A stretch of DNA of 64,000 bases, taken from an uncultured Bacillales bacterium (GTDB lineage: Bacteria; Bacillota_I; Bacilli_A; RF39; UBA660). Location: NCBI GenBank assembly GCA_946412015.1, contig CAMKGA010000006.1, forward strand, positions 127 through 64,126, written 5' to 3'. The notes beneath the pieces were generated by a model, which saw only the letters and a program-made list of their open reading frames with translations, searched no databases and was not told where the DNA came from. Position numbers and translations under genes: made by a program. Positions 1 to 64,000 of the stretch are shown here, one piece after another; positions within the stretch are counted from its first letter, which is position 1, and each line of letters opens with the position of its first letter.

Positions 1-6
1 TCGGAT

Positions 7-83
7 GTCTCAGTAGCTCAGCTGGATAGAGCATCGCCCTTCTAAGGCGAGTGTCAGGGGTTCGAATCCCTTCTGGGACACCA
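7..83 (+). tRNA. tRNA-Arg(UCU)
   Basis: Cloverleaf: acceptor GTCTCAG/CTGGGAC, D-arm TAGCTCAGCTGGATAGAGC, anticodon arm TCGCC-CTTCTAA-GGCGA, T-loop GGTTCGAATCC, encoded CCA. Confidence 0.97.
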
Positions 84-122
84 TTTTAAATATTAAGCCT
101 ATATAGGCTTTTTATTTTATAT

Positions 123-196
123 GCCCTTTTAGTTAAGTGGTATAACAAAGCCATGGTAAGGCTTAGTCATAAGTTCGATTCTTATAAAGGGCACCA
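123..196 (+). tRNA. tRNA-Thr(GGU)
   Basis: Acceptor GCCCTTT/AAAGGGC, anticodon arm AAGCC-ATGGTAA-GGCTT, T-loop GTTCGATTC, encoded CCA. Confidence 0.96.
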
Positions 197-241
197 GATT
201 AATAGGAAACTCGAACTTTTCGGGTATAATAAAAAAGCGGC

Positions 242-270
242 TTGCAAAAAAGTCGTTTTTATGTTATTAT
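242..270 (+). promoter_or_regulatory. sigma-A promoter for putative antitoxin RNA
   Basis: TTGCAA-17 nt-TATTAT with extended -10 TG. Confidence 0.7.
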
Positions 271-276
271 GAATAT

Positions 277-392
277 GTCAGAGAAATTTGCATACAATAA
301 AAAAGGAAATATACAGCTTTGGCGAGTTGAATGTCTACCTAAATAAATTTAAGCGAGACACTTATTCAAATGCGAATGAGTGTCATTTTTTT
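277..392 (+). ncRNA. putative type I antitoxin antisense RNA (~115 nt)
   Basis: Lies between the promoter at 242-270 and an intrinsic terminator (357-384 plus T7); antisense to the 3' end of the peptide gene; 5' end is estimated. Confidence 0.6.
357..392 (+). terminator. Rho-independent terminator
   Basis: GACACTTATTC-AAATGC-GAATGAGTGTC stem (one U-G pair) followed by ATTTTTTT. Confidence 0.8.
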
Positions 393-475
393 ATTACAAT
401 AATCATTATGATTAGGAGTAACAAAATGATAGAAAGATATCTAAGAACTCTTATAACAAAAATTCTCTTCTTCAT
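383..475 (-). CDS. 30-aa hydrophobic peptide, putative type I toxin (MKKRIFVIRVLRYLSIILLLLIIMIIVIKK)
   Basis: Hand-translated; GGAGG RBS upstream, own TTGTAT-17-TATAAT promoter (569-541), single TM helix with basic ends. Confidence 0.75.
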   Translation of the reverse strand: MKKRIFVIRVLRYLSIILLLLIIMIIVIKK

Positions 476-540
476 TTTTATCAAACCTCCTCTCTTTATG
501 AGATTTGGTAGACACTCAACAACTGATATTTCCTATGAAA

Positions 541-569
541 ATTATACTAAATATTTTAATATAATACAA
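541..569 (-). promoter_or_regulatory. sigma-A promoter of the peptide gene
   Basis: TTGTAT-17 nt-TATAAT on the minus strand. Confidence 0.7.
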
Positions 570-727
570 TGAGTTTGACTAAATTTTGACTATTTAGAAA
601 CACACTTGCAAATTGACATAATCAATTTGTAATTTTTAAATAAATAATATTTTATTTTTTTAAATTTTATGTTAAGATAGTTTTGTAATAAAATTAAACC
701 ATTCAGTTATTTGGACTGGGCCCTAGG

Positions 728-760
728 GATAGGTATGATCTAATCATATCTATCTTTTTG
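728..760 (+). terminator. terminator/attenuator-like hairpin just upstream of the exonuclease RBS
   Basis: GATAGGTATGA...TCATATCTATC followed by TTTTTG. Confidence 0.55.
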
Positions 761-779
761 TTTAAAGGAGGAATTATTT

Positions 780-1613
780 ATGAATAAAATTATTTTGATA
801 GATGGACATAATTTATTATTTAGAATGTTTTATGGAATACCATCACCTATAAAAAATACTAAAGGAAAAGAAATTAGAGGGTTAATTGGATTTATTGGTA
901 GTTTGAAAAAAATAGTTGATGAATTTCGACCATATTTATTAATTGTGGTTTTTGATAGTCAAACCAGTAAAGATAGTAACTTAAAAATTGATATAAATTA
1001 TAAACGAAATAGAGTCGATTATACAAATATATCAGAAGATGATAATCCCTTTTCGCAACTTCCCTTAATAAAGAAAGCTTTAGAATATTTAAACATTTAT
1101 TATTTAGAAGTTGAAAATTATGAAGCCGATGATTACATAGCTTCTATAATAAACAATAATAGAGAAAATCAATATATAATAGTATCAACAGATTCTGATT
1201 TTATACAATTAGTAGATAATAATATATTTCTATATGTTCCTAGAGGTAAAAAAAGCGTATTATATACTCCAGAAGAAGTTGTAAAAAAATATAATATACC
1301 ACCCACAAAATATGTAATATTTAAATCATTAGTTGGCGATAAAAGTGATAATATTAAAGGAGTAAAAGGAATAGGAAATATTATTGCTGCAAAGATACTA
1401 AATTATAGTTCAATACAAAATTATATATTTAATAATCCTGATTCTAGATTTGTAAAACTTCTTATTGATAATGAAGAGATAATTTTAAAAAATCAAAAAT
1501 TAATATGTATGAGTAATAATATAGATACTTCTAAAATTACTTTTAAAAAATTATCTAACAATATTTCTACTTTTAAAACCTATGAAATAATTGAAAAAAT
1601 TGGAGAAAGATAA
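780..1613 (+). CDS. stand-alone 5'-3' exonuclease / flap endonuclease (PolA N-terminal-like)
   Basis: IDGHNLLFRMFY, EADDYIAS, STDSDFIQL, GDKSDNIKGVKGIG motifs; AAGGAGG RBS. Confidence 0.9.
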   Translation: MNKIILIDGHNLLFRMFYGIPSPIKNTKGKEIRGLIGFIGSLKKIVDEFRPYLLIVVFDSQTSKDSNLKIDINYKRNRVDYTNISEDDNPFSQLPLIKKALEYLNIYYLEVENYEADDYIASIINNNRENQYIIVSTDSDFIQLVDNNIFLYVPRGKKSVLYTPEEVVKKYNIPPTKYVIFKSLVGDKSDNIKGVKGIGNIIAAKILNYSSIQNYIFNNPDSRFVKLLIDNEEIILKNQKLICMSNNIDTSKITFKKLSNNISTFKTYEIIEKIGER

Positions 1614-1667
1614 AAGTTGTCGTACTTCTTCCTTTAGGGCACCATAGGAAAATCCGCTCAAACTTTT
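1614..1667 (+). mobile_element. att-like junction duplicating the tRNA-Thr 3' end
   Basis: AGGGCACCA (1636-1644) identical to tRNA-Thr 188-196; CTCAAACTTTT (1657-1667) matches CTCGAACTTTT (210-220) at nearly the same spacing. Confidence 0.55.
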
Positions 1668-1703
1668 TATAGTTTCGAGAATAAATAGACAATCAATTCT
1701 AAA

Positions 1704-3179
1704 TTAGGATTGATTTTTTTCTAAACAAGAAACTTTTTCATCAGTTATAAAAGTTTTTCTTCCTGTATAGAATTTTTTATATGAAGATTTATCTTTTACA
1801 GAAATCCATCTTTTTTTAAATATTTCTTTTTCTTCTTCATTATCAAATAATAAGTTAAGTAATAAATTTAACTTTTCTTCTTCTGAAACATTATCATTTA
1901 AAAATTCAGTAAAATATTGTTGCTTTGTTTTAGAATTATTAGCTAATTCTAAACTTGTTTGAAACAACTTACTAATTAATAGGATATTTTGCATAATTAT
2001 TTCAAAATCTAATGAACTATTAAATAATCTAAATTCTATTCTTCCTTTGTCATTTTTATGCCAAGTCATATGATTAAAATTCACACTTGTATATCTAATA
2101 CTCGTATCATCGTCTGATTTCTCTTCCAAGTATTTTTTGAATATAACATATTTTTCTTCTTCTGTGTTAGCATGCATCAATTCAAATTCTAAATCTCCAT
2201 GTGAAAAACCAAATAAATCATTTAATCTTTCTCTTAATTGAATATTATACATAAATCTAGTAAAATCTTCTTCATTATTCAGTACAATTCTATTATTTTC
2301 TTCGAATGTTTTTTGAATATTTGCTTTGATTGGATTAGACATAGTGTTGGCACAAACTCTTATTTCATCATTTTCTTTATTTGAAATTTTAAAAAATAAT
2401 TCTTCACATTCACTCCATATTATTAACAAATATTTAAGCGCATCAATATTTCCATTAAAATAATCAACACCAATATTTATATGTAATCCTGTTCCACCAT
2501 GAATTTGTGCACCTAACACTTTAAATATCATACAAATAGCTTTTATTTGATTTAAATTGTCTAATGTGTTTGTCATAATAGGTGAAGATGCCTCTGGTAG
2601 ATCATCATCAGTCTCTTTGGAGAAAATCCATTTACTAAATTCATTTTCTTTTTCAAAATCAGAATTATTTGTTATTTTGCTAATTAAATAAATTGGAATC
2701 GATAAAGATTTCATAATAGTAGTTAATGTTTTTGTTTCAAAAATTTTTTGTATTTCTGTAAATGAAACTTTGCAATATTCTAATTCTATGCCAAATTTTA
2801 AATTAGTAGGAATATTTAATGTTTGTAAATTTTCATCAAAAGTATAATTGGAAAATAATTGTTTAAATATTATAATCTTATCTTTTTCTTCTAAGTTATC
2901 TATAGATAATATTATTGAATTTCAATTATAACAATAGTCTCTATATAAATTATCTTTATAATAGAATTTTTTAATCAATTCTATTTTTATATTTAAATCA
3001 TTAATTGTTTTTATTGCAAGTAATTTAAATTTATTCACTAAATCGTAAAGATGTACTTGTTGTAAGTACCAAATAATATAATCTAATTTTTCATAAATTT
3101 CCTCATCAGAATAATTTTCTATGGAATCTATGAATTTACATATATCATCATATTCCATTCTACTTTTATTTTCTCCCAT
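1704..3179 (-). pseudogene. amidoligase-family (COOH-NH2 ligase type 2) gene with one in-frame TGA at 2922-2924
   Basis: ORFs 2922-3179 and 1704-2714 are in the same frame; the 69 codons between them are open and encode the FGIELEY motif; GLHINIG, RYTSVNF and RIEFRLFN motifs lie downstream. Confidence 0.75.
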
Positions 3180-3399
3180 AATAACCCCAAAAAATATGTA
3201 TTATATTATAACACAAATTTTATTTTTACAAAAATAATTTAGTAAAATTATCAAAAGTCATGATATAATGGTTGTAGAATTAAATTGTTTATTTATTTGT
3301 TGTGATGGTTTCGGGCTATCTTAACTATCGCACCATGAAATAATAAAAAATCAATTCTTCAACAGGAATTGATTTTATTTTAAGAAAAAGGATTATAAT

Positions 3400-3946
3400 T
3401 TAATCATGTCCTTTTATTTCAAATTCATCGGTAAACTTATATGTATCTTCAAAATCTCTTAAAGAAATTCCATACATATCATCTACATTTGTTATATTTA
3501 TATATCCACCTTTAGCAATTTCCATATCAGATCCCCATTGATTTAAAATAATATCTTCGTTTATTTGAACGAATATTTGAACACCGCCTTTTAGATGGTA
3601 TAAAGATGGATTTTGTACATCGACCTCATATTTTTTTTCTAAATGTAGAATCATCAATAATCCATTGATTTTTATGATTGTTATTATTTACCATTACTTC
3701 ATTATTCTCATCTACTTTAGTTGCAATCCAGCCAGGTTGATTAGTTTTTTCATCCAACTTTACTTGAGCAACTTTTTCCTTTACTTCATTGCCTTCTTTA
3801 TCGACACTATAAGATATAACAGTTTCTCCTACGTTTCCTTGCCTTGCAATAATTCTTGCAAACTTTTCTGCCTTTCTTGGAATTAGTGTACCATTTTCCA
3901 GCCCTTCTTTAACATAACTTGCAACTTCCACTTTTTTATAGCTCAT
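3400..3946 (-). pseudogene. hypothetical protein (PGDYG-like tandem domain) split by a frameshift in an A8 tract
   Basis: ORFs 3626-3946 and 3400-3657 join as ...STFRKK-YEVD if one A is removed from the A8 run (T8 at 3631-3638 on +). Confidence 0.65.
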
Positions 3947-3956
3947 TATATCATAT

Positions 3957-5357
3957 TTATTTACTTACTCCATTTTTCTTTGTTTGATTTAATAATAAAT
4001 CTTTATTTTTATTAGAAAATAAATAATTATTATCTATAAACATTAAACTTTTTAAAGATAACTCTTTTAAACCAGTATTAAAAAATAAAAAACAATTTCC
4101 TATACTTTTTACATTATCTAATGTTAATCTTTTTATATGTCTACCACTTATTAAAAAAGCATTTCCAATTTTTTCAAGATTATCTGCCTCAAATAAAGAT
4201 ATATCTTCACTACAAGCTAAACAATTATCTCCTATCGTTAATACATTAGCAAGTTGTACTTTTTTTACAAATAAACATTTATGCATAAAATTATTACCTA
4301 TATTTTCTAAAAAAGCATTGTTATATTCAATAATATTATTATTTTTATTAAGTTTAATTATTATTTTTTTATTATTCTTACAAGTAATATTTAAAGTTAA
4401 TATGCCACTTTTTTTATTTCTAGTAGATTCTATTTTTTCTATATCAGTTAATCCATCAATAAAACTATCAGAGATATTTTTATCATACAAAACTATCTTA
4501 TGATGCATTAAATCTACTATAAAATAATCCGCAATAATATATTTTTCCAAATGCAAATATTCTTCCTGTAGTTTACCATTATCAATAACTATATTATTTG
4601 GTCCATAAAAAGTATTATTAATAATATAAAATATTTTATAATATTTCCCATTTTCATCTTTTTGATAACCATCTAATTCAAAGTTCATATTATTAGTTAA
4701 TTCAAGATTATAATGATACATTTTATAAAAGCTATATGTTAATCCTGGAATTATATTATCTAAATTATTACAAAATGTTGCATCAGGATTTTTTACTTTG
4801 TGATTATATCTATTTTTTATTGAAACACCATTATAATCCCCTTTAGTAAACTGAATACTAATAACAGATACTCCATAATCATCTTGTCTAAATGGATATT
4901 TATAATCCTCTCTTTTTATATCATTAACATCCTTCTTAACAGCAAAAAAAACATGACAATCTTTTAATCTATCCTCTTTAAAAGTACATAACTCCTCACC
5001 TTTTTTATAATACTTTTTAAAAAAATTTATTTCTCTTTCGCATCTACATTCGTATAAAATATATCCTGCTTCATCCATTAATTCGAAAGGCGTCTTATCT
5101 GTTTTTAACAATTCTTTTTTTTCATTAAATAAACTATAAATATATTTTTCAAAATCATATATTTTATCATTTTTTACAAGATCAGCATAAAGAGCTTTAG
5201 ATGGATAGAAATTATCTTCCAACAATTTTGGCAACCTATTAGGATATTCTAATATTGTTGAAAATATTTTCTTACATAAATGCATCATTTCTTCACCATA
5301 TTTATTTTTTATTTTTTTTAAATCATTATCCATAATATCACAATATAATTTTATCAT
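3957..5357 (-). CDS. hypothetical protein with C-terminal BspA-like leucine-rich repeats
   Basis: Repeated LxxIGNxFL / L.L.NVxxIG units at the C-terminus; probable start near 5333. Confidence 0.6.
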   Translation of the reverse strand: MIKLYCDIMDNDLKKIKNKYGEEMMHLCKKIFSTILEYPNRLPKLLEDNFYPSKALYADLVKNDKIYDFEKYIYSLFNEKKELLKTDKTPFELMDEAGYILYECRCEREINFFKKYYKKGEELCTFKEDRLKDCHVFFAVKKDVNDIKREDYKYPFRQDDYGVSVISIQFTKGDYNGVSIKNRYNHKVKNPDATFCNNLDNIIPGLTYSFYKMYHYNLELTNNMNFELDGYQKDENGKYYKIFYIINNTFYGPNNIVIDNGKLQEEYLHLEKYIIADYFIVDLMHHKIVLYDKNISDSFIDGLTDIEKIESTRNKKSGILTLNITCKNNKKIIIKLNKNNNIIEYNNAFLENIGNNFMHKCLFVKKVQLANVLTIGDNCLACSEDISLFEADNLEKIGNAFLISGRHIKRLTLDNVKSIGNCFLFFNTGLKELSLKSLMFIDNNYLFSNKNKDLLLNQTKKNGVSK

Positions 5358-5394
5358 ATTTTTTTATTTATGTTAATAAAAATAAAAAAGAGCA

Positions 5395-5583
5395 CTAAAA
5401 TGTACTCTTATTTACTATATATTTTTTTCCAAGTTCAACTAGTCTTTTAGTCATTTCGCCACCTACAGTACCATTAAGTCTACTTGCTGTATCTGCACCA
5501 AGTTTTATACCTAATTCTGAAGCTATTTCATATTTCATTTTATCAATAGCTTGTTTTGAACCATTTACAACTAACTTATTCAT
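5395..5583 (-). CDS. alpha/beta-type small acid-soluble spore protein
   Basis: [11 protein letters not shown]...NGTVGGEMTKRLV signature. Confidence 0.93.
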   Translation of the reverse strand: MNKLVVNGSKQAIDKMKYEIASELGIKLGADTASRLNGTVGGEMTKRLVELGKKYIVNKSTF

Positions 5584-5637
5584 AAATCCTCCATTCTTAT
5601 TTTATAAAAAAAGATAGCTTAGCTATCCATTTTATTA

Positions 5638-5844
5638 CTATTTTGATTGGTAGTTTGATCCACCTAAATGTTGTTCAGCAATGCTTACTAATCTCTTAGT
5701 AATTTCACCACCTACAGAACCGTTAGCTCTACTTGTAGCATCAGCACCTAAGTTAACACCTAATTCTGAAGCTATTTCATATTTCATTTTTTCGATAGCT
5801 TGTTTAGCACCAGGTACTACGAATTGATTTTTCTTATTATTCAT
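5638..5844 (-). CDS. alpha/beta-type small acid-soluble spore protein
   Basis: [12 protein letters not shown]...[14 protein letters not shown]; start moved to the ATG behind GGAGG. Confidence 0.95.
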
Positions 5845-5917
5845 GGTATTCACCTCCTGTACACTAATATCTTGTGTACAAAAGAGTTTTTAATACATTT
5901 TTTTTATTGGTAATTTT

Positions 5918-7087
5918 TTACAATATATCTTCGTATTTTTTTTCCAAGTTAGTAATAACTTCTATATTGTTAATTGCATCATCTATTAGACTATCATAAT
6001 CAAAATTAGCTTCATATAATTCACATTTTTCAATTGTTGGATTAATAACTGGATGTTTTGGTACAAAAACTGTACAACAATCTTCATATGGTAATATACT
6101 AGTTTCATATGTTCCTATTTTTTTTGCAATATCAATTATTTCTAATTTATCCATACAAGCAACAGGTCTAATTACTGGAATATTACAAACATTATTTATA
6201 ACATTCATACTAGATAATGTCTGAGATGCTACTTGTCCTATACTTTCTCCATTAAAAATTACCTGCATTTTTTTCTTCTTTGCCAATTTTTCTGCAATAC
6301 GATACATCATTCTGCGCATAATAGTAATAATGTATTCTTCTTTAGTATTTTTAAGTATTGTCTCTTGAATTTTTGTAAATGGAACAATATTAACTTTAAT
6401 ACTTCCTGAATACTTATTTATTATATTAGCAAGCTCTATAACTTTATTTTTTGCCATTTCACTTGTATGAGGTGGTGATTCAAAATATAAACATTCTAAA
6501 TCTACTCCTCTTTTTAAAGCTAGATATCCAGCAACAGGAGAATCAATTCCTCCACTTAACATAAGTAATGATTTACCTTGAATTCCAACAGGATATCCAC
6601 CTAAACCTTTTATCTCATTAAAATAGATAAAAGTCCCTTCTTGTCTTATTTCTATTTTTATTAAAATGTCTGGGTTATGAACATCTACTTTAACACTTTT
6701 ATTTTTTAATATTTTAGTTGCAACTATTTTATTAAAATCCATACTGTGAATTTCAAAAGACTTTAACGCTCTTTTAGTATCAATTTTAAAAGTATTAAAA
6801 GATAAATTTTCAATTAACTCTAGAACAGTATCACATATAATATCAGTATTATTATCTACTTTATACGCAACTACTATACTATGTATTCCAAAAATGTTTT
6901 TTAACTTATTTACAACCTCATCTATATAAATTGTCTCTATATATATTCTGGACCTATCTGATTTCATTTTATAATTAATATTGCCTAATATACTTTTTAT
7001 ATTATTAGTAAGCCTTTTTATAAAAACATTCCTATTACCTTTTTTAGTTGTTAATTCACCATACTTTATAAATATTAATTTTTCCAT
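5918..7087 (-). CDS. thiI: tRNA 4-thiouridine synthase
   Basis: IKYGELTTKKGNR, THUMP domain, SGGIDSPV, GQVASQT, YEDCC. Confidence 0.96.
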   Translation of the reverse strand: MEKLIFIKYGELTTKKGNRNVFIKRLTNNIKSILGNINYKMKSDRSRIYIETIYIDEVVNKLKNIFGIHSIVVAYKVDNNTDIICDTVLELIENLSFNTFKIDTKRALKSFEIHSMDFNKIVATKILKNKSVKVDVHNPDILIKIEIRQEGTFIYFNEIKGLGGYPVGIQGKSLLMLSGGIDSPVAGYLALKRGVDLECLYFESPPHTSEMAKNKVIELANIINKYSGSIKVNIVPFTKIQETILKNTKEEYIITIMRRMMYRIAEKLAKKKKMQVIFNGESIGQVASQTLSSMNVINNVCNIPVIRPVACMDKLEIIDIAKKIGTYETSILPYEDCCTVFVPKHPVINPTIEKCELYEANFDYDSLIDDAINNIEVITNLEKKYEDIL

Positions 7088-7227
7088 ATAAATCCCTCGC
7101 AACCAATTATAACACGTAAAACTTTTTTACTCAATAACTAATTTTAATTTCAAACAATTAATAATACTTTTATTAAGAAAATATTTAAATAAAAAATAAT
7201 TAATGTATAATATTAAGTGGTGATTTT

Positions 7228-7684
7228 ATGGAAATAAACGGATATAAGTCATTTGATAAATATCATAAAAACAGATATGGTATTTATATGGAAGAAGGAA
7301 AAACATATCATACTGATGGTATTATAGAATTTGGAATTAATGGTAATGATTTTCATTTTTGTAAATACCTTGAAGATACTATTAAGTTTCAAAAACAAGA
7401 TGATGGATTAATAAATCCTGTTATTGCGCAAGTAACTGGCTTTGGAAAAATTGTTGAAGAAAACGATAAAGTATATGATTATTATAATTTATATGCAGCA
7501 GAATATATTACAATAAATAAGTTTTTAAGTCGCAAAGAAATAATTAATTATGCATTAAATTTAGGAGTAATTGGAATGCATAGATTTATTAAATGATGAC
7601 GAAATAAAATTATTTAAAAATGTATATAATATATTTTATAGCAGTGATAATGAAAAAGTTTTTAAATTAATAAAAAAAATTTAA
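7228..7684 (+). pseudogene. phage-like hypothetical protein, frameshifted near 7592
   Basis: GYKSFD..GKTY..FHFC N-terminus; after the TGA at 7594 a shifted frame continues NDDEIKLFK...KVFKLIKKI to TAA 7682-7684. Confidence 0.5.
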
Positions 7685-7759
7685 AAAAAGTATTTTTAAA
7701 AGTAAAAACTCCATAATAATAATGTATATTCTAATATAGAATATCTAGAAAGGAGTTTT

Positions 7760-8332
7760 ATGAAAAAATTTATAATACTATCAATAACATTTATTTTCAC
7801 TATTCTATTTGTAACTGGATGTAATTATAATAAAGTAAATGATACAAATATAGATGATACAAATATAAATAATACAGATATAGATGAAGATAATAATTAT
7901 GAAATGTTTAATGGAAGTATTGATAAATCCTGGGATGAGGTTAAAGATGATTATGAGGCTATCGAACTAGAAGCAAAAAGAGAAGTTGGAAAAATGAATG
8001 ATATTACCTTAGATGATATTAAATCTTTAGAAAATACAATTGAACAGAAATATCAAAATATTAAAAACGGAATAAATGATGAGACGGAAGATGATGCTAA
8101 AGAATTATATAAAGCTGCAATTAAGATAGAAGAAATATCAAAAAGAAATAATAAAAATGTAAATCATGAATTAATAACTTTAAGTCAAGATTCTAAATCT
8201 TTAATTAAACATTATTATGGAGAAGCAAATGATGATTTTACAAATGTAAAAAACTCATTTGAATCAGGAATAGAAAATATAAAGAACTATACAGAAGATA
8301 AATGGCAAGAATTTTTAGATATAATAAAATAA
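7760..8332 (+). CDS. acidic lipoprotein, possibly sporulation-associated
   Basis: Signal peptide with VTGC lipobox; SigG-like promoter at 7690-7718. Confidence 0.7.
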   Translation: MKKFIILSITFIFTILFVTGCNYNKVNDTNIDDTNINNTDIDEDNNYEMFNGSIDKSWDEVKDDYEAIELEAKREVGKMNDITLDDIKSLENTIEQKYQNIKNGINDETEDDAKELYKAAIKIEEISKRNNKNVNHELITLSQDSKSLIKHYYGEANDDFTNVKNSFESGIENIKNYTEDKWQEFLDIIK

Positions 8333-8412
8333 TAGACACTAGTCTATTTTTTAATTTGACAAAATTATAATTTAATGTATAATAGCACTTACATTTAGGG
8401 GGAAGAAATTAT

Positions 8413-9165
8413 ATGATATTATTTGATATTGATTATGGATTTGATGATGATACAAAATATAAAAACAAAATAGAAAATTTAAAAGTAAATGGAGAAAAAT
8501 TTAATAAAAATAAAAACAAAAACTTTAAAGTATTAAAGTACGGATTAGAAACTATTTTACTTGGTGCTACAATAGGTGCTGCAATATCAAGTTTTAATTT
8601 TTTACGTGGTATAGGATTTAAACCTATTGCGTACAGTACTGATACATATAAAACTACAAAAGTTATAGAAACTAATTATACAAAAGATGGCACTAGTAAA
8701 GATGAATATTATAAAAGAGATGTTAAAGATAGTGAAATATTAAGTATAAAGACTCCATATGAAATCGTAGATAATAGTTTTAAAAGACAGGTATTTGAAT
8801 TTAATACTACAAATTTAAGTAATTTAGAAAAAGAGTTTATAAAAGCTAATATTAAAAATCAAAGTGAATTATTAAACCAAGATTTTATTAATACATATAT
8901 TGAAAACACTAAAAAATTAAATACAAAAAACGTTGAATATGCTCCTTATACTAATGAAGATTTTATTTATTCTGATGATAATAATTATGAATTATCATAT
9001 ACATCTTATGTAAATGATAATAATGATATTAAGAATCAAGAAATTGGTGATTATGCAAATTTTGTAAATATAACTAATTCTGCATTTACACTTTTATACT
9101 TATCATTATTTGGAACACCACTTATAAGATCAATCAAAAAAGAAGTAAAACAAAAAAGAAAATAA
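8413..9165 (+). CDS. hypothetical membrane protein
   Basis: Two hydrophobic segments; TTGACA-16-TATAAT promoter at 8356-8383. Confidence 0.6.
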   Translation: MILFDIDYGFDDDTKYKNKIENLKVNGEKFNKNKNKNFKVLKYGLETILLGATIGAAISSFNFLRGIGFKPIAYSTDTYKTTKVIETNYTKDGTSKDEYYKRDVKDSEILSIKTPYEIVDNSFKRQVFEFNTTNLSNLEKEFIKANIKNQSELLNQDFINTYIENTKKLNTKNVEYAPYTNEDFIYSDDNNYELSYTSYVNDNNDIKNQEIGDYANFVNITNSAFTLLYLSLFGTPLIRSIKKEVKQKRK

Positions 9166-9177
9166 TAGACAACTCTA

Positions 9178-9798
9178 TTATTTTTTTAATACCTTTTCAT
9201 ATACATTTTTTTTATTTTTTAAGCCATTTAAATTTACAATATATCTAATAACCTCTCCTACATTACTTACTTCTTTTAAATATTCATCTTCTATTAACTT
9301 TTCTTTATTTTTATCTCTAAAATATAATGTTTTAATTTTATTATTTCTTAAGTTATCACATATATTAGGATTATCATCTATCATGATATCGATATTATTA
9401 TCTATACAAGATTTAACTTTATCTTTAACCATAAATCTAATTTTATTAATATCAATACCATTATTATTAAATAATGTAATAATTGCATCTTTTGTATTTT
9501 TTAAAAGACTACCTCGTGCAGTTATAAATTCATATTCATATCCCTCTAATTCAAAAAATTCAAGCATATTTTTAGCAAGCGGAATAAAGGGAGTTACATT
9601 TATTGTTGCATAAACTAAATAATTATTAATAAAATTATTTTTTTCATCTTTTGACCAATCATATCTATCTAAATAACTAAATTTATTATTTATAGCACCA
9701 CTTTTATTTAATATCAATAAATCATATAATTCAGCATAAGTATTCATAGTTCTTTCAAAATCTAAAATTACTCCATCTATATCTATTCCTATTTTCAT
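9178..9798 (-). CDS. HAD-superfamily 5'(3')-nucleotidase-like protein (NT5C type)
   Basis: IGIDIDGV, ITAR, K, MIDD motifs. Confidence 0.85.
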   Translation of the reverse strand: MKIGIDIDGVILDFERTMNTYAELYDLLILNKSGAINNKFSYLDRYDWSKDEKNNFINNYLVYATINVTPFIPLAKNMLEFFELEGYEYEFITARGSLLKNTKDAIITLFNNNGIDINKIRFMVKDKVKSCIDNNIDIMIDDNPNICDNLRNNKIKTLYFRDKNKEKLIEDEYLKEVSNVGEVIRYIVNLNGLKNKKNVYEKVLKK

Positions 9799-9800
9799 AA

Positions 9801-10916
9801 TTACCTCTTAAAAGTTTTACTTTTTACCCAAGATGAACTAATATGACAATCTTCATAAAATGGTGCATCTACTGTATAACCAGTTAGCCATTTAATTACT
9901 CTAACATCAGATGTAGTAATTTCATCATCAATATGTATTATATTTCCACTGATATTACTACAATCTTCAGTAGGAAACTCACATATATTATTTTTTTTAA
10001 GAATACATTCGTGTTTCTTTTTATTAATTATTTCATATTTAAAAGGAATAATACTATCTAAATTATTATCAATTTTTAAATTATTTTTATAACTATTGCA
10101 CTTGTCATACATTACACACTCTTTGCAATTTACCTCAGTAGGTCTATAATAATGAGCATTATAATCCCTATCTAGATTATGTACATAAGAAAATAAACAA
10201 GACGTTTTTCTAAATATTTTAACATTATACTCTTTAGCAAGACTTTCAAATAAAGTAACTACTTTATCATCAATTATTTTTTTATGTCCAAATTTATATC
10301 CTGGATATGGTTTTAAATCAAGATTATTTTTCTTCCATACTTCAACACTAGATGGTTTCCCTTGTAAACCAGAATATCCAATAGCTAAATTATATGAAGA
10401 AGCTAAGGATAATACTCTATTAAAAACATCTATTGAATCATTTACTCCATATATAATTGGTCTAAATTCAATTGAATATTTATAATTATTCCTTCTTTTT
10501 TTAATCTGTTTTAAATTATTTTCAAATCTTTCCATCGTATTACCATCTAAGGTAGAATCAATTCCAAATGTAGAAAATGCAATATGTAAATCAAGATTAA
10601 ATTTCTCATCTGGAAATTTAGAAAAATCTCCTTTAGTAACTATTATTACGGGTCCTAAATGACCACTTGATTCTAATAATCTTAAATATTTAACTGTATT
10701 TTCTATTTGTAAAAGAGAATCTCCATAAAATAAATTAACAGCAACTGGAATATTTTTAAAATTATCATTAATATCACTAGGAAGTACACTATAATGATTC
10801 TCAATATCAGCTTCTCCATTTAATCTACAATACTTACAATCATAACAAAATTTAAGTGAATCACCAAGTAAGTAAAATGATTTTGCAAATATAGCTAAAT
10901 TAGTAATATCACACAT
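9801..10916 (-). CDS. radical SAM protein with Cys-rich C-terminal extension
   Basis: CYDCKYC (CxxxCxxC) near the N-terminus, VTKG and FRPII strands, extra Cys clusters at the C-terminus. Confidence 0.8.
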   Translation of the reverse strand: MCDITNLAIFAKSFYLLGDSLKFCYDCKYCRLNGEADIENHYSVLPSDINDNFKNIPVAVNLFYGDSLLQIENTVKYLRLLESSGHLGPVIIVTKGDFSKFPDEKFNLDLHIAFSTFGIDSTLDGNTMERFENNLKQIKKRRNNYKYSIEFRPIIYGVNDSIDVFNRVLSLASSYNLAIGYSGLQGKPSSVEVWKKNNLDLKPYPGYKFGHKKIIDDKVVTLFESLAKEYNVKIFRKTSCLFSYVHNLDRDYNAHYYRPTEVNCKECVMYDKCNSYKNNLKIDNNLDSIIPFKYEIINKKKHECILKKNNICEFPTEDCSNISGNIIHIDDEITTSDVRVIKWLTGYTVDAPFYEDCHISSSWVKSKTFKR

Positions 10917-11008
10917 ATTATCTCCTCCAAAACAATCATATCATAAACTATTAGCATTAAAATATATATATAAATCATACTAGGTATAAAAAAAAGATAT
11001 ATATTATA

Positions 11009-11896
11009 TCAAATGCTTGTTAATGTATTAATAAAATTATTACAATCTTTAATCAATACATTATTTTTAAGTGTAATTATACCAAAATCTACCTTTTTAT
11101 TTGGAACATTAAGATTAATTTTATATAACTCTTTTTTATTTAATTCTGATTGAACATACATATCAGTTACATAACCTATTCCATATCCCATTTTTACAAA
11201 AGATATAAGCAAATTAGAACTTGCAATATTCATCTTAGGAATAATATTTAAATTATTTTCTTTAAAAAATAAATCTATACTTTTTCTTGAATTAGAAGGA
11301 TATTTTTGAACAAGTATATCATAATTTTCTAAATCTTTAACACAAATATTCTTTTTAGTTAATTTATTATATTTTTTACTTGCAACAAAAATATATTCCA
11401 TACTACCAATCTTTTGATAATTTAAATCATAGTCTATATTATTTGGAAATTTACTTAAAATAAAATCTATTTCCCCTATCTTTAATTTTTTTATAAGATC
11501 ATAAGTAGAATCAGTATGTATATCAAAAATAATATTAGGATACTTATCGTGATACTTTTCAATATAATCTATTAAGTATTCTTTTACAAGTGTTGTTGAT
11601 ATACCTATTTTTATTGTTGCACTATGACTATTTTTAACATCTTCTAAATCACTTTCTGCATCTAATATTAAATTTAAAGCATTCTTTACATTTAGAAATA
11701 TCTTCTTACCATATTCATTTAAAATAACACCCTTTTTAGTTCTTATAAATAATTCTTCGCCTAATGCATATTCTAAATTTTTTATATGTTTAGTTACAGC
11801 AGGTTGCGAAATATTTAATACCTGACTTGCCTTAGTAATATTCTTTTCTTTTGCTACTACATAAAAAATTCTATATAATTCTAAATTAACCATCAT
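11009..11896 (-). CDS. LysR-family transcriptional regulator
   Basis: NITKASQVLNISQPAVTKHIKNLE HTH and substrate-binding domain. Confidence 0.95.
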   Translation of the reverse strand: MMVNLELYRIFYVVAKEKNITKASQVLNISQPAVTKHIKNLEYALGEELFIRTKKGVILNEYGKKIFLNVKNALNLILDAESDLEDVKNSHSATIKIGISTTLVKEYLIDYIEKYHDKYPNIIFDIHTDSTYDLIKKLKIGEIDFILSKFPNNIDYDLNYQKIGSMEYIFVASKKYNKLTKKNICVKDLENYDILVQKYPSNSRKSIDLFFKENNLNIIPKMNIASSNLLISFVKMGYGIGYVTDMYVQSELNKKELYKINLNVPNKKVDFGIITLKNNVLIKDCNNFINTLTSI

Positions 11897-11909
11897 AACC
11901 TCCAGTTAT
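11895..11909. promoter_or_regulatory. candidate LysR box
   Basis: ATAAC-CTCCA-GTTAT dyad containing T-N11-A, overlapping the LysR RBS in the divergent intergenic region. Confidence 0.4.
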
Positions 11910-11977
11910 TGCAACAATAATTTATTTGTATTTTTATTATAATATAATTATTGATATAATGCAATTGGGAGGTACTT

Positions 11978-12844
11978 ATGAGTAAAGAAGAAATTAAAAG
12001 ATTACTAATGAACGGTAATACAAAGGAATATTCACATATGATAATATTTTGTGATACGTTTGATTATGAGGATTATGCAGTATATGTTAAATACGATCAA
12101 GATGTTGAAAATGTAATAAAAGAAGAAAGAAAGCTAGGAAACATGATTAAAGTGATGGAAGTATATAATTATAATCTAGATTTAGAGATGCAACTAAATG
12201 AATATAGAGCAAATCACATTGAACCTAAAATTAAAAAAGATGATAATAAAATTCATTCTGATAAAATTAAAAAAGCATTAGAGTTTGCTAAAGGAGCTCA
12301 TTTAAATCAGATTAGAGCTGATGGATCACCTTATATTAATCATCCAATTAATGTAGCTGAAAATGTAAAAAAATATATAAAATCTAATGAATTAGATAAT
12401 TTAATAATATGTGCATTATTACATGATACCATAGAGGATACTGATACAACATATTATGATATTGCTGATAACTTTGGTTATTTTGTTGCATCAATAGTAC
12501 TAGAGCTTACAAATGATAAAGATATGAAAAATTTACTTGGTAAGACTAGATATTTACAAATAAAAATGAAAAATATGACTAACTTTGCTCTTGATATAAA
12601 ATTATGTGATAGATTAAATAATGTAATGGATCTAGTTGTTGCACCTGAAGATTTTAGGGAAAAATATACAATTGAAACTATTGATATAATGAGCTATTTA
12701 ACTAGAAATAGAAAACTTACTCAAACACAAAAAGAATTAATTAGTTTAATAAATAACGAAATAAAAAAGCAAAGAGAAAATACTAAAAAATATGAAAAAA
12801 AGGGTGAAGATTTTATTAAAATGTTAAAAAAATTAACAAAATAA
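11978..12844 (+). CDS. RelA/SpoT-type HD hydrolase (Mesh1/SAH-like) with an extra ~85-aa N-terminal domain
   Basis: H..Q.R.DGSPYINHP, ALLHDTIEDT, IKLCDRLNN motifs. Confidence 0.85.
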   Translation: MSKEEIKRLLMNGNTKEYSHMIIFCDTFDYEDYAVYVKYDQDVENVIKEERKLGNMIKVMEVYNYNLDLEMQLNEYRANHIEPKIKKDDNKIHSDKIKKALEFAKGAHLNQIRADGSPYINHPINVAENVKKYIKSNELDNLIICALLHDTIEDTDTTYYDIADNFGYFVASIVLELTNDKDMKNLLGKTRYLQIKMKNMTNFALDIKLCDRLNNVMDLVVAPEDFREKYTIETIDIMSYLTRNRKLTQTQKELISLINNEIKKQRENTKKYEKKGEDFIKMLKKLTK

Positions 12845-12848
12845 AAGA

Positions 12849-13604
12849 CTATTTCAATTTATAAAATAGTCTTTTTGCATTATTATTTAAATTATTCTCC
12901 ATACTATATTCATCCATACCTTTTAATGCACAAACCTTATTAAATACACATATTAAATCATCTATTTCATTATTAGATAAATATGGATAATCAGTTTCTA
13001 TTAACAAATTATTTATATCGATATTCCTTACAACCTCTAATGACTTTTTAGCATTGCTTTTTAATATCATTGGTTCCACTGATACAAAGCCACCTAAATT
13101 AAGTATTTCATTTAGAATATCTAAATCAGGCTGAAATGAATGAAATACAAAACCATATTTAGGAATATATCTCTTTATTATTTCTAAACATAATTTATTT
13201 GCATATATTAAAGAATCTTTAGTAGTATTAGAATGTATTATAACAGGTAGCTTTAATTCATTAGCAAGTTTTATACTATATATAAATTTCTTTATCTGTA
13301 TATCAATATTTTTATTAGTATCAATACCAGTTTCACCGATTGCAACCACTTTACTAATTTCACAGTTATCAATTAAATACTTTAATATATCAACACTTCC
13401 TTCATTTAGTTGATGAAGTCCTATTGTTGAATAAAATTTATTATTATTTAAACTTATACTAATTGCTTCTTTGCTAATATCATAATTAAGTCCTACATTA
13501 ATTATTTTATCTATATTATTATTTTTATTAATATTAATTATTTCATCATTTAAATTATTTAAATCCTTACTATTATAGTGAACATGTGTATCTATTAAAT
13601 TCAT
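12849..13604 (-). CDS. TatD-family hydrolase
   Basis: DTHVH, GETGID, IIHS, FHSF, ETDYPY. Confidence 0.9.
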   Translation of the reverse strand: MNLIDTHVHYNSKDLNNLNDEIININKNNNIDKIINVGLNYDISKEAISISLNNNKFYSTIGLHQLNEGSVDILKYLIDNCEISKVVAIGETGIDTNKNIDIQIKKFIYSIKLANELKLPVIIHSNTTKDSLIYANKLCLEIIKRYIPKYGFVFHSFQPDLDILNEILNLGGFVSVEPMILKSNAKKSLEVVRNIDINNLLIETDYPYLSNNEIDDLICVFNKVCALKGMDEYSMENNLNNNAKRLFYKLK

Positions 13605-13608
13605 ATTA

Positions 13609-14286
13609 TCACCTTTTTAATTTATAGTATATTTTTGGTCCATATATTATATCATCTTTAATACTATACATATTTAAAATACTTTTTATATCATTATCTA
13701 TTTTATCATTAAATGTATAGATATTATCCTGTACTTTATTTTTTATATCTCTATGGTTTGGTTTATGAAGATTTGATAATAATTCTATTGCATATCCTCT
13801 AAAATATTTAAAATTAGCTTCATTATAATTATTAGTTTCATAATATCCGTAGGATATATGAATATCAAAATCTATATTAATTTCTTTTTTTAATATATTA
13901 TAAATATTCATAATATCATCAACACTTATTGAATTTTTATAAACAGTAATTCCTACCATATCTCCAAACTTAAATGGTTCTATCTTAAAACCAAATTCAT
14001 TTTTTATAGGATTTGTCATATTTGGTGATAAGAATTCACATTTTTTATTATCTAAACATAAATATGAAAAATCATCTTCTTCAATTAAAATTTTATTATT
14101 TAATTTAATTTCTTTTTTTCTCAAAATTAAATACATCATAGATATCATAAAATATAATTTTTTCTTAGCAATACTTACATTATAATTATCCATCTTCTTA
14201 GAGTTTTTTATATCAAAAGTAAACGTTTCAAAAATACCATCATTTTGACATTTTAAAAACAGATTATTATACTCATCATATGACAT
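13609..14286 (-). CDS. hypothetical protein, possible SatD/class III nucleotidyl-cyclase-like fold
   Basis: FDIKNSK and FGD motifs; start taken at MSYDEY. Confidence 0.45.
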   Translation of the reverse strand: MSYDEYNNLFLKCQNDGIFETFTFDIKNSKKMDNYNVSIAKKKLYFMISMMYLILRKKEIKLNNKILIEEDDFSYLCLDNKKCEFLSPNMTNPIKNEFGFKIEPFKFGDMVGITVYKNSISVDDIMNIYNILKKEINIDFDIHISYGYYETNNYNEANFKYFRGYAIELLSNLHKPNHRDIKNKVQDNIYTFNDKIDNDIKSILNMYSIKDDIIYGPKIYYKLKR

Positions 14287-14351
14287 AATATCACCAGATA
14301 ATATTATACATAAATGCATTTTTTTTGTAAATAACAAAAGGTTTTATAACC

Positions 14352-16439
14352 TTATTTTACTTCAACCATTTCATATGCTTCTATGATATCATTAACTTTA
14401 ATATCATTGAAATTAGTTATTGTAACACCACATTCTAAGCCCTTTTTAACTTCTTTAACTGAATCTTTTTCTCTTTGTAAAGATCCAATCTCACCATCAT
14501 AAATTACTTTACTATCACGAATTACTCTCGCTTTAGAATTAGATTTGATAACACCATCTAATACATAAGAACCAGCAATAATACCAACTTTAGAAAACTT
14601 AAATAATTGTCTTACTTCTAAAGATCCAGTAACTTTTTCTTCATATGTTGGATCAAGTAATCCCTTCATGGCATTTTCCATATCTTCAACTGCTTTATAA
14701 ATAATATCATAAAGCCTAATTTCAACACCTTGATCCTTAGCATAATCTTTAATTGAATTATTTGGTCTAATATTAAATCCTATAATTATAGCATTAGATG
14801 CATTTGCAAGTACTATATCAGATTCAGTAATAGCACCTACACTACTTCTAATTACCTTAACTTTTACACCTTCTACTTCAATCTTTTCTAAAGAGTTTTT
14901 AACAGCTTCTGCTGAACCATTTACATCTGCTTTTATAATTACATTTATCTCTTTAATACCATCTTGAATTTTAGAGAATATATCTTCTAGTGATACACTA
15001 ACTTTAGTGTTTTTCTTTAGCTTTTCTTCTTCACGTCTAGCTTCACCAATACTTCTTGCTTGCTTTTCAGTTTCAAAAGCCATAAATTTATCACCAGCAG
15101 AAGGTATTTCATTAATTCCTGTAATTTCTACTGGTTGACTAGGCAATGCTTCTGTAATTTCCTCACCTTTATCATTTTTTAAAGTTCTAATTTTACCAAA
15201 TGATGTTCCAACTACAATTGGATCTCCTAGACGTAGTGTTCCATTTTGTACAAGCACTGTAACTTTAGCTCCTACATGTTTATCAAGTGTTGCTTCAACT
15301 ACAGATCCTATAGCATATCTTTTTGGATTAGCTTTAAAATCAGATATTTCTGCAACTAACAATATATTTTCAAGTAATTTATCTACACCTTCGCCAGTTT
15401 TAGCACTTATAGGAACACATATAGTATCCCCTCCCCATGCTTCTGGTGTTAATTCACATTCAGCAAGTTCTGTTAATACTTTATCTACATTAGCTCCAGG
15501 TTTATCAATTTTATTAATTGCAACTAGTATTGGTACATTAGCAGCTTTAGCATGATCTATAGCTTCTTTAGTTTGAGGCATAACACCATCATCAGCTGCA
15601 ACAATTATAATTACTATATCAGTAATACTTGCACCTCTTGCACGCATTTCAGTAAATGCAGCATGTCCTGGTGTATCAATAAATGTAATAGTCTCGCCAT
15701 TATGTTTTACTTGATATGCACTAATAGCTTGAGTAATACCTCCAGCCTCACCAGATACTACATCTGTTTTACGTATTGTATCTAAAAGCGTTGTTTTACC
15801 ATGGTCAACATGACCCATAATAGTTACAACTGCCGGTCTTTTTTCTAAATCCTCTTCTTTATCATTAATTTCAAATTCTTCAAATTTAGTTTCATCAATA
15901 TCTTGTTTACGTTCTAACTTTTTATCATATTCTGATGCTATTAAAGCAGCATTATCAAAATCAATAACATTATTAACTGTAGCAAGAATTCCTATTGTAA
16001 ATAATTTCTTTATAAGTACTGCTGGCTTTATATTTAACTCACGAGCAAGATCTCCTATTGTCATAGATTCTTTATATATGATAATACCAGTCTTATCAAC
16101 AGGAGAATTACTAATTAATTTCTCCTTATTTTTATACATTTCCTTTTTCTTTTTAGCTAATTCTTTTTTATTATTCTTAACTTGCTTAATAGCTTTCTTA
16201 GGTTTATTATTATTAACAATTTCCTCTATTTTATTTTTTTCTTTTTCAATTAACTCATCTTCATAGAAATCATTATCTTCTTCTTCATCTTGCATAATAT
16301 CATTATCTAAAATAGTGATAGCCTCTTCATCCAACTCATCATCCTCACTTTTTACATCGATATTAAGCTTTTGACACCTATCTAAAATTTGTTTAACTGT
16401 TTTGTTAACATCTTGAGCATATTCCAAAACACTCATCAT
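14352..16439 (-). CDS. infB: translation initiation factor IF-2
   Basis: [25 protein letters not shown]. Confidence 0.99.
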
Positions 16440-16462
16440 AATAACACCCTCTTTCTATAAAT

Positions 16463-16888
16463 TTAGTTATACTTTATAATTGGAATCCCTACCTCTTTTA
16501 CAAAGTCAAGTGTCAGTTCATCTTCAAAAGAACCACCACAGACTATTTTCTTTATACCTGCACTAACAAGCATTTTCGCACATATAGAACAAGGATAAGA
16601 TGTAATATATATTACCCCACCATCAAGCGATTCACCACGTCTTGCAGCTTCACTAATAATCACTTGCTCAGCACAAATATATCTACACAACTCACGTCTT
16701 TCGCCATGATGAAGATGGTATTTATCTCTAATACAACCTATTTCTGTGCAAGGTCTAATACCACCAACTTGATTGTTATATCCTTTCGCAATAATCTTAT
16801 CATCCTTAACAACAACAGCTCCTACTTTTCTTCTTAAGCATGTTGACATTTCACTCTGTCTTATTGCTTCTTCCATATATTTATCCAT
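16463..16888 (-). CDS. dCMP/cytidine deaminase family protein
   Basis: STCLRRKVGAV, GYN, CAEQ, PCSICAK zinc motifs. Confidence 0.88.
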   Translation of the reverse strand: MDKYMEEAIRQSEMSTCLRRKVGAVVVKDDKIIAKGYNNQVGGIRPCTEIGCIRDKYHLHHGERRELCRYICAEQVIISEAARRGESLDGGVIYITSYPCSICAKMLVSAGIKKIVCGGSFEDELTLDFVKEVGIPIIKYN

Positions 16889-17146
16889 TTATTCTCCTAT
16901 AATTTTTTCAAGTTCATCATATATTTCATTACTTATATTAGTTTCTAATACTCTATCTAAAATTTTATTATCTTTAGCTTTTTTTAATACGCTAATATCT
17001 TTTTTTATATAAGCACCCTTACCATTTTGCTTACCTGTTGTATCAACAAATACATTATCATATTTATCTTTAACTATTCTTATTAAATCCTGCTTTTGAT
17101 ACCTTTCGCGAGTCACAACACACATACGCATTGGAATCTTTTTCAT
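16889..17146 (-). CDS. ylxR: YlxR/RnpM nucleoid/RNA-binding protein
   Basis: PMRMCVVTRE...GKGAY; canonical position after nusA. Confidence 0.93.
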   Translation of the reverse strand: MKKIPMRMCVVTRERYQKQDLIRIVKDKYDNVFVDTTGKQNGKGAYIKKDISVLKKAKDNKILDRVLETNISNEIYDELEKIIGE

Positions 17147-18324
17147 TATTCTAAAATATTTATTCCTGCTTCTTTTACTTGTTCATATGTTTTAATTTCT
17201 AAATTATAATGTGTTAGGCGACTTGCAAGTTTTACATTAATTCCTTTTTTACCAATTGCAAGAGATAAATTTTCTTTATTTACAACAACCATTGTCTCTT
17301 TAGTCTTCTCATCAAGAACAAACACTTTTAAATCCTTAGCTGGAGCAAGTGCATTAGATATAAATGTTGCAGGATCTTTACTATAAGCTACTATATCTAT
17401 TTTCTCACCATTTAATTCACGTAGAATATTATTAATACGAGTCCCTTTCTCTCCTACACAAGCACCAACTGCATCAATGTTAGGATTATCTGAATATACT
17501 GCAATCTTAGTTCTATTACCCGCATCACGTGCAACACTATAAACTATAACATCGCCATCACTAATTTCTGGAATTTCAAGTTCAAATAATCTTGTAATAA
17601 ATCCATAATATTTACGAGTAAGTAAAATTAAAGCTCCCTTTGAATTTATATCTACTTTACTAATATATGCTTTAATATTAGAACCCATTTTAATTTTTTC
17701 ACCAGGAATAATCTCAGTTTTTGGAAGTAATCCTTGAGTCTTACCAAAATCAATAAAGTAATTTTTCTCATCTTCCATATCAACTGTACCTGAAATTAAT
17801 TCTCCTTCTTTATCTTCAAACATAGATGCAATATTATTTCTTTCTGCCTCTCTTATTTTTTGTACAAGGACTTGTTTAGCAGTAGCAGCTGCAACACGTC
17901 CAAAATCTGCAGGAGTTACTTCTTGTTCAATTGTATCACCCACATTAATAGATGGATCAATCTTTCTTGCATCCTCTAATGTTATATATAATTTTTCATT
18001 AAATACAAATGGACGATATCTTTCTTCTTCAGGTAAATCTTCTAAATTTTCATCATTTAATTCTTCTTCTGTTAATTCAACTTCATCTTTAAATCCTTCA
18101 TCAAGTGATTCTTTATGCTCTTTATCAAGTACAACAGTTTTAAAAGAATACATCTTAATTTCAGCAGTTTCACGATTTAAATCAACTCTTGAATTAGGAA
18201 GCTTATATTGCTTTTTATAAGCACTATTTAAACCAAGTTCAATTGAATCATATAAATAATCTTTATCCATTCCTGATTCTTTTGAAAAAGTATCAATTGC
18301 TTTTTTTAACTCTTCACTATTCAT
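17146..18324 (-). CDS. nusA: transcription elongation factor NusA
   Basis: FGRVAAATAKQ, S1 and KH domains; start taken at MNSEE. Confidence 0.98.
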   Translation of the reverse strand: MNSEELKKAIDTFSKESGMDKDYLYDSIELGLNSAYKKQYKLPNSRVDLNRETAEIKMYSFKTVVLDKEHKESLDEGFKDEVELTEEELNDENLEDLPEEERYRPFVFNEKLYITLEDARKIDPSINVGDTIEQEVTPADFGRVAAATAKQVLVQKIREAERNNIASMFEDKEGELISGTVDMEDEKNYFIDFGKTQGLLPKTEIIPGEKIKMGSNIKAYISKVDINSKGALILLTRKYYGFITRLFELEIPEISDGDVIVYSVARDAGNRTKIAVYSDNPNIDAVGACVGEKGTRINNILRELNGEKIDIVAYSKDPATFISNALAPAKDLKVFVLDEKTKETMVVVNKENLSLAIGKKGINVKLASRLTHYNLEIKTYEQVKEAGINILE

Positions 18325-18325
18325 C

Positions 18326-18580
18326 TTATTCACATCCCTTCTCTTTTGAACAAACATCAAGTATATAATTATCACTTATTGGATCATTATCATCTAATAT
18401 AGGATTAATTAACTTACTAACAACAACACAATCATCAATATCAATAATCCCGTTCTTATCAATGACAACCCTTAAAAAATTATTACCATCTTCATAAACA
18501 TATTCTACTGAATCTAGTATATAATTATTCTCTTCAATTACATCCTTAATTAAATTTGTTACAACATCTTCTACCTTCAT
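18326..18580 (-). CDS. rimP: ribosome maturation factor RimP (N-terminal domain only)
   Basis: LRVVIDK..IDIDDC..VS...Y.LDVCS; first gene of the nusA operon. Confidence 0.85.
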   Translation of the reverse strand: MKVEDVVTNLIKDVIEENNYILDSVEYVYEDGNNFLRVVIDKNGIIDIDDCVVVSKLINPILDDNDPISDNYILDVCSKEKGCE

Positions 18581-18599
18581 ATTACCTCCATATTACTTT

Positions 18600-18623
18600 A
18601 AAGAGTGGGAATCCCCACTCTTT
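18600..18623 (-). promoter_or_regulatory. rimP leader hairpin
   Basis: AAAGAGTGGG-AATC-CCCACTCTTT; I recall this hairpin upstream of Bacillota rimP. Confidence 0.7.
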
Positions 18624-18722
18624 TTCTTGCAACAAATAAATTATATCATAAAATTCATTAAATGTATAGCTTTTTATAGACTAACCGATATATTGTTATT
18701 TAAATTTATAAAAAAAGAAAGC

Positions 18723-20483
18723 CTAAGCTTTCCAGGTTGCGATAATATTAGCATTACTACTATATGGTTCAGGATTAGGAAGTGGCATTTTTACAATCAT
18801 TGGAATTTTAAATGCTTTACCAAAAGCAACACATGTTCCTGGTTGTAAATTTTTCTGTTTTTCCATAATCTCTTCACTCATATTAGGTAACATCTTTTTT
18901 ATATAATCTAAATCTCTTGGGTGCGTCATTTTAAATATCAAAAAGTCAATACACTGTGATATAACCGTTTCAGATATTTCAACTGGTCTTTGAGATATTA
19001 GATTAAGTATCATACCAAATTTACGTCCTTCTTTGGCAATTCTCTCAAAAATATTATATCCAAGTAATTTTAAATCTCCATCATTTTGTACATATCTATG
19101 ACATTCTTCTAAAACTAAATGAAATGGAATAGATGCACGTACCTTTAATGACTTAGTAAAATTAAAGAACATTTTTGAATATATTTTAACAATAGTCTTT
19201 GCTAGTCTATCATCTAAATCTTCTAAGTTAAAATTAATAATTTGAGCTTTACGATTATTTTTACTAACAAGCGATGCAATATATTGTTCGAATGTTATAT
19301 AGTTTGGATAATTAAAGAATACTGCATTTTCAGATATAGCAAGCGAATGAAGTCTAACTTTAAGTGTTATAGCTTCATTATACATATGCTCATTTCTAAG
19401 TAATCCTTCTGATATTAAAGTAAATTGTAATGCACGCTCTAAATCATTTAAAGTAAAATAATGATCACTAGATGGTTCCAATTTTTCTAAATCAGGTTTT
19501 ATAAAACTAGTTACATAATCTGTAATTAAATTACTTTCAACAAAAGTACCGCTTGTATTAATTTCAAAGCAATCTCTAAACTTTCTAATATAACCTAGTC
19601 CTTGTACTGGCGTTTCTAGTGAGAACTGATCTGTTGAACAACTAGAAATTATTGAGAATATATCATTTCTCTTACTTGCTGCTGTTTGATTAGTGTACAT
19701 AATATCCATAATTGCTTTAGCTATTAAATGATTTTTATATTCATTACTTATATTATCATTTGTTGAAAATATTCTAACTAATTTTAACATTCTTTCAATT
19801 ATTGTAAGTTGTGAATGAGTATCAGCTTCAAGTAAAAGCGCATAATCATCAATAGAAAGCAACCACAATGGAATACTTAATAATTCTCCATCATTTTGCA
19901 TTCTATTAGTAGTATAAAATTTAAACTGATAATTAGGATTTACATCATTTAATTTGGAAAAAGCAGTGTGATACTCTCCGTATGCATCAAATATCATATA
20001 ATTGGCTCTAAATGGCATAAAGTCTTTATTATAAAATAGGCTTTGAATAAGACTTGCAACACCATATGATTTACCAGAACCAGTATTACCAAATATAGCT
20101 AAATGGTTACTACATAATTCATTAATATCAACATATACTGGTTTATCATCATATAATGGTGAATAGCCTAATCTAAATACACTATTGCCAGGATGTCCAA
20201 CAATAAGTTCTAACTCCTCATCATTTACTATTCTAACATTTGCTTCCATAGTAGGTTTACGTAGAACTCCTCCTATAAACTTGCCATTATTAATCTCACC
20301 TAAAAAATGCACCTTAATTAATTCTTTAGATACATCTACTACTTCTCCTAATATCTTTTTGTTTGTATCCTCAAATACTACATTCATATTAATTAAATTC
20401 ATACCAATTGGAGTACCAGCAGGTATATTAATATGAGCAATATTATCACTTATATATACAATTTTCCCGAACATTTCACACAC
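18723..20483 (-). CDS. HerA/FtsK-like ATPase (DUF87 family)
   Basis: HLAIFGNTGSGKS Walker A, LVLEECH Walker B, AKEGRKFG, SQRP motifs. Confidence 0.9.
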   Translation of the reverse strand: MCEMFGKIVYISDNIAHINIPAGTPIGMNLINMNVVFEDTNKKILGEVVDVSKELIKVHFLGEINNGKFIGGVLRKPTMEANVRIVNDEELELIVGHPGNSVFRLGYSPLYDDKPVYVDINELCSNHLAIFGNTGSGKSYGVASLIQSLFYNKDFMPFRANYMIFDAYGEYHTAFSKLNDVNPNYQFKFYTTNRMQNDGELLSIPLWLLSIDDYALLLEADTHSQLTIIERMLKLVRIFSTNDNISNEYKNHLIAKAIMDIMYTNQTAASKRNDIFSIISSCSTDQFSLETPVQGLGYIRKFRDCFEINTSGTFVESNLITDYVTSFIKPDLEKLEPSSDHYFTLNDLERALQFTLISEGLLRNEHMYNEAITLKVRLHSLAISENAVFFNYPNYITFEQYIASLVSKNNRKAQIINFNLEDLDDRLAKTIVKIYSKMFFNFTKSLKVRASIPFHLVLEECHRYVQNDGDLKLLGYNIFERIAKEGRKFGMILNLISQRPVEISETVISQCIDFLIFKMTHPRDLDYIKKMLPNMSEEIMEKQKNLQPGTCVAFGKAFKIPMIVKMPLPNPEPYSSNANIIATWKA

Positions 20484-20486
20484 ACC

Positions 20487-20771
20487 CTATATTAATTCTT
20501 TTATTTTTGATTTTATATCACTGGGTAAATCAACAATAATCTCATCAATTAATTTACTCTTTTTATATAATTCTAATTTTTCTTCATAATAATTTAACTT
20601 TTTTTCTATCTCTTTTAAACTATTAAATACTGCATTTCTACTTACATTGTAATTTTCCGATATTTCTTGTAAGGATAAATTATTAAAATAATATTCCTCA
20701 AAATATAGTCTTTGCTTATCCGTAAGCAAATTACTATAATAATCATAAAGAATTGTAAGTTCTAAATTCAT
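20487..20771 (-). CDS. ylxM: YlxM DNA-binding protein
   Basis: LYDYYSNLLTDKQR...SLQEISE..VSRNAV. Confidence 0.9.
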   Translation of the reverse strand: MNLELTILYDYYSNLLTDKQRLYFEEYYFNNLSLQEISENYNVSRNAVFNSLKEIEKKLNYYEEKLELYKKSKLIDEIIVDLPSDIKSKIKELI

Positions 20772-21085
20772 CTAAAAATCTTAATTAAAGTAGATACAAT
20801 AAAATATATAGCAAGTATTATATATACGACACTTAAAAATATGCAAGCTGTATTAAAATACTTCTTTTTATAATAAATATAGTTATTATATGCCATAATT
20901 AAAAGTGTTACACCAACTACTATATAAAATACAGATAGAAAAATTGGTTCAAATAACGAAACAATTGCAAAAATAAATACTGCTTCTGTAAACAATATTT
21001 GCGCAAGCAATGGTATTGTCAGTTTGAAATCCTTAAAATCTTGTAATAACCCCTTTTTTTCTTTTTTCTCCATAAAACACCTCAC
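20768..21085 (-). CDS. hypothetical membrane protein
   Basis: Three TM segments; stop/start overlaps with both neighbours. Confidence 0.65.
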   Translation of the reverse strand: MRCFMEKKEKKGLLQDFKDFKLTIPLLAQILFTEAVFIFAIVSLFEPIFLSVFYIVVGVTLLIMAYNNYIYYKKKYFNTACIFLSVVYIILAIYFIVSTLIKIFR

Positions 21086-22059
21086 ATATCTTTAAATAAT
21101 CCATAGATATATTTTTCTATATCAAAGACTTTTAAATCTTCTTTTTGTTCACCTAACCCAACAAATTTAACAGGAATATCTACACTATCTTTTATAGCAA
21201 GAACTATTCCACCCTTTGCTGTCCCATCTAATTTAGTAAGAACTATTCCGGTAACATCTGTAATTTCTTTAAAACTCTTAGCTTGACTTATACCATTTTG
21301 ACCTGTTGTTGCATCTAGAACTAATAATGTCTCACTAGGGCCTTCTGGAATAATCTTTTTTATTACTCTATTTATTTTAGCAAGTTCTTCCATTAAATTA
21401 GTTTTATTCTGTAATCTCCCAGCAGTATCAACTAGTACTACATCATAATCTTCATCTACAGCCTTTTTAACTCCATCATAAACAACACTAGCTGGATCTG
21501 TATTTTCTTTATAAATAACAGGACAATCAGTACGATTTCCCCACTCTTTTAACTGTTCAACCGCTCCAGCTCTAAACGTATCTCCTGCAACAAGCAATAC
21601 TTTTTTGTTTTCTTGCTTTAATTTATAAGCAATTTTACCAATAGTTGTAGTCTTTCCAACACCATTAACACCCACAAATAAAATAACTGTAGGATACTCA
21701 CTACTATAATTAATCTTATTTACTACAATCTGATTATTGATGTATATAATAAACATTTCATCAACAATAATATCTTTTAAATCTTCACTATCTGTAATAT
21801 TTTCTTTCTTAACACGTTTTTTTAATTTATCAATAAAATTAATTACTGTATTAACACCAATATCAGCCATGATTAATATTTCTTCTAATTCTTCAAAATA
21901 TTCATCATTGACTTTTTTATATTTACCATTTAAAATACTAATTTTATCAGTAAAATAATTACGTGTCTTTTTAAGACCATCATCATAACTTTTTAACTCT
22001 TTTTTTTCTTCATTAGATGAAGATTTAAATATACTCTTTAATTTATTAAAAAATCCCAT
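21082..22059 (-). CDS. ftsY: SRP receptor FtsY
   Basis: GVNGVGKTTT, DTFRAGA, DTAGR, TKLDGTAKGG. Confidence 0.98.
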   Translation of the reverse strand: MGFFNKLKSIFKSSSNEEKKELKSYDDGLKKTRNYFTDKISILNGKYKKVNDEYFEELEEILIMADIGVNTVINFIDKLKKRVKKENITDSEDLKDIIVDEMFIIYINNQIVVNKINYSSEYPTVILFVGVNGVGKTTTIGKIAYKLKQENKKVLLVAGDTFRAGAVEQLKEWGNRTDCPVIYKENTDPASVVYDGVKKAVDEDYDVVLVDTAGRLQNKTNLMEELAKINRVIKKIIPEGPSETLLVLDATTGQNGISQAKSFKEITDVTGIVLTKLDGTAKGGIVLAIKDSVDIPVKFVGLGEQKEDLKVFDIEKYIYGLFKDM

Positions 22060-22076
22060 AAATCCCCCTTATAATA

Positions 22077-22280
22077 CTATTCACATTTTCCATCCCCTGG
22101 TGATTTACCATCAACATATGTTTTTCCCATCATCTCACAAGATGATTTTGTCATTGTATCTTGTAAATATCCACCAAATATTTTAACAACACTTATAACA
22201 ACAACACTTATAACTGCAATAATAAGTAAATACTCAACAAGAGCCTGTCCTCGATTAGAGTTTAATCTCATAAATGTCAC
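22077..22280 (-). CDS. Flp/class III signal peptide pilin-like protein
   Basis: RGQALVEYLLII prepilin cleavage motif followed by a TM helix. Confidence 0.75.
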   Translation of the reverse strand: MTFMRLNSNRGQALVEYLLIIAVISVVVISVVKIFGGYLQDTMTKSSCEMMGKTYVDGKSPGDGKCE

Positions 22281-22359
22281 CTTACCCTAAGTTAATTTTA
22301 TAACATTTTCATATATTTGTCAATTGAATTTATATTTGATATAATTTTTATGTGATAAT

Positions 22360-22668
22360 ATGAAATTGATACTAAAAAATAATAAAATAGAATTAAAAAA
22401 ATGTGATAAATTTAAAGATAAATTACTAGGCTTTATGTTTAAAAAAAATATAAATTGTGCACTTAGATTTAAATGTAAAGCAATCCATACATTTTTTATG
22501 AGAGAAAATATAGATATTATTATAACAGATAAAAACAATAAAATATTATATATATATAATAATTTTAAAAAAAATAGAATCTTAATAAAATTAAAATCCT
22601 ACTATTTTTATGAATTACCAAGCAACTCTAATACATATAAAGTTAATGAAACACTTATTTTTTCTTAA
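22360..22668 (+). CDS. DUF192 family protein
   Basis: LGFMF...IHTFFMRENIDII..D...YELP. Confidence 0.8.
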   Translation: MKLILKNNKIELKKCDKFKDKLLGFMFKKNINCALRFKCKAIHTFFMRENIDIIITDKNNKILYIYNNFKKNRILIKLKSYYFYELPSNSNTYKVNETLIFS

Positions 22669-23440
22669 CTTTTTTTATTATTAAACTAATTATAACAAAT
22701 AACATTATTAACAAGCTAATTATTTGTGATGTAGATAGTCCAAATAAAAAACCTCTATAATGATCTCCCCTAAAGAATTCAAATATAAATCTAGCAATTG
22801 CATATAATGATAAATATAAATATATTAAGCATCCTTTAAGTTTTTCTTTCTTATATAATATATACATAAATATAAATAATACTAAGTTAAATATAGATTC
22901 AACTAACTGTATTGGGAATCTATTTACACCATTTGCAATCTCTACAATTGAATGTTTATATTTAAATCCTATATGACTTTCAATCCCATAACAACATCCA
23001 GATAAAAAGCATCCAATTCTAGCAAAAAAATGAAATAGTGGTATTGTAAAAGCTCCAATATCAAAATAAAGTTTTGAATCACACTTCTTTTTTTTCATAT
23101 AGAAACAGGCAGTTAATAATCCTCCAATTAACCCACCATAAAATACTTGACCACCAAATATATAAATAAATATATCAATAAACTGTTTTATTGATTTTAT
23201 TCTATTAAAATGAATAACTACTTTATATAAAATATTTATATTTGTAATTCCATATAAAAGATGACCACCTATAAATAATCCAATTGCACTTATAAGTAAA
23301 ATAACTAATATTTCATTAGGATCTTTTCCTCTTTTTTTTGCTTCATTTATAGCAAAAGGTCCTGAGACAAAAATACCTATCATTGTCATTATTAAATACA
23401 TGCTTATCTGCTTTCCAAATATATTTACATAAGGAATCAT
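22655..23440 (-). CDS. lgt: prolipoprotein diacylglyceryl transferase
   Basis: FYGGLIGG, RIGCFLSGCCYG, PIQLVES, RFIFEFFRGD. Confidence 0.9.
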   Translation of the reverse strand: MIPYVNIFGKQISMYLIMTMIGIFVSGPFAINEAKKRGKDPNEILVILLISAIGLFIGGHLLYGITNINILYKVVIHFNRIKSIKQFIDIFIYIFGGQVFYGGLIGGLLTACFYMKKKKCDSKLYFDIGAFTIPLFHFFARIGCFLSGCCYGIESHIGFKYKHSIVEIANGVNRFPIQLVESIFNLVLFIFMYILYKKEKLKGCLIYLYLSLYAIARFIFEFFRGDHYRGFLFGLSTSQIISLLIMLFVIISLIIKKVKKK

Positions 23441-23501
23441 ATTACCACCAAATTAATTATAACATACAAAAAAAAAATAAAAAAGCATTTCTGCTTCTCT
23501 A

Positions 23502-23816
23502 TTAATATAAGCTTGTTACAGCTGCTGAATTAACTGCAGAGTTAACAGCACTTGCACAAATAAGTACACAAATAACACCAATAGCACTAAATGCAGTACC
23601 AATAATAGCACATACTAATCCAGCTGTAGCCATTCCAGTTTGTCCTGTTGCAGCAGTTTTACGTCCTTTAACTCCGAAAACAATACCAACAATACCAAGT
23701 ACTAATGTGAAATAACATACTACTGGAATAAAAGCTCCAACGATAGATAAAATACCTGTAACTAAAGCAGTAATTGAAAATGCTTTAGAATTATTCTTTG
23801 GCGCATTATTTTCCAT
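23502..23816 (-). CDS. DUF4190-like small membrane protein
   Basis: ALVTGILS...GMATAGLVCAIIG pattern. Confidence 0.7.
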   Translation of the reverse strand: MENNAPKNNSKAFSITALVTGILSIVGAFIPVVCYFTLVLGIVGIVFGVKGRKTAATGQTGMATAGLVCAIIGTAFSAIGVICVLICASAVNSAVNSAAVTSLY

Positions 23817-23888
23817 AACAACACTCCTTTCTTACTATCAACATTTTATCAAACATTGACTAATTTTGTCAACTAATATCATGAATTT

Positions 23889-26195
23889 TTATTTTTTTTC
23901 ATATTTACTAATTTTTTTATCAAACAAATAACTTAATTCCGTAAATATTGCAAGATTAAGTAAACATAAACTTAAAAATAACAATATCATAAATGGTTTT
24001 AATAGTACTAAGTCAAATAATCCTCTTAAAAAGATTATACAAAATACAAATATACTAATCAATGTTATATATAATAACAATCTTAGTTTACTAAATGGAT
24101 AACATAATTTAAATAGTAATATAAAGCCAGTATATCCAACAAGTAATATAGCCATTGTAGAAGTTTCTCTTGGACTAAACTTAAAAAGATAAGAAAATAA
24201 CATCGTTATTAAAATACTAAGTACTATAGTAACTGCACTAGGTATTGATCTTCTAAAAACATTAATAAAGAAATTACCTTCTATTTTTTTATTATTAGAC
24301 TCAAGTGCCAGTATAAAAGATGGAATACCTATCGTAAGCGCACTAGTTAAACTAAGCTGTATTGGTTGAAAAGGATAACCCATAGATATAAATAAAAATG
24401 TTATTGCAAGTAAAGTTGAATATGTTGTTTTAGTTAAAAACAAACATCCCGATCTTTCTAAATTATTAACAGTTCTTCTTCCCTCTTTAATAATAGATGG
24501 AACAGATTTAAAATCAGAGTCCATTAAAACTACTTGAGCAACATTTCTTGCTGCCTCACTACCATTTGCAATCGATATACTACTATCAGCCTCACGAAGC
24601 GCTAAAACATCATTAACTCCATCTCCTGCAAAAGCAACAACATGATTACTAGCTCTTAAAGCCATTACTATTTCTTTCTTTTGATTAGGAAGCACCCTAC
24701 AAAAAACATTATAATTATCTACTATCTCTTTTAAGTTATCCTTATTACCAACCGTACTCATATCAATAACCTTACTATCAATATTTAATCTATTTAATAT
24801 TGATAAAGTACTAGCTATACCGTCCCCTGTAATAATTTTAACATCAAGTCCTTCACTTTTTATATAATCAAGAGTCTCTTTTGCATTATTTCTTATTTCA
24901 TCTTGAAATACAAGCACACCAATTAAATTCATGTTATCTGGTTTATTATATTCCTTAAACTCATTTTTTGAATGCATTAACACTAAAATTCGATAATTTT
25001 CATACTTTTTAAATACATCATGTTTAATATCTTTACACAATATCTCACGCGCACCTAATATAAATGAGCCCTTATCTTTAACATTTATACCAGAATATTT
25101 TCTAGAAGATGAAAATGGTACTTTTTTAGTTACCATATATCCGATATCATTACCATACTTACTTTCTATCGCATCCATAGTCTTATTATCCCCAGAAAGA
25201 CTATTAGAAAATGAACTTAAAATTTTATCTATATTATATTTATTATCTATTTTAACAACATCAATTAACTCCAAGCTTCCTTTAGTAAGAGTTCCTGTTT
25301 TATCTAAACATATAGTATCTACTCTAGCTAGTGATTCTGAACAGTATAAATCTTGAACAAGCACTTTTTTTCTAGCTAATCTTAACGCACTTATAAAAAA
25401 TACAGAACTTGTAAGTAATACTAATCCTTCTGGTATCATCGAAATAATTGCAGCAGCAGATGCAACAACTGCCTTAGATAAACCAACTTCATGATATTGT
25501 CTGAAAAACAGAATAATACCTAATGGTACAATTACAAAAGATATAATCTTAATAATTTTATTTAAAGTATTTACAATAACAGAATTTACTTTCTTTATAT
25601 ACTTAGCCTCACTAGATATCTTAGATGTATAATTATCAAGTCCAACATGTTCAACACGAGCTATACAACTACCTGATACAATAAAACTACCAGAAAGTAA
25701 CATATCCCCTTCTTTTTTTATAATATGATTAGCTTCTCCTGTAATGAATGATTCATCAACCTCAACCTCACCATCCATTATTATAGAATCAGCAATAATT
25801 TGATTTCCTAGTTTGTATTTAACAATATCATCAAGTACAATAGAATGAATAGAAACTAATTTCTCATTACCTTCTCTCAATACTAATATCTTCTTCATTG
25901 CAATTACATTTAACTTATCAATAGTCTTTTTAGCATGTACTTCTTGTATAATACTTATTATAGTATTACATAATACAATACCCATAAAAAGTAAATTCTT
26001 ATATGAATGAACTAAAAAAATACAAAAAGCTATTCCTAAATTTAATAAATTAAATATAGTAAATACATTCTTATATATAATCTTTTTTATACTTATGGTT
26101 TTAATCTCTGTATCATAATTAACAAGTCCTTCTTCATATCTTAACTTAACCTGTTCATCAGATAAACCTACATATATGTTAGGATCATAACGCAT
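23889..26195 (-). CDS. P-type cation-transporting ATPase
   Basis: PEGL, DKTGTLT, TGD, GDGVND. Confidence 0.95.
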   Translation of the reverse strand: MRYDPNIYVGLSDEQVKLRYEEGLVNYDTEIKTISIKKIIYKNVFTIFNLLNLGIAFCIFLVHSYKNLLFMGIVLCNTIISIIQEVHAKKTIDKLNVIAMKKILVLREGNEKLVSIHSIVLDDIVKYKLGNQIIADSIIMDGEVEVDESFITGEANHIIKKEGDMLLSGSFIVSGSCIARVEHVGLDNYTSKISSEAKYIKKVNSVIVNTLNKIIKIISFVIVPLGIILFFRQYHEVGLSKAVVASAAAIISMIPEGLVLLTSSVFFISALRLARKKVLVQDLYCSESLARVDTICLDKTGTLTKGSLELIDVVKIDNKYNIDKILSSFSNSLSGDNKTMDAIESKYGNDIGYMVTKKVPFSSSRKYSGINVKDKGSFILGAREILCKDIKHDVFKKYENYRILVLMHSKNEFKEYNKPDNMNLIGVLVFQDEIRNNAKETLDYIKSEGLDVKIITGDGIASTLSILNRLNIDSKVIDMSTVGNKDNLKEIVDNYNVFCRVLPNQKKEIVMALRASNHVVAFAGDGVNDVLALREADSSISIANGSEAARNVAQVVLMDSDFKSVPSIIKEGRRTVNNLERSGCLFLTKTTYSTLLAITFLFISMGYPFQPIQLSLTSALTIGIPSFILALESNNKKIEGNFFINVFRRSIPSAVTIVLSILITMLFSYLFKFSPRETSTMAILLVGYTGFILLFKLCYPFSKLRLLLYITLISIFVFCIIFLRGLFDLVLLKPFMILLFLSLCLLNLAIFTELSYLFDKKISKYEKK

Positions 26196-26320
26196 ATTAA
26201 CATCTCCTTGTTACTGCGACTAAATTATACTAAAATATATTATTTTTTTCAAGTAAAAAGATACGATTACTCGTATTTTAAAACTTGTCTATACTTTACA
26301 TAAAAATGCACATTAATTTT

Positions 26321-26866
26321 TTATTTAACACTTTCCCTTGCACGATTTAATAAATCAGTAACATATTTACTTTTAATATTTTTATAATCTTCTCTAATAT
26401 TATATCCACTTTTCAATATTTCTTTTTTTAAATTAGCGTATGCTTTTCTTTCATTTTTATTTTTTAATAAATATTCTTTTAAAATAAGAAAGTCTTTATA
26501 TCTATCAGAATCAATTTTTACTAGGTGTATATGTATATCACCTGATTTTGTTTCTTCTTCTGTACTAGCAAAAAAGCGGTAAATATTTTCATTACTTTTT
26601 TTACCTGGATAGAAACCTAATTGTTTTAGTTTTCTTGTTAAATCTTCCATTTCATTATCGTTAAATACTCCAATTAAAATATCTATTATATTTTTTCCAA
26701 TCATATATGGAATTGCAGTTGATCCTACATGATTTATTGGATAATCTTTTCCAATTGCTTTTCTTATTCTTTTTACTTCTCTATTATATCTTTTAGTATT
26801 ATCTTTAAAATTTTGTCTTTCTAAAGCAACCATAATTTTCACTTCCTTTATTAAAAATAATATCAT
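26321..26866 (-). CDS. GrpB-family nucleotidyltransferase-fold protein
   Basis: HVGSTAI, IIDILIG, HIHL, Y..LK motifs. Confidence 0.85.
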   Translation of the reverse strand: MILFLIKEVKIMVALERQNFKDNTKRYNREVKRIRKAIGKDYPINHVGSTAIPYMIGKNIIDILIGVFNDNEMEDLTRKLKQLGFYPGKKSNENIYRFFASTEEETKSGDIHIHLVKIDSDRYKDFLILKEYLLKNKNERKAYANLKKEILKSGYNIREDYKNIKSKYVTDLLNRARESVK

Positions 26867-26889
26867 AAAAAAGATTGAGTTATCTCAAT

Positions 26890-29385
26890 CTATTTTTCTA
26901 TATCTTTTAAGAAATCATCTATAGTCATTATCTTATCATCTATTGATTCTAATGATATTTCTTTTACTTCTTCTTTTATATCGTTTGGATTTATAAGTTC
27001 TTTAACTTCAAACATACCAAATACTTGATTATTTGAAATACTAGTACCTGTTGAGTATCTATCTAGTATTGAAATATCAGTTGTTTTCTTATATTCAATA
27101 TCTTCTTTATAAATGATTCCAATATTTGTTTTATCAACAATTAAACCACCTATTATATGGTATGGATTAGTTTTTACATCTCTTATTATTTGAACTCCAC
27201 GTCTAGCTCTTGATGTTCTTTCAAATTCAGATATTTTTACTCTTTTTGCAGTACTCTTATCTGTTAAGACTAAGATGTAATCTTCTCCATTATAAACATC
27301 TCCAAGAATAACCTTATCTCTATCTTTTAGTGAAATTGCTTTAACTCCACTAGCTTTTAATCCTATTACTCCTATTTCATTTATATCATATCTTAATGCA
27401 TTACCATAAGTTGTCGTAATAAATACCTCACTACCTATTTTATCAGTTACACTGACAACCTCATCATCACCTTTTAATTTCATCGAACAAATTGGTTTAT
27501 TATAGCGTGTAACTTTAAAATCACTAAGTAATGTTCTTTTTACCATACCATTTTTACTAAATATAGTAATTATCTTTTTATCATTAAAGTTTGTAACTGG
27601 AATTGATGTAATAATTTTTTCATCTGCATCAAGTTTTACTATATTACTTACATGTTTTCCCATTTCTTTCCATTTTAAATCTGGTATTTCATATACTGGA
27701 ATATACAAGTAATTTCCCATGTTTGTAAACATAAGTATTGTATCTAATGTATTTAACTCATATAATCCTATTACATAATCCATCTCTTTTAATGTAGGTT
27801 CTGCCTCACTAGATTGATAGCTTCTTATAGAACTACGTTTAACATATCCTTCAGAAGTTACCATAACAATACAATCTTCTTTTTGGATCATGTCTGTTGT
27901 ATCTATCTTTATCTCAGTTACTTCGTCTCTAATTTCTGTTTTTCTATCTACTGCATATTCTTTTTTTATTTTTCTTAATTCATGTTTCATTACTTCATGT
28001 AATTTATCTTCATCAGCAAGTATTTGTTTTAAGGCAGCAATAAATTTTTCTAATTTTGCTTTTTCTTCTTCTAGGGCAACAACATCAGTATTAGTTAGAC
28101 GATATAATTGTAATGTAACTATTGCCTCTGCTTGTTTTAAAGTAAAATCAAATTCTTTAACTAAATTATCTCTAGCATCAGTTTTATTTTTACTTGCACG
28201 AATTACTTTAATAACTTCATCAAGTATTGATAGCATCTTTAAAAAACCATCTACTATATGTAATCTTTTTTCATATGCATCAAGATCAAATTTTGTTCTT
28301 CTTAATAATACTTCTTTTTGGTGAGCAATATATGCATCTAACATTGGAAGAATCCCTAAAGTCATTGGTCTACGATTAACTATAGCTACCATATTATATG
28401 AATATGATACTTGAAGTTCAGTATTTTTATAAAGATAGTTTAAAATCATATCTTTATTAGCACCATTTTTTAAATCTATAGCAATTCTAAGTCCATCTCT
28501 ATCAGTTTCGTCTCTAACTTCAGCTATACCATCTATTTTTTTATCTATTCTAATTGAATCAATTTTACTAACTAAATTAGCTTTATTAACTTCAAATGGT
28601 ATTTCAGTTACAAGTATTTGAGTTTTACCTTTATTAGTTACAAATTCACATTTACTTCTTACTATTACTTTTCCGCGACCAGTTGTAAATGCATCAATAA
28701 TTCCTTTTTTACCTTCTACAATACCACCTGTTGGAAAATCAGGACCTTTTACTATTTCAAGTATTGTATCTAATCTACAGTTTGGACTATCGATCCTTTT
28801 TATTGTTGCATCTATAATCTCTCCTAAATTATGTGGAGGAATATTTGTTGCATATCCTGCACTAATACCGTTAGTTCCATTAACAAGTAGGTTTGGATAT
28901 TTAGCTGGAAGAACAGTTGGTTCTAAAAATCTATCATCAAAGTTTGGTGCCCAAGCAACAGTATCTTTTTCAAGATCTTTTAAAAGTTCACTACTAATTT
29001 TAGATAATCTTGCTTCAGTATAACGGTATGCAGCAGCAGAATCTCCATCCATAGATCCATTATTACCATGAATATCTATTAGTATTTCATTTTGTTTCCA
29101 CCACTGACTCATACGTACCATTGCATCATATACGCTTGAATCTCCATGTGGATGGAATTTACCTAATACATCTCCAACAGTTGCTGCACATTTTATATAT
29201 CCGTGTTCATGGGTATTATTAGCCTTATACATTGCATATAAAATTCTTCTTTGTACTGGTTTTAATCCATCTCTAACATCTGGAATAGCTCTATCTTGGA
29301 TAATTTCTTTTGCATATTTACCAAAACGATCTCCCATAATCTCTTCTAAGGCATAATCTTGTATTCTTTTTATTATATCTTCCAT
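26890..29385 (-). CDS. parC: DNA topoisomerase IV subunit A
   Basis: RAIPDVRDGLKPVQRR, HPHGDSS, AAAYRYTE; downstream of parE. Confidence 0.95.
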   Translation of the reverse strand: MEDIIKRIQDYALEEIMGDRFGKYAKEIIQDRAIPDVRDGLKPVQRRILYAMYKANNTHEHGYIKCAATVGDVLGKFHPHGDSSVYDAMVRMSQWWKQNEILIDIHGNNGSMDGDSAAAYRYTEARLSKISSELLKDLEKDTVAWAPNFDDRFLEPTVLPAKYPNLLVNGTNGISAGYATNIPPHNLGEIIDATIKRIDSPNCRLDTILEIVKGPDFPTGGIVEGKKGIIDAFTTGRGKVIVRSKCEFVTNKGKTQILVTEIPFEVNKANLVSKIDSIRIDKKIDGIAEVRDETDRDGLRIAIDLKNGANKDMILNYLYKNTELQVSYSYNMVAIVNRRPMTLGILPMLDAYIAHQKEVLLRRTKFDLDAYEKRLHIVDGFLKMLSILDEVIKVIRASKNKTDARDNLVKEFDFTLKQAEAIVTLQLYRLTNTDVVALEEEKAKLEKFIAALKQILADEDKLHEVMKHELRKIKKEYAVDRKTEIRDEVTEIKIDTTDMIQKEDCIVMVTSEGYVKRSSIRSYQSSEAEPTLKEMDYVIGLYELNTLDTILMFTNMGNYLYIPVYEIPDLKWKEMGKHVSNIVKLDADEKIITSIPVTNFNDKKIITIFSKNGMVKRTLLSDFKVTRYNKPICSMKLKGDDEVVSVTDKIGSEVFITTTYGNALRYDINEIGVIGLKASGVKAISLKDRDKVILGDVYNGEDYILVLTDKSTAKRVKISEFERTSRARRGVQIIRDVKTNPYHIIGGLIVDKTNIGIIYKEDIEYKKTTDISILDRYSTGTSISNNQVFGMFEVKELINPNDIKEEVKEISLESIDDKIMTIDDFLKDIEK

Positions 29386-29943
29386 CTAAACACCTCTATT
29401 ATTTAGTTTTTTTATTAATTTCTTGTGTACTGGCCTTATAAAATCACAAAATGATTCATCATAAGCATCTTTAAAATCAACCCATTTAACTCCTTTAGAC
29501 TCATCTTCTCTATAAACAAGCGGTATTTTATCATCTGCTTCCATTAAATATACACAATCAAAATGTATATGGGATGATACATATTTTCCTCGTTTCACAT
29601 GTCCAATTACTGGATTAGAGTTAATCGCAAATATGTTTTCATCTAATACTTTTGCTTTAAGCCCAGTTTCTTCTTCTACTTCGCGAACCGCAACGGAAAG
29701 TAAATCATCTATTCCATCAGCATGTCCTCCAGGATATGCCCAACCATCATTTATGATATGATAGACAACTACCATTTTGGTTCTATCTTTATTAACTACA
29801 AAAGCGGATGCAGTAAAATGTCCAAAAATATTATTTCTCGTTAATACATCATCAAAACTATTAATAAATTCTAAAAATTGTTCTTTATCTTTTTGCTCCA
29901 CTTCGTCAAATGGCATATATTTTTCTATTTGTTCTTTCAACAT
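29386..29943 (-). CDS. NUDIX hydrolase
   Basis: GHFTASAFV, GGHADG...AVREVEEETG Nudix box. Confidence 0.9.
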   Translation of the reverse strand: MLKEQIEKYMPFDEVEQKDKEQFLEFINSFDDVLTRNNIFGHFTASAFVVNKDRTKMVVVYHIINDGWAYPGGHADGIDDLLSVAVREVEEETGLKAKVLDENIFAINSNPVIGHVKRGKYVSSHIHFDCVYLMEADDKIPLVYREDESKGVKWVDFKDAYDESFCDFIRPVHKKLIKKLNNRGV

Positions 29944-29954
29944 ATAATCACGTC

Positions 29955-30296
29955 CTACTTACTAGTTTCATGTACTTCATTTTCATCAAATGAATTTGAC
30001 ATTATTTCTAACATTCTTAAATTACCTTTATAACTATATTTTTTCTTTGGAGAAATCTCAATTAAATCGTCAGTTTTAACAGGTACTTTATCATCATCTA
30101 TTTCAAATTCTCCCAAACCAGAAATTATATAATAAAATATAGTACTAGTATCTAACATACAATAGTTATCACGTTCACCATTTATATCAACAAAACAAAT
30201 ACTAATGTCAGAACAAGTTATTTTTGGCAAAATAACATTAAATCCATTCTTTGAAAAATTATAATTCTTATTTAAATTTTTAATATACTTTTCCAT
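29955..30296 (-). CDS. cupin-domain protein
   Basis: YYIISGLGEFEI...DLIEI.P cupin pattern. Confidence 0.7.
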   Translation of the reverse strand: MEKYIKNLNKNYNFSKNGFNVILPKITCSDISICFVDINGERDNYCMLDTSTIFYYIISGLGEFEIDDDKVPVKTDDLIEISPKKKYSYKGNLRMLEIMSNSFDENEVHETSK

Positions 30297-30304
30297 AATT
30301 CCCC

Positions 30305-32209
30305 CTACGCTCTATAATTATCTTCCATTGTAAATTCTACATTTTCTTCTATCCATTGTTTTCTAGGTTCAACTTTATCTCCCATAAGTACACTAACACG
30401 TCTTTCAGCAAGTGCTGCATCTGAAATACTAACTCTAATTAAACTACGAGTATCAGGATTCATTGTAGTTTCCCAAAGCTGATCAGCATTCATCTCTCCT
30501 AAACCTTTATATCTTTGAATAGAATACTTACCTGTATTTTCTTTTTTTATATCTTCTAATTCTTCATCTGTATATGCATAAAAATGCTTTTTCCCATAAT
30601 CTAACTTATATAAAGGAGGAAGAGCTATATAAAGTTTACCTTGTTCAATTAAGCCTCTCATATAATAGTAGAAGAATGTAAGAAGTAATATTTGAATATG
30701 AGCACCATCAACATCGGCATCGGTCATTATTATTACTTTATCATAATTAGAATCTTCAACAGTAAAATCTGACCCAACTCCTGCGCCTATTGTATGAATC
30801 ATTGTATTTATCTCTTCATTTTTAAGTATATCAGATAGTGATGCTTTAGCAGTATTAATTACTTTCCCACGAAGTGGTAATATTGCTTGAAATTTACGAT
30901 CACGTCCACCTTTAGCTGAACCGCCAGCAGAATCTCCCTCGACTAAGAATAATTCATTTTTCTTTGGATTCTTACTTTGTGCAGGAGATAACTTACCTGA
31001 TAAATTTTTCTCTATTTTATTTTTAGATTTACCATTACGTGCTTCATCTCTTGCTTTTCTTGCTGCTTCTCTAACTTGTTTACTTTTAACCATTTTTTCA
31101 ACAATCTTAGTAGCTACAGCTTTATTTTCTTCTAAGAAAAACTGTAATTTTTCACTAACAATACTTTCTACTGCATTACGAGCTTGTGGAGTTCCTAGTT
31201 TAGATTTAGTTTGCCCTTCAAACTGTAATAATGCCTCAGGTATATTTACCGATAATATTGTAGTTATTCCCTCTCTAGTATCTGGTCCTTCTAAATTTTT
31301 ATCTTTTGCTTTTAAATATCCATTACTTCTTGCATAATCATTAAATACACGTGTTAAAGCAGTCTTAAACCCTACCTCATGTGTTCCACCATCAGATGTT
31401 TTTACATTATTTACAAAAGATATAATATTTTCTGAATATGTATCTGTATACTGAAATGCAACACTAACTTCTATATTATCTTTAACACCTTCAAATTGTA
31501 CAACAGAATGTAGTTCACTTTTATCTTGATTTATATATTCAACAAATGATTTTAATCCGTTTAAATAACAATAACTTTCTTTTCTATCATTTATCTCATC
31601 TATTATATCTATAGTAAGTCCTTCAAGTAAAAATGCACTTTCTTGCATTCTTTCACATATAGTAGAAAATGAAAAATGTGTAGTCTGAAATATTGTGTCA
31701 TCTGGCATAAATCTAACACTAGTACCAGTCTTACTTGTTTTCATTCCTTTAGTAAGTGGTTGATCTAGTTTTCCACCATCTTTAAATGATATAGCATATT
31801 CATAGCCATCACGACGAATACTTACTTTCATCCATTTAGATAATGCATTAACAACACTAGCACCTACTCCATGAAGTCCACCTGATACTTTGTATCCACT
31901 AGATTCAAATTTTCCCCCAGCATGTAGAACTGTATATATAACCTCAGGAGTTGATTTACCAGTTGCATGTATTCCTACTGGAACCCCTCTACCTTCATCT
32001 TCTACACTAACACTAGAATCACTATGAATTGTAATTTTTATTTTTTTACCGTAACCATTTATTACCTCATCTATACTATTATCAACTATCTCCCATACTA
32101 AGTGATGAAGACCACGTTTATCAGTAGATCCGATATACATACCAGGTCTTTTTCTAACTGCTTCTAATCCCTCTAGTACTTTGATAGAATTCTCATCATA
32201 TTTTACCAT
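30305..32209 (-). CDS. parE: DNA topoisomerase IV subunit B
   Basis: EAVRKRPGMYIG, VEGDSAGG, PLRGK, MTDADVDG, C-terminal MGDKVEPRK; start MVKYDE. Confidence 0.95.
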   Translation of the reverse strand: MVKYDENSIKVLEGLEAVRKRPGMYIGSTDKRGLHHLVWEIVDNSIDEVINGYGKKIKITIHSDSSVSVEDEGRGVPVGIHATGKSTPEVIYTVLHAGGKFESSGYKVSGGLHGVGASVVNALSKWMKVSIRRDGYEYAISFKDGGKLDQPLTKGMKTSKTGTSVRFMPDDTIFQTTHFSFSTICERMQESAFLLEGLTIDIIDEINDRKESYCYLNGLKSFVEYINQDKSELHSVVQFEGVKDNIEVSVAFQYTDTYSENIISFVNNVKTSDGGTHEVGFKTALTRVFNDYARSNGYLKAKDKNLEGPDTREGITTILSVNIPEALLQFEGQTKSKLGTPQARNAVESIVSEKLQFFLEENKAVATKIVEKMVKSKQVREAARKARDEARNGKSKNKIEKNLSGKLSPAQSKNPKKNELFLVEGDSAGGSAKGGRDRKFQAILPLRGKVINTAKASLSDILKNEEINTMIHTIGAGVGSDFTVEDSNYDKVIIMTDADVDGAHIQILLLTFFYYYMRGLIEQGKLYIALPPLYKLDYGKKHFYAYTDEELEDIKKENTGKYSIQRYKGLGEMNADQLWETTMNPDTRSLIRVSISDAALAERRVSVLMGDKVEPRKQWIEENVEFTMEDNYRA

Positions 32210-32302
32210 GTTACCACCCTTAACATTATAGCACGCAAATTCAAGAAAAGTCAAAGAAAACAAGCAATTTTCATTGCTTGCAAATGTAATAAAAATTTAT
32301 AT

Positions 32303-32971
32303 TTATCTTAATTTTTCTACTGGAAAGTTAAAATATGTATTTTTATATGGTTCATTATTTAATGTAAAATGCCACCATTCATTATTTAATGGCATAAAAT
32401 TATATTTTTCCATAACATTTCTTAAATACTTTCTATTATCTAACTGCTTTTTTGTTAAATTTTTATAATAATAATGCGCAATATCACCAAAATTATCAAA
32501 ATTACATCCCATATCTATTTCTTCATTAGTTTTAATATCAACTAATGTTATATCAACAGTACTTCCTCTAGTATGAGAAGATAATAGTGAAATATAATCT
32601 TTTTCAATTAACTCTTTTTTAGATAAGTCTTTATAAAACATATCTTTCATTTTATTATCATCACTATTAACCCATCTTTTAAAATGTAATAGTGCTTTAT
32701 ATGGTCTATATGCATCTAATACTTTTATTTTATATCCATCTTTTAAAAAATGATTGCATGCATCATTTAAATAACTAGCAGCATATGAAGTTAAAAGTGC
32801 ACAATTATCTAAATAGCCATCTATTTTCTCACCTACAAAATTGTAACTAGAATAATACTTCATATCAATTATTATATTAGATATAATATCTTCTAAATTA
32901 ACAAAACTAGATGAATCTTCTGAAATAATATAATTTTGATTATTCACATTACCACCATACTTCACGTACAA
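32303..32971 (-). CDS. D-Ala-D-Ala dipeptidase (VanX/DdpX, M15)
   Basis: DAYRP, SSHTRGSTVD, EWWHF. Confidence 0.9.
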   Translation of the reverse strand: MYVKYGGNVNNQNYIISEDSSSFVNLEDIISNIIIDMKYYSSYNFVGEKIDGYLDNCALLTSYAASYLNDACNHFLKDGYKIKVLDAYRPYKALLHFKRWVNSDDNKMKDMFYKDLSKKELIEKDYISLLSSHTRGSTVDITLVDIKTNEEIDMGCNFDNFGDIAHYYYKNLTKKQLDNRKYLRNVMEKYNFMPLNNEWWHFTLNNEPYKNTYFNFPVEKLR

Positions 32972-32973
32972 AA

Positions 32974-33681
32974 TTATTTAGATTTTTTAGTTGTACTTTT
33001 TTTACTGTTTTCAATAACATTTATTAAATCTTTTTTATCTTTATTAGATTTTAATATGTATACAACTATTATAATAGCACTACATAAAACAATTGAAACA
33101 ATTAAAATAATATTATAATTTATTTCTAGTTTATTAGTTTTATCATTATTATTAGTATTATTTTTAGAATTTAATTTCTTTAAATCATCAAGACAATCAC
33201 TTTTACCTGATTCATAACATCCAACAATATCCTTATCTCCAGCTTCATATGCTTCATTTATAACATCTTCAAGAGAATCACTATATGATGTTGTTGCATA
33301 TAAATCACTTATTACAACAAATGGTGTTCCTTGATAAGTTGCATTTTCAAATCCTGCTTCATTAAATTCATTAGCAACTTTAACTCCTAAATCATAATCT
33401 TTCCCTTTTTTCCATTCAACATGATCTACATATAACTCTTTTTTTATAAGTTCAAACTTTTTATCATAAGAATCTAATCCTTTTAAATATTCTTCTTCCT
33501 CTTCACAGTAAGGACAACCACCTGCTTCAAACATATAAACTTTTACCTTTTTATCTTCCGCTTTAATTATTAATATTGGAACAAGTAACATTAAAACAAT
33601 TATAAATATAAATCTTTTTAAATTCTTCATTTTTCTACCTCCTAAAACATTATAACATGTTTTTTCAAATAAAAAAAGCAA
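32974..33681 (-). CDS. exported thioredoxin-fold membrane protein
   Basis: Signal peptide, CPYC, GTPF, C-terminal TM; true start probably MKNLKR. Confidence 0.75.
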   Translation of the reverse strand: MLFLFEKTCYNVLGGRKMKNLKRFIFIIVLMLLVPILIIKAEDKKVKVYMFEAGGCPYCEEEEEYLKGLDSYDKKFELIKKELYVDHVEWKKGKDYDLGVKVANEFNEAGFENATYQGTPFVVISDLYATTSYSDSLEDVINEAYEAGDKDIVGCYESGKSDCLDDLKKLNSKNNTNNNDKTNKLEINYNIILIVSIVLCSAIIIVVYILKSNKDKKDLINVIENSKKSTTKKSK

Positions 33682-33785
33682 ACGTTACGCTTACTTATTA
33701 ATTACAGGTTTATTAATTATATCAAAACCATTAATCATTATTTCATTATTTTTTTCTATCAAATTTAGCATTAGAAAAATCTAAA

Positions 33786-34505
33786 TTATTTATATTTTTT
33801 TGCACATATTAATATATATGTATTTTCAGGATGATAATTACAAGTTTGTATCACAACAATTCTATCATCAAAACTAACATCGACCCCTGTATCATATATT
33901 GAATTACTCTTTAAATAATTTAAATGTTCTAACCAAGAATTATCATCAAATTCAAGCTTCATATGAGTATTATTTCCTTTTTTTACAATCATAACTGAAA
34001 AAATTAACCATTTAGTATCTTCATTAAACTTTAAATCTACATATTTATTTTCTCTATAAAATGATTCATCTAAATATTTTTCTAAATCATGAAATGGTAC
34101 CGTATCTAATTTCCTAGCATTATGTCCAAATATAAGAATTTTTTTATCATCAACACTATTCCTATAATCCATAAACACTGCTCCAGCAATATCGTATTCT
34201 TTCTTTAAATTATGATTTAAATAATAATTATTGTCAGTTGTTTTAACTATATATTCATCTATATCAGTTCCAGATACTGTTATATTACCAATAATATCAT
34301 CATTACCATACGAATCTTTGGCATTTGTAATATCGTCTTTAGAATTCTCAATTGTTTTATTAATTATTTTTTTTACTTTTTTATTATCTAATTTTTTATT
34401 ATTTAAATTAAACAGGAACAATGTAGATAAAGTTATTAAAAAACAAGCAATTATTACAACAAATATATTTTTTTTCATATACTTCCCCCTTTTAATAACA
34501 AACAT
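33786..34505 (-). CDS. class B sortase
   Basis: N-terminal TM, NNYYLNH, FMDYRN, FGHN, QTC catalytic motif. Confidence 0.88.
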   Translation of the reverse strand: MFVIKRGKYMKKNIFVVIIACFLITLSTLFLFNLNNKKLDNKKVKKIINKTIENSKDDITNAKDSYGNDDIIGNITVSGTDIDEYIVKTTDNNYYLNHNLKKEYDIAGAVFMDYRNSVDDKKILIFGHNARKLDTVPFHDLEKYLDESFYRENKYVDLKFNEDTKWLIFSVMIVKKGNNTHMKLEFDDNSWLEHLNYLKSNSIYDTGVDVSFDDRIVVIQTCNYHPENTYILICAKKYK

Positions 34506-34559
34506 ATAATATATAATTTTTTTTAATTTGTCAACAAAAAAAAGACTACCTAAGCAGTC

Positions 34560-37500
34560 TTAATTTTTTAATATTTTTTTTGAAAACAATCCTAAAGATA
34601 GTATCATAAAAATCATTTTGATTATATATGTAATATCATTATTATTTGTGTCAACACCAGTATTAGGAGCTTCAATTTCATATCCACTACCTTTACCTTC
34701 TATTACATTATGAGTATTAGTTATATCAAAACCATTAATCATTGTTTCATAATAAGCAACTGGGTGTTCCAAAATAGTATATAAAATTTCAGTTCCGTTT
34801 GCATATTTATCTAAATCTTTAATTTGATATTGCCAATTATCATTTTCGTTTATAATAATTGTATCAAATAAAATACCATCTTTAAATAGATCTACTGTAA
34901 TTTCTATTGGTCTTAATCCATCATAATTATCTTTATCATCCCAAGTTTTATTAATTGTAATATCAATTTTTTCTGGAGTATGTGTATTTGTGATAGTTGA
35001 TGAAACAATATTATTTTCATCTATTTCATCATAATTTATTTCAGTACTATAACCATCAACTTCTTCTTCAACAATTTTATAACTTATCTCTACTCCATTA
35101 GCATATCTATCTAACTCATCAAATGAATAAGTCCAATTATTTTCAGCACTGATTACTGCAGTTTTAAATACTTCATCATTTTTATAAAGATATACTGTTA
35201 TACTTTCTGGTCTAATTCCATCCTGGTTATCTTTATCATCCCATACTTTTGTCGCTTTAAATGTAATTTTTTCTGGAACGTGAGTATTAGTTACATCATA
35301 ACCTGTTACTTCTTTTTCATATCCATCAACAGTATCTTCTGTAATTGTATAATTAATCTCTTTTCCTTCTGCATACTTATCTAATTCATCAAAGCTATAT
35401 GTCCAACCATTTACTGCAGTTACATCTTTTTTTGCAACTTCAGTTCCATTTGCATATAATCTTACTGTTATACTTTCTGGTCTTTTTCCATCTTGGTTAT
35501 CATTATCATCCCAAATTTTTGTACCAGATACACTTATTTTCTCTGCTTCATGCGTATTTGTAATATCATATCCATTTATTTCTGTTGAATAACCATCTAC
35601 AGCATCTTCTGTAATTGTATAATTAATCTCTTTTCCTTCTGCATACTTATCTAATTCATCAAAGCTATATGTCCAACCATTTACTGCAGTTACATCTTTT
35701 TTTGCAACTTCAGTTCCATTTGCATATAATCTTACTGTTATACTTTCTGGTCTTTTTCCATCTTGGTTATCATTATCATCCCAAATTTTTGTACCAGATA
35801 CACTTGTTTTAGAAGTTTCATGGGTATTTATAATAGTATTATTATCACCATAAGTAGTTGTATATCCATCTACACTTTCTTCCTTAACAGTATATTCAAT
35901 TTCTGTTCCATTATTATATTTTGGCAAATCAGTAAATGCAAATGCCCAATTCTTATTTTCACCTTCAGTAATTACACCTTCAGTAACGTAAGCACCATCT
36001 GCATATAACTTAACTATAATACTTGCTGGTCTTACCCCATCTTGATTATTAGCATCTTGCCATACTTTTCTACCTGTTACATTTGTTTTTTCTGGACTAT
36101 GAGTATTTGTTACTTTAAATCCTTCACTTACACTTCCTGTAATTGCTTTTTCATATCCTGCAATTTCTTTTTCATCTACAGTATATTCTATTTCTGTTCC
36201 ATTATTATATTTAGCTAAATTTTCAAATGTATATTTCCATTCATTTGCATCATTTAATGTTACTTTCTCTTTAACATTTCCATCTGCATATAATGTTATT
36301 TCTACATCTTTTCTAAGCCCATCTTGGTTATTATTATCATCCCAAGTTTTTTCTACATTTAACTTACCTGTATTATCATTAATTAATTCAGGTGTGTGTG
36401 TATTTGTTACTTTAAATCCTTCACTTACACTTCCTGTAATTGCTTTTTCATATCCTGCAATTTCTTTTTCATCTACAGTATATTCTATTTCTGTTCCATT
36501 ATTATATTTAGCTAAATTTTCAAATGTATATTTCCATTCATTTGCATCATTTAATGTTACTTTCTCTTTAACATTTCCATCTGCATATAATGTTATTTCT
36601 ACATCTTTTCTAAGCCCATCTTGGTTATTATTATCATCCCAAGTTTTTTCTACATTTAACTTACCTGTATTATCATTAATTAATTCAGGTGTGTGTGTAT
36701 TTGTTACTTTAAATCCTTCACTTACACTTCCTGTAATTGCTTTTTCATATCCTGCAATTTCTTTTTCATCTACAGTATATTCTATTTCTGTTCCATTATT
36801 ATATTTAGCTAAATTTTCAAATGTATATTTCCATTCATTTGCATCATTTAATGTTACTTTCTCTTTAACATTTCCATCTGCATATAATGTTATTTCTACA
36901 TCTTTTCTAAGCCCATCTTGGTTATTATTATCATCCCAAGTTTTTTCTACATTTAACTTACCTGTATTATCATTAATTAATTCAGGTGTGTGTGTATTTG
37001 TTACTTTAAATCCTTCACTTACACTTCCTGTAATTGCTTTTTCATATCCTGCAATTTCTTTTTCATCTACAGTATATTCTATTTCTGTTCCATTATTATA
37101 TTTAGCTAAATTTTCAAATGTATATTTCCATTCATTTGCATCATTTAATGTTACTTTCTCTTTAACATTTCCATCTGCATATAATGTTATTTCTACATCT
37201 TTTCTAAGCCCATCTTGGTTATTATTATCATCCCAAGTTTTTTCTACATTTAACTTACCTGTATTATCATTAATTAATTCAGGTGTGTGTGTATTTGTTA
37301 CTTTAAATCCTTCACTTACACTTCCTGTAATTGCTTTTTCATATCCTGCAATTTCTTTTTCATCTACAGTATATTCTATTTCTGTTCCATTATTATATTT
37401 AGCTAAATTTTCAAATGTATATTTCCATTCATTTGCATCATTTAATGTTACTTTCTCTTTAACATTTCCATCTGCATATAATGTTATTTCTACATCTTTT

Positions 37501-39827
37501 CTAAGCCCATCTTGGTTATTATTATCATCCCAAGTTTTTTCTACATTTAATTTACCTGTATTATCATTAATTAATTCAGGTGTGTGTGTATTTGTAATAT
37601 TATTACCTGAGATTACCGTTTCATAACCTGTAACTTGCTCTTCTTTTACTTGATATTTAATTTCATTACCGTTTTCATATTTTGGCAAATTATCAAAACT
37701 ATATGACCATCCATCATCTTCAGTTACATCTTTTTCTGCAACTAAATTTGATCCATTAAATACCCTTACTTTAATGCTTGCAGGTCTAATTCCATCTTGG
37801 TTATTATTATCATCCCAAGTTTTTTTGCCACTAACAACAGTTACTTTTGGAATATGTTTATTTATTATATTGCTTCCATCATAAGTTGTAACATAACCAT
37901 CAACTGTTGATACTTCTTTAACTTCATAGTTTATTAAATATTTTTCATCATTTTCATGACCTACTTGATATTTATATAGATCATCAAAACTATATGTCCA
38001 ATCAGTGCTTGTTAATGTTTTTCTAGCAACTATTACTCCATTAGCATTAAGTGTAATATTGATATTTGTAGGTCTTAATCCGTCTTGGTTATTAGCATCA
38101 TCCCATACTTTTTCACCAGATACATTAACTTTTGAACGACTTAATACATTTAATGTAACTTTAGCTTCTGCACTTACGACTTTACCAGTTTCTACACTAG
38201 GGTTTAAAGTTGTTTCAACGTAATATAAAAATTCAACCTCTCCACTTACATTTTCTTCTGAAACAAAAGTAAATGTTCCATTGTCATTCATTACTAAAGT
38301 TCCTTGCTTTACACCATCTTTTGAAATTTCATATTTATCTTCACTTATTTTCTTTGTATCATCAGTTTCAACAATAATAACTTTATCTGATACTCTAACA
38401 TTTTCATCAGTCTTTAAATTTTCATTTAAATCATTATCTAATACACTTTCTCCGTTTATGGTAGACTCTGCATAACCAACATAACTTGTTTTTTCACTAT
38501 AATGATCATCTTTTGTAATCATTGGAATTGCAACATTTGGTTTTTCAAATTCTAAAGTAATAGTTTTATTTTCTTCATCCTTATAATATGGATTATTATC
38601 ATCTACAGTAGTTGTTAAACTAGCATTTTGGTTTGTATAAATACTACCATAATAATTATCGTCTGCTTTTACTTCATATGTAATTTTGTAATCAGTGTTA
38701 GCATTTACATTACCAATATTCCAGGTAAGTGTTGTTGTACCATCTTCATTTTCTACAACATCAATACCCTGTTCTGTTAGCTTAATTTTAGCACCATCAG
38801 TTAATTTAAATTCTTTAGGAATTATATCTGTTACAACACTATCTTTACCTATTAATTCAACTAAACTATCACTAATTCCCTTGAATTTTTCTTTTAATTG
38901 TTCACCAGTTAATGCAGCATAATTAGCATAAACAGGTGTTGCAACTTGGGCTGAAGCTGGATTTATTTCTGATAAAGAATTTCCTGATTCTTTACCAAAT
39001 GCGATTGTATAAACATCGGCATCACTATAAGTACTCTTCAAAGAATCTAATTCCGATTTTGCAGCCTCCGATGGTTTAACCCATCTATAATCAGTACATC
39101 TATCATTTTTATTTTTAGCATAGCAAACTTGCACAGAATTATTATTATAACCATTACCAGCTTGAGCAGTTCCAGTAACTTGCTCTCCCTTCTTATTATA
39201 ATATGTATATGTATAATTAAAATATGTTGGCTCTCCATCGGTAAGTACTATAACTACTTTTTTAGCATCAGTTCTACCTCCAGACAAAATATCATTTGCT
39301 TTTGCAATTCCTGCTTGAACATTAGTTCCTTGATTATATATAGAACTAATACCACTTATAAAATCATTAATTGTTGTTTTATTGCTTGATAGTTCTTGTG
39401 AAGATTGTATGTCTGTCCCAAAAACAACAATTCCAATCTTAACATTATCTTTTCCTTCGTTGATTAAATTATCAACAAAATCACTAGCCGCATCTTTTGC
39501 TGCTTTTCTACGAGCTAGATTGTTTTGTTCATTAGCATCTTTATTATCCATACTAGACGAATTATCTATAACTAAAACAATATCTAACTTATTCTTAGCA
39601 TCAAGATTATAAGAATTTGCATTAACATCTAGTGTTACTTGTGCAAGTCTTCCTTCCTCTAGATTATCTTCACTAACGCCATCATATACTTTAGTAGCAT
39701 TTTTCTCAAGACTAATCTTACCAGCTTCATCTTTTGCATTAGTCATCAAAAATGTACCACCAACTATAATAGACGCTACTAACATAAATATATAGATAAA
39801 TTTATGCCTCTTTAATAAATCAATCAT
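34560..39827 (-). CDS. sortase-anchored adhesin: vWA domain plus multiple Cna-B repeats
   Basis: Signal peptide, DNSSSM and LTDG MIDAS motifs, KTWDDNNNQDG Cna-B units, APNTG followed by TM and basic tail. Confidence 0.92.
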   Translation of the reverse strand: MIDLLKRHKFIYIFMLVASIIVGGTFLMTNAKDEAGKISLEKNATKVYDGVSEDNLEEGRLAQVTLDVNANSYNLDAKNKLDIVLVIDNSSSMDNKDANEQNNLARRKAAKDAASDFVDNLINEGKDNVKIGIVVFGTDIQSSQELSSNKTTINDFISGISSIYNQGTNVQAGIAKANDILSGGRTDAKKVVIVLTDGEPTYFNYTYTYYNKKGEQVTGTAQAGNGYNNNSVQVCYAKNKNDRCTDYRWVKPSEAAKSELDSLKSTYSDADVYTIAFGKESGNSLSEINPASAQVATPVYANYAALTGEQLKEKFKGISDSLVELIGKDSVVTDIIPKEFKLTDGAKIKLTEQGIDVVENEDGTTTLTWNIGNVNANTDYKITYEVKADDNYYGSIYTNQNASLTTTVDDNNPYYKDEENKTITLEFEKPNVAIPMITKDDHYSEKTSYVGYAESTINGESVLDNDLNENLKTDENVRVSDKVIIVETDDTKKISEDKYEISKDGVKQGTLVMNDNGTFTFVSEENVSGEVEFLYYVETTLNPSVETGKVVSAEAKVTLNVLSRSKVNVSGEKVWDDANNQDGLRPTNINITLNANGVIVARKTLTSTDWTYSFDDLYKYQVGHENDEKYLINYEVKEVSTVDGYVTTYDGSNIINKHIPKVTVVSGKKTWDDNNNQDGIRPASIKVRVFNGSNLVAEKDVTEDDGWSYSFDNLPKYENGNEIKYQVKEEQVTGYETVISGNNITNTHTPELINDNTGKLNVEKTWDDNNNQDGLRKDVEITLYADGNVKEKVTLNDANEWKYTFENLAKYNNGTEIEYTVDEKEIAGYEKAITGSVSEGFKVTNTHTPELINDNTGKLNVEKTWDDNNNQDGLRKDVEITLYADGNVKEKVTLNDANEWKYTFENLAKYNNGTEIEYTVDEKEIAGYEKAITGSVSEGFKVTNTHTPELINDNTGKLNVEKTWDDNNNQDGLRKDVEITLYADGNVKEKVTLNDANEWKYTFENLAKYNNGTEIEYTVDEKEIAGYEKAITGSVSEGFKVTNTHTPELINDNTGKLNVEKTWDDNNNQDGLRKDVEITLYADGNVKEKVTLNDANEWKYTFENLAKYNNGTEIEYTVDEKEIAGYEKAITGSVSEGFKVTNTHTPELINDNTGKLNVEKTWDDNNNQDGLRKDVEITLYADGNVKEKVTLNDANEWKYTFENLAKYNNGTEIEYTVDEKEIAGYEKAITGSVSEGFKVTNTHSPEKTNVTGRKVWQDANNQDGVRPASIIVKLYADGAYVTEGVITEGENKNWAFAFTDLPKYNNGTEIEYTVKEESVDGYTTTYGDNNTIINTHETSKTSVSGTKIWDDNDNQDGKRPESITVRLYANGTEVAKKDVTAVNGWTYSFDELDKYAEGKEINYTITEDAVDGYSTEINGYDITNTHEAEKISVSGTKIWDDNDNQDGKRPESITVRLYANGTEVAKKDVTAVNGWTYSFDELDKYAEGKEINYTITEDTVDGYEKEVTGYDVTNTHVPEKITFKATKVWDDKDNQDGIRPESITVYLYKNDEVFKTAVISAENNWTYSFDELDRYANGVEISYKIVEEEVDGYSTEINYDEIDENNIVSSTITNTHTPEKIDITINKTWDDKDNYDGLRPIEITVDLFKDGILFDTIIINENDNWQYQIKDLDKYANGTEILYTILEHPVAYYETMINGFDITNTHNVIEGKGSGYEIEAPNTGVDTNNNDITYIIKMIFMILSLGLFSKKILKN
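35334..35805. repeat. two identical ~202-bp segments, period 270 bp
   Basis: 35334-35535 equals 35604-35805 by inspection. Confidence 0.85.
36103..37595. repeat. five tandem 297-bp Cna-B repeats
   Basis: Units start at 36103, 36400, 36697, 36994 and 37291; only one substitution noticed (37551). Confidence 0.95.
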
Positions 39828-40017
39828 TTTTCTCCTCCTATTCCAGGCTCATGCCTTGACAGTTTCTCTATTTTACACATTTTTTTTAAAATGTCAACCC
39901 AATTTTTTTAATTTAGTACTTTTTGTGATACATTATTTAAATTAAACCAACTTCATATTAATATTGCAATAAAAAAATATTTTTTATACAAAAAAATGTA
40001 TCCATTGATACATTAAA

Positions 40018-41259
40018 TTATTTTGTCACTAATTTTCTTTCTTTTCTTAAGTTATAAATATAATTATTGCCCTTGCTATTTATTGTTATTATATCATCAC
40101 TATAAATCTTTATTTTTCCCCTTTTTAATTTTATCTTACCATTTTCACTATATAAAGTATTATTATTGTTCACATCAGTTACCACAATACCACTATTTGT
40201 AATCTTTATATTGTCCTTATTTTCTACATTAATTCTATACTTATTTTTCATTTTCAAATTCTTATTATTAATAACATACAATTGAAATACATTTTCGCTA
40301 TCAGTTTTCTTTATTAAATATATATTTTTATCAGTAAAATTTATGTTAATATTATAAATGCCAATATTATTAAAATTCATAACATTATTTAGTGAATCAT
40401 TATAATTAGTTACTTCTTTTAACAATGTATTACTAATATTAGTTGGTTTTAAAAGATAATTTAAATTATTATCCAATATGCATATATCATCTTTGCTGTA
40501 AATAAAAATTTTATTATTATAATAATATATGTATTTTACATTTTCTAAGGCTTTTAACTCCTGTTTTTTTTCATCATAAATTTTATTGTTTTCATAATAT
40601 AAATTATGTTTTAATGAAAGTATTTTACCATTATTATCTAAATAAGGCAATGTTTCATTTTCTAACATTATATTTTCCTTATCTAAATAGTCTTTGTTTG
40701 TTGGATAATTTTCATATGTAATATCTTCTTTAGCATCATACAAAGTTTCATCATTATTATCTACAATAAAATAATCTTTATATAAACTATAACTTACAAA
40801 ATCGTTATCAATATTTGCATTATCAAATTTATATTTTTTCAAAACGTCGGAAGTAAATATATTTACTATTTCATAAATTATCTTACTATCTTTATTCTTT
40901 TTAATAAGTGCAAAACCATTTTTACTTACTGCAAGTATATGTGCTTTCGTGCAATAAAGTTCATTACCAAACATATCATATATATAATTAGTAATACTAT
41001 TATCGTTTGAATATATATATTTATTCATAATACTATATTCCTTATTCTTATTATTATCAATAATTGCCAATTGATTTAGAGAATAATCAAATATATTTGT
41101 CAAATCATCTGTAATTCCAACTATCAATTGATCCTTATCAGACAATGATAATATTTTTATTTCATCATTATTTTCATTTATCTTAACTTTTTTTGAACAA
41201 CCTGTCACCAATAATTCTAATATAGCAATAAAAATAAGAATAATTAAAATTTTTTTCAC
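40018..41259 (-). CDS. lipoprotein of unknown function
   Basis: GTG start, VTGC lipobox, beta-rich body. Confidence 0.7.
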   Translation of the reverse strand: MKKILIILIFIAILELLVTGCSKKVKINENNDEIKILSLSDKDQLIVGITDDLTNIFDYSLNQLAIIDNNKNKEYSIMNKYIYSNDNSITNYIYDMFGNELYCTKAHILAVSKNGFALIKKNKDSKIIYEIVNIFTSDVLKKYKFDNANIDNDFVSYSLYKDYFIVDNNDETLYDAKEDITYENYPTNKDYLDKENIMLENETLPYLDNNGKILSLKHNLYYENNKIYDEKKQELKALENVKYIYYYNNKIFIYSKDDICILDNNLNYLLKPTNISNTLLKEVTNYNDSLNNVMNFNNIGIYNININFTDKNIYLIKKTDSENVFQLYVINNKNLKMKNKYRINVENKDNIKITNSGIVVTDVNNNNTLYSENGKIKLKRGKIKIYSDDIITINSKGNNYIYNLRKERKLVTK

Positions 41260-41415
41260 ATTTACAACTCCATCTCAAATTAATTATAGCACATGAAAAA
41301 AGACAAGTAAAATAAAATAGTTATTAGTGAATACTCTATTTACATAATGATAATATAAAAAAAAAGTGCAGGCATTTTTTTGTCAACACTTTGTAAATTT
41401 AATAACAACCAAATG

Positions 41416-41664
41416 TTAATTATTAGAATTAATTTTATTTAAAGTCTGTTCTAATTTAGAATTATCAACATTATTTATTTGATACCATCCATAACTAACC
41501 ATTGTATTATAGGTTTCGGCTTGACTATCTAATATGTCATTTAATGATTCATTAAATAAATTTCTAATATCATCATTGGAACTCTCTTGGGTTCCATGCA
41601 CATACACCTCAACTGTACTCTTAAGTATAAGAAGATAATTATCTAAAAGTATTTGATCATTCAT
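41416..41664 (-). CDS. spore coat protein (CotF-like)
   Basis: D.L...K.....Y..G..ESSN..IR...GWY pattern. Confidence 0.75.
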   Translation of the reverse strand: MNDQILLDNYLLILKSTVEVYVHGTQESSNDDIRNLFNESLNDILDSQAETYNTMVSYGWYQINNVDNSKLEQTLNKINSNN

Positions 41665-41848
41665 TTACTTTATCTCCTAACTTATTAACTAAATTATTTA
41701 AAATTTGTGTATGTTTATTTGACTCTTCTTCTATAAATGATATTAAATTTTTATCTTCTAAATTATTAATTGTAAAATCACATATTGATATAATATTTTT
41801 TTCATGTCCTACTGCATCTTCTAAATATAATAATTCTTTTTCTGTCAT
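41657..41848 (-). CDS. small spore coat-associated protein
   Basis: MTEKELLYLEDAVGHE; coupled to the CotF-like gene; SigG-like promoter. Confidence 0.65.
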   Translation of the reverse strand: MTEKELLYLEDAVGHEKNIISICDFTINNLEDKNLISFIEEESNKHTQILNNLVNKLGDKVNE

Positions 41849-41897
41849 ATTATCCTCCCAATACTATTATGGATAATATTTCATTTTTTAAACATTT

Positions 41898-42533
41898 TTA
41901 AAGACCATCAGTAAAATTTGTAAAGTTATCTCTTTCCATTTTTGGTATTCCATATTCATCTTTACCTAATTTTATAGCTTTAATTAAAAAGGCCATATTT
42001 TTACCTAAGTTTCTCATGGTTTGTAATCCTTCTAAATCTTTTTTAGCATCACTTGCTTTAGAACCGTGAATCTCATTCCAATATGTACTTGATACAATAG
42101 GCATACCAGCTATTGTAAAATACTTATTAATCTCATCTAGTGCTGATGTACTTCCTGCTCTTCTTGATGAAATTACAGCAGCTCCTACTTTCATTACTTT
42201 AGAAAAACTTGTACTATAAAATAGTCTATCCAAAATAGAAATAACCTGGCCATTAGCACCAGCATAGTATACAGGTGTGCCAATTACAATACCATCTGCT
42301 TCTTTAAATTTTATAGCTAACTTATTTACTATATCATCAAAAGTACAAACTCCATTTTTTCTACAGTATCCACAAGCAATACATCCTCTAACACTATTAG
42401 AACCAACATAAATATATTCTGTATCAATCCCTTCAATATTTAGAGTATTTTCTAATTCTTTAAGTGCCACACTAGTACATCCAGAACTATGCGGACTACC
42501 ATTTATTATTAATACTTTCATTTTTACCTCCAT
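41898..42533 (-). CDS. iron-sulfur flavoprotein / NADPH-dependent FMN reductase family
   Basis: INGSPH, CIACGYC..C, GTPVYY. Confidence 0.88.
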   Translation of the reverse strand: MEVKMKVLIINGSPHSSGCTSVALKELENTLNIEGIDTEYIYVGSNSVRGCIACGYCRKNGVCTFDDIVNKLAIKFKEADGIVIGTPVYYAGANGQVISILDRLFYSTSFSKVMKVGAAVISSRRAGSTSALDEINKYFTIAGMPIVSSTYWNEIHGSKASDAKKDLEGLQTMRNLGKNMAFLIKAIKLGKDEYGIPKMERDNFTNFTDGL

Positions 42534-42545
42534 TAAAATATATAA

Positions 42546-43439
42546 TTACTTTCTCAAATTTTTACTTATCATTTCTAAATCGTCTGTAAGTTGATTTATA
42601 CGAGATATAATTCTTCCTGCTTTGATTTCTTCAATTCCATCTTTACTTTTTGATAAATGACTATTTAATTCATTTATATTAAAATTAGATGTAATAAATG
42701 TTGTTAAATGATTATCCATTCTATATTGTAGTATTGGACATAATATTTCATCTCTATTATATGCAGTTAAATTTTCTGCTCCTAAATCATCAATAAGAAG
42801 CAAATCAACATTCTTTACATATTCAACTGAATCTTTAAAATCATATGAAAACATATCACGAATAAATTCAGGCCAAAATATTATTGATGTTTTATATCCT
42901 TTTTTAGATAATTCATTAAATGTAGCAGCTATTAAATATGTTTTTCCACACCCAAAATTACCGTGCAAAAAAAGTCCTTTATTATGTCCATTATAATTAT
43001 CTAAAAAATCTAAAAGCCAGTTAATAACTTTAAATCTATTTTTATCTGTTTTATATATTTTAGAAATACTTGCATCAAGAAGAACTTCTGGAGTTTTAAA
43101 ATTTCTTATATTTTTTTTATATTTATCTTTTTTCATTATAGTTTTTTTATACTTACATGGTTTATATTCAAACAATAAATTTCCATCTACTACCTTAGGC
43201 AAATAAGCAAAACCCTTTATTTTATTTTTACATTCTAATATGTTTTTGCAATTACTACAATTTTTAAGTTCACAACTAGCTTCTTCAATTAATGATGTAT
43301 ATTTTTCCAAATAATCTTTATCTAATTTTAGCTTTGATACTATCTTATTAAAATATTCATCTTTCATTGAATTATCATATTCTTTATCAAGCATAGATTT
43401 ATCACTTTTCATATTTGTTAAATTATTAAAAAAATCCAT
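42546..43439 (-). CDS. dnaI: primosomal helicase loader DnaI
   Basis: N-terminal Cys zinc motif, GNFGCGKT, LIDDLGAE, TSN. Confidence 0.93.
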   Translation of the reverse strand: MDFFNNLTNMKSDKSMLDKEYDNSMKDEYFNKIVSKLKLDKDYLEKYTSLIEEASCELKNCSNCKNILECKNKIKGFAYLPKVVDGNLLFEYKPCKYKKTIMKKDKYKKNIRNFKTPEVLLDASISKIYKTDKNRFKVINWLLDFLDNYNGHNKGLFLHGNFGCGKTYLIAATFNELSKKGYKTSIIFWPEFIRDMFSYDFKDSVEYVKNVDLLLIDDLGAENLTAYNRDEILCPILQYRMDNHLTTFITSNFNINELNSHLSKSKDGIEEIKAGRIISRINQLTDDLEMISKNLRK

Positions 43440-43440
43440 A

Positions 43441-44715
43441 TTATCTACTTCCTATACGTTGTTCTAATGCCCTAATTTCTAAATCTGTTGCAGTATTCTC
43501 TTCTATTTCTTGATTAAACCATTCAGGTTTACTTTCAATCTTAACAGTCTTTTTAACACTATTTTTTCTATTATTCTTTTTATATTCAGCTTCAGCAAAC
43601 TTCATAGCATCCTCAACTGTCTCTATATTGCTACGACTCCACTGTGATGCTATAGTATCTACATATGACTTTGTAAGTTTATTATTATTTATTTTTAAAA
43701 TATAATCTATAAGTACATTAACGACACCTGGTTTTAAATTTAAATCTAAAAGTAAATGAGCAATTATTCTTAAATCAGATGCAGTTGGATTACTATTTTT
43801 ATATTTACTATTAATAAAATCATAAGGAGATGTTACCTCAAACATATATATCATCTTACTACGATTCGAATCATCGCTTATTTTTTTTCTTAAATATTCT
43901 GGCTGATTTTTATATATCAAACTTGGTAATTTTCCTAAATTATCAAAACTATAATACTTTTCTGCATTTTCTCTTAATACTTTTTTATCTATTCTATGCA
44001 TATCATTAATACTATTTCTAATTAAAGAAACCATATCATCATTATCATAGTTATATATATAAGAAATATTATATATATATTCTTTTAATGATTTATTAAT
44101 AGTTCTTTTATTTAATAGTTCATCTGGTATTAAATTTAATATTGTATTTAGATCAATATTAGATAATATTTCAATATGTCTATGCCTTGATTTTTTTAAA
44201 TCATAAATTAAATTATCATTAATACCATTATTCGAAAAACCAAATACATCACTAAAATTTTTAGTTATATCATTATATTCCCTTAAATTAAGATTAGGTA
44301 TTTTATAAAAATTAATAATTTTTTCGTATTCTAATTTTCCAATTGCGTTATAAAGTGCTGTTGCAAGTACTGGATTATTTATAAACTCTGATGCACTCAT
44401 AGGTGAATAAAGTTCATATATATAACTATTGATATTTCCTTCTTTTAAATATGTCTTTAAAAGACCTACTGCTTCTAATTTAACTCTTGCATCATCTATT
44501 TCATTAATTGTTATTTGCATATTAGTAAGTAAATGATGATGAGTCCACTCATTACTTATAAGTTCCATCTTATCTAAATAAGACCATAAAGTATAATAAA
44601 GGCTTACTGACCCATTACCAATTAATGGCTGATAAAGATTTAAAAGTATGCCTAAATCACTTGAATTTAATACTGTTTTATTTGTAACAATAAATGTATC
44701 AGCTGGTAATGTCAT
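43441..44715 (-). CDS. dnaB: replication initiation/membrane attachment protein (Bacillus-type DnaB)
   Basis: LYQPLIG, LEAVGLL, GVVNVLIDY, IASQW, PEW; directly upstream of dnaI. Confidence 0.9.
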   Translation of the reverse strand: MTLPADTFIVTNKTVLNSSDLGILLNLYQPLIGNGSVSLYYTLWSYLDKMELISNEWTHHHLLTNMQITINEIDDARVKLEAVGLLKTYLKEGNINSYIYELYSPMSASEFINNPVLATALYNAIGKLEYEKIINFYKIPNLNLREYNDITKNFSDVFGFSNNGINDNLIYDLKKSRHRHIEILSNIDLNTILNLIPDELLNKRTINKSLKEYIYNISYIYNYDNDDMVSLIRNSINDMHRIDKKVLRENAEKYYSFDNLGKLPSLIYKNQPEYLRKKISDDSNRSKMIYMFEVTSPYDFINSKYKNSNPTASDLRIIAHLLLDLNLKPGVVNVLIDYILKINNNKLTKSYVDTIASQWSRSNIETVEDAMKFAEAEYKKNNRKNSVKKTVKIESKPEWFNQEIEENTATDLEIRALEQRIGSR

Positions 44716-44774
44716 AAAACCTCCTTTAATAATTAGTTTAACATAATAAGTAAAAAAAAAAAAGATTATTTTAG

Positions 44775-44990
44775 TCAATTATTAATATGATCTTCAAAAA
44801 AAATATCATCAGGTTTCATATTAAAAATTTGAGCTATTTTACAAGCATTATTATAAGATAATACTCTTTTTCCTGATTCAATCAAATAATAATATGTACC
44901 TGTAATTCCTAATTTAAGTCCCATACAATTACAAGAATAACCATGTTTTTTTCTTAATTTCTTTAATTTTATATACATTTTAACCTCCAA
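44775..44990 (-). CDS. XRE/Cro-like HTH protein
   Basis: LKKLRKKHG...LGIT...IESGKR...IAQIF. Confidence 0.85.
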   Translation of the reverse strand: MEVKMYIKLKKLRKKHGYSCNCMGLKLGITGTYYYLIESGKRVLSYNNACKIAQIFNMKPDDIFFEDHINN

Positions 44991-44994
44991 ATTT

Positions 44995-45011
44995 GTACAC
45001 TCTTAGTGTAC
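44995..45011. promoter_or_regulatory. operator palindrome between divergent HTH genes
   Basis: GTACACT-CTT-AGTGTAC, directly adjacent to a minus-strand TTGACA (45017-45012). Confidence 0.65.
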
Positions 45012-45048
45012 TGTCAATTTAATAAAAATATGAGAAAATTAGTTAGGA

Positions 45049-45291
45049 GTGAGTTTTATGAATCAAGTAAGTCTATATGAAGAGTACAACAACTTATCCA
45101 ATAATATAAAAATATATAGAAGAAGATTGCATTTAACTCAAGAACAACTTGCAGAAAAAGCTAAATGTTCAACTTCCTATATAAAACAAATCGAATCTCA
45201 AAAAAATTTTAAAAACGTCTCTTTTATAACAATTACAAATATAAGTAAAGCTTTAAATATAGATATAGCAGACTTATTTAAAAAACAATAA
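45049..45291 (+). CDS. XRE-family HTH regulator
   Basis: NIKIYRRRLHLTQEQLAEK...YIKQIES. Confidence 0.88.
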   Translation: MSFMNQVSLYEEYNNLSNNIKIYRRRLHLTQEQLAEKAKCSTSYIKQIESQKNFKNVSFITITNISKALNIDIADLFKKQ

Positions 45292-45444
45292 ACTAATTAA
45301 AAGAAGCATTGCTTCTTTTTTTCATATTACATTTAAATTGACACAAAATTAATATATCATTTTTAATGTTCATTTACAAGTATATAATAAAAAGACAGAA
45401 AAATTTATTCTATAAACTTCTATCTTTTACACATAAAAACTAGT

Positions 45445-45852
45445 TTATCTTCTTTTTCCCTCAAAATTAGAATCTACGTATTCATCATATAATGATGTTG
45501 GTTCAGTTCCAAATCCAAATCCATCATCTTCAAACATACCATTATTCCATTTATTATGACAATGTCCGCCATTAAATGCAGAGGCTCTAGTACCAAACCT
45601 TGTAATTTTCTCATCCAAATTTTTATCATAATCTACAGTAGAATCATCACATTTTAAAATCAAATCATAAATAGTTTTTGCAAGTTCTTCCTCACTTAAA
45701 TTACTTTGTTTTAATATAGAATAAACTAATAAATCAGAATCACATCCACCAATATTTAAATGATATAATGTATTATAAACTTGTTTTGTATTAAGATTAT
45801 ACTTTCTTAATAAATCACTAACTTTTATTTTTCTAACATTTTCTTTTTTCAT
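45445..45852 (-). CDS. hypothetical protein
   Basis: ORF with RBS; no recognisable motif. Confidence 0.55.
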   Translation of the reverse strand: MKKENVRKIKVSDLLRKYNLNTKQVYNTLYHLNIGGCDSDLLVYSILKQSNLSEEELAKTIYDLILKCDDSTVDYDKNLDEKITRFGTRASAFNGGHCHNKWNNGMFEDDGFGFGTEPTSLYDEYVDSNFEGKRR

Positions 45853-45908
45853 AAAGCACCTTCCAATTCAAATTAAGTATATCATAAATAATAAAAGTAC
45901 ACAAACAA

Positions 45909-46322
45909 TTATTTGAAATGCCTAGCTGCCTCCTCACTACTAAGTCCTTCTACAATAAATCCCTCATTAATTAATTTATCTCTTTTAGGAGTATAACCAA
46001 GTCTTCCAAAACTAGCAAGATCATCCCCAATACTAGGATTATTTATATATTCTTCTCTATTATTATTAATATTAAATATTGCACTACTAATCTCTTTTAA
46101 ATAATTTTGATCTTTAATTCTATCAAAAATCGTAATCTCATCATAAGTAAATGCTCCAATTAATAAATCATCTCTTTTTCTAAACTCTTCTAAACTATTT
46201 ACATTTTCTTTTTTTAAATATTCATAAGCCTCATATAATCTAGTCTTATAATTTTCATTTCTAGATAAAATACTATACGTTCTAATATCACTAATAACTT
46301 GCTTAACTGTCATCTTCATCAC
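45909..46322 (-). CDS. hypothetical protein
   Basis: ORF with upstream TTGACT/TATACT promoter-like elements. Confidence 0.55.
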   Translation of the reverse strand: MMKMTVKQVISDIRTYSILSRNENYKTRLYEAYEYLKKENVNSLEEFRKRDDLLIGAFTYDEITIFDRIKDQNYLKEISSAIFNINNNREEYINNPSIGDDLASFGRLGYTPKRDKLINEGFIVEGLSSEEAARHFK

Positions 46323-46394
46323 CCAAGTTTAGTATATCAAACAAATAAATTACAGTCAATAAGAGGGGGATATTATTAGTTAGTACATTTCAAA

Positions 46395-46508
46395 AAATTA
46401 TGTAATTATAGTGCCATTTTTATTATGAATATTGAAAGTGAAAAATATTATCAAACTGTAAGTCTAGGAACATTATGGAAATTTGCAATGGTTTTGGATT
46501 CTTTATAA
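46395..46508 (+). pseudogene. remnant of an XRE HTH gene
   Basis: Reads KLCNYSAIFIMNIESEKYYQTVSLGTLWKFAMVLD, resembling the C-terminal half of 45049-45291. Confidence 0.5.
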
Positions 46509-46870
46509 AATCAGATACAATAGTTTGCTCTTGATTTATTAATTTACTTTTTGTTTCTTCGTCTAATCTTTCATACTCTCTTGATTTAATCTTATCATGT
46601 AATGGTCTATAATTATTTTTTATTGTAATGTTTATATAATAATTAATCTTATTAACATCTTTTAATACTATAAGTTCTATACAGTGATTCCAACTCAATT
46701 ATGTCAGCAGTGCTGACACTTTCTTATTACTAAAAACTTTATAAAACTATCTCATCCTAAACAAGGTTCTTTTGTTATACTTTTTTCCCATTTCTAAAAT
46801 AAGTTTTAACTTTATTTCTTTCTTTTGAATAATCTTAAACCATTCCATATATTTCATTATAATAATTCAT
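46494..46870 (-). pseudogene. decayed YhcG/DUF1016 (PD-(D/E)XK) gene
   Basis: Fragments MNYYNEI, KDYSKERNKVKTY, LFRMR*FY, VSALLT*LSWNH, IKSREYERL, FIKNP with stops and frameshifts. Confidence 0.75.
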
Positions 46871-47018
46871 AATACCTACTATAATAAAAAGAAGATTACT
46901 CTTCTTGTCTCTTGCTAGATAAAAATGTTACTTTTTCAGCAACTACTTCAACAACTTGCTTTTTTTCATCATTTAATTCATAGTTTCTAGTTTGAATTCT
47001 TCATTTAATACCTACTAA
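46865..47018 (-). repeat. diverged duplicate of the ssb 3' end, downstream spacer, RBS and ATGAAT
   Basis: Aligns by eye to 48633-48792. Confidence 0.9.
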
Positions 47019-47044
47019 TGGTTTTTGGTGATACTCATTCAACT

Positions 47045-47749
47045 CTACCGTATTACTTTAAAACCGTTAGAATTACCTTTTTGATTTGAAAAAGTATTAA
47101 CTAGTTCAACAAAATAATTATTAACTTCTTCCACAGTAGTTTCATTGTTTAATGGATATCTTAGCAAAACTCCATGTGTTATATATGGGAACAAGAATAA
47201 GGTATGCTTTTTTTTATAAAACTCGACATATAAAGGATCATTTGGTCGTGGATTTGTATTTTCAAATTCTTCATACCTTGCTATTAATTTTTCTGGAACA
47301 CTCCTACCTGTACGTGGAATAGTGACAAATTCAATTAATTCTTTATTTGAAGGAACTACACTATTTAATTTACACAAATCCAAAAAAGCTTTTTTTCCAT
47401 TTTCTGGTAACTTTTCAACCAACGAAAAATTATTTTCATCACATAATGACAATAAATTTTCTTGATTTTCAGAACTCATAGATTTAAAATCCAATAATAT
47501 CCAAGCATATCCATTTGAAAAAGACCAATCTCTATTAATTCCATCTTTAAAAGTAACATTTTTTCTTCTGGGAATGTCTTTATTTAATACATCATGCTTA
47601 TTACAACTTGACATAACTGTTCTAACACCAAGTTCTTTAAATATTTTACAACTCTCTAATAATGGTAATTCAATCAGTTTATATAAATCATCGGCACTAT
47701 TAATTATTACGCTGTCTCCATCTATTCTTTCAACTTCAAGTACTTTCAT
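47045..47749 (-). CDS. hypothetical protein
   Basis: PLLESC...GVRTVMSSCN...AWI motif; AGGAG RBS. Confidence 0.6.
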   Translation of the reverse strand: MKVLEVERIDGDSVIINSADDLYKLIELPLLESCKIFKELGVRTVMSSCNKHDVLNKDIPRRKNVTFKDGINRDWSFSNGYAWILLDFKSMSSENQENLLSLCDENNFSLVEKLPENGKKAFLDLCKLNSVVPSNKELIEFVTIPRTGRSVPEKLIARYEEFENTNPRPNDPLYVEFYKKKHTLFLFPYITHGVLLRYPLNNETTVEEVNNYFVELVNTFSNQKGNSNGFKVIR

Positions 47750-47822
47750 AACATTTTCAACTCCTTAGAAATATTGTAATTTAACAATAACATTTTAATT
47801 ATATCATATAGCATTTCCTATT

Positions 47823-48638
47823 TCAATTCCTCATAAATCTCTTTCTCATACATTCCTCATAAATCTCTTTCTCATACAATTCTTTAGTAATCTTAGAAAT
47901 ATTTCCACCTCTTCTTGCAACTTTAATATTCTCACTTAATCCCTTAGGATTTTCTTTTATAGCAATATCACGAGTTGTTACTTCACCTAAATCTGTAAGT
48001 ATTACTTCTATATCACTCATATTATCTCTTAAAGATTCTTTAGTTAAACCTTTACTATTTTTATACTCTCTTGAAGTCATACCTGACCAAGTTTTATATA
48101 TTTCATCAGTTAGCATTGCATACTCAAAATCTTTTTCAATACCTCCTTTTTTCCATACATCAGTTAGTTTTTTTCTATTAAGTATGCCTTTTAATCTTAA
48201 TTCTATCCAATTATCATCATAGCCTTTATTTCTATAATAGTTTATTGCTCTATCAATAGCAAGTGACGGATCATATACTTCATCTATCCTTTCACTACCT
48301 AAATTTGCAAGCCATAATTTAAATGGTTCTGCCTTTGGTGATGGAATAGACTCAATTAGCCTTAGTATTCCTTTAGTATCTAAACAATCTGTTTTATATA
48401 GTTTTCCATCTTTTAAAGACTTTAATTTCAGTTCCCGACATTTTGTCGGAAGCTTACTTTTTTCATTATGCAACAATCTTCTTTTTAAAGTTGTCCAATA
48501 ATCACTAGAATCTTTTGGTTCAGCTAAAGCATTTATTACATCCACCACACTAAAATAATACTCTTCTTTATTACTATCCCATACACTTCTTATTTTCTTT
48601 CCTTCAAATATTTTATTTATTGTTTCTAATTTATTCAT
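47823..48638 (-). CDS. Bro-N / antirepressor-like DNA-binding protein with an altered C-terminus
   Basis: FEGKKIRSVWD, FSVVDVI, SIPSPKAEPFKLWLA, SLRDNM; start MNKLET. Confidence 0.85.
   Translation of the reverse strand: MNKLETINKIFEGKKIRSVWDSNKEEYYFSVVDVINALAEPKDSSDYWTTLKRRLLHNEKSKLPTKCRELKLKSLKDGKLYKTDCLDTKGILRLIESIPSPKAEPFKLWLANLGSERIDEVYDPSLAIDRAINYYRNKGYDDNWIELRLKGILNRKKLTDVWKKGGIEKDFEYAMLTDEIYKTWSGMTSREYKNSKGLTKESLRDNMSDIEVILTDLGEVTTRDIAIKENPKGLSENIKVARRGGNISKITKELYEKEIYEECMRKRFMRN
47826..47877. repeat. 26-bp perfect tandem duplication
   Basis: ATTCCTCATAAATCTCTTTCTCATAC x2. Confidence 0.9.
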
Positions 48639-48663
48639 AATACCTCCTAAAGAAAAAAACAGA

Positions 48664-48999
48664 TTACTCTGCTTCTTCTTGTCTCTTACTAGATAAAAAT
48701 GTGACTTTCTCTGCAACTACTTCAACAGCTTGCTTTTTTTCATCATTTACTTCATAGTTTCTAGTTTGTATTCTTCCTTTTATACCAACTAAATCTCCTT
48801 GCTTACAGTATGATACTGTACTTTCTGCAACTCCCTTCCAAAGAATACACGAAATAAAATCGGTATCATATTCACCATTTGAATTTTTAAATGAACGAGG
48901 AACAGCTAAAGTAATATTAGATACCTTCTTACCAGATTCAGTTATTTTAAGTTCAGGTTCTTTAACTATTCTACCTACTAACACTGCTTGATTTAACAT
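48664..48999 (-). CDS. ssb: single-stranded DNA-binding protein (short SsbB type)
   Basis: MLNQAVLVGR..PEL, DTDFI.C..W, GRIQTRNY; no long acidic tail. Confidence 0.93.
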   Translation of the reverse strand: MLNQAVLVGRIVKEPELKITESGKKVSNITLAVPRSFKNSNGEYDTDFISCILWKGVAESTVSYCKQGDLVGIKGRIQTRNYEVNDEKKQAVEVVAEKVTFLSSKRQEEAE

Positions 49000-49158
49000 T
49001 TATAATATCTCCTTTCGAAGACATATTAACAAATATTTTTTTATTAAACAAATATCAGTTTTTTAAATATTAATAAATATTTATTACAATAGAAAAAATA
49101 CTAAATATCAATATTTCAATTTAGTATTTATATTTACTTATTTTATTTAAATTTAGTA

Positions 49159-50463
49159 TTAAAAATAATTTTTTAAAAGTGCATTTAACTCAACTGCATA
49201 TTCCATAGGTAATTCTTCTCTAAATCTTTCAATAAATCCCATTATTATTAACTCTTTAGCACGTTCTAAAGTTATTCCTCTACTCATTAAATAAAACAAT
49301 TTATCTTGACTTATACGTGCGACAGTTGCTTCATGATTTAAATTAGATGTTGAATTACTAACTATATTTTTAGGTACTGTATCACTTTTAGACTCAGGAT
49401 CTAAAATAATTGTATCGCATTTTACTAATGCATTAGAATGTTCTGCCTCTTTTGTTATATTTACCCAACCACGATATGTTGCTTCTCCACCAGATACTGC
49501 TATACTTTTACTTATAATATCACTTTTAGTATATGGAGCTAAGTGTATCATTTTAGCACCTGCATCCTGTATTTGATTATCTTTAGCAACAGCAATAGAT
49601 ATACATCTACCAAGAGCGTATTTTCCATTTAAAATACAAGCTGGATATTTCATGTTCACAAATGATCCAATATTACCATCAATCCATTCCATCACACCAG
49701 ATTCTTCTACAATAGCTCTTTTAGTAACCAAGTTATAAATATTATTAGCCCAATTTTGAATTGTTGTATATCTACATTTAGCATTCTTTTTTACATATAT
49801 CTCAACAACAGCAGCATGGAGTGAGTCTGTTGTATAAGTAGGAGCTGTACATCCTTCCATATAATGTAAAGAAGAATTCTCATCTACAACAATTATTGTT
49901 CTTTCAAATTGTCCCATATTTTTACTATTAATTCTAAAATAGCTTTGAAGTGGTCTATCTAAGTGAGTATTAGGTGGAATATATATAAATGTACCACCAC
50001 TCCATACAGCACCATTTAGTGCAGTATACTTATTCTCATCATACTTAACAAGCTTATTAAAATATTCTTTAAATAAATCAGGATACTTTCTTAAAGCAGT
50101 ATCTGTATCGCAAAATATAACATTTTTATCTACTAATTCTTTTATCATATTATGATATACTACTTCACTTTCATATTGTGCACCCACACCTGCTAAATAT
50201 TTCTTTTCAGCTTCAGGTATACCCAATTTATCAAATGTATCTTTAACATCTTTAGGAACATCATCCCAACTTTTTTCTACTTTATCTGTAACTTTCTTAT
50301 AATAAGTAATATCGTCAAAATTAATATTTAAATCAGGTCCAAATACAGGATTAGGTGTTTGTTCAAATTTTAAATATGATTGAACTCTAAAGTCGCGCAT
50401 CCATTTTGGTTCTTTTTTTTGCTTTGATATTGACTCTACTATTTTCTTACTAATTCCTTTCAT
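49159..50463 (-). CDS. sufB: Fe-S cluster assembly protein SufB
   Basis: [42 protein letters not shown]. Confidence 0.95.
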
Positions 50464-50519
50464 TCAGATCACCTACTTTATTATACTAAAAAAATAGTTA
50501 AATAAAAAGTAGTTTTCTA

Positions 50520-51728
50520 CTACATTTTATTTAATTTAATTTCACTTTGGTATCTTTCTTCAAATTCATAAAAATATTCACTTGGAGGAAAATAATTATT
50601 ATTATAATAATCTTCAGATTCATATATATAATCATTATCAATGATAACTAAATCACCTTTTTTTAACACCTCATCTATATCATTTACATAACCAGTTGCA
50701 CTCTTATCTACTTTATCTATCCCTCTAAAATATACTTTATTATCTTTAAGTAGTCTACCTAAGTTATCCTCTTTACAATCAGTCCAAATAAGGCCTTGGG
50801 CTCTAAGTTCTTTATATATTTGATAAGCATCCTCTTTAGTAATATTATTAGTATCTACTTTCTCAGTTATTTCAATACAAAATAGAAAATCTAACTCATC
50901 TTTATCTAATACTTCATCTCTATATAAAGGTTGCAAAAATCTTTTATTATTTATTTTTGTAAATACATCTCTTCTTCTTCCTATTTTAATTACTTTATCA
51001 CCTATTTGATATACTGTTGAGTATGCTCCAGATTTACTTAAAATACAAATATCACTATAATTTATATTTTCATTTTCACTAAGTTCTTTTACAATATAAA
51101 ACATAGTATTTCTTATAATATCATCTTTAATACATCCAAAACTTACCATAGTAGTTAATATCTCATCTGACACCATTTCTTTATTGTTACTAATTCTTTT
51201 ATTAACCAAGTCTATTAAATCACTATAAGTATTATTTTCTTTTAATATATATTTTAAATCTAATAATCTAGTTGAATAGTTAATTATTAATTCTATATCT
51301 TTTATATTTATATTTTTATAATTATTTAATAATACATTAAGTAACGAATTATTTTCTAGTATTATATTATTATCTTCTATATACTTAAATAATTTACTAA
51401 TATCAATATTTTTTTCCTTACAATATCTAATTAATATTATATAATCTACTTCACTTTTATAAAATTTTAACATACTAAATATATTATTTTCTACATAACT
51501 CTTATCAATATTATAAAAATAATCAATATAACTCTTTATTTTTTCATATCTATACTTTTTATAAAACAAATCTATATTAGAAAAGAATAAATCATGCTTT
51601 ATTACTAAATCAGTAACTTTTGGCTCTCTTAATATATAAATATGACAACTACTCATTATATTTCTAAAATTATTAACAAATTCTTCTTCTTTATTATTTT
51701 TAATTAATTCCATTACATATATATCCAT
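50520..51728 (-). CDS. protein with C-terminal atypical protein-kinase-like domain
   Basis: SGAYSTVY Gly-loop, VIKIG, TDCKEDN catalytic loop, IIDND. Confidence 0.65.
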   Translation of the reverse strand: MDIYVMELIKNNKEEEFVNNFRNIMSSCHIYILREPKVTDLVIKHDLFFSNIDLFYKKYRYEKIKSYIDYFYNIDKSYVENNIFSMLKFYKSEVDYIILIRYCKEKNIDISKLFKYIEDNNIILENNSLLNVLLNNYKNINIKDIELIINYSTRLLDLKYILKENNTYSDLIDLVNKRISNNKEMVSDEILTTMVSFGCIKDDIIRNTMFYIVKELSENENINYSDICILSKSGAYSTVYQIGDKVIKIGRRRDVFTKINNKRFLQPLYRDEVLDKDELDFLFCIEITEKVDTNNITKEDAYQIYKELRAQGLIWTDCKEDNLGRLLKDNKVYFRGIDKVDKSATGYVNDIDEVLKKGDLVIIDNDYIYESEDYYNNNYFPPSEYFYEFEERYQSEIKLNKM

Positions 51729-51732
51729 CTAA

Positions 51733-52947
51733 TCATTTCCTAATCTTATTATCTAACTCTTTATTATACCTTTCTTCAAAAGGAATATAGTTTAAGCTAG
51801 TATTTACATAATCTATTTCATCTATATCATAAACTTGATCTATATCAACAACTACTAAATCACCTTTTTTAAGTGTATAATCTGCATCTGTTAAAAATCC
51901 AGTTCCAGATTTATCAATATAATTAATACCATCAAAATATATTTTATTATCTTTAATTAATCTACCTATATTAGTTGTTTTAGCATCCGCTAAAATAGTC
52001 CCATCACGTCTTAAATCCTTATATACTTCATATACATCTTTATTAGTAATACCACTCATATCAACTGCTTGGTTTATCTCTAAAGTAAACATAAAATTAC
52101 CATCCAATGTTTTTACTTCTTCTCTTCTTAATGGTTGCAGGAATCTTCTATGATTTTTTATATAAAATGTCTCTCTTTTTTTCCCTATCTTAAAGAATTT
52201 ATCCCCTATTTTATAACAGATAGAATAATCTCCTTCAGTAACATACTTAATATCGTGATAATTTACATTTTCCTCCCTACATAATTCATAAATAAGTCTA
52301 GTAATATAAGGTAGTATCTTTTGTTCTTTAAAATAATCATAATCATACTTACTTGATACTATTTCCATAACTATCATATCTAAATTATTATCCATTCTTT
52401 TATTTATCTCATTAATAATTTGAATATTTTCTTTTTTATTTATGAAAGATAATTTCTTCTTTAAATCCATAAGCATAACTGATTGATTTATAAATACATC
52501 TATATTATTAATTAAAACATCTTTATATCCATTACCCATTAAATATGATATTAACTCATTACTTTTAATTATTATTTTATAATCTTTAATATAGTTAATA
52601 ATATCTTGTATAGACATATCTAAATTATCTAATCCATAATTTATATATTTTTTATAAAAATTATAACTAAAATAATAATTAAATAATTTATATTTATTAT
52701 TAATTACATATTCCCTATTATATTTAGCTATATTTTCTATTAACGAAGTAATATCCTCAGACTTTATTTTCTTACTTATTATATCAAGATTACTAAAAAA
52801 TAAGTTATTATTTATGCATACTTTTATAACATCTTCTTGGTATAATAAATTTAATAAATCATCATTACTTAAATCAGTAATAATACTTTTAAAATTATTA
52901 ATAAAAGCATCATTTTCACTAATTAAATCTAATACATTTTTATACAT
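51733..52947 (-). CDS. paralogous protein with C-terminal atypical kinase-like domain
   Basis: EGDYSICY, FFKIG, ADAKTTN, VVDID; shares RFLQPL and LKKGDLV with its neighbour. Confidence 0.65.
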   Translation of the reverse strand: MYKNVLDLISENDAFINNFKSIITDLSNDDLLNLLYQEDVIKVCINNNLFFSNLDIISKKIKSEDITSLIENIAKYNREYVINNKYKLFNYYFSYNFYKKYINYGLDNLDMSIQDIINYIKDYKIIIKSNELISYLMGNGYKDVLINNIDVFINQSVMLMDLKKKLSFINKKENIQIINEINKRMDNNLDMIVMEIVSSKYDYDYFKEQKILPYITRLIYELCREENVNYHDIKYVTEGDYSICYKIGDKFFKIGKKRETFYIKNHRRFLQPLRREEVKTLDGNFMFTLEINQAVDMSGITNKDVYEVYKDLRRDGTILADAKTTNIGRLIKDNKIYFDGINYIDKSGTGFLTDADYTLKKGDLVVVDIDQVYDIDEIDYVNTSLNYIPFEERYNKELDNKIRK

Positions 52948-52953
52948 ATAGCC

Positions 52954-53760
52954 TCACTTTTGACAACTAGGACAAAAATAAGTCCCTCTACCATTAACTT
53001 TTATTTTTTTAATAATACTCTTACAAACTTTACATTTATCATTTTCATGGTTATGTACAAGCAAATTATTTTGAAACTTACCATGTACTCCACGAGATGA
53101 TTCGTAACTTTTAATAGTAGTTCCACCTTCTTTTATTGCTTCTTCTAATATTTCTTTAGTATATTTAATTATATTATCAAGCTCTTTTTTGTTTAACTCA
53201 TTACCTTTTTTTAAAGGATTAATCCTACTTTTAAAAAGTATTTCATCAGCATATATATTTCCAATACCAACTATAATACTTTGATCTAGTAATATAGTTT
53301 TTATTGGTAATTTTTTATTTTTTAATTTATCTTTTAAATAAATGCAATTAAGATTATCATCCCATGGCTCTAACCCTAAGCAACATAATGGCCTCTCATC
53401 ATATACTCTATCTTTTTTTATTAAATACATTCTTCCAAATTTTCTTGTATCATTATATTTTAAAATACCATTATCAAAATGAAATATAACATGATCGTGT
53501 TTTGTTATATCTCCATCAATAAAGTATTTACCTTCCATTCTAAGATGACTTAAAAGATAATAATCATTAAGTTCAAACATTAAAAACTTACCTCTTCTTT
53601 TTATATCCATAATTGTTTGATTCTTAACTAATTTTCTAAATTGATTAACATCTGGTTTATCTATTATATTATAAAGTACATCTACACTAATTATTTTTTT
53701 TCCTAATATTTGTCTTTTCAATGTATTTTTTACTGTTTCTACTTCTGGTAGTTCTGGCAT
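52954..53760 (-). CDS. mutM: formamidopyrimidine-DNA glycosylase
   Basis: MPELPEVET, HLRMEG, GIGNIYADE, C-terminal zinc finger. Confidence 0.97.
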   Translation of the reverse strand: MPELPEVETVKNTLKRQILGKKIISVDVLYNIIDKPDVNQFRKLVKNQTIMDIKRRGKFLMFELNDYYLLSHLRMEGKYFIDGDITKHDHVIFHFDNGILKYNDTRKFGRMYLIKKDRVYDERPLCCLGLEPWDDNLNCIYLKDKLKNKKLPIKTILLDQSIIVGIGNIYADEILFKSRINPLKKGNELNKKELDNIIKYTKEILEEAIKEGGTTIKSYESSRGVHGKFQNNLLVHNHENDKCKVCKSIIKKIKVNGRGTYFCPSCQK

Positions 53761-53776
53761 AACATCACCCATATTA

Positions 53777-53840
53777 ATAATAACAAAAAAATATATTATT
53801 GTCTAACGTAATTTGACAATAATATATTTTTTGATATAAT
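53777..53840. promoter_or_regulatory. mirror-image divergent sigma-A promoters
   Basis: Minus: TAGACAATAATATATTTTTTTGTTATTAT; plus: TTGACAATAATATATTTTTTGATATAAT. Confidence 0.75.
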
Positions 53841-53862
53841 ACGCCTTAAAAAGGGAGTAAAT

Positions 53863-54990
53863 ATGATAAATTTTGATAATAAATTAATTAATGATTATAT
53901 TAATGGTAACGATATTGATGCTACACTATTAGAACAATTAGAAGATAATACTGATTTTATGATTGAAGTTATAAAAAAAAGCAATGATAAAAAAATGTAT
54001 TTATTCTGTGGCGATAATGTAAAAAAAAATTTTAAGTTTGTAGAATTTTTTATTCAAAAATTTAAAAGTGATACTAATCTTATTAATGAAGTAGCTACAA
54101 CTTTTTTAAATAGTAGAAAAAAAAGTAATAATTTCGATTTAGAAAAAGATACAATTATAGTATTAATAAATAACTTAACTAAAAATATAGATGATGATAA
54201 TCTAATGAAATATAGAATTGAGAGCACACTTTTTTTAACTGAAATTACTATATTTTTACAAAATGAAAAACAAAAGAATAATACTTTTGAAGGTTTAGGA
54301 TTTAATATAGTAGAATCATTACTAGAAGGATATGATATTCTTTGTGATTATGTAGCAAAAACATTTATAGAAGATTTATTCTATAAAAATAAAGATTTAG
54401 AAGAAATTATTCACAATAATATAACTAATAAAGAATATTTAAACGAAGACAATATAGATAGTTTTATATCTACATTTATAGAACATTTTGATACCTCTTT
54501 AAATGAATACCTTTCATATGATCAAGAATTATTAAAGGATTTAAAAAAAGACTTAGATAGAATTTATAAAAGATGGGATTATATGATTAATGTTTATAAT
54601 AGCAAAAAAGTTGAAATGTTTAGAGATGTACTTTTACACTATTTTAAATATAATACTGGGGAGGAACCAAGTTTTACTTATACAGAATTAGAAGCATGTA
54701 TTGTTAAAAATTTAAACCTTAAACAAATATTTGATAATGCGGATAAATTTGATGAACGAATATTTAATTGTGAACTTGAAAAGGTAAATATAGAAAGTGC
54801 TAATTTAATGGAAACTGATTTTGATTATAATAATAAAACAGATTGTAGGTTTATTAAATTTGCAATTGAAACTGCTAAAAAAATATTTTTTCAAAATGAA
54901 AAAGTGGAATATGATCCATATATTGAACATAATAAGCAAAAGAAAAAACAATTGTTCTTTATGATACTTATTGATGATAAAAACAGTTAA
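53863..54990 (+). CDS. hypothetical protein
   Basis: Long ORF with GGGAG RBS and promoter. Confidence 0.6.
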   Translation: MINFDNKLINDYINGNDIDATLLEQLEDNTDFMIEVIKKSNDKKMYLFCGDNVKKNFKFVEFFIQKFKSDTNLINEVATTFLNSRKKSNNFDLEKDTIIVLINNLTKNIDDDNLMKYRIESTLFLTEITIFLQNEKQKNNTFEGLGFNIVESLLEGYDILCDYVAKTFIEDLFYKNKDLEEIIHNNITNKEYLNEDNIDSFISTFIEHFDTSLNEYLSYDQELLKDLKKDLDRIYKRWDYMINVYNSKKVEMFRDVLLHYFKYNTGEEPSFTYTELEACIVKNLNLKQIFDNADKFDERIFNCELEKVNIESANLMETDFDYNNKTDCRFIKFAIETAKKIFFQNEKVEYDPYIEHNKQKKKQLFFMILIDDKNS

Positions 54991-55024
54991 TTCTGTTTTT
55001 TTTTATACAAAAAAAGAACAAACT

Positions 55025-56407
55025 CTATTCTTTTGGTATATCAAAATAGAAATTTGTTCCTTTTTTACTTGATTTAACTCCATATTTAAAATTATGTAAT
55101 TCAAGTAAATTTTTTACAATGGAAAGTCCAAGTCCAGTACCAACAGTTAATCTATGATAGCTTTTATCAGCTTTATAATATTTATCCCATATATATTTTA
55201 ATTCTTCATCACCAATTCCTTTTCCACTATCAATAACTTCTACTCTTACATATTTATTATTATCACTCAAATTTACATTTACAATTTTGTTTTTTCCAGT
55301 ATAATTAATCGCATTATTAATTAAATTATATATTACTTGTTCTAATCTTTTTATATCAGCCTTTATAATATACTCTTTATCATAATTAAAATTAATTTTA
55401 TAATTATCTCTTTCTTCTAAGACTTTATATCTAGTTAATATTGATTTCATTAAATCATTTAAATTTAATCTTTTTATTTCTAACTTCATTGTTTTAGCTT
55501 GCGACTGAGATAAATCTAATATATCTTCAACAAGCATATTTAATCTATCAGTTTCATTAATGATAACATTTAAATTTGCCTCTCTTTTTTTCTCATTTGA
55601 ATAAGTTAGGTCTCTTACCATTTCTGCATTTGCTTTAATTAAAGTAAGTGGTGTTTTTAAATCATGTGATACGTTTGCCATAAGTTCACGTCTTAAATTC
55701 TCTGTTTTAGAAAGTTCACTAGTTGCCTTATTAAGAGTATATGCAAGCTCATTAATCTCTTCAATATTTGACTCTTTAAACTTAACAAAATAATCTCCAT
55801 TTACCATTTTCTTACTTTCTTTAGTCATTTTAACAATTGGATTTGAAAATTTCTTAGATAAAAAGTATGCAAGAGCAAGTGAGATAGTAAGTACAATAAA
55901 AGTCCCATAAATAAATTCTTTTTGAATTACACTAAGTATTGATGTCATTATATTTAAAGGGGTACTTATAAATATAATTCTGTTTCCTAATTTTTTTCCA
56001 TAAATAAGTAATTCATCATTATAAATATAATTATAAGATGTAAATGTAATTTTTTCTAAATCACTCTTTATAAATTTATTTTTAGCTTTATTAACAACCT
56101 TACTATCTATTAAAAAGCAATTATTATTTGCAACAGATGTATAAGAAGTTTTTGTGTCTTTATTATCTATAATCTCAATACACACATTATTTTTATATGA
56201 CAACATATTTAATTCATTAACATCAATTTTATCATTACTTGCTGCTCTTATAACATCTCTTGATACATAATTCATATCATTTTTCTTAAAATATTTATAA
56301 TAACTATTTAAAAATATTATTTGAAAAAACCAAATTATACTAAGAGTAAAAAAAGAAAAAACTACTAACACAATAAATAAATGAGTCTTAAAACTATACT
56401 TCTTCAA
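55025..56407 (-). CDS. HAMP sensor histidine kinase
   Basis: Two TM segments, SHDLKTPL H-box, N, G1, F and G2 boxes. Confidence 0.95.
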   Translation of the reverse strand: MKKYSFKTHLFIVLVVFSFFTLSIIWFFQIIFLNSYYKYFKKNDMNYVSRDVIRAASNDKIDVNELNMLSYKNNVCIEIIDNKDTKTSYTSVANNNCFLIDSKVVNKAKNKFIKSDLEKITFTSYNYIYNDELLIYGKKLGNRIIFISTPLNIMTSILSVIQKEFIYGTFIVLTISLALAYFLSKKFSNPIVKMTKESKKMVNGDYFVKFKESNIEEINELAYTLNKATSELSKTENLRRELMANVSHDLKTPLTLIKANAEMVRDLTYSNEKKREANLNVIINETDRLNMLVEDILDLSQSQAKTMKLEIKRLNLNDLMKSILTRYKVLEERDNYKINFNYDKEYIIKADIKRLEQVIYNLINNAINYTGKNKIVNVNLSDNNKYVRVEVIDSGKGIGDEELKYIWDKYYKADKSYHRLTVGTGLGLSIVKNLLELHNFKYGVKSSKKGTNFYFDIPKE

Positions 56408-57059
56408 ATTTATATCCCATTCCTCTTACAGTAACAATCAAATCACGATACTCCCCTAAATTATTTCTAAGCATTTTAATATGAGTGTCAATTGTTCTAT
56501 CATCTCCATAAAAATCATAACCCCATACTTTACTTAATAGTGTCTCTCTTGAGAGTGCAATTGACTTATTTTGTACAAATAAGACTAATAGCTCATATTC
56601 TTTTGGAGTAAGTTTAATCTCTTTTGAGTTTATTGTTACTTTATGTCCTAAATAATCTATAACTAGAGTTTTATATTTATAAATATTACTATCATCCTTA
56701 ACTCCCCTATTACTTATAGCTTTAATACGGGCAATTAGTTCCTTTGGACTAAATGGCTTAGTTACATAATCATCAACCCCAAGTTCAAAACTTAAAAGTT
56801 TATTATACTCTTCACTACGAGCGGATAACATTATAACTGGAACTTTACTTAATTTTCTAATTTCCTTTAATGTTGTATAACCATCCATTTTAGGCATCAT
56901 TATATCTAAAACAATTATATCTATATCATCATTATTCTTTACAGCATTTAAAGCACTCATGCCATCTTCTGCTTCCATTACATCATAATTTTCAAATAAA
57001 CAATATTCTTTTATTACATCTCTAATTCCTGATTCATCATCTACTATCAATACCTTCAT
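56394..57059 (-). CDS. OmpR-family response regulator
   Basis: VDDE, LDIMMP, KPFS, winged-helix TVRGMGY. Confidence 0.96.
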   Translation of the reverse strand: MKVLIVDDESGIRDVIKEYCLFENYDVMEAEDGMSALNAVKNNDDIDIIVLDIMMPKMDGYTTLKEIRKLSKVPVIMLSARSEEYNKLLSFELGVDDYVTKPFSPKELIARIKAISNRGVKDDSNIYKYKTLVIDYLGHKVTINSKEIKLTPKEYELLVLFVQNKSIALSRETLLSKVWGYDFYGDDRTIDTHIKMLRNNLGEYRDLIVTVRGMGYKFEEV

Positions 57060-57131
57060 ACGTCACCTCTAATTATTATTATACATAAATTTGTGTATAA
57101 ATAGTGAAATAAAAGAAAAAATATTCTTCAT

Positions 57132-58124
57132 TTAGAAAAATATTTTAGGTATAAATATTATTAACCCTGCAACCAGTGCCGCTACGGATGCAAAAAATAC
57201 TGCTGCTGCGGACGTATCTTTCGCAATTTTAGCACGTTCATCATACTTAGTTGTTACAAGATCTACTGTATTTTCTATTGAGGTATTTACATATTCTAAA
57301 GATATTACTAGTCCAAACAAAATTATACATATACACCATTCAACGCCACTTATTTTTAATAAATAGCCAAATACTACAACAAATAACATTGCAATAAAAT
57401 GAATCTTTATATTACGCTCTTTTTTAAATCCTAAAAATATACCTGATATAGCATAATAAAAACTTTTATATATTGGTTGTTTTTTAACACCTTCATTAGT
57501 TACAATCTTCATAAACCTAGTAAATACAATTAAATAAATAACAGATACTGCAAAACCAGCTATTACATCACTAAAATAATGAACGTGTAAATATATTCTA
57601 CTTATTCCAACTAACATTATCATCAAAAATATTAGAAAGGATAATATATATTTAAAATATTTATTTATTTTTACATGAAATAATATATATATAAATAAAC
57701 CATAAAAAGCCATAGATACCATCGCATGACCTGATGGAAAACTATATCCATATTCATCAATCAACATAAATTCAGGTCTTGGACGCGTATAAATATGTTT
57801 TAATATAAAATTTAAAATAATAATAAATACTAAATTAGTTATAACAAAAGGACAATATTTATAACTCTTTTTAATAATACATATAAGTATAAATATTAAA
57901 CAAGCTATACTTATCGCTTTCCAAGCAATTATATTAGAAATAAATTTAAAAAATGATGTTAAATTATTACTTTGAAATTGTCTTATAAAATTATAAATAC
58001 TATTATCTATACCAAGTCCAGGATTACTTTTAATTCTGATTGCAAATACAATAAATATTATCGACATAAAAAGTAATACTACCCATTTATAATTGTTCTT
58101 AACTATTTTTTTCACATTATCCAT
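57132..58124 (-). CDS. PAP2 phosphatase-DgkA (undecaprenol/diacylglycerol kinase) fusion
   Basis: K..RPRP, SFPSGH, SRIYLHVHYFSD followed by ERN..IH, EYVNTSIE, AKD. Confidence 0.88.
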   Translation of the reverse strand: MDNVKKIVKNNYKWVVLLFMSIIFIVFAIRIKSNPGLGIDNSIYNFIRQFQSNNLTSFFKFISNIIAWKAISIACLIFILICIIKKSYKYCPFVITNLVFIIILNFILKHIYTRPRPEFMLIDEYGYSFPSGHAMVSMAFYGLFIYILFHVKINKYFKYILSFLIFLMIMLVGISRIYLHVHYFSDVIAGFAVSVIYLIVFTRFMKIVTNEGVKKQPIYKSFYYAISGIFLGFKKERNIKIHFIAMLFVVVFGYLLKISGVEWCICIILFGLVISLEYVNTSIENTVDLVTTKYDERAKIAKDTSAAAVFFASVAALVAGLIIFIPKIFF

Positions 58125-58207
58125 ACTACCACCTAAAAATATTATATATGTTAATTAATTTTTTATCAAGAAAAAAGAATGTATTAAACACTCTTAATCA
58201 ATTGTAG

Positions 58208-59422
58208 TTACTTTAACGCTGTCTTTTTGAGTGTTACAACAGGACGCACTGTTCCACCATAATTTGTAACATCAACATTTGATATTTTTTGATCAAAAAG
58301 AACACAATACACTTCTGATTCAGAACCATTATATTCACTCATTACCCAATACCAATAATCTTTACTATATGAAAAACTATATACATTTTCATTAACATCA
58401 TTTAATTCACCATAGCCTAAATTATTTCTTAATTCTTCAATAGTTAATAAGCGCGATTCATATCCTAGTTCATCTTTATGTAAATCAGAAACTTTAATTT
58501 TAGCGCTAGTCCAAGCATCTATAACGTACCTTATTTCGCTGTTTTCATAATCAGATTTACAATTTGATTTATCTGAAGAATTACAATTGGCACTACTATA
58601 ATATGCCATACCTCCATAACCATTATGATTATGTGCTTTGCCTAATCCACCATTACCATTACTAGGATACATGTTAACATGGCCTACACCATATTCATTA
58701 ACTTCATCAATAAGTAATGCATCTTCTTTTAATAAAGTAACAAATTCAGTATTCTCATCAGAATCCTTTATGACGTAAAAATTCATATCATTATACTTAA
58801 TTTTATTTCCAGTTTTATATGACTTATATAATATATTACCATATGTATAATCCTTTACTTTTTTTCCATTAACACTACAATTATTTAAGTAGATACTTCC
58901 ATCAGTGTTAATTTGTGAATTACATATTACATCTTTATCTAATTTTGGTAAATCAAGTAATCTATAGTTTATTGGATACTTGTTATTTTTTTTATAATAA
59001 TCTTTTAGTGCCAGCTCTATATTATTACCTAATTTATCTACATATTCTTCATTAGTTAATACTAAAGTACCATAATGATAATATCCATCTTCTGTATTAT
59101 CAGATACTTTCTTACCATTTACCTTACACTCCGATAAATAAATAGTTTTATCAGGATTTATTCTTCTTACCTCACATTCTATAACATTACCTGTATATTC
59201 TATTTCTAACTGATCTATAGAATCAGGATATTTTAAGTGACGAGATTGATATTCTTCCATAGCTATTTCTACTATCTTACCATAATTATCTATACTTCTT
59301 TTATTAGCATTATTTTTTACACTTTTAATAACATTTATAACTAACATACTAGATATTAAAGATATTATACCTAACACTATAATTACGCTTATTAATTCTA
59401 TTAAAGTAAAAGCTTTTTTCAT
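58208..59422 (-). CDS. type IV prepilin-like protein with duplicated pilin domain and a C-terminal ...VRPVVTL domain
   Basis: KKAFTLIELISVI N-methylation motif; internal repeat (IYL..C.VNGKKV x2). Confidence 0.8.
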   Translation of the reverse strand: MKKAFTLIELISVIIVLGIISLISSMLVINVIKSVKNNANKRSIDNYGKIVEIAMEEYQSRHLKYPDSIDQLEIEYTGNVIECEVRRINPDKTIYLSECKVNGKKVSDNTEDGYYHYGTLVLTNEEYVDKLGNNIELALKDYYKKNNKYPINYRLLDLPKLDKDVICNSQINTDGSIYLNNCSVNGKKVKDYTYGNILYKSYKTGNKIKYNDMNFYVIKDSDENTEFVTLLKEDALLIDEVNEYGVGHVNMYPSNGNGGLGKAHNHNGYGGMAYYSSANCNSSDKSNCKSDYENSEIRYVIDAWTSAKIKVSDLHKDELGYESRLLTIEELRNNLGYGELNDVNENVYSFSYSKDYWYWVMSEYNGSESEVYCVLFDQKISNVDVTNYGGTVRPVVTLKKTALK

Positions 59423-59505
59423 TATATCACCCTATTACTTTTGTTTGAAAATATTTTCTACTTTTATATTATTATAATATATTTTTATATTAAAAAAAAG
59501 ATGCT

Positions 59506-60255
59506 TTACATCTTCTTTCCACAATTATCACAGAATTTAGCATCTTTTTTTATATCACGTCCACATTCAGGACATTTACTATCTTCGTCTTTTATACCTT
59601 CCTTAATTCCTTTGCCAATTTCTTTTGCAATTTCTCCATAAACTGGAGCCATCTCTTTTGCAACAGTAGCACCTACTTTACCAAGCGTTGGAGCCATTTT
59701 TTCCATTCCTTCCTGTGCAACAGGCATTGTTTGTTGCATATAATATGCTGTTATGTTTCTACGCTTAGATGTCAAAATAAGCATGCTTCCAATAGCTAAA
59801 CATGGCATTAAAACCATAAGTGCTGGAACTAGTGAAAACATAATTCTACCATTAGAAAATGAACTTTCTGCATCATGAATTTGTGCTTTAATTTTACAAT
59901 ACTCGTGAGTAGTCTCGTGATCACTATAAGTTGATATACTTTCACAAGTACTTAAGCTTGGATCCAATGCATTATTAATTTGTTCCATCTCATATCCTTC
60001 TTTATCTTTATAATCCCAAGATTCAGTAACACCTTTTGCCTTTAATTCATTATATCTACTTTCCAACTGCGGTTTAAGTTCTTCTAATTTTTGTTTTAAT
60101 TGTTCCGTATTTACTTTACTACTACTTAATATTTTTGGGACAAACATAACTATAAAAATAATTACTCCTAATATAATTAACCCAAGTCCTGCAAAAAACA
60201 ATCCTTTATTTGTTTTTTGATATTTTTCTTCATTTAATAATTCTTTATTTTCCAT
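59506..60255 (-). CDS. membrane protein with C-terminal zinc ribbon
   Basis: Two TM segments; CPECG...FCDNCG. Confidence 0.75.
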   Translation of the reverse strand: MENKELLNEEKYQKTNKGLFFAGLGLIILGVIIFIVMFVPKILSSSKVNTEQLKQKLEELKPQLESRYNELKAKGVTESWDYKDKEGYEMEQINNALDPSLSTCESISTYSDHETTHEYCKIKAQIHDAESSFSNGRIMFSLVPALMVLMPCLAIGSMLILTSKRRNITAYYMQQTMPVAQEGMEKMAPTLGKVGATVAKEMAPVYGEIAKEIGKGIKEGIKDEDSKCPECGRDIKKDAKFCDNCGKKM

Positions 60256-60271
60256 AATTACTCCTTTTATT

Positions 60272-61981
60272 CTATTTTTGATTTTCTTTTTCTAACTCGG
60301 TAAATGCAATCTTACCAACTTTAGTCTTTGGAAGTGTTTTCCTATATTCATATTCTTTTGGTAGTGAATAAATACTTACATTTTTCTTACACAATTCAAT
60401 TATTTCTTTTTTTAATTTACCTGTTAGTTCTACTCCATCTTTTAATACTATATATGCTTTCGCAACTTGTCCTTTATATTTATGAGGAACACCAATAACA
60501 GCACACGATAATACATCTTTATGACTAACTATAATATTTTCTATATAAGATGGATATATATTATAACCACTTGATACTATAATTCTTTTTATACGTTGTT
60601 TAAATACGATAGTACCATCTTTTTGCATAGCACCTACATCTCCAGTGTGTAACCATAACTTACCATCTGGATGATATTTTAATGTCTGATTAGTCTCTAC
60701 TTCATTATTTAAGTATCCCATCATTACTGTAGGACCACTAATACATATCTCACCATCAGAACCAATATCTGCTTCTTCTAATGTATTTATTTTAACTATT
60801 TTAAAATATGTATCAGGAAATGGAACTCCAATTAATCCTTCTGTGTATTCTCCTTCATTAGTAAGACATGTTGCAGCTGTTGCTTCAGTTAAGCCATATC
60901 CAGGACGAACTGATGCATATGATCCATATTGTTTTAAATATTCATCTACTTTCTTCTTTAACTCTGGTGTTAGAATATCTCCACCAGAAATTACAGCTTC
61001 AACACATTCTAAGTCTCTTTTTTTTAGTTTTTGTTTTAATAATGCTTCATATAAGGTTGGTACTCCTACTAAGAAATTAGGTTTTGTCTTTCTAATCAAG
61101 TCTCCAAACTTTTTAGCATTAAACTGTGGTATTAAAATACATTTCATTCCACTTAATAATGGTGTATGAATACATACGGCAAGACCAAATCCATGAAATA
61201 TTGGAAGCAATGATAATACTGAATTACCAGGTATAGTTTGTTTAATTAACTCATGAGCACCCAAAGCTAGAGCATTTATATTTAAATTTGAAAGCATTAT
61301 ACCTTTAGGTTCTCCTGTAGTACCTCCACTATATAATATAACAGCAAGATCACCTGCTTCTCTTTTTTCATAACATACACCAACAAAATCTTTAGCGCTA
61401 CTTATAAATGTATTCCATAAAACTATATCATCATCACCTTTAGGAATCCTTATTTTCTTTTTATAATTAGTTATTTTATATAAATAATGCATTAAAGGTG
61501 GCATTGATGTATCAGGTCTAGCTACAATTATTTTTTGCAATTTAGTATTTCTTTTAATACTTAATACTTTATCAAGTACACTATCTAATATTAATATAAA
61601 TTTAGAATCAGACTGGTTTACATAATTTTCTATTTCTTTTTCACTAGATAATGGATGAATCATATTAGCAACCGCACCAATTAAATTAGCAGCATAAATC
61701 GTACATATAGCCTCTGGTGTAGAAGGCATACATATAGTTACTCTATCATCCTTATCAACACCATAATTTTTTAAAGATTTAGCTACATTTTCTATTTGTT
61801 TCATAAAATTACGATAAGTAACTTTCTTACCAAAATATTCATATGCAAAATATTCAGGATATTTTCTAGATACTTGTGTTAGTGCATCTATCATACTACC
61901 TGATGGATACTCTAAATTAGCTCTAGCATCCTTATATTTATTAATCCATAATCTATCTTCTTTGTTTGTTTTCTTTTTCAC
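60272..61981 (-). CDS. long-chain fatty acid-CoA ligase (ANL family)
   Basis: YSGGTTGEPKG, GYGLTE, TGD, PKTKVGK. Confidence 0.92.
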   Translation of the reverse strand: MKKKTNKEDRLWINKYKDARANLEYPSGSMIDALTQVSRKYPEYFAYEYFGKKVTYRNFMKQIENVAKSLKNYGVDKDDRVTICMPSTPEAICTIYAANLIGAVANMIHPLSSEKEIENYVNQSDSKFILILDSVLDKVLSIKRNTKLQKIIVARPDTSMPPLMHYLYKITNYKKKIRIPKGDDDIVLWNTFISSAKDFVGVCYEKREAGDLAVILYSGGTTGEPKGIMLSNLNINALALGAHELIKQTIPGNSVLSLLPIFHGFGLAVCIHTPLLSGMKCILIPQFNAKKFGDLIRKTKPNFLVGVPTLYEALLKQKLKKRDLECVEAVISGGDILTPELKKKVDEYLKQYGSYASVRPGYGLTEATAATCLTNEGEYTEGLIGVPFPDTYFKIVKINTLEEADIGSDGEICISGPTVMMGYLNNEVETNQTLKYHPDGKLWLHTGDVGAMQKDGTIVFKQRIKRIIVSSGYNIYPSYIENIIVSHKDVLSCAVIGVPHKYKGQVAKAYIVLKDGVELTGKLKKEIIELCKKNVSIYSLPKEYEYRKTLPKTKVGKIAFTELEKENQK

Positions 61982-62020
61982 TTAACTTCTCCATTCGTTA
62001 AAAATATCATATCACTATTC

Positions 62021-62719
62021 TTAATATATTTCAATTAGTGCAGATGTAACACCAATAGTCTCATTATATATTTTTATATAATATTTATCATTTATTTTTT
62101 CACTCATAATACTTATTTTATCATTATATTTAATTTCTTTTAAATATTCTATTTCAATATTAGTATAGTATTTATCATCGATAACTTCAAGAGCCATATC
62201 TAAATAATTTAAATTATGAACGTGATTATTTAAATCAATATCACTTTTTCTAATATAATAATCCAATTTATTTGAGTAATTATCTAATTCTTTTAATCTT
62301 TTTATATCTCTTGTTTCAAATACATCTTTATCAATTGGATTTTGTTTTTTAATAAGTTCTAGATTCATTACTGGTTTAAATGTTTTAATATCAAGTAACA
62401 TCCATTTGCTAGTAGCAATAATAGCTACCTCATCATTTATAGTAATTTCAAAATCCCTATAAAAATACATTTTATCAGTTTTTTTTACCCAAGTATTAAC
62501 CTTTAATTTATCACCAAATTTAGGTCTATTTTTTACCTCTAATTTCCAACTTAAAAGAACAATCGTATAACCCATTTTAATAATATCTTCTAATCCTACT
62601 TTTAAAAAGTCTGTATGCTTTGCGAAAGTATTTTCTAATATTCTAAATATCTCTTTATCAGTAACAATTCTATTTTTATCTAAATTATCAACACCTATTT
62701 CATAATCTGTACTGAACAT
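62021..62719 (-). CDS. acyl-ACP thioesterase
   Basis: Double hot-dog pattern; SDIDLNNHVHN. Confidence 0.88.
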   Translation of the reverse strand: MFSTDYEIGVDNLDKNRIVTDKEIFRILENTFAKHTDFLKVGLEDIIKMGYTIVLLSWKLEVKNRPKFGDKLKVNTWVKKTDKMYFYRDFEITINDEVAIIATSKWMLLDIKTFKPVMNLELIKKQNPIDKDVFETRDIKRLKELDNYSNKLDYYIRKSDIDLNNHVHNLNYLDMALEVIDDKYYTNIEIEYLKEIKYNDKISIMSEKINDKYYIKIYNETIGVTSALIEIY

Positions 62720-62727
62720 AAATCCTC

Positions 62728-63351
62728 CTATTTAAACTTAACTCCTAAAAATCTAACAAGTTCCATTGCTTGATATGAATCTATTATAACACCTTCTAAT
62801 GAATAATTATCAAACTTAATATTATCTATTTTACATGCTGATATATCTACATTATTCATTTTTGTATTAATTATCTCAGCATTTGACAGGTTAACATCAA
62901 CAAATTCTATATTCTTTATTTTAGTATCTAGAAATGATAAATATGATAAATCACTAGTTGTTATTAACATATTATTTATCTTCGCACTAGATAAATTAAT
63001 ATAATTGCTCTTGCAAGATAAAAACTCTATATCATTTAGCTTTGATTCGATAAATGAAATGCCAGTCATTTTACAATTTATAAATTTAACTCTACTTAAC
63101 ATTTGAAAATCAAATACTTTATTAGATAAATCACAATTTTCAAATATAACATCAATTAATTCTATATTTATAAATTCTATATTAGAAAAATCAATATTTT
63201 TAAATATACAGCTATCTATTTTAATATCTTTTATTTTAAAATTACCTTCTATATTACTTGTAAATATATAATTTTCAAATATATTATCATTAATCGCATC
63301 ACTTAAATTATAATCTATACATTTAACTACCTTAGGACTTTTTAATCTCAT
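62728..63351 (-). CDS. pentapeptide repeat protein
   Basis: F..CDLS / F.NC.. pentapeptide periodicity; start taken at MRLKSP. Confidence 0.85.
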   Translation of the reverse strand: MRLKSPKVVKCIDYNLSDAINDNIFENYIFTSNIEGNFKIKDIKIDSCIFKNIDFSNIEFINIELIDVIFENCDLSNKVFDFQMLSRVKFINCKMTGISFIESKLNDIEFLSCKSNYINLSSAKINNMLITTSDLSYLSFLDTKIKNIEFVDVNLSNAEIINTKMNNVDISACKIDNIKFDNYSLEGVIIDSYQAMELVRFLGVKFK

Positions 63352-63403
63352 TATATCTCCCCATATGATTATATCACAATATATAAAAAAAGCATAAATA
63401 TTT

Positions 63404-64000
63404 CTATTTACCTTTATTTTTTTCACTTAAATAATATTCATCAGTAATTTGTCTTTCAACAACATAATTTTCATTAAAATAATTATATTCTTCATCTATT
63501 TCATCAACAGAATCAAACAATCTAGTCTCTAATTTTCCATCACTGATTTTATATAATCTAATTTTATAATATGTATCTCTAACTGGATTATCAGTGTATT
63601 CATCTAAAGATATATCTTTCCAATCACTTTCCCAATGATAACCTGTATGTCCTCCAAAAAAGTATTCATATTTGTTACGCATAGGATTATATCCAAATCC
63701 CCATCCAACATAATAACCATATACATATTCAGTTTTAAACTCTTCTCTTGTAGTATCTCCCATCTTATCTACAAGAAAATAAAAGTTCTCTTTATTATCA
63801 CTTATAGTACATAAATCATATTCACAAATAATTTTTAAATCATCGGTTAATTTTGAATACTGTTCTTGTCTTACAAAATCTGATACTTGTTCTTTTTCAC
63901 CTAAAATATATTTAGAAAGCCCTGTATATTTATCAACATACATATGAGCATGTGGCTCGTTTACATTACATTCAACGTCCATACTACAACCAGATGTTAT
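63404..64000 (-). CDS. hypothetical protein, 5' end outside the window
   Basis: Frame stays open to the window edge (ITSGCSMDVEC..., possible lipobox). Confidence 0.55.
   Translation of the reverse strand: MTSGCSMDVECNVNEPHAHMYVDKYTGLSKYILGEKEQVSDFVRQEQYSKLTDDLKIICEYDLCTISDNKENFYFLVDKMGDTTREEFKTEYVYGYYVGWGFGYNPMRNKYEYFFGGHTGYHWESDWKDISLDEYTDNPVRDTYYKIRLYKISDGKLETRLFDSVDEIDEEYNYFNENYVVERQITDEYYLSEKNKGK

Follow-up and report, generated by a model that had tools for sequence, protein, structure and literature searches.

A new family of predicted type I toxin-antitoxin-like modules in uncultured gut and rumen Bacilli, pairing a fold-back mRNA with a 3'-overlapping antisense RNA

The window analysed here is a 64,000-nucleotide stretch of DNA from an uncultured Bacillales bacterium. 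Near its beginning lies a tRNA-Thr(GGU) gene (123..196, plus strand; ARAGORN and Rfam) whose CCA end directly adjoins a compact module with features on both strands. On the plus strand the tRNA is followed by a conserved linker (197..241), readable as a cassette leader, which bears a small hairpin at about 209-227; the same linker occurs elsewhere 3' of CCA ends. It runs into a terminator-like hairpin (233-260, plus strand) whose loop is the -35 box of a promoter, TTGCAA-17-TG-extended TATTAT (242..270, plus strand), both picked up by a simple promoter/terminator scan. The positions of this promoter and of an intrinsic terminator further along the same strand (357..392; stem 357-384, T run 385-392) define a predicted antisense RNA of ~115 nt (277..392, plus strand), the putative antitoxin. 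From 5' to 3' it would comprise a small hairpin, an A-rich stretch, the complement of one arm of a fold-back in the opposing mRNA, and the terminator. In 1 kb, the simple scan found four terminator-like sites against 0.3 expected.

The minus strand carries the candidate toxin gene. Its promoter, TTGTAT-17-TATAAT (541..569; -35 at 569-564, -10 at 546-541), was assigned by reading the sequence and from its conservation in other copies; the consensus scan missed it, TTGTAT sharing three of six positions with TTGACA. The predicted mRNA of ~240 nt (295..534, minus strand) has a 3' end placed at a conserved U run (303-293), both ends being predictions. Along it lie the 5' arm of the fold-back, a long-distance interaction (507..534), supported by repeat search, RNAfold and covariation, a Shine-Dalgarno (SD) sequence GGAGG (486..490) 10 nt ahead of an ATG at 475, an open reading frame (ORF) of 30 codons encoding MKKRIFVIRVLRYLSIILLLLIIMIIVIKK and closed by TGA at 385-383 (383..475), and the 3' arm (304..339), which falls within the region complementary to the antisense RNA. 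The antisense terminator overlaps the toxin stop codon and the two preceding Lys codons and is situated ~90 nt ahead of the predicted toxin 3' end, giving an overlap between the two predicted RNAs of about 295-392, with the antisense RNA starting beyond the predicted mRNA end. No classical terminator was found on the toxin strand by the scan; the 3' end of the mRNA is uncertain, and this point counts against a toxin-antitoxin (TA) reading. An original prediction made on this DNA had listed the ORF, the GGAGG, both promoters, the terminator and the two arms, and every one of these elements was recovered. A plus-strand ORF of 94 codons (288-572), antisense to the toxin gene, was rejected as a gene, the long reading frame not being kept in a paralogue. 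The neighbouring gene for a stand-alone 5'-3' exonuclease has no stand-alone counterpart in seven relatives from the genus.

The predicted toxin mRNA folds back on itself by pairing between its two ends. A repeat search returned inverted-repeat arms at 326-342 and 504-520 (17 nt, 88%), and RNAfold on the minus strand (535..290) paired nt 534-507 with 339-304 through 28 pairs, interrupted by one 7-nt internal loop and one bulge. The minimum free energy (MFE) of -69.5 kcal/mol compares with -42.4 +/- 4.1 kcal/mol for shuffled sequences (z = -6.59), and none of 200 shuffles equalled it. The fold of the predicted antisense RNA (277-395) was less striking, with z = -2.69. The single G-U pair that had been proposed for the core of the arms is G515-U331 on the minus strand and becomes C·A on the plus strand.

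The module belongs to a family. A blastn search of the window's genome returned a second copy with 66% identity, the same order of parts and a different peptide of 28 amino acids, and the locus matched 20 of 61 related genomes, including the window's own. From 20 near-full copies we built a covariance model, R1, with 260 positions and 45 pairs. With this model the window's genome was found to hold three copies, the two paralogues sharing its parts but having at most 66% nucleotide identity and different peptides, and matches were found in 31 of 51 genomes, each representing a different genus of the same family. Copy number per ~1-Mb genome reached 18 (G020, 18; G011, 16; G026, 14; G061, 14; G066, 12), and many matches lie in tandem, with 11 tandem neighbour pairs among the loci examined. 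Outside the family a single genome out of 47 from the class gave a match and none held a true relative; the one hit (G100) was rejected, being the N-terminal membrane anchor of a protein of 387 amino acids. An exact-pattern scan of 185,579 species genomes matched at least 119 stretches. Among the 80 matched records listed, all are metagenome-assembled genomes (MAGs) of uncultured gut or rumen organisms, mostly labelled Bacilli, the others being labelled Tenericutes, Mycoplasma sp., Bacillales, Erysipelotrichaceae, Clostridia, Firmicutes or Muribaculaceae, or carrying no label. One of the listed records is Firmicutes bacterium CAG:822, and a chicken-gut paper (PMC8035907) places the GTDB genus CAG-822 in the order RF39; the window's own family is presumably RF39-like too. 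Phage and plasmid collections searched by blastn with the locus gave no match. Tandem duplication is named as a hallmark of type I TA loci in passages of PMC2887945, and the lineage-specific, multicopy and often tandem arrangement seen here conforms to that habit.

Conservation of the ORF in homologous loci was a check set for the original prediction, and the ORF proved to be conserved. An SD-linked ORF of 28-37 amino acids is present in 19 of the 20 copies found first, the exception being a copy with a decayed 5' half, and one of 24-38 amino acids in 69 of 75 further full-length matches, two of the 69 looking frameshifted. The remaining six of the 75 have no ORF and count against the TA reading. 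The peptides fall into three subfamilies (30, 29 and 24-27 amino acids), all with a basic N-terminus and a hydrophobic body; in the two larger ones the codons for Lys-Lys-stop are the complement of the U tract of the antisense terminator. The window's own peptide of 30 amino acids is basic at its N-terminus, hydrophobic in its core and ends in Lys-Lys. It fits the description of a type I toxin taken from PMC2887945, a short ORF (under ~70 amino acids) for a hydrophobic peptide with a predicted transmembrane stretch. Within subfamilies, differences rank by codon position as 3 > 1 > 2, and pN/pS is 0.43, 0.25 and 0.37, a pattern by which the ORF is judged to be a gene under purifying selection.

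No known family accounts for the peptide or the RNA, in agreement with the original prediction, which had not recognised the family. Pfam and NCBIfam searches with the peptides at E up to 10 returned nothing meaningful and matched no known toxin family, an ESM Atlas search with the peptide gave no usable match, and Rfam at E up to 10 on window positions 1-3000 returned only two tRNAs and chance-level matches. A profile search of 1.84 billion representative sequences gave 82 matches at E up to 1e-3, none of them at 1e-10 or better; several of the 15 sequences inspected are the same peptide extended past its TGA stop, no named protein occurs among eight cluster members inspected, and no record matches the window's peptide exactly. 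In the literature we found no work linking RF39 or such organisms to TA systems and no description of the module; related peptides may occur among the thousands of candidate toxin ORFs listed by Fozo et al. 2010 and T1TAdb.

The convergent layout is conserved as well. An antisense promoter of the form TTGnnn...TGnTAnnnT is kept in 68 of 75 copies, compared with 0 of 75 shuffled flanks (5 of 75 with a looser pattern), and the antisense terminator is conserved along with it; the transcript itself is a prediction. Seven of the 75 copies are without this promoter, a further point against the TA reading. A loose toxin-promoter pattern, TTGnnn-16..18-TAnnnT, lies upstream of 61 of the 75, and the TTG and the -10 box of the toxin promoter are conserved in the alignment of homologous copies. 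One copy (L014) keeps the ORF, with a GTG start, and has a strong hairpin in place of the antisense promoter, which would be awkward for a strongly toxic peptide.

That at least one copy retains its ORF without an antisense promoter would be easier to understand if the peptide were a conserved small membrane protein other than a toxin, for instance a micro-protein with a regulatory or structural role, the fold-back and the antisense RNA adjusting its level. The evidence assembled here bears on expression control and coding, and the peptides match no toxin family, both of which suit such a micro-protein. It would sit poorly with a copy number ranging from 0 to 18 per genome, with tandem arrays, with the patchy presence in 31 of 51 genera, with peptides that diverge fast yet stay hydrophobic, and with an mRNA that appears doubly locked, features that suit selfish or addictive type I TA loci better than a housekeeping micro-protein. 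On balance we regard a non-toxic micro-protein as rather unlikely and a toxin as the better reading.

Assembled contigs from RNA libraries of two studies give a weak hint of expression at most. Identity with the window extends over 321-480 in run X1 and over 458-503 and 474-557 in run X8; the contigs are unstranded and of low depth, with DNA carry-over possible. The contig 474-557 extends 23 nt upstream of the predicted mRNA start at 534, so that transcription may begin further upstream than predicted, unless this contig represents DNA or plus-strand read-through. Positions 103-306 and most of 681-1000 are without a contig, and the libraries are uninformative on the 5' part of the antisense RNA and on the neighbouring gene.

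Conservation of the RNA structure was assessed across the family. When 20 copies were folded, the MFE structure contained the fold-back in 19. Arms pair with their cognate partners at a mean of -33.2 kcal/mol, compared with -26.1 kcal/mol for non-cognate ones, and z-scores against shuffles range from -3.0 to -9.7; the cognate arm came out as the best partner in no more than 8 of 19 copies, because many copies are close kin. For covariation, 45 pairs were evaluated in a structure-blind MAFFT alignment, with controls in which the partner column was slid by 1-3 columns. In this alignment 85.2% of cells were paired, compared with 30-44% for the slid columns, and 23 of the 45 pairs showed changes on both sides, a number reached by none of 500 shuffles. 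A further 91 matches from pattern-found loci gave 90.1% paired cells against 31-44% for slid columns, and changes on both sides in 36 of 45 pairs; this second alignment was fitted to the covariance model and so leans towards the structure, a bias that its slid controls share only partly. The pairing between the mRNA ends, predicted at first for a single locus, is thus both conserved and covarying among homologues. In the model-fitted alignment, the hairpin at the stop codon, which is the antisense terminator, also shows compensatory changes, in 9 of its 10 pairs.

To assign strands, helix-wise counts of G·U against A·C cells took the place of whole-mRNA MFE, which was lower on the toxin strand in just 12 of 19 copies and is uninformative for this purpose. 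Counted on the toxin strand, the fold-back core has 112 G·U and 21 A·C cells. Counting the stop-codon hairpin in the same way gives 13 G·U and 37 A·C cells, and an A·C on this strand is a G·U on the antisense strand. These opposite biases assign the fold-back to the toxin strand and the stop-codon hairpin to the antisense strand, and their co-occurrence in one alignment is the best evidence we have for functional RNA from both strands.

The association with tRNA genes extends beyond the window. Of 116 distinct full-length copies, 33 have a tRNA or tmRNA gene no more than 135 nt away; this gene is always on the 3' side of the toxin and always points in the direction of the antisense RNA; 22 of the 33 have a spacing of 75-80 nt. 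The intervening linker (~78 nt) is conserved, begins directly after the CCA, bears the small hairpin and ends in the terminator-like hairpin with the antisense -35 box as its loop. It is conserved behind eight kinds of gene (tRNA-Thr, Arg, Leu, Ala, Met, His, Lys and tmRNA). When 112 flanks were compared with the window's linker, 20 aligned, 19 of them directly after ...ACCA, and in four copies the linker follows a bare ...GCACCA remnant without a tRNA. In the window's genome, the same kind of leader stands behind a tRNA-Cys with a different cargo, and an identical copy of that leader and cargo, ~370 nt as read by eye, is found elsewhere in the genome behind a remnant.

This recurrent position, in 33 of 116 copies just downstream of a tRNA or tmRNA in the antisense direction, invites the view that the toxin mRNA is real and the plus-strand RNA is no antitoxin, the hairpins serving as terminators of the upstream tRNA operon and control resting with the fold-back by itself. 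The antisense transcript is a prediction, and its fold, at z = -2.69, is unremarkable. What such terminators would leave unaccounted for is a TG-extended promoter whose position, after the tRNA terminator and ahead of the complementary region, is constant in 68 of 75 copies, the majority without a nearby tRNA included, as well as a stop-codon terminator that covaries with G·U use on the antisense strand. We therefore consider an origin of the hairpins in tRNA termination improbable.

A description in terms of DNA, namely a non-autonomous, MITE-like repeat whose inverted repeat is a DNA-level terminal repeat and whose ORF and RNA features are incidental, would draw on the multicopy state, the frequent location at contig ends, the inverted repeat and the linkage to tRNA ends. 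The inverted repeat of this family is internal, however, and does not lie at the ends of the conserved unit; the asymmetry between G·U and A·C shows that selection acts on the RNA of defined strands, the ORF evolves under purifying selection, and two promoters and the SD sequence are conserved. Direct repeats flanking the unit were absent, with 0 direct-repeat families in 200-780. A mere DNA repeat is accordingly very improbable in our judgement.

Within the TA reading, the tRNA linkage may be taken one step further. It had been suggested that the module stabilises a tRNA-linked cassette. The part of this idea that stood is the joining of the module, through a conserved linker, to tRNA 3' ends; traces of integration were looked for near the module, with no integrase among 16 window ORFs scanned with Pfam or 10 scanned with PHROGs and no other occurrence in the window of the last 24 nt of the tRNA-Thr. 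We tentatively propose, as a possibility that we would not call probable, that the TA unit is one cargo of a family of ~0.38-kb cassettes, of which the leader forms the end. These would insert precisely after the CCA of any tRNA or tmRNA gene, by way of the conserved hairpin-bearing leader and without a recombinase of their own. Once landed, a cassette would have its antitoxin promoter within the terminator of the tRNA, and the supply of antitoxin could then follow tRNA transcription and hence growth rate. Were this so, the module would be an addictive mini-cassette that spreads by itself and has reached up to 18 copies in ~1-Mb genomes.

Taken together, we interpret the locus as a type I TA module of an undescribed family, a reading to which we assign a probability of roughly 75%; toxicity, both transcripts and their ends are inferred. 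In the mechanism that we envisage, the 30-residue peptide would be a membrane-active toxin, and its mRNA would be made in a closed form, with the first ~28 nt paired to its own 3' untranslated end. In the predicted folds of most copies, the GGAGG of the ribosome site is paired with a CCUCC that directly follows the 5' arm; in the window's copy the predicted partner of the GGAGG is a CUCC inside the ORF. The full-length toxin mRNA would on this basis be stable and poorly translated. The antisense RNA of ~115 nt, made from its own convergent promoter and ending at the terminator over the toxin stop codon, is perfectly complementary to the toxin 3' untranslated region (3' UTR), including the 3' arm of the fold-back. 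First contact would be made between the complementary loops of the terminator and stop-codon hairpins, after which the antisense RNA would invade the 3' UTR together with the fold-back arm. The resulting duplex of ~100 bp would then be cut by RNase III, as in TxpA/RatA, and RNase III is encoded in the window's genome; the ribosome site might at the same time be kept sequestered or even tightened, as in BsrG/SR4.

Folding models speak to the last of these steps in a mixed way. The mean unpaired probability of the SD sequence was 0.16 in the full-length mRNA, 0.10 in the antisense-bound form and 0.09 in the 3'-truncated form; the ribosome site is mostly paired in every modelled state, no 'on' state stands out, and this too counts against the TA reading. 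Blocking the 3' UTR lowered the unpaired probability from 0.11-0.27 to 0.00 in 5 of 19 copies (G002a, G002b, G030a, G030b and G026a). In the window's copy, antisense binding is predicted to open the SD sequence, from 0.26 to 0.54, which is the opposite of the BsrG/SR4-like idea.

Type I TA families are few, lineage-bound and known mostly from cultured Proteobacteria and Firmicutes. The present analysis adds a type I TA-like family found purely from sequence in uncultured, genome-reduced Bacilli of the gut and rumen, and we regard as well supported the conclusion that these modules form a new family with an unusual control design and genomic habit, the toxin function being predicted. Two control principles that usually occur apart appear to be joined in it, the 3'-overlapping antisense RNA of Gram-positive systems and an end-to-end fold-back of the Gram-negative style. 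With an antisense RNA aimed at a fold-back arm, the competition between pairing within one RNA and pairing between two can be put to a clean test, and the covariation data supply a structural model, R1, that annotators can use. How the module spreads, and what it costs or brings to minimal genomes, are questions prompted by the many copies carried in ~1-Mb genomes and by the constant junction with tRNA ends. Furthermore, the family accounts for a class of mis-called proteins in public collections, in which the ORF is run on through the TGA stop.

Among known systems, the closest in layout are those of Gram-positive bacteria, where toxin and antitoxin RNAs overlap at their 3' ends according to sections of PMC8594479 and PMC4147584. 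In its predicted form the module shares with TxpA/RatA of Bacillus subtilis and its homologue SprG/SprF of Staphylococcus aureus the convergent, 3'-overlapping RNAs, an antisense RNA that leaves the ribosome site and the start codon uncovered, a small membrane peptide (here predicted) and RNase III-dependent decay of the duplex as the likely mode, as far as the same two sources describe these systems (PMC4147584, PMC8594479). It differs from TxpA/RatA in the length of the peptide, 30 amino acids here and 59 in TxpA, with no sequence match in Pfam, NCBIfam or Rfam, and in an antisense RNA that covers only the stop codon, the last codons and the 3' UTR. A further difference is the 5'-3' fold-back of ~28 bp, the 3' arm of which is the antisense target; we found none described for txpA in the portions of the literature consulted. 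With BsrG/SR4, from the SPbeta prophage of B. subtilis, the module has in common a predicted 3' overlap of about 100-120 nt and a ribosome site held in a stem of the free mRNA. For bsrG/SR4, antisense binding far from the start is described, in the relevant part of PMC4147584, as altering the 5' structure. BsrG/SR4 has no sequence relation to the module, and the family here is chromosomal, multicopy and tRNA-linked rather than prophage-borne.

The mRNAs of hok and aapA carry an end-to-end 5'-3' fold-back. In hok/Sok of plasmid R1 and AapA1/IsoA1 of Helicobacter pylori, as in the predicted structure of the present module, an end-to-end 5'-3' interaction closes the full-length toxin mRNA. In these systems the mRNA is first trimmed at its 3' end, and the antisense RNA then acts close to the 5' or translation-initiation region. 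The putative antitoxin described here is instead directed at the 3' UTR, with complementarity to the 3' arm; the hosts of hok/Sok and AapA1/IsoA1 are Gram-negative, and no Rfam or Pfam match was obtained. Long-distance 5'-3' interactions are among the mRNA search descriptors set out in sections of the T1TAdb paper (PMC8594479), where the antisense RNA of both systems is given as fully overlapped by the toxin mRNA.

Fst/RNA II, the par locus of plasmid pAD1 of Enterococcus faecalis, resembles the module in its convergent promoters and in complementary terminator loops as the likely first contact, and also in having a helix that sequesters the extreme mRNA 5' end (5'-UH) and a stem-loop that sequesters the SD sequence (5'-SL), as described in parts of PMC7472228. 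The signature of the Fst/Ldr peptides, as stated there, is a conserved Trp between the transmembrane helix and a charged C-terminus (PMC7472228). In the peptide alignment of the present family (A2) a column of Trp is lacking, and the C-terminus is KK or absent; there is also no Pfam match, and DRa/DRb direct repeats are lacking (0 families in 200-780). The terminator, moreover, is not shared as it is in Fst, and the toxin mRNA must read through that of the antisense RNA. Since the module fits the 3'-overlap layout, departs from known families in the sequence criteria tested and lacks the Fst hallmarks, it would therefore appear to be a member of none of them. The likeness drawn in the original prediction, to TxpA/RatA and BsrG/SR4 in layout and to hok and aapA in the fold-back, is upheld by both layout and structure, and the module may best be seen as a hybrid of two schools, the Gram-positive one of 3' overlap and the hok/aapA-like one of the fold-back mRNA.

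By-eye inspection of the alignment showed that, in the mRNA of the predicted type I toxin-antitoxin module, a single core sequence or its complement is common to the 5′ arm of the fold-back (window 507-520), both arms of the stop-codon hairpin (374-384 and 357-367), and the 3′ arm (326-339), and that these segments vary in concert between subfamilies. Because the arms share the core or its complement and change together, an alternative pairing of the mRNA could form, in which the 5′ arm joins the 5′ arm of the hairpin and the 3′ arm of the hairpin joins the 3′ arm; such a structure may represent a co-transcriptional intermediate.

The codons for the terminal Lys-Lys-stop of the toxin (AAA AAA TGA, window 383-392) are complementary to the antisense terminator over its U tract and the first base of its stem, and the same complementarity occurs at the equivalent place in other copies. 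Thus, the C-terminus of the peptide and the terminator of the antitoxin are under mutual constraint, from which the shortest peptide subfamily is free, as its ORF stops earlier. Several entries in public protein collections (P0001, P0004, P0005, P0012, P0015) correspond to the peptide extended past its TGA stop (…IKKW…), as if they had been called with a Mycoplasma-type genetic code; the spurious proteins produced by this read-through range from 36 to 139 aa. A 94-aa ORF with a TTG start (288-572, plus strand) runs antisense across the entire locus; it was rejected as a gene and taken for a chance occurrence, since in the paralogue from the same genome it does not persist as a long ORF.

In one copy, locus L014 (1484-1741), the ORF is retained with a GTG start, but a strong 12-bp hairpin replaces the antisense promoter; this toxin gene may be orphaned or in decay. 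At the end of contig C34 of the window's own genome (L042, 1790-1861), a further antisense-type promoter starts in inverted orientation, comprising a hairpin, a T run and TGnTATTAT. It may mark a fourth module copy, one that broke the assembly; contig ends also hold several module copies in relatives.

Adjacent to the module, window 780-5357 encodes a stand-alone 5′-3′ exonuclease (780-1613), an amidoligase-like protein (1704-2714) and three further ORFs belonging to no family. A stand-alone counterpart of the exonuclease was not found in seven genomes of the genus, where its matches were Pol I N-termini only (34-39% identity). This region may be accessory DNA beside the tRNAs.

A conserved linker of about 78 nt connects the CCA end of a tRNA or tmRNA gene to the module in the window (197-270) and in other extracted loci, among them L040, L062, L073, L103, L104, L109, L150, L151 and L159. 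The genes carrying it encode tRNA-Thr, Arg, Leu, Ala, Met, His and Lys as well as tmRNA. Such linkage was observed for 33 of the 116 module copies, always in a single orientation and at a distance of 75-80 nt in 22 of the 33, and the tRNA terminator-like hairpin carries the antisense -35 box in its loop. In four loci (L112, L081, L119, L117) a bare …GCACCA precedes the leader and toxin-antitoxin unit where ARAGORN detected no tRNA gene; these ends may be displaced tRNA 3′ ends. Elsewhere in the window's genome, tRNA-Cys is followed by the same kind of leader with a different cargo, read by eye as a small ORF (contig C5, about 25006; L211, 1150-1594). At a distance of 8 kb (C5, about 16836; L210, 1150-1520), about 370 nt recur identically behind a …CTCCA remnant without a tRNA. 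This different cargo, together with the identical copy behind the remnant, suggests a cassette family that sits at tRNA ends and whose cargo varies.
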